A stretch of 24,486 nt of DNA from Opitutaceae bacterium (GCA_003168315.1 PMSP01000232.1:2400-26885), one strand, 5' to 3'. Counted from the first letter of the stretch, positions 1 through 24,486 are shown. The notes: a model not told the origin generated them from the letters alone. Program-made: numbers and translations.

Positions 1-5884: not shown

Positions 5885-6198
5885 GCACCACTTACCATGA
5901 AAAACACGAGGCACCATCGGAGGCCGCTCGACTTACGAGCTACAATAAAACTCAAGGTGATCGACTTCGGAGCGCGCGAACCGGGATAGGGTTGTGCATA
6001 TTCGTTTTGGCGCTTGTGGCCGCCGTTCCATTGGTGTCCCAGCGGCTTCGGGGACATCCCTGGATTTTGTGGCCTACGATCTTGTGCGCGATACTGTGTG
6101 CGGGGAACGTTCTAGTTTACGCCAGATATTCCGCGCGTTTAAGAAAATTAGCTTTATTGGATACTGCGCCTAACCAAACAAGGGATCCGACGCCATAG
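5821..6198 (+). CDS. Cassette 9: small two-helix membrane protein; start inside attC8, or frameshifted from ATG 5897
   Basis: Open frame with two hydrophobic helices; ATG 5897 is out of frame by one base at an A5 run; stop inside attC9. Confidence 0.55.
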   Translation: MTLLVRGTNRAIDNADPFNVRRTTYHEKHEAPSEAARLTSYNKTQGDRLRSARTGIGLCIFVLALVAAVPLVSQRLRGHPWILWPTILCAILCAGNVLVYARYSARLRKLALLDTAPNQTRDPTP

Positions 6199-6222
6199 GC
6201 GCGGATCAATTCAAGGCCAGGT
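6168..6222 (+). repeat. attC site 9, short (55 bp) with R' core changed to GCC
   Basis: GCCTAAC-CAAACAAGGGATCCGACGCCATAGGCGCGGATCAATTCAAG-GCCAGGT; ~41-bp apical part absent. Confidence 0.8.
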
Positions 6223-6230
6223 CAAAAAAC

Positions 6231-6665
6231 ATGACTCAACTGCTACGATTCCCTAGTTCGGTTAAGCGAGATCCAGCCATTGAGACTTGGATGAGGCGGC
6301 ATGCCGGTGAGTTGGGCGTAATCGCGGAGCATTGGTTTGGAGTCATGCGTAAATGTGGAGAGGATGTGCGAGAACTATTGCATGATGGTCATCCGACGGC
6401 GTGCATAGCTGACGCGGCATTTGCATACGTCAATGCCTTCAGGGCTCACGTGAATGTTGGGTTTTTTCGAGGTGCTGAGATTGCCGATCCAAAGGGCATG
6501 TTGGAGGGCACTGGTAAGTTTATGCGTCATGTGAAGCTGAGACCGGGAGGTGACTTCGATACTACGGCTCTAATGAAGCTCATCGATACCGCGTACATCG
6601 ACATGAAGAAACGCGTGCAGGTGGAGTCACGTCGAAAGCATGAGACTTGTTCTGAACACGCCTAG
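6231..6665 (+). CDS. DUF1801 protein (second, divergent member)
   Basis: AFAYVNAF..HVN.GFF.GA...DP.G.LEGTGK.MRHVKL pattern. Confidence 0.85.
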   Translation: MTQLLRFPSSVKRDPAIETWMRRHAGELGVIAEHWFGVMRKCGEDVRELLHDGHPTACIADAAFAYVNAFRAHVNVGFFRGAEIADPKGMLEGTGKFMRHVKLRPGGDFDTTALMKLIDTAYIDMKKRVQVESRRKHETCSEHA

Positions 6666-7161
6666 ACTCTCGCTGCGACATCTTACGCCTGAAGACTCGG
6701 CCTTCTTGGTGGAGCTCATGAACGAGCCGCCGTATATTGCTAACATTGGTGATCGGGGTGTTCGCACCGTTGCGGATGCGATGCAGTACATCGAGGAAAA
6801 GTATGCGGCGAGCTATGTCCGCAATGGATTTGGGTTGTATCTCGTGGAGTTGACGGAAGGGAACGCACCAATAGGAATTTGTGGTTTGGTTAAGCGCGAG
6901 TCGCTTGACCATCCTGATCTAGGTTTTGCATATTTGCGTCGGTTTTGGTCCAGGGGCTATGCGACGGAAGCCGCGAGGGCGACTCTCAATTATGCTCGGG
7001 AATCATTGATGCTGCCTCATATCTACGGTTTGGTGTCTCCGACGAATACTAGGTCGATTCGTTTGTTGGAGCATTTGGGATTGCGCTATGTGCGATCGTT
7101 AGCGCTGGCAGGGCAGCCATCGGAGAGCCACTTGTATGGGACAGAACTCAAGGCCGTCTAA
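6640..7161 (+). CDS. GNAT N-acetyltransferase, RimJ/RimL type
   Basis: LNTPRL.LR; IG.CGL; DLGFAYL..FWSRGYATEAA; N.RSIRLLE.LG; stop TAA inside R'' GTCTAAC. Confidence 0.9.
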   Translation: MRLVLNTPRLSLRHLTPEDSAFLVELMNEPPYIANIGDRGVRTVADAMQYIEEKYAASYVRNGFGLYLVELTEGNAPIGICGLVKRESLDHPDLGFAYLRRFWSRGYATEAARATLNYARESLMLPHIYGLVSPTNTRSIRLLEHLGLRYVRSLALAGQPSESHLYGTELKAV

Positions 7162-7237
7162 CCAATCGACGTACCCGGGGATGAAAGGCGGAGGGGAAGC
7201 GCCCCCTATTCGGGTAATCGAGGCACAATCGTTGCGG
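7156..7237 (+). repeat. attC site 10, different sequence family (~82 bp)
   Basis: GTCTAAC-CAATC start; inverted arms TCGA..TACCCG / CGGGTA.TCGA; R'-like GTTGCGG at 7231-7237. Confidence 0.7.
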
Positions 7238-7244
7238 CAACAGA

Positions 7245-7763
7245 ATGAAGCATAAAGTATCGTCCTGCGGGGCAGCAGACCTGCGGATCATCCTCGAGAT
7301 CATAAACGATTCAGCGCGCGCTTACAAAGGTGTGATTCCAGCCGACCGGTGGCATGATCCTTACATGCCGATGGAGGAACTCGTTTCTGAAATTGGCAAA
7401 GGCGTGAAGTTTTACGGCTATTACATGGGTGACCGCCTGGAAGGCGTGATGGGCATCCAAGACGTGAAGGACGTCACTTTGATACGGCATGCTTATGTGC
7501 GCACGGAATGCCGCGGCCAAGGCATCGGTGGCAAGCTGCTGGGCCATCTAAGTCAGCCTAGCGGTCGACCGGTATTAGTTGGCACGTGGAAAACAGCGAC
7601 CTGGGCGATCCGTTTCTACGAAAAGAATGGATTTGCTCTTTTGGGTGATAACGAGAAGAACCGGCTTCTGACGTCCTACTGGACTGTGCCGGAACGCCAG
7701 ATGGAGGAATCCGTCGTTCTAGCCGATCAGCGCTGGCGTAATCTTGCCAACCAGCTTCATTAG
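7245..7763 (+). CDS. GNAT N-acetyltransferase
   Basis: IRHAYVR...RGQGIGGKLL; WAIRFYEKNGF. Confidence 0.9.
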   Translation: MKHKVSSCGAADLRIILEIINDSARAYKGVIPADRWHDPYMPMEELVSEIGKGVKFYGYYMGDRLEGVMGIQDVKDVTLIRHAYVRTECRGQGIGGKLLGHLSQPSGRPVLVGTWKTATWAIRFYEKNGFALLGDNEKNRLLTSYWTVPERQMEESVVLADQRWRNLANQLH

Positions 7764-7793
7764 TGTGAACCATTGAGACCCTAGCGAAATTAT

Positions 7794-8024
7794 ATGGGAA
7801 ATGTCACAGTCAGGTTTATCTTGTCAGTAGCGGTGGCAGTTTTCTACATTTCCTACGTTTACCATGGTTTAAAGACTGGCCGCATCCGCAGGTATTTTGG
7901 CGGTTGGGTCACAAGCAATGAGGCGCCTTTTTCATTTTATTCATCGCTCATCGTCAGTGCCGCCCTTGCTTTTCTCGCCCTGTATTTTGCCATCAAGAGC
8001 GGCCGTATGTTGATCATAAAATGA
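7794..8024 (+). CDS. Small hypothetical two-helix membrane protein
   Basis: 76 aa; two hydrophobic helices; ..E.PFSFY pattern; followed by attC11. Confidence 0.65.
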   Translation: MGNVTVRFILSVAVAVFYISYVYHGLKTGRIRRYFGGWVTSNEAPFSFYSSLIVSAALAFLALYFAIKSGRMLIIK

Positions 8025-8028
8025 GACT

Positions 8029-8124
8029 GCATTGCCAATCCCCGGATCCGACGAATGAGTCAGGCATGTCTTCAGCGGCGCAGGAGCCGCGCCATCATTT
8101 CCGCGGAGCGTTTCAACGCTAAGC
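8029..8124 (+). repeat. attC site 11, full length (96 bp) but both cores degenerate
   Basis: GCATTGC-CAATC-CCCGGATCCGACG...GCCGCGCCATC...TTTCAAC-GCTAAGC. Confidence 0.8.
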
Positions 8125-8183
8125 AACATGCGAAGGGGACTCCCCAGCTATCAAGGCCTTCCCAGGTGCTACTTTGGTAACCC

Positions 8184-8543
8184 ATGAAACTGCTCTCCCC
8201 AAAGCCGCTGCTCCGAGCTGAGGGCCTCGCGGTGCTGGTCGCAGCGTGTTTTCTCTATCATGCGCTGCACGGGTCATGGCTGATCTTCGCGGCGCTTTTT
8301 CTGACGCCAGACCTTTTCATGCTGGGCTACTTGTTTGGCGCCCGGGTGGGCGCCTGCAGTTATAACCTCGTTCACACCTACACGGCGCCGCTGGCGCTAG
8401 GATTTGTGGCGTATTTTGCGCCAACGACATCGCTGTTCGCCTTCTGTGTTCTTTGGACCGCTCATATCGGGTTTGATCGGTTTCTTGGCTACGGCCTGAA
8501 GTACGAGACTGGATTCAAGGATACGCACCTTCAAAGGGTTTAG
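8184..8543 (+). CDS. DUF4260 family membrane protein
   Basis: LLRAEGLAVL; PDL.MLGYL.G..VGA..YN..HTY; W.AHIGFDR.LGYGLKY..GFKDTHL. Confidence 0.9.
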   Translation: MKLLSPKPLLRAEGLAVLVAACFLYHALHGSWLIFAALFLTPDLFMLGYLFGARVGACSYNLVHTYTAPLALGFVAYFAPTTSLFAFCVLWTAHIGFDRFLGYGLKYETGFKDTHLQRV

Positions 8544-8562
8544 TCCGACGCCTGGTCAGCAT

Positions 8563-8590
8563 GCGTTGCCAATCCTTGGATCCGGCGCTG
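8563..8590 (+). repeat. attC relic, 5' part only
   Basis: GCGTTGC-CAATC-CTTGGATCCGGCGCT resembles GCCGAAC-CAATC-GACGGATCCGGCGCT of attC1. Confidence 0.65.
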
Positions 8591-8606
8591 GCCCGGAGGA
8601 AACCCC

Positions 8607-9083
8607 ATGCTCAATCTGCTGTTCCCCAAGCGCGTCGATAACGCATATCGCGGAAACAGGCTCGCCCCCTGGATCTTCGCGCTGGTCGTGCTTCTGAAGG
8701 CCTATGTCAGTCTATATGCGGTCTTCAACGGTCCCTTCATGGCGAGCTCCGGCGACGGGATCCCGCTTGGCACATTCCCGTCCGCCGGCACTCAGGCGGT
8801 GGTTTCCCTCTTCGCGCTCTGGGGGCTCGGCCACCTGATGATCTGCCTGTTGGGTCTGATGGTGCTGGCTCGGTATCGCGCCCTGATTCCCGCGATGTTC
8901 GCGCTGTTCCTTCTGGAACACCTGGGCAGAAGGCTGGTTTTTCACTTCTTGCCCTTCGCGAAGGGAGGAGCCGGCGGGGAAAGCATAGGACTCTCCCCCT
9001 TTCCGTACGGGTTCATCCTGATGATTGTCGTTGGCCTGGTGCTCTCGCTGAGGAGCCGGGGCAGTCCTCGGGCCAAGGAGTGA
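8607..9083 (+). CDS. Hypothetical multi-pass membrane protein
   Basis: GGAGG upstream; four hydrophobic helices. Confidence 0.8.
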   Translation: MLNLLFPKRVDNAYRGNRLAPWIFALVVLLKAYVSLYAVFNGPFMASSGDGIPLGTFPSAGTQAVVSLFALWGLGHLMICLLGLMVLARYRALIPAMFALFLLEHLGRRLVFHFLPFAKGGAGGESIGLSPFPYGFILMIVVGLVLSLRSRGSPRAKE

Positions 9084-9129
9084 CCTGGCTGGTGCCGGGT
9101 CAGTTGGATCGGGCATGGACGAACATCTT

Positions 9130-9151
9130 GCCTAGCCAATCAACGGAGCCG
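9130..9151 (+). repeat. attC relic, 5' part only
   Basis: GCCTAGC-CAATC-AACGGAGCCG. Confidence 0.6.
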
Positions 9152-9320
9152 CACGTTTGAGCTCGGGGTCTGGGACGATGATTCGACCGAATTCGTGGTG
9201 GAGGAGCGTTTTAGCGGCCTGGTTTTCGCGATGGCCAAGGGCTCGTTGCCCGATTTCAGGCCGATATTCGAAAGCTACGCCACGGACCTGAAGGGGGAGG
9301 CCGAGCGCGCCCGGCTGTGA
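9150..9320 (+). pseudogene. C-terminal fragment of an SRPBCC-like protein
   Basis: Hand translation RTFELGVWDDDSTEFVVEERFSGLVFAMAKGSLPDFRPIFESYATDLKGEAERARL*; no start; fused to an attC half. Confidence 0.6.
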
Positions 9321-9335
9321 GCTCAGGGATTAAGG

Positions 9336-9377
9336 GGGCGCATCCAATGCCGGGCTCAGGCCGTTTCAACATCCGGC
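9336..9377 (+). repeat. attC relic, 3' part
   Basis: GGCGCATCC...GGGCTCA...TTTCAACATCCGGC; the last 14 nt match TTTCAACGTTCGGC at 12 positions. Confidence 0.5.
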
Positions 9378-9387
9378 CTCCTTTTTT
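9358..9387 (+). terminator. Possible intrinsic terminator
   Basis: AGGCCG-N10-CGGCCT followed by CC and T6. Confidence 0.4.
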
Positions 9388-9460
9388 CTCTTTGCGTGCT
9401 TTTTGCGCTTCGGATCACTATATCCGGATACTCAGCTCCAACCAAGAATCAGGAGGATTT

Positions 9461-9736
9461 ATGCCAAAATACCTAATCGAACGCGAAATCGCGGGAGCTG
9501 GTAAGCTCACGCCGGAACAGCTGCAGGGCATCTCCCAGAAGTCCTGCGGCGTCCTCGAGAAGCTCGGGCCGAAGATCCAATGGGTCGAGAGCTACCTGAC
9601 CGATGACAAGATCTACTGCGTCTACATCGCGCCGGACGAGGCGATGGTGCGGGAGCACGCGAGGCTGGGCGGCTTCCCGGCCAACCGGGTATCCGAGATA
9701 AAGCGGATGATCGATCCGACCACCGCGACAGCCTGA
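9461..9736 (+). CDS. DUF4242 protein
   Basis: AGGAGG 9451-9456; MPKYLIEREI.GAG.L; IQWVESY.T.DK.YCVYIAPDE...REHA..GGFPANRVSE. Confidence 0.9.
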   Translation: MPKYLIEREIAGAGKLTPEQLQGISQKSCGVLEKLGPKIQWVESYLTDDKIYCVYIAPDEAMVREHARLGGFPANRVSEIKRMIDPTTATA

Positions 9737-9775
9737 GCCTCCTTCCGGGCTGGAATGGGGTTTACGCATGGGGAT

Positions 9776-9870
9776 GCCGGCGGCCAGCCGCAACCGGTGC
9801 TTGCCTCGGGCAGTCTTAAGCGGTGCAGTTGTCGCCCTATCCTCAGCGCGCATCATATCCATTTCCGGGA
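9776..9870 (+). repeat. Highly degenerate full-length attC relic
   Basis: 9790-9812 matches attC1 at 18/23; TTGTCGCCCTATCCTCAGCGCGCATCATATC matches the restored attC1 3' arm at 23/31; same spacing. Confidence 0.7.
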
Positions 9871-9882
9871 GTCCCACGGCCG

Positions 9883-10233
9883 ATGAATCGACGCGAAACA
9901 TTCAGGGAGTATTTCCGGCGTGCAAGGCAGGATTCCTCCGTCCGGGCGCATCTGCTGGAGAACGCGCGCTATTCCCGCTCGGCCGTGGGCTGGGTCGTCG
10001 CCCTGTTCGGAATCCTGGCGTTCTGGCAGACGGGCTACCAATGGCTGCGCCACGACATTTTGATTTCCCGTTCATCCGTCTTTTACACCCTCTGCTTCGT
10101 CGTCAACTTTCTCATCTACGACAAGTTCGGGGACCGCATCGCCGTCCTGGAATCGATCGGCGACCTGGGGGACCCGCAGCCGGGGCCGGGCGAGCCTCCC
10201 GCGGGACGGGAGCCGCGCCTTCCCCCGGCCTGA
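9883..10233 (+). CDS. Hypothetical membrane protein
   Basis: ATG 9883 follows the relic; two hydrophobic helices. Confidence 0.7.
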   Translation: MNRRETFREYFRRARQDSSVRAHLLENARYSRSAVGWVVALFGILAFWQTGYQWLRHDILISRSSVFYTLCFVVNFLIYDKFGDRIAVLESIGDLGDPQPGPGEPPAGREPRLPPA

Positions 10234-10243
10234 CGGACCCTTG

Positions 10244-10354
10244 GCCTGGCGAATCCGTCCCAGCGAACCGGGTCGAGTGCCATCGCCTCCGGCGCCGAGA
10301 GCGCTTCTCCCGGGCCGGAAAACGCGCATTTCCTAGGGTATTCCAACGCCAGCC
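10244..10354 (+). repeat. Probable attC relic
   Basis: Begins GCCTGGC-GAATC, ends TTCCAAC-GCCAGCC; fills the intergenic gap; next ATG 4 nt later. Confidence 0.45.
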
Positions 10355-10357
10355 AGC

Positions 10358-10876
10358 ATGAAGCGCATCTACTGGATCCTGGCGCTGGGCGCCCTTGCCG
10401 CGCTTGCCTGCCATTATTTCCTGCGGGATCCCTGGCGCGTTGAGCAGGAGCGCCTAGGTGCCAGGCTGTCCCGGGAAATATCGTCCGCAACAGAGGTGGA
10501 GATCTACTCGATCGACCCCGACCGGGGCGGGGGCGTCATCGGGAAGGCGGGCGTGCTGCCCACGAATGACCCGTTTGGGCGCAGGACTATCGTCGGCCGG
10601 TCGCTTGTCGCTCTCCCGGCGGAAATCAGGAGCCTGTCCGACTCGATTCGGGACGGCCTCGACCATGCCTCGATGATGGGCCCGGAGTGCTGGGAGCCCC
10701 GCCATGCCCTCCGCTACAGGACGCCCTCCGGCGACACGTTCGTCGTCGTGAGCTTCCACTGCGCCCACGGCTTCGTCGAGCAGGGCACGGCGCTGGAGTG
10801 GTTTGATATCCCGAGGTCGGCGGAGGCCCCCTGGGACGCGATCCTCCGTTCCCATGCCCTTTCCGTCGCCAGGTGA
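10358..10876 (+). CDS. Hypothetical exported or membrane-anchored protein
   Basis: MKRIYWILALGALAALAC N-terminus; C.EPRHA..Y...F.C..G pattern. Confidence 0.75.
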   Translation: MKRIYWILALGALAALACHYFLRDPWRVEQERLGARLSREISSATEVEIYSIDPDRGGGVIGKAGVLPTNDPFGRRTIVGRSLVALPAEIRSLSDSIRDGLDHASMMGPECWEPRHALRYRTPSGDTFVVVSFHCAHGFVEQGTALEWFDIPRSAEAPWDAILRSHALSVAR

Positions 10877-11352
10877 TTGTCCCCATGATCCAGCCAGGGA
10901 TTAAGATCACAAGGGCGCTCCCGGGCGACGCTGCCGAGCTCTCGGCCATCGCCTACAGCGCGAAGGCCTACTGGGGTTATCCCGAGAGCTGGCTTCGCCA
11001 GTGGGACGAGACGCTGACGATCACGCCCGGCTATGTCCTCGGGAACCCGACCTTTGCCGCCGCCTCGGGAGCGCGCATTGCCGGCTTCTGCTCGCTCGTG
11101 CTGCGCCCGGGGGAGGCGTTCCTCGACCACCTGTGGGTCCTTCCGTCCGCCATGGGGGTCGGGATTGGGAGCGCGCTCTTCACATTTGCCGAGGGGGTCG
11201 CCCGGTCGGGAGGGGCGCAGACCCTCAGGGTCGAGAGCGATCCCCACGCTGAGGAGTTCTACATCCGCATGGGGGCCAGCCGGTATGGGCAGGTCGCGGC
11301 GCCGATGGAGGGGAGCGAGCGGTTCCTGCCGCTCCTTGAGAAGCGGCTTTGA
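10873..11352 (+). CDS. GNAT N-acetyltransferase (start may be ATG 10885)
   Basis: AKAYWGY; LDHLWVLP.AMG.GIG.ALF; SDPHAE.FY..MG. Confidence 0.9.
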   Translation: MIVPMIQPGIKITRALPGDAAELSAIAYSAKAYWGYPESWLRQWDETLTITPGYVLGNPTFAAASGARIAGFCSLVLRPGEAFLDHLWVLPSAMGVGIGSALFTFAEGVARSGGAQTLRVESDPHAEEFYIRMGASRYGQVAAPMEGSERFLPLLEKRL

Positions 11353-11431
11353 GCGTAGCAAGGAATCCGTCCCGAGCCATGGGCCTCGCCGCCGGGGAAC
11401 GCGCGGCCGCGAAAGCGTTCCAACCCTGAGC
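11353..11431 (+). repeat. Probable attC relic
   Basis: 3' end CCGCGAAAGCGTTCCAACCCTGAGC matches the end of attC11 at 20/25 with one gap; GCGTAGC right after the GNAT stop; ATG 4 nt after. Confidence 0.55.
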
Positions 11432-11434
11432 GCC

Positions 11435-11917
11435 ATGGAAACCCTCCTCCTGTCCACGCTTCCCCTCCTGTGCATCCTTGCCTCGCTCGCCTACGCGGCC
11501 GTCGTCGGGACGCGGGTCTACAGGGCGACCGGGTTCATCTCCGTCCTCGGCGTCGCGGCGGGCCTTCTGGGGGCATACGTGGGACGGTTCCTCGACCGCT
11601 TCATCCCGCTCCCGCGGGAAGTCGACGACTGGGTGAACTACCGCGGGCTGGTCGATTACCAAGTGAAGGCCACCGGCGAGCGCTACCTTGCCATCCTGTC
11701 GGTGGAGGCGGCGGTTCTCTTCCTCCTCGCCTCGGCTTTCACGTTCCTCGCGGTCAACATGATCCGCAGGGACGCCCTGGGCCAGTCGCGCGGCGACAAG
11801 GGGCCGAGCCGGTTTGCGGTCCTGGGCGGGCTGTTCATCCTCGCCTTATGCCTCACCTACCGCGGCAAGCTGGCCGCATGCCTCGCGTTCCTGCTGGCGA
11901 AGGCAGGCCTGCTGTAG
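11435..11917 (+). CDS. Hypothetical multi-pass membrane protein
   Basis: METLLLSTLPLL...; four hydrophobic helices. Confidence 0.75.
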   Translation: METLLLSTLPLLCILASLAYAAVVGTRVYRATGFISVLGVAAGLLGAYVGRFLDRFIPLPREVDDWVNYRGLVDYQVKATGERYLAILSVEAAVLFLLASAFTFLAVNMIRRDALGQSRGDKGPSRFAVLGGLFILALCLTYRGKLAACLAFLLAKAGLL

Positions 11918-11924
11918 GGGCTGC

Positions 11925-12590
11925 GTGAAGGCAATCCTCGCTGTTTTCGACAACGACGGGACCCTCTGCGACACGCAGGAGGTCGAGGGCGCTTGCTACG
12001 CGCGCGCGGTCGAGAGCGTCACCGGGAAGTTCCTCTCGTCTTTGGACTGGGGTTTGCACGCGGAGCCCACGAGTTCGGGCATTGCCCGCTCGCTTCTTGC
12101 CGGGGACTCGGACGCGGCGGGAAAGGAGGCGGCGATCGAGCGTGAATTCACGCGCCTCCTCGGGGAGGAGAGGGCGGCGTTCCCCGGCGACTTCTCGCCG
12201 GTCCGCGGGGCTGTCGCCTTCCTTGGGCGCCTGGCGGGTGAGGGGATCTGCCCGGTGGCGATTGCCACCGGTTGCTTTGCCGCGAGCGCGCGTTACAAGC
12301 TCGAGTGCTGCGGGATCGACCTCGGCGCGTACCCCCACGCGACGTCGAGCGACACGCCCCGGAGGTCGGACATCATCCGGCTGGCGGCATCGCGCGCCGG
12401 ATTCGACATCGGGTCGGTGGTGTATTTTGGCGACGCGCCCTGGGACGTTCGCGCGTGCGCGGCGCTCGGAATCCCGATGATCGGGATAGGGCGCCGTCAC
12501 GAGAGGCTGAGGGAGCTCGGGATCCGGCACGCCTTCCGCGACTACTCTGACCCGGACGCCATCATCGGCGCCCTTCGCGCCGGCGGCTAG
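11925..12590 (+). CDS. HAD-family hydrolase
   Basis: FDNDGTL motif I; AIATG motif II; YFGDAPWD motif IV; GTG 11925 inferred start. Confidence 0.9.
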   Translation: MKAILAVFDNDGTLCDTQEVEGACYARAVESVTGKFLSSLDWGLHAEPTSSGIARSLLAGDSDAAGKEAAIEREFTRLLGEERAAFPGDFSPVRGAVAFLGRLAGEGICPVAIATGCFAASARYKLECCGIDLGAYPHATSSDTPRRSDIIRLAASRAGFDIGSVVYFGDAPWDVRACAALGIPMIGIGRRHERLRELGIRHAFRDYSDPDAIIGALRAGG

Positions 12591-13636
12591 CGCTTGCCCC
12601 GGCCCAGGATATCCGTGGTCCACCGCCGATGGGGACCGGACAGGGCGACGGAGCCCAGCGACTCCAGTCGGACCCAGACGAGGCCCGGGCGGTCCTTCCC
12701 GGGGGGAGGCGCGGCCGCGTGGATCGACTCCGTGATCCGGAACCGCGTGATCGACCGGCTCTTCCTGGCGACAAGGGGACCCTGCGAGACCTGGTCGGGA
12801 TCGAGGCCGGCCTGCTCGGCCGTCGGGAGCTCGTGAAGGTCGGCCAGGCGGCGGGCGCCCTTCGGGTTCAGGTGCAGGAGGAGCGCCCCGTCCCGCTCGC
12901 ACCACACGCGGACGACCGTCCGCCGCTCGGTCGGCCTCGCCTCCAGCCTCGGATAGGCCTCGGGGTCGCCCGCCTTTCCCGCCGCGCAGAAATCCCCCAC
13001 GGGGCAGACGAGGCAGGCGGGCCTGCGCCTGAGGCAGACGGTCGCCCCGAGCTCCATCATCGCCTGGTTGTGGTCGCCGGGTGCGGAGGGGTTGAGGAGC
13101 TCCTGGGCGAGCGGTGCGAAGGCCCGCGACGCCGTCCCGCCGTCCCGGTGGGGCGTCCCGTCGCGCGTGAGCCTGGCGAGGATGCGCACGACGTTCCCGT
13201 CGACGCAGGCGAGCGGCTCGCCGAAGGCGATGCTCGCTATGGCGGCGGCCGTGTAGGGGCCGACGCCGGGAAGCTCCTCCCACCCGGCTGCCGAGGTCGG
13301 CAGCGCGCGCCCGGCGACCTCGCGCGCGAGCCTGTGGAGGTTGCGCGCGCGGGAATAGTACCCGAGGCCCTCCCAGAGCCTGAGGACGGCCTCCTCTCGG
13401 GCGGACGCCAGCGCGGCGAAGCCGGGGAGCGCCTCCATCCAGCGCGCGAAATAGGGGAGCACCGTCGCGACCTGGGTCTGCTGGAGCATGAACTCGCTCA
13501 CCACCGTCCCGTAGGCGGAGGGCGCCTCGCGCCACGGCAGCCTGCGCCGGGACGCCCGGTACCATGCCAGGAGCGCCTTCCGGAACCCCGCGCGCCGGGC
13601 CGCGAGGGCCCGCCTGCCGGAAGTTTTGCGTGTCAT
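12587..13636 (-). CDS. mutY: A/G-specific adenine glycosylase
   Basis: WY....R.LPWR; VSEFMLQQTQV; WEGLGYYSRARNLH; LPGVG.YTA; DGNV.R; C-X6-C-X2-C-X5-C iron-sulfur motif. Confidence 0.96.
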   Translation of the reverse strand: MTRKTSGRRALAARRAGFRKALLAWYRASRRRLPWREAPSAYGTVVSEFMLQQTQVATVLPYFARWMEALPGFAALASAREEAVLRLWEGLGYYSRARNLHRLAREVAGRALPTSAAGWEELPGVGPYTAAAIASIAFGEPLACVDGNVVRILARLTRDGTPHRDGGTASRAFAPLAQELLNPSAPGDHNQAMMELGATVCLRRRPACLVCPVGDFCAAGKAGDPEAYPRLEARPTERRTVVRVWCERDGALLLHLNPKGARRLADLHELPTAEQAGLDPDQVSQGPLVARKSRSITRFRITESIHAAAPPPGKDRPGLVWVRLESLGSVALSGPHRRWTTDILGRGKR

Positions 13637-13666
13637 TGGCGGCAATTTTGTGACTATGGGTCCCTC

Positions 13667-14674
13667 ATGCCCAAGCGCGGCCAGGACGACGAGGAAAAAC
13701 CCAAGAAGCTGAGCACCTACACGCTCAAGCTCGACGACGGGCAGATGGAGAGGCTGCGCGTGATCCTGAGCGGGCGGGGCTGGGAGGCCTTCGATGTCGC
13801 CTACGCGAGGTACGCCTTCAAGGGGCGCGACTGCAACGTCACGGCCTACGAGAGCGGCAAGCTGGTCGTTGCGGGCAAGGGCACCGAGGAATTCGTGACG
13901 ATGACGCTTGAGCCCGACATCACGATGGCGCCCAAGCTCGGCTACGACGAGGTGCACCATCCCGACTGGTTCGAGCTCCACGCGGGCCTGGACGAGAGCG
14001 GCAAGGGCGACCTCTTCGGGCCGGTGGTGGCCGCGACCGTCATCGCCGACCGGGCGGCGATCGAGGGCTGGATCAAGGAGGGGGTCAAGGACTCGAAGAA
14101 GATCGCCGAGTCGCAGATCATCCGGCTGGACAAGCTGATCCGGGGGACGCACGGCGTCGCGGTCGCGGTCTGCCTCTGCGGGATGCCGAAGTACAACCTC
14201 ATCATGTCGCGGCCCCACGCGAACCTTAACCGGCTCCTCGCGTGGCAGCACGCGACGGCGCTCGCGCAGGCGCTCGCGAGGAAGAAGGCCCCCCGCGGGC
14301 TCCTCGACCAGTTCACGAAGCAGCCGCTCGTCCAGCGGGAGCTGAAGAAGATGGGGGTCGTGGACTTCGACCTGCAGATGCGGACCAAGGCCGAGGAGGA
14401 CCCGGTGGTCGCGGCGGCGTCGGTCGTCGCGCGCGCCGAGTATGTCCGCCAGATCAACGTCCTCTCGCGCGACTTCGGGGGCCCGCTCCAGAAGGGGGCG
14501 GGGCCGCTCGTCAAGGAGCAGGCGGCGCAGATCATCGAGCGGTTCGGGGCCCGCGCCCTCGGCAACTTCGCCAAGCTCCATTTCCGGACGGCGTACGAGG
14601 TCGTCCTGGCCGCGGGCAAGCTGGACGAGCTGCCGCTCCCGGAGCCCCGGGCCCGGATGGAGTGGGGCGGGTAG
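13667..14674 (+). CDS. rnhC: Ribonuclease HIII
   Basis: N-terminal TBP-like region (VTAYESGKLVVAGK); GLDESGKGDLFGP; GVKDSKK; VAAASVVAR. Confidence 0.92.
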   Translation: MPKRGQDDEEKPKKLSTYTLKLDDGQMERLRVILSGRGWEAFDVAYARYAFKGRDCNVTAYESGKLVVAGKGTEEFVTMTLEPDITMAPKLGYDEVHHPDWFELHAGLDESGKGDLFGPVVAATVIADRAAIEGWIKEGVKDSKKIAESQIIRLDKLIRGTHGVAVAVCLCGMPKYNLIMSRPHANLNRLLAWQHATALAQALARKKAPRGLLDQFTKQPLVQRELKKMGVVDFDLQMRTKAEEDPVVAAASVVARAEYVRQINVLSRDFGGPLQKGAGPLVKEQAAQIIERFGARALGNFAKLHFRTAYEVVLAAGKLDELPLPEPRARMEWGG

Positions 14675-14693
14675 GGGCCCGGGGACGCAAGCG

Positions 14694-15455
14694 ATGCCGA
14701 AGCGCAGACAGCTCCGGAGCTTCGACCTGAAGAAGATCGAGGGCTTCGAAAACCTGATCGGGGTCGACGAGGTCGGCAGGGGTGCCCTTGCCGGCCCGGT
14801 CGTCGCCGGCGCGGTCCTCGTTACCCGCGCCTTCCTCGAGGGGCGCTGGGCCTGCGTCAAGGCCGGCCGGGTCAACGACTCCAAGCTCCTCTCGGCCGCC
14901 GACCGCGACTCGCTCTGGCTCGAGTTCGAGTCGCTCGCGGCCCAGGGCCACATCCACGCCCACTTCGGCTCGGCGAGCGTCGAGGAGATCGAGCAGCACA
15001 ACATCCTCGGCGCGACGAAGCTCGCGATGCGCCGCGCGATGGAGGGGATCTATCCCCCGGCCGCGTTCCGCCGGAACGAGGAGCCCGACCTCTTCTCGTC
15101 GGTGGCGGAGCGCGACTCGTTCGTCCCGATCGTCTCCTGCCGGGTGCTGGTGGACGGCCTGCATCTCAGGGGGTTCCCGTACCCGCACACCCCGATCGTG
15201 AACGGTGACGCGCGCAGCCTCTGCATCGCGATGGGCTCCATCATCGCCAAGGTCGCGCGGGACCGGATGATGGCGGAACTCGACGCGAGGCACCCGGGCT
15301 ACGGCTTCGCGAAGCACAAGGGCTACGGGACGGACGACCACCGCGAGGCGGTCGTGCGGCTCGGAAGGTCCCCGATCCACAGGGAGATGTTCCTTCGCAA
15401 GCTCATGGCGCAGCGCCCCGACCCGAACCAGATGGATTTCCTTCCGGACCGTTGA
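14694..15455 (+). CDS. rnhB: Ribonuclease HII
   Basis: GVDEVGRGALAGPVVA; NDSKLL; LVDG; GDARS..IA..SIIAKV.RD; YGFAKHKGYGT. Confidence 0.95.
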   Translation: MPKRRQLRSFDLKKIEGFENLIGVDEVGRGALAGPVVAGAVLVTRAFLEGRWACVKAGRVNDSKLLSAADRDSLWLEFESLAAQGHIHAHFGSASVEEIEQHNILGATKLAMRRAMEGIYPPAAFRRNEEPDLFSSVAERDSFVPIVSCRVLVDGLHLRGFPYPHTPIVNGDARSLCIAMGSIIAKVARDRMMAELDARHPGYGFAKHKGYGTDDHREAVVRLGRSPIHREMFLRKLMAQRPDPNQMDFLPDR

Positions 15456-15489
15456 CCCCCGGGGCCTGCGCGGCCATCAAGGGCCCCAG

Positions 15490-16659
15490 ATGCCAGGCAA
15501 GAAACACACCTCGCTCGACCGCGTCCTGGGGCGGCTCGACACGCTGGACCCCGTCAACATGGCGAACCTGGTCCAGCGTCTCGCGAAGGAGCGCTCCCTC
15601 TTCGAGCAGATCTTCAAGACCCTGCAGGAGGGCGTCCTCGTCATCTCGACGGCGGGGATAATCGAGTACGCCAACGACGCCGCCCAGCGGCTGATCGGCC
15701 TCTCCGGCGAGGGCCTCTCCGGGCAGACCCTCTGGCGGCTGATCCCGGGGCTGCGGCCGACGCTGGGAGACGACGCGAACGCCTCCGCCAGCATGGTGGC
15801 CCGCGAATTCGAGCTCACCTACCCGGAGCCCCGGACGATCCGGCTCTACATGGTCCCCTTCCGCGATGAGGACGCCGGCGGCGAGCGCCGCCACGCCGTC
15901 ATCCTGGCCGACGTGACGCACGACAGGCTGACGACGGCGCAGCGGATCGAGGACGAGCGGACCTCCTCCATCCTGCTCCTCGCGGCGGGAGTCGCCCACG
16001 AGCTCGGCAACCCGCTCAATTCCCTGACGATCCACCTGCAGCTGATCGCGAGGAAGCTGAAGAAGCTCGGGCGCTCGCCCGAGGCCGAGTCCCTGTCCGA
16101 GAGCGTTGACGTGTGCCGGGAGGAGGTCGCGCGGCTGGACGGGATCATCACGCACTACCTCGAGGCGATCCGCCCGAGCCCGCCGGACCTTTCGGAGACG
16201 AACCTGGCCGACATCCTCGCGGAGGTCCTCAAGTTCCAGAAGAGGGAGTTCTCGGACCGGGGCATTGTGGTCGAGGCCGAGACGCCCTACGCCCTCCCGG
16301 CGGTCATGGCCGACCGAAACCAGCTGAAGCAGGTGTTCTTCAACATAACGAAGAACGCGATGGAATCGATGCAGCCGGGCGGCAGGCTGATGATCAAGTC
16401 GAGGGCCGACGACGACTCGGTCTACCTCCTCTTCGGGGACAGCGGGTCCGGGATCCGGCAGGAGGACCTGGTCAGGCTCTTCGAGCCCTACCACACGACG
16501 AAGGCGGGCGGCCACGGGCTCGGCCTGATGATCGTCCAGCGCATCATGCGCGCGCACGGCGGGCAGGTGGGCGTCGAGAGCCGCGAGGGCACGGGGACCG
16601 TGGTCACCCTCCAGTTCCCGCGGAAGGACCGGCGGGTGCGGATGCTCGGCGGGGGCTGA
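15490..16659 (+). CDS. Cytoplasmic PAS-domain sensor histidine kinase
   Basis: PAS (EGVLVI...I.YAN); H-box AGVAHELGNPL; N-box LKQVFFNI..NA; D.G.GI; F.P..TTK; G.GLGL; no TM helix seen. Confidence 0.93.
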   Translation: MPGKKHTSLDRVLGRLDTLDPVNMANLVQRLAKERSLFEQIFKTLQEGVLVISTAGIIEYANDAAQRLIGLSGEGLSGQTLWRLIPGLRPTLGDDANASASMVAREFELTYPEPRTIRLYMVPFRDEDAGGERRHAVILADVTHDRLTTAQRIEDERTSSILLLAAGVAHELGNPLNSLTIHLQLIARKLKKLGRSPEAESLSESVDVCREEVARLDGIITHYLEAIRPSPPDLSETNLADILAEVLKFQKREFSDRGIVVEAETPYALPAVMADRNQLKQVFFNITKNAMESMQPGGRLMIKSRADDDSVYLLFGDSGSGIRQEDLVRLFEPYHTTKAGGHGLGLMIVQRIMRAHGGQVGVESREGTGTVVTLQFPRKDRRVRMLGGG

Positions 16660-16665
16660 CGCCCG

Positions 16666-17268
16666 CTAGCTGCCCGGGGGCGCCGGCGCGAGGGCCGGGT
16701 CCGGGGCGATGATCTTCACGGAGAAGGTCTTGCTCTCCCTGACCGTCCCCAGCTTGAGCGTCACCTTGAAGTCCATGGCGTCGGCGGTCACGCCGAGCTG
16801 GGACACCATCGGGGTCGGCTCGCCGGTCTCGCCGGGCTTGAGGGCCAGCATCTCGGGGTCTATCGCGAAGTTCCCCATGTCGGAGTCGAAGTCGAGCATC
16901 GTGACCTTGACGGCCTCGGGGCTCGTGTTCGTGAGGATCAGGTGGAGCGTCACGGGCGGCAGCGGGCTTCCGACCAAGGTCTTGTTCTCATTCTCGGTGT
17001 ACGAGCTGTAGGTGTAGTCCCCCTTTTCCCGGCCGCCCTTGCGCAGGCCGCGGCCGATGCCGCGGCTGAGCGTCACCTTGACGCTCACCCGGCCGCCGAA
17101 GAAGGCCTGGGTCCCCTCCATCGCCACCGGCCTCTCGCCGGAGATGACGCCGTTTGTCAGCTCGTCGTTCTGGGTGTGCAGGCAACCTGCGACCCCGAGC
17201 GCAAGGAGGAGGCCGGCGGCGGCGAGCGCCCGCGTTAAGCGATTAGCAGGGGAGGTGTTATGAAGCAT
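16666..17268 (-). CDS. Hypothetical lipoprotein
   Basis: Signal peptide ending LALGVAG-C; ATG 17268 inferred start. Confidence 0.75.
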   Translation of the reverse strand: MLHNTSPANRLTRALAAAGLLLALGVAGCLHTQNDELTNGVISGERPVAMEGTQAFFGGRVSVKVTLSRGIGRGLRKGGREKGDYTYSSYTENENKTLVGSPLPPVTLHLILTNTSPEAVKVTMLDFDSDMGNFAIDPEMLALKPGETGEPTPMVSQLGVTADAMDFKVTLKLGTVRESKTFSVKIIAPDPALAPAPPGS

Positions 17269-17424
17269 GGTGGGACGCGCGCCGTCCGGCTTGCGCGGAA
17301 ATCGAACGGGGTGGACACCGGCGTCGCATGAAGGTTGCATGCGGGGTGCTCTTGCGCCAATTGAAAAAACGCATCTTTCCGACCCGACGAGCGTCAGGTC
17401 GGCCATAGGGCAAATGTCACACGC

Positions 17425-17970
17425 ATGGAAGAAAGTTCAACGACCACGCTGGGCGACCGGGTTCGCCGGGCGCAGCGCGGGGACGAGGGCGCGATGCGCG
17501 AGCTCATCGTCGCCTACCAGCGGCGCGTCGCCGGGTTCGCCTACGCCATCACCGGCAGGAGCGACTCAGTCGAGGACCTCGCCCAGATGGTCTTCGTCAA
17601 GATGGCCCGCGCGCTCGACCGGCTCAAGGCCCCCGAGCAGTTCGAGTCCTGGCTCTTCCGGCTCGCCCGCAACACCTGCATCGACCACCTGCGGCGCCAG
17701 AAGCTGCGCCGGATCTTCACACCCTTCGCGCCCGAGCATGAGAACGTCCCCGAGCCGGCGGGCGCCGTGGACTCCGAGGAGCTCGACGCGCTCCGGCACG
17801 CGCTCGCCCAGCTCCGCCCCAAGGACCGCGCCCTCCTCGCCCTCGTCCAGGAGGGGCGCAGCCACGCCGAGATTGCGGCAACTTTCAGGACCAGCGTCGC
17901 GGCCGTGAAGGCGCGACTCCACCGGGCCCGGGAACAACTACGCCAACACTACCACCGCGATGAAACCTGA
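17425..17970 (+). CDS. ECF RNA polymerase sigma factor
   Basis: AQRGD..A..EL...Y; EDLAQ.VF; F.SWLFR.ARN.CID.LR; S.AEIA....SV.AVK.RLHRAR. Confidence 0.94.
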   Translation: MEESSTTTLGDRVRRAQRGDEGAMRELIVAYQRRVAGFAYAITGRSDSVEDLAQMVFVKMARALDRLKAPEQFESWLFRLARNTCIDHLRRQKLRRIFTPFAPEHENVPEPAGAVDSEELDALRHALAQLRPKDRALLALVQEGRSHAEIAATFRTSVAAVKARLHRAREQLRQHYHRDET

Positions 17971-18232
17971 AGACCAAGCATGGATGCAGCTGCGCGAGCA
18001 CGCCGCGTCCCGAATTTCCCCCGGATTTCCCGACCGCGTCCTGCGCGAAGCGCGCGGGGAGCGCTCACCCCTCTTCGTGGCCCAGTTCGCCATGTGCGCC
18101 GCGACGGCGGCGCTGTGCCTGGGCGCCGTCGCCCTCTACCAGTCAGGTGTCTCCGGCGACGACGACGCGAAGAATCTTGCGGGCTGGAGCGAGATCACCG
18201 CGCAGGCGAACGACCTCGAACAGGGTCTATGA
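17960..18232 (+). CDS. Small single-pass membrane protein, putative anti-sigma factor
   Basis: Overlaps the sigma stop; F..RV N-terminal motif then one TM helix. Confidence 0.65.
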   Translation: MKPEDQAWMQLREHAASRISPGFPDRVLREARGERSPLFVAQFAMCAATAALCLGAVALYQSGVSGDDDAKNLAGWSEITAQANDLEQGL

Positions 18233-18876
18233 GGGATCGCGTCCTCGCTGCGCTCCTGACGCTGGCCGTCTTCGCTACCGGGTTCTTCGCGGGCCTCTGG
18301 GCCGAGCGCCACCGTCCGCTGCCCCCGCCCCCCGGGGCGTTCATGGGGGAGTTCGGGGCCAGGCCGGGGCACACCCCGCGGGTGGGGCCGCCGGTCAACC
18401 GGGCCGAGCTCTCCGAGCAGATCGACCGGCTGCGTCCCGAGATGGACCTGTTCCGCTCGCGGATCACCGAGATCTACGCCCAGTTTGACAGGGACATCGA
18501 CTCGATCCTCACGCCGGAGCAGCGGGACGCCTACGCGAAGAGGTTCCAGGCGCACCGCGGGTTCGGCCCCTCGCCCGACGTGGGAACCGACGACACGCCC
18601 CTCTCCGACGAGCAGATCAACCAGCTCCTCCAGCGGCCCTTCCGGACGCTCGCCTTCTTCGTCGTGATCCCGATGACGCTCGAGCGAATGACGAACGACC
18701 TGAAGCTCGGCGACGCGCAGCGCGACAAGGTGAAGGACCTCCTTCAGGTCAGGCGTGAGAAGTTCATCGAGCTCGTCGACAGCGCGCCGCCGCCGAGCCT
18801 CATGCTGAGCCGGCTGGCCCCGCTGGCGCAGCGCCTGGGCGCGCCCGCGAAGCCGGCGGCGGCGCCGGCCCACTAG
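18229..18876 (+). CDS. Exported helical protein, Spy/CpxP-like
   Basis: ATGA overlap; N-terminal TM; LTPEQR..Y and L.LGDAQR.KV..LL repeats. Confidence 0.6.
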   Translation: MRDRVLAALLTLAVFATGFFAGLWAERHRPLPPPPGAFMGEFGARPGHTPRVGPPVNRAELSEQIDRLRPEMDLFRSRITEIYAQFDRDIDSILTPEQRDAYAKRFQAHRGFGPSPDVGTDDTPLSDEQINQLLQRPFRTLAFFVVIPMTLERMTNDLKLGDAQRDKVKDLLQVRREKFIELVDSAPPPSLMLSRLAPLAQRLGAPAKPAAAPAH

Positions 18877-18932
18877 GCCCCTCGCGCGCTGCCCGGGCTT
18901 GACCGCCCCCGCCTGTAGCTTGGAATGTCCCC

Positions 18933-20308
<1,376 letters not shown>

Positions 20309-20312
<4 letters not shown>

Positions 20313-22093
20313 GCGTCCGGCCGCGCACGGCGCAGGAGCTGATCCACTGGCTTGAGATGGGCGGGGGCGCCCGCTGGGTCCTCATCGGGGCCCTCCTGGT
20401 CTGCGGGGTCGGGACGTCCCTCGTCGTCTCGTGGAGGCAGTTCCACGGCGCCGCGAGCGAGGCGACCCTCGTCCAGGCCGACATGGGGCGGCAGATCGCG
20501 TCGGGGGCGGGTTTCACGACCCGGGTCAACTATCCCCAGGCGGTCGCGTTCCTCGGCGCCCGGGGCGTCCGCTTCGACCCGGCGGTTCCCTATCCCGAGG
20601 TCTACCAGGCGCCGCTCTACCCGATGGTGATCGCGGGGGGCCTTCGCCTGCTGCCCTCCTCGCTCCGGGAGTCCCTCTTCGCGTCGGTGCCGGCGCCCCC
20701 CTACGGCTACGGAGCCGACTACTTCCTCCTCGGGCTGAACCTCGTCCTCTTCTGGCTCGCGGTGGGGCTCGCCTTCGACCTCGGCCGCAGGCTCTTCGGC
20801 GCGCCCTCGGGTTGGCTCGCGGCGGCGGCGATCTTCGTCTCGGTCCCCATCTGGCAGCAGGTGGTCGCGGTCAACGGGACGGCCCTCATGATGGTGCTGG
20901 CGCTCGCGGCGTTCCAGGCGTGGTGGCGCGCGGAATCCGCGGGGGACGCGCGGGGGGCGTCCCTTCCGCTGGCGGCGCTCGGGGCCCTCTGCGGCCTCCT
21001 GTTCCTGGCCGAGTACTCGTCGGGCATGCTGGTCGCGGTCGCCTCGGTGCGCGTTCTTCGCCGGTTCGCGGGCGCCGCCCGCTGGCGCTCGCTTGCGCTC
21101 CTCCTCTGCGGCTTCGCCGTCGTCGCGGCGCCGTGGGTCGTCCGCAACCTGCGGGTCACCGGGCTTCCCGTGGGGCTCGCCGTCCAGAACATCGCCCTGA
21201 AGTCCGGGGACGCGACGGCCGAGCCGGCGACCGTCCGGGCGACGCTTTCGGCGACGCTGCCCCCGATCGAGCTGAACAAGCTCTCCAACAAGGTGCTGAG
21301 CGCGCTCCAGGAAGCCGTCAGGTCGCGGGTCTGGTCGGGCGGGGCGATGTGGTTCGCGGCATTCTTTGCGGCGGGCTGGCTCTATGTCTTCAAGTCCGCG
21401 CCGGTCAACCGCCTCCGGTGGCTCTTCGCCGTGTCGCTCCTCGTCCTTGTGGCCTCCCAGGCCACCTTCAATTCGGGCGAGAGCGAGCGCCAGGCGGTGG
21501 CGTGGCTCTCGCCGCTCATCATCGTGTTCGGGGCCGGCTTCTTCTTCGTCCTCCTCTCAAGCAACCCCCTCCTCGGCTCGTGGCCCAGGCTCTGCGCCGC
21601 GGCCCTCCTCACGCTCCAGGCGCTCCCGCTCGTCCACGACGCCCTGGACCCCCACTGGCTCCACTTCCAGTACCCGCCGTACTTCCCGCAGCTTTTCCGG
21701 GGCATGAGACGCCAGATGGACCTGTCGGACGCCGCCGGGCGCTACGGGCTCATGGCCGACGTGCCGGCGGGGCTCGCCTGGTACGGGGAGGCGCGGGTCT
21801 GGGCGCAGCCGGCGACCCTCCGGGATTTCTACGCGGTACAGGTCGAGCAGCCGACGGGCGAGCTCCTCCTCACCCCCAGGACGCTCGACCGCCCGTTTTT
21901 CTCGGACCTGAACGCGAAGGCGAGGACCCCCAGCTTCCTGACGGCGTCGATCCCCAGGATAGGGGAATGGGGGGAGGTCTACGGCGGCCTCCTCACGGGG
22001 ACGCTCCCCCGGGATTTCCCGCTTTCGACGCCCCGGAAGGTCACGGAGGACCTCTATGTCCTCTTCAACTCATCGATGGCGTCCGGGCGCTGA
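20309..22093 (+). CDS. Multi-pass membrane protein, probable GT-C (ArnT/PMT-like) glycosyltransferase
   Basis: ATGA overlap with regulator; YQAPLYP motif; more than ten hydrophobic helices; PW..RN. Confidence 0.7.
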
Positions 22094-22115
22094 TGACGCC
22101 TACCGGCCTTCGCCA

Positions 22116-22131
22116 AGGAATTGGTCTTGCC
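22116..22131 (+). promoter_or_regulatory. Possible sigma54 -24/-12 promoter
   Basis: A-GG-AATTGGTCTT-GC-C: GG 22117-22118 and GC 22129-22130 are 10 nt apart, with TTGC; -24 flank departs from TGGCAC. Confidence 0.3.
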
Positions 22132-22179
22132 AGTAGTTAGCAAAATGGCAGGTTTGCGGACGATTTCCGGGAGCCAAAA

Positions 22180-23358
22180 ATGAGACTATTTCGGGTCATA
22201 CTATCTGCTACCCCGCTGGCCCTTTGCACGGCGGCGCTCGCCGTCTATGCCCCCATCCCGGTGCAGGAGCAGGGCAAGGACCTCACCATCTCCCTCGAGG
22301 GCGGCGTCACCTACAACAACAACATTTTCGGGGCGGCCACGGACCCGATCGAGAGCATCATCCTGGAGTTCTCCCCGAAGATCGACTTCAACTCGTCCCT
22401 GACCGAGCAGACCTTCTTCTCGGCCTCCTACCAGCCCTCGCTCGACTACTTCACGAACCGCCCCAACGACAAGACGGTCATCAGCCACAACGTCGACGCC
22501 CGCCTCGCCCACTCCTTCTCGAAGACCTCGGTCCTCGACTTAACGGATGCCTACGCCTACGACGAGAATCCCGAGGCCCTCCTGAACGGCGCGCCGGTCA
22601 ACACCGACCAGACCCTCCAGAGCAACGAGTTCGACGCCCGCCTTTCCTTCGCGCCGACGGAGAAGCTGGGCCTGGTGGTCAAGGCGCGGAGCGTCTACTA
22701 CGACTACATCAACCAGTTCCTCGGGGATGAGCTGAACCGCTTCGAGAACCTCTACGGCATGGAGGCCGACTTCACGCTTCTTCCGGAGTTCAAGCTGGCG
22801 GGCGAGTACCGCCACCAGGACATCGACTACGTCACGGACCCCTCCGACAACAACAAGCACACGGACTTCCTGATGGTGGGCTTCGACTACGCCGCGGCGC
22901 CGAAATTGACCGCGAGCGTGCGGGTGGGCGGCGAGTTCCGGCACCTGGACGGCCTGGGCGACCAGACGACCCCGTACGCCGAGGTCTCGGCAAAGTACGC
23001 CTACGCCAAGGGCTCCTTTGTCGCCATAGGCTACACCTACAGCCTCGAGGAGACCTCGGACCCGATCCATTTCAGCGACGAGAAGACGAACCGGATGTTC
23101 GTGAACGTCGAGCATTCCTTCACCGCCCTCATCGTCGGCTCGGCTTCGTTCGACTACGAGCCCTCGAGCCTCGTCGGGCGTCCCGGTGTGCCCGACATAG
23201 AGGAGGACACGACCCACGCCGGCGTGGCGCTCACCTACCTGCCCGCCAAGAACTGGAAGGTTACCGCCTCCTACGACTACGACTTCGTCGATTCCGGCCT
23301 GTCCTTCCGCGGGCTGAACAGAACCCGCCTTGGTGTGAGCTCCACGGTGGAGTTCTGA
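22180..23358 (+). CDS. Outer-membrane beta-barrel protein associated with polysaccharide export
   Basis: Signal peptide; alternating amphipathic strands; C-terminal Phe; precedes Wzc-like gene. Confidence 0.8.
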   Translation: MRLFRVILSATPLALCTAALAVYAPIPVQEQGKDLTISLEGGVTYNNNIFGAATDPIESIILEFSPKIDFNSSLTEQTFFSASYQPSLDYFTNRPNDKTVISHNVDARLAHSFSKTSVLDLTDAYAYDENPEALLNGAPVNTDQTLQSNEFDARLSFAPTEKLGLVVKARSVYYDYINQFLGDELNRFENLYGMEADFTLLPEFKLAGEYRHQDIDYVTDPSDNNKHTDFLMVGFDYAAAPKLTASVRVGGEFRHLDGLGDQTTPYAEVSAKYAYAKGSFVAIGYTYSLEETSDPIHFSDEKTNRMFVNVEHSFTALIVGSASFDYEPSSLVGRPGVPDIEEDTTHAGVALTYLPAKNWKVTASYDYDFVDSGLSFRGLNRTRLGVSSTVEF

Positions 23359-23410
23359 CGGCGCCTGCAGGCCCGGTCCCCGCCCGAAGGGGGACAATCC
23401 CATAGAACCC

Positions 23411-24486: not shown

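Follow-up and report, generated by a model that had tools for sequence, protein, structure and literature searches.

The region right of position 5885 is the far, old end of an integron array in a Verrucomicrobia bacterium from peat soil. The window, the whole stretch of DNA that was analyzed, has 24,486 nucleotides, and positions are counted from its first letter. The attC sites of this region wear out stepwise, and its genes shift to the host base composition and are still under selection. With a probability of about 0.8, residues 6168–12590 represent the distal and oldest portion of a sedentary chromosomal integron that is common to one genus of Opitutaceae-like Verrucomicrobiota from peat. 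The layout runs from a conserved segment (backbone-2) through a minus-strand intI, attI, plus-strand cassettes, and a fossil zone to an endonuclease III-like gene (endoIII). The sequence-only reading had already placed the old end of the array here, and both of its signs were recovered in this genome and in five relatives: the closer to the conserved backbone, the poorer the sites and the higher the GC3. The features are listed in Table 1.

Table 1. Sites, spacers, and genes from the last canonical attC to the conserved backbone
Feature	Position	Strand	Evidence and remarks
Last canonical attC	5789–5885	+	CM 87 bits; behind Phd/ParE toxin-antitoxin cassette (Pfam Phd, ParE)
Shortened attC	6168–6223	+	CM 34.4 bits, E 3e-8; PWM 5' box 31.4, 3' box 18.7
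DUF1801	6231–6665	+	Pfam; probable ex-cassette, defective site
GNAT	6640–7161	+	Pfam; probable ex-cassette, defective site
attC remnant, first 22 nt (R''-L'')	7156–7177	+	PWM 5' box 21.4; belongs to GNAT cassette 6640–7161
GNAT	7245–7763	+	Pfam; probable ex-cassette, defective site
Small membrane ORF	7794–8024	+	Probable ex-cassette, defective site
Full-length attC, both core heptamers mutated	8029–8125	+	CM 72 bits; HMMs 54–62 bits
DUF4260	8184–8543	+	Pfam; probable ex-cassette, defective site
attC 5' half	8563–8593	+	PWM 5' box 17.1; HMM 5.8–8.1 bits, model positions 6–32
Membrane ORF	8607–9083	+	Probable ex-cassette, defective site
attC 5' half	9130–9159	+	PWM 5' box 19.1; HMM 9.4–9.9 bits (nhmmer 9.4), model positions 1–29
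SCO4226-like	9461–9736	+	Pfam; no usable attC
Heavily diverged full-length attC relic	9775–9871	+	27.1 bits, E 8.5e-8; 23.9 bits, genome-wide E 7e-5; genus HMM 31–34 bits
ORF	9883–10233	+	No usable attC; 3' end contains attC relic
attC relic	10155–10251	+	Infernal 10.9 bits, E ~0.01; genus-level HMM 11.7 bits vs null maximum 10.2 in 3.43 Mb
Spacer, earlier read as a relic at 10244	10234–10357	+	PWM −9.5; no profile likeness to attC
Secreted ORF	10358–10876	+	No usable attC
GNAT	10873–11352	+	Pfam; no usable attC
Spacer, earlier read as a relic at 11353	11353–11434	+	PWM −2.3, null rate 1.6e-3 per position
Membrane ORF	11435–11917	+	No usable attC
HAD hydrolase	11925–12590	+	Pfam; no usable attC
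Endonuclease III / HhH-GPD-like gene, first conserved backbone gene	12587–13600	−	Pfam; right-hand limit of integron insertion

Canonical attC sites of 96–97 nt extend up to 5885. An integron cassette array is recognized by a repeat behind each ORF, always in a single orientation, that is an imperfect palindrome, contains the cores R'' RYYYAAC and R' GTTRRRY, and forms a hairpin, and seven full sites of this kind are present at 2489–5885, together with one split by an IS. Their consensus is GCCTAAC ... GTTAGGC with 29 predicted pairs, five of them with compensatory changes, and their fold z values range from −1.4 to −4.1. In the last canonical site, R'' is already GCCGATC and R' GTTAGGC is intact.

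Right of 5885, all sites of the array's attC family are defective. Scores were compared with an empirical null, for which all other contigs and positions of the MAG served (3.43 Mb of single strands) and in which a 5' box PWM score of at least 17 occurs twice in 5.07 million positions and a score of at least 19 does not occur. The null contains 14 nhmmer matches of at least 5.8 bits, so that 0.03 would be expected in 5886–12590; six were observed. Profile or PWM scores are far above the genome null at 6168, 7156, 8029, 8563, 9130, 9775, and 10171. All seven relic sites are on the cassette strand, six of them behind the end of an ORF and the relic at 10171 within the 3' end of ORF 9883–10233. 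A functional attC has intact AAC/GTT core triplets, R boxes paired with L boxes, and a hairpin that is stable. These features are not retained right of 5885: there are core mutations at 6168 (R'), 8029 (both), and 9775, the 3' half has been lost at 8563 and at 9130, and folds are weak at 7156, 8029, and 9775. From these sequence features, the mutated sites are presumably dead for recombination.

The site at 6168, described earlier as shortened, lacks its center, model positions 1–26 being joined to 68–97; R' is GCCAGGT in place of GTTAGGC (GTT>GCC), and a compact hairpin persists (fold z −4.0). The site at 7156 had been taken for a foreign one, but in other species the attC of the orthologous cassette is of the family type, and 7156–7244 has a fold z of −0.1; residues 7178–7244 are unrelated to the attC family and without significant fold. 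The description of 8029 as a full-length site with altered cores is accurate: R'' is GCATTGC, R' is GCTAAGC, and the fold z is only −1.0. Two of the three proposed half sites are confirmed. The 3' two thirds of the 8563 site are gone, with the next ORF beginning at 8607, and the 9130 site (R'' GCCTAGC) is fused to a 52-codon 3' gene fragment (9162–9320). The third, at 9336/9338, was not confirmed, its 5' box score of −2.0 being at background level; the best 3' box nearby, at 9353, has a marginal score of 6.0 (4.5e-5 per position).

The faintest relics fared unequally. The one at 9776 is real (24–31 bits); it lies 40 nt past the stop of the SCO4226-like gene, its core is mutated, and no hairpin remains (fold z +1.7). 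The relic claimed at 10244 was misplaced, the true one being just to the left (10171/10185–10223). The central hairpin part of this relic (10171–10223) is now translated as the C-terminal tail of ORF 9883–10233, and tblastn links the relic to an attC relic at 3922–3996 in genome G007. The claim at 11353 is not upheld, and scores such as those at 9336, 10244, and 11353 occur in the null at ~1.5e-3 per position or more often. The 11-mer GAATCCGTCCC, present twice in the window and five times in the MAG, is exact in both spacers that had been read as relics, which also have end motifs in common; the two spacers are therefore related to each other, and attC identity is not implied. No attC trace was found right of 10251 in profile, CM, PWM, and genus HMM scans, and our own structure model gave no match at E<0.01 right of 8125, a result that bears on the earlier suggestion that the former cassettes would escape attC finders. 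Site scores are non-monotonic, with 8029 above 6168 and 7156, so the decay is a step at 5885–6168 followed by a tail. The polar decay originally proposed is partly confirmed: the defects right of 5885 are real, and their pattern is not a smooth gradient.

As IntI reads structure more than sequence, the divergent sites might be working attC sites of other types and the whole array mobile, as the tight hairpin at 6168 and the AAC and GTT triplets retained at the ends of 7156–7244 would allow. However, the sites at 8563 and 9130 have no 3' half, the R' GTT is lost at 6168 and 8029, the folds at 8029, 9775, and 7156 do not go beyond shuffled controls, and the orthologous sites in other species are of the family type. 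We therefore consider a fully mobile array very improbable.

The base composition of the genes follows their position, as had been noticed by eye. Over 14 genes, GC3 climbs almost monotonically from 0.52 to 0.90 (0.52, 0.52, 0.58, 0.61, 0.55, 0.67, 0.78, 0.81, 0.83, 0.80, 0.84, 0.86, 0.90, and 0.87; rho 0.97, p 1e-8 versus position). Left of 5885, the cassettes stay level at 0.55 ± 0.06, and backbone genes reach 0.90–0.97. Such a gradient could in principle reflect gene origin and not residence time, the distal cassettes having come from high-GC donors or the host; in favor of this, many members of the genus have a SCO4226-like gene of high GC. However, the copy in an attC-free zone is the GC-richer one in 15 of 16 homologous pairs, which are not fully independent (mean +0.10, Wilcoxon 6e-5). 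Within the DUF1801 family alone, three genomes have copies with GC3 of 0.54, 0.69, and 0.90; the two lower values belong to copies from the part with attC sites, the highest to a copy from an attC-free zone. The non-coding relics are biased in the same direction, in agreement with the earlier remark that core changes run toward GC: AT>GC changes affect 23 of 107 AT sites (0.215) in the defective sites, as compared with GC>AT changes at 14 of 177 GC sites (0.079; p 0.0017). The rate ratio of 2.7 implies an equilibrium GC of 0.73, near the 0.70–0.77 of most sampled backbone stretches. Substitution is directional to host composition and independent of gene family; the trend is amelioration rather than origin, and an origin in high-GC donors or the host is very improbable.

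Purifying selection is observed across the genes of the decayed zone (dN/dS 0.13–0.44). The genes from 6231 to 9083, with homologues in relatives, have GC3 of 0.52 rising to 0.78 and dN/dS of 0.13–0.16, and those from 9461 to 12590 are at or near host composition (GC3 0.80–0.90) with dN/dS of 0.18–0.44. Values of dS are 0.48–0.98, with one pair saturated, and equal or exceed the backbone dS of 0.40–0.67; the young cassette at 4087 has a dS of 0.13 versus G019. Some distal genes are more diverged from their homologues than the backbone is (dS 0.74–0.98 versus 0.40–0.67), so that simple vertical orthology may not apply to them.

The attC family of this array is present in 18 of 24 same-genus genomes sampled as compared with 1 of 16 from other families of the order, and at least six other genomes have the array next to the same endoIII backbone. 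The integron is thus lineage-wide, with a homogeneous lineage-specific attC family and a fixed locus. Scores of attC fall toward the backbone in six genomes, the correlation with position in the relatives being −0.90 (G019), −0.85 (G007), −0.88 (G053), −0.88 (G048), and −0.54 (G041) as rho. Conserved DNA begins at ~12570–12620 in 37 of 38 genus genomes. In seven genomes (G012, G021, G023, G024, G052, G042, and G002), backbone-2 adjoins endoIII with no integron between, ending 44–52 nt from it in G012; compared with this empty site, everything up to 12590 is thus inserted DNA. In G017, 7 kb of modules like those of the distal zone lie between backbone-2 and endoIII without intI, which could be a state predating the integron and not a remnant.

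The integrase gene had been predicted to lie left of the window, and relatives place it at that end: in G019, G053, and G015, a minus-strand intI comes after backbone-2. In G053 and G015 this intI is at the proximal end of same-family arrays, with plus-strand attC sites behind it; in G019 the contig stops just past intI. The relatives' genes are full-length at 240–260 bits (cut-off 265). No intI over the cut-off was found in the present MAG, whose contig ends inside the array and whose backbone-2 contig stops ~950 nt before the junction. The MAG is 64% complete, and intI and attI are outside its assembled part.

An assembly or binning artefact, in which the low-GC array and a high-GC contig of no relation to it were put together, would be conceivable because the MAG is fragmented and NN joins interrupt attC sites immediately to the left of the window. 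The window itself, however, contains no N, and contigs from four independent peat/permafrost runs bridge 5700–9847, 7659–10450, 10434–12900, and 8845–12900, spanning every transition at even depth. A chimera is excluded by these contigs, six other genomes show the array joined to the backbone in the same way, and the probability of an artefact is negligible.

The genes had been proposed to be domesticated former cassettes out to ~11.9 kb. Flanking relics support this status to ~10.2 kb, and the seven empty-site genomes support it for the whole stretch, moving the probable limit to 12590. Homologues of the genes at 6231, 6640, 8184, 9461, and 10873, the last two from the 9.4–11.9-kb interval where cassette homologues had been expected, are attC-flanked cassettes or single-gene modules elsewhere, which supports a cassette origin of these genes. 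The GNAT gene at 6640 is flanked by canonical attC sites in G007; the attC of its orthologue is of the full family type there and in G019 (contigs C60 and C51) and is decayed in G053, in G048, and here, so the same cassette is observed in unlike decay states between species. Modules that lie in an attC-free zone in G007 occur as attC-flanked cassettes in G006, G048, and G053. The SCO4226-like gene is a single-gene module of 275–310 nt in eight different, unrelated contexts. Homologues of the GNAT gene at 10873 are found in the distal zones of G007 and G053, the G007 copy beginning 8 nt after an attC relic. The case for cassette ancestry of 10358, 11435, and the HAD gene consists of position, strand, and size. 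We infer that the last four genes are former cassettes.

Alternatively, the decayed array might extend only to ~10.25 kb, with 10358–12590 made up of genes without a cassette past, either those of an older variable island or ordinary host genes, beside which the integron landed. The lack of any attC trace right of 10251, the G017 zone without intI or attC, and the operon-pair-like overlap of 10358 and 10873 are compatible with this. On the other hand, these genes are within the insertion relative to the seven empty-site genomes, are short and all on the cassette strand, and continue the climb in GC3 from 0.84 to 0.90; modules of such zones are attC-flanked cassettes in other species, and the G007 homologue of 10873 adjoins a relic. 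The alternative is unlikely, and former cassettes up to 12590 are preferred.

Sedentary chromosomal integrons include the Vibrio superintegron and the Xanthomonas ilvD-linked integron. The present array resembles them in its attC family, which is homogeneous and specific to the lineage and has a hairpin and RYYYAAC / GTTRRRY cores, in its small unrelated ORFs in one orientation with a toxin-antitoxin cassette included, in the divergent intI at one end in relatives, and in a chromosomal locus fixed within the clade. It differs in its Verrucomicrobiota (Opitutaceae-like) host and in that the far third of the insertion is without usable attC and at host composition. IntegronFinder defines sedentary chromosomal integrons operationally and CALIN as attC clusters lacking integrase, very degenerate attC sites having been suggested as an intermediate step that stabilizes a captured gene (Cury et al. 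2016, PMC4889954). The 28.8-kb contig formally fits CALIN (at least two attC, no intI within ~4 kb), with which it shares degenerate attC sites, no integrase in view, and genes nearing fixation, but it breaks inside the array, its decayed part is continuous with an active-looking one, and relatives have an intact, proximal intI at the same locus. Furthermore, the process is resolved here by site and by gene.

Amelioration of horizontally acquired genes was reportedly described by Lawrence and Ochman. As in that process, silent sites and non-coding relics drift toward the host base composition, but here the drift is laid out along one array, so that position becomes a proxy for residence time and order along the array probably corresponds to age. 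An age-ordered GC3 gradient along one array was not found reported in the full-text literature searched.

A mechanism can be proposed in which new cassettes would enter at attI, on the left, and those with a working attC would be excised, reshuffled, or exchanged between species, so that the proximal part would remain young and low in GC with uniform sites. Damage to an attC, of which a core change from GTT/AAC, deletion of the hairpin center, and loss of the 3' half are the types seen here, would prevent excision. The immobile cassette would stay and be pushed away from intI by later insertions, and such cassettes would pile up at the far end roughly by age. The damaged sites would drift neutrally under the GC-biased substitution of the host until they became unrecognizable, and purifying selection would keep the genes as their silent positions ameliorated to host composition. 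The case offers an empty-site comparison, a paired GC test, and a substitution-bias estimate for mobile cassettes caught on the way to becoming ordinary chromosomal genes.

The left part of the window carries a family of imperfect palindromes of 96–97 nt on the + strand, which begin with the consensus GCCTAAC (the R'' core) and end with GTTAGGC (the R' core). Twenty-nine pairs are predicted in the hairpin, and compensatory changes are seen at five of these. Each site is preceded by a short, unrelated + strand ORF, including genes for a DUF1801 protein, a pyrimidine-dimer glycosylase, a DUF4440 protein, and a Phd/ParE toxin-antitoxin pair, and further copies of the site are present on the 2.4 kb of contig that precede the window. 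The sites and ORFs form an integron cassette array and, most probably, a sedentary chromosomal integron in the usual sense of the term; its orientation places attI and the integrase gene intI to the left. Canonical sites give way to defective ones exactly at the toxin-antitoxin cassette (5231–5885), whose attC already carries the R'' core GCCGATC; this cassette may mark how far deletions can extend and still be tolerated. Outside the scaffold (C293), the best attC match is at positions 2953–2975 of contig C150 (nhmmer, 10.9 bits, model positions 72–94); together with one match of 32 bits to the weight matrix for the 3' box, it suggests that an isolated attC end lies in another part of the genome.

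Scaffold C293 (28.8 kb), of which the window is positions 2400–26885, belongs to a metagenome-assembled genome (MAG) of 2.57 Mb in 410 contigs with 66.7% GC that is 64% complete. A backbone protein finds its best outside match, at 80% identity, in a Cephaloticoccus sp. MAG, with other Opitutia next, which places the host among the Verrucomicrobiota as an Opitutaceae-like member. The window is a single N-free piece with NN scaffold joins at both bounds (contig positions 2398–2399 and 26886), and the whole MAG has 242 such joins. Joins to the left of the window, at contig positions 1724, 2141, and 2398, are within attC sites; therefore the apparent short attC that spans the window start is an assembly join and not a real site, and the half site at contig position 2120 is likewise an artifact of assembly. 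The segment 5700–12900 is present near-verbatim in 18 metagenome runs from peat, permafrost, and soil in many studies, and is covered at ~100% identity and even depth by Logan contigs of four other runs, with bridging contigs at 5700–9847, 7659–10450, 10434–12900, and 8845–12900. Because contigs from four runs bridge the region and the same join between array and backbone occurs in six other genomes, a chimera is excluded. Loose ends and short pieces at 6192, 6516–6546, and 9605–9639 were considered as variants of the locus but are instead repeats, or homologues that come from other organisms. In one permafrost run (X15) a strain variant differs almost only to the right of 11.5 kb (11523–12863), at ~30 places as compared with 6 across 5700–11500; a recombination breakpoint, or a sweep that recently affected the array part, may account for this pattern.

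Recombination sites and associated features (window positions)
Feature	Position	Strand	Details
attC sites	2489, 2879, 3339, 3952, 4553, 5078, 5789	+	canonical family
attC split by insertion sequence	520–592 and 2065–2090	+	halves on either side of the inserted element
IS110/IS1111-family element	593–2064		inserted in attC at 520; transposase ORF 611–1726; Pfam Transposase_20 and DEDD_Tnp_IS110
attC, center deleted	6168–6223	+	5' box 31.4, 3' box 18.7, covariance model 34 bits; R' GCCAGGT; real attC
attC start, 22 nt of family sequence only	7156	+	5' box 21.4
attC, full length, cores mutated	8029–8125	+	54–72 bits; R'' GCATTGC, R' GCTAAGC
attC, 5' half only	8563	+	5' box 17.1
attC, 5' half only, fused to 52-codon gene fragment	9130	+	5' box 19.1
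Full-length attC relic	9775–9871	+	24–31 bits, genome-wide E 7e-5

Defective sites were scored with a covariance model and a sequence-only model built on seven canonical sites, an nhmmer profile of ten sites, and ungapped weight matrices that cover the 26 positions at either end (5' and 3' boxes), with the remainder of the MAG as the null. In the null, nhmmer returned 14 matches of at least 5.8 bits in 3.43 Mb with a maximum of ~10.9, and the 5' box score reached at least 17 at 2 of 5.07 million positions. The six sites starting at 6168, 7156, 8029, 8563, 9130, and 9775 are all far above this level. The sequence-only reading, which had proposed that attC sites decay progressively from 6168 to 11431, was thus right about the shortened site at 6168, the full-length site with mutated cores at 8029, the half sites at 8563 and 9130, and the faint relic at 9776, but the half site that it placed at 9336 and the relics at 10244 and 11353 score at background level in both ungapped boxes, and an iterative nhmmer search over all loci compared converged without taking them in. 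The description of the site at 7156 as a foreign attC was rejected: its first 22 nt are of the family type, it has no fold beyond controls, and orthologous cassettes carry a family attC that is intact in two related genomes, G007 and G019. Beyond the toxin-antitoxin cassette the scores drop in one sharp step and then fade in a tail, with no smooth slope. Fold z-scores (−1.4 to −4.1 for canonical sites, −0.1 at 7156, −1.0 at 8029, and +1.7 at 9775) agree with decay. The damage consists of point changes in the AAC and GTT triplets, deletion of the hairpin center, which has occurred twice independently (at 6168 and in genome G048), and loss of the 3' half along with adjacent sequence; we infer that recombination has been lost at the damaged sites.

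A further relic at 10185–10223 scores 11.7 bits with an iterated genus-level profile, exceeding every null match, and 10.9 bits with Infernal (10171–10223). To the right of 8125 a structure model (R1) found nothing convincing except 10189–10222 at E 0.03, and an Rfam scan of the window gave no family match. The last ~20 codons of the ORF at 9883–10233 are encoded by the relic at 10171–10223, and tblastn connects this tail with an attC relic at 3922–3996 in G007; thus a decayed recombination site has turned into a protein tail. The spacers at 10244 and 11353 have an exact 11-mer in common (5 occurrences in the MAG) and similar ends; they are related to each other, and profile scores do not support their identity as attC.

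Base composition changes in parallel. To the left of 5885, GC3 is 0.55 ± 0.06 and trendless, and from the ORF ending at 6198 the successive values are 0.52, 0.52, 0.58, 0.61, 0.55, 0.67, 0.78, 0.81, 0.83, 0.80, 0.84, 0.86, 0.90, and 0.87, the last being that of a HAD hydrolase gene (11925–12590), with backbone genes at 0.90–0.97. The impression that the genes become increasingly GC-rich is therefore borne out (Spearman rho 0.97 for GC3 against position, p 1e-8). The reported shift of core triplets toward GC holds as a general tendency: when defective sites were compared with conserved consensus columns, 23 of the 107 AT sites had changed to GC and 14 of the 177 GC sites to AT (odds ratio 3.2, p 0.0017). 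From these rates the expected equilibrium GC is 0.73, near the 0.70–0.77 of most sampled backbone stretches, and canonical sites had no AT>GC bias in the same comparison.

The limits of the integron were defined by comparison with relatives. The attC family occurs in 18 of 24 same-genus genomes sampled, as compared with 1 of 16 from other families of the order. When DNA from 6100 to 16700 was searched against 38 genomes of the genus, conservation began at ~12570–12620, the 3' end of an endonuclease III-like gene (endoIII) on the − strand, and to the left of this point no conservation in place was found. A second conserved block (backbone-2) directly adjoins endoIII in seven genomes (G012, G021, G023, G024, G052, G042, and G002), ending 44–52 nt from it in G012. 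In G019, G053, and G015, a full-length integron integrase gene on the − strand comes after backbone-2 and, in G053 and G015, + strand attCs come next (the G019 contig stops just past intI); arrays of the attC family run into endoIII in G019, G006, G007, G053, G048, and G041. From these adjacencies the layout is therefore most probably backbone-2, intI, attI, cassettes, and endoIII, and the window up to 12590 is entirely an insertion relative to the empty site. The MAG's own backbone-2 is on contig C204, which ends ~950 nt short of the junction, and intI is absent from the assembled contigs of this 64%-complete MAG, so that the predicted position of intI to the left is supported by the three relatives and not seen directly. 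In some genomes with the empty site, intI is found at another locus (G012:C3, G023:C9, G024:C101, G021:C23, and G054:C92; 66–73% DNA identity), beside attCs of the same family in G024 and G021; therefore the platform either changed its locus or was acquired on two occasions within the genus. In G017 (contig C23, locus L052, oriented positions 4777–11861), 7 kb of cassette-sized modules common to the distal zones of other species lie between backbone-2 and endoIII with neither intI nor attC, and this zone is what remains of an integron that has lost its platform or, alternatively, a pre-integron state.

All distal genes lie on the cassette strand and are short and unrelated to one another; they encode a DUF1801 protein, three GNATs, a DUF4260 protein, an SCO4226-like protein, membrane or secreted products, and the HAD hydrolase. 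The proposal that genes out to ~11.9 kb are former cassettes is supported for several of them by homologues elsewhere. The GNAT gene at 6640 has a canonical attC on both sides in contig C60 of G007; its downstream attC is intact in G007 and G019, degenerate in G053, has a deleted center and a GTT to GCT change in G048, and is cut to 22 nt here. In G041 the DUF4260 gene directly follows the GNAT, the two intervening genes of the window being missing, a between-species difference the size of a cassette. Modules that lie in G007 within the attC-free zone occur in G006, G048, and G053 as cassettes bounded by attC, and the homologue of the GNAT at 10873 begins in G007 8 nt behind an attC relic. The SCO4226-like gene (9461–9736) occurs as a 275–310-nt module in eight other genomes (loci L069–L076) between flanks that have nothing in common, mostly without a recognizable attC, with an attC relic following it in G007, which suggests orphan ex-cassettes scattered outside the integron. 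For the genes at 10358 and 11435 and the HAD gene, the assignment comes from position in the insertion, strand, size, and composition. No paralogues of distal genes were found elsewhere in the MAG, which carries little weight at 64% completeness.

The composition gradient could reflect either amelioration of resident cassettes or capture of genes that were already GC-rich. For homologous modules, copies in an attC-bearing part were paired with copies in an attC-free part of the locus in another species; in 15 of 16 pairs GC was higher in the attC-free copy (mean difference +0.10, Wilcoxon 6e-5), the pairs being non-independent with some families repeated. Across genomes, GC3 ranges from 0.54 to 0.90 for DUF1801, with two low-GC3 copies in the attC-bearing part and the 0.90 copy in the attC-free zone, and from 0.58 to 0.78 for GNAT. 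Because GC and GC3 differ within families by zone, amelioration is favored over capture. In all six genomes attC scores from the genus profile drop toward the backbone (rho −0.90 in G019, −0.85 in G007, −0.88 in G053, −0.88 in G048, −0.54 in G041, and −0.55 here), followed by an attC-free gap of 0.5–9 kb in each, and GC climbs in the direction in which the scores fall. Distal genes have dN/dS values of 0.13–0.44 and are kept under purifying selection; their dS against homologues is 0.48–0.98 with one pair saturated, equal to or above that of the backbone (0.40–0.67). The young cassette at 4087–4551, including its flanking attCs, is 91% identical in DNA to positions 1402–1863 of G019:C40 with a dS of 0.13, as compared with 0.40–0.44 for the backbone, a sign that species of the genus have recently exchanged cassettes.

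Integrons are gene-capture devices, and the final fate of captured cassettes and the number of chromosomal genes of cassette origin are largely conjecture. Degenerate attC sites were raised as a mark of the stabilization of captured genes, as a possibility only, by Cury et al. 2016 (PMC4889954). No report of a positional series of attC decay or of a GC3 gradient along an array was found in the searchable full-text literature. The system is known and the outcome theoretically expected; this locus resolves it in quantitative terms and with comparative controls. Insertion at attI, combined with excision that requires an intact attC, would act as a sieve: cassettes with working sites would turn over, and those with damaged sites would be trapped and displaced outward by later insertions. 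The trapped sites would then drift under the GC-biased substitution pattern of the host, and useful genes would be retained as their composition ameliorates. We give a probability of about 0.45, slightly below even, to the reading that chromosomal integron arrays are in this way age-ordered conveyors coupled to a sieve, in which cassettes that have lost their attC cannot leave, are pushed outward by later insertions, and made fixed host genes one by one.

The record is stepwise within one 6-kb stretch: intact sites give way to core mutations, then to hairpin deletions, half sites, and faint relics, until nothing is left, with silent-site composition moving in parallel from a GC3 of 0.52 to 0.90. 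Sister species offer the empty site and the same cassettes at other stages of decay, which makes it possible to measure how long domesticated cassettes have been resident, how fast they decay, and how selection acts on them. Integron-derived regions are probably larger than attC-based finders would indicate. If the proposed scheme is true, position, attC score, and GC3 together would form a time axis on which gene capture and domestication can be read, the "attC-free" zones of 0.5–9 kb beside arrays would be systematically missed ex-cassettes, and the process would perhaps be a general, so far unquantified route from integrons into core chromosomes.
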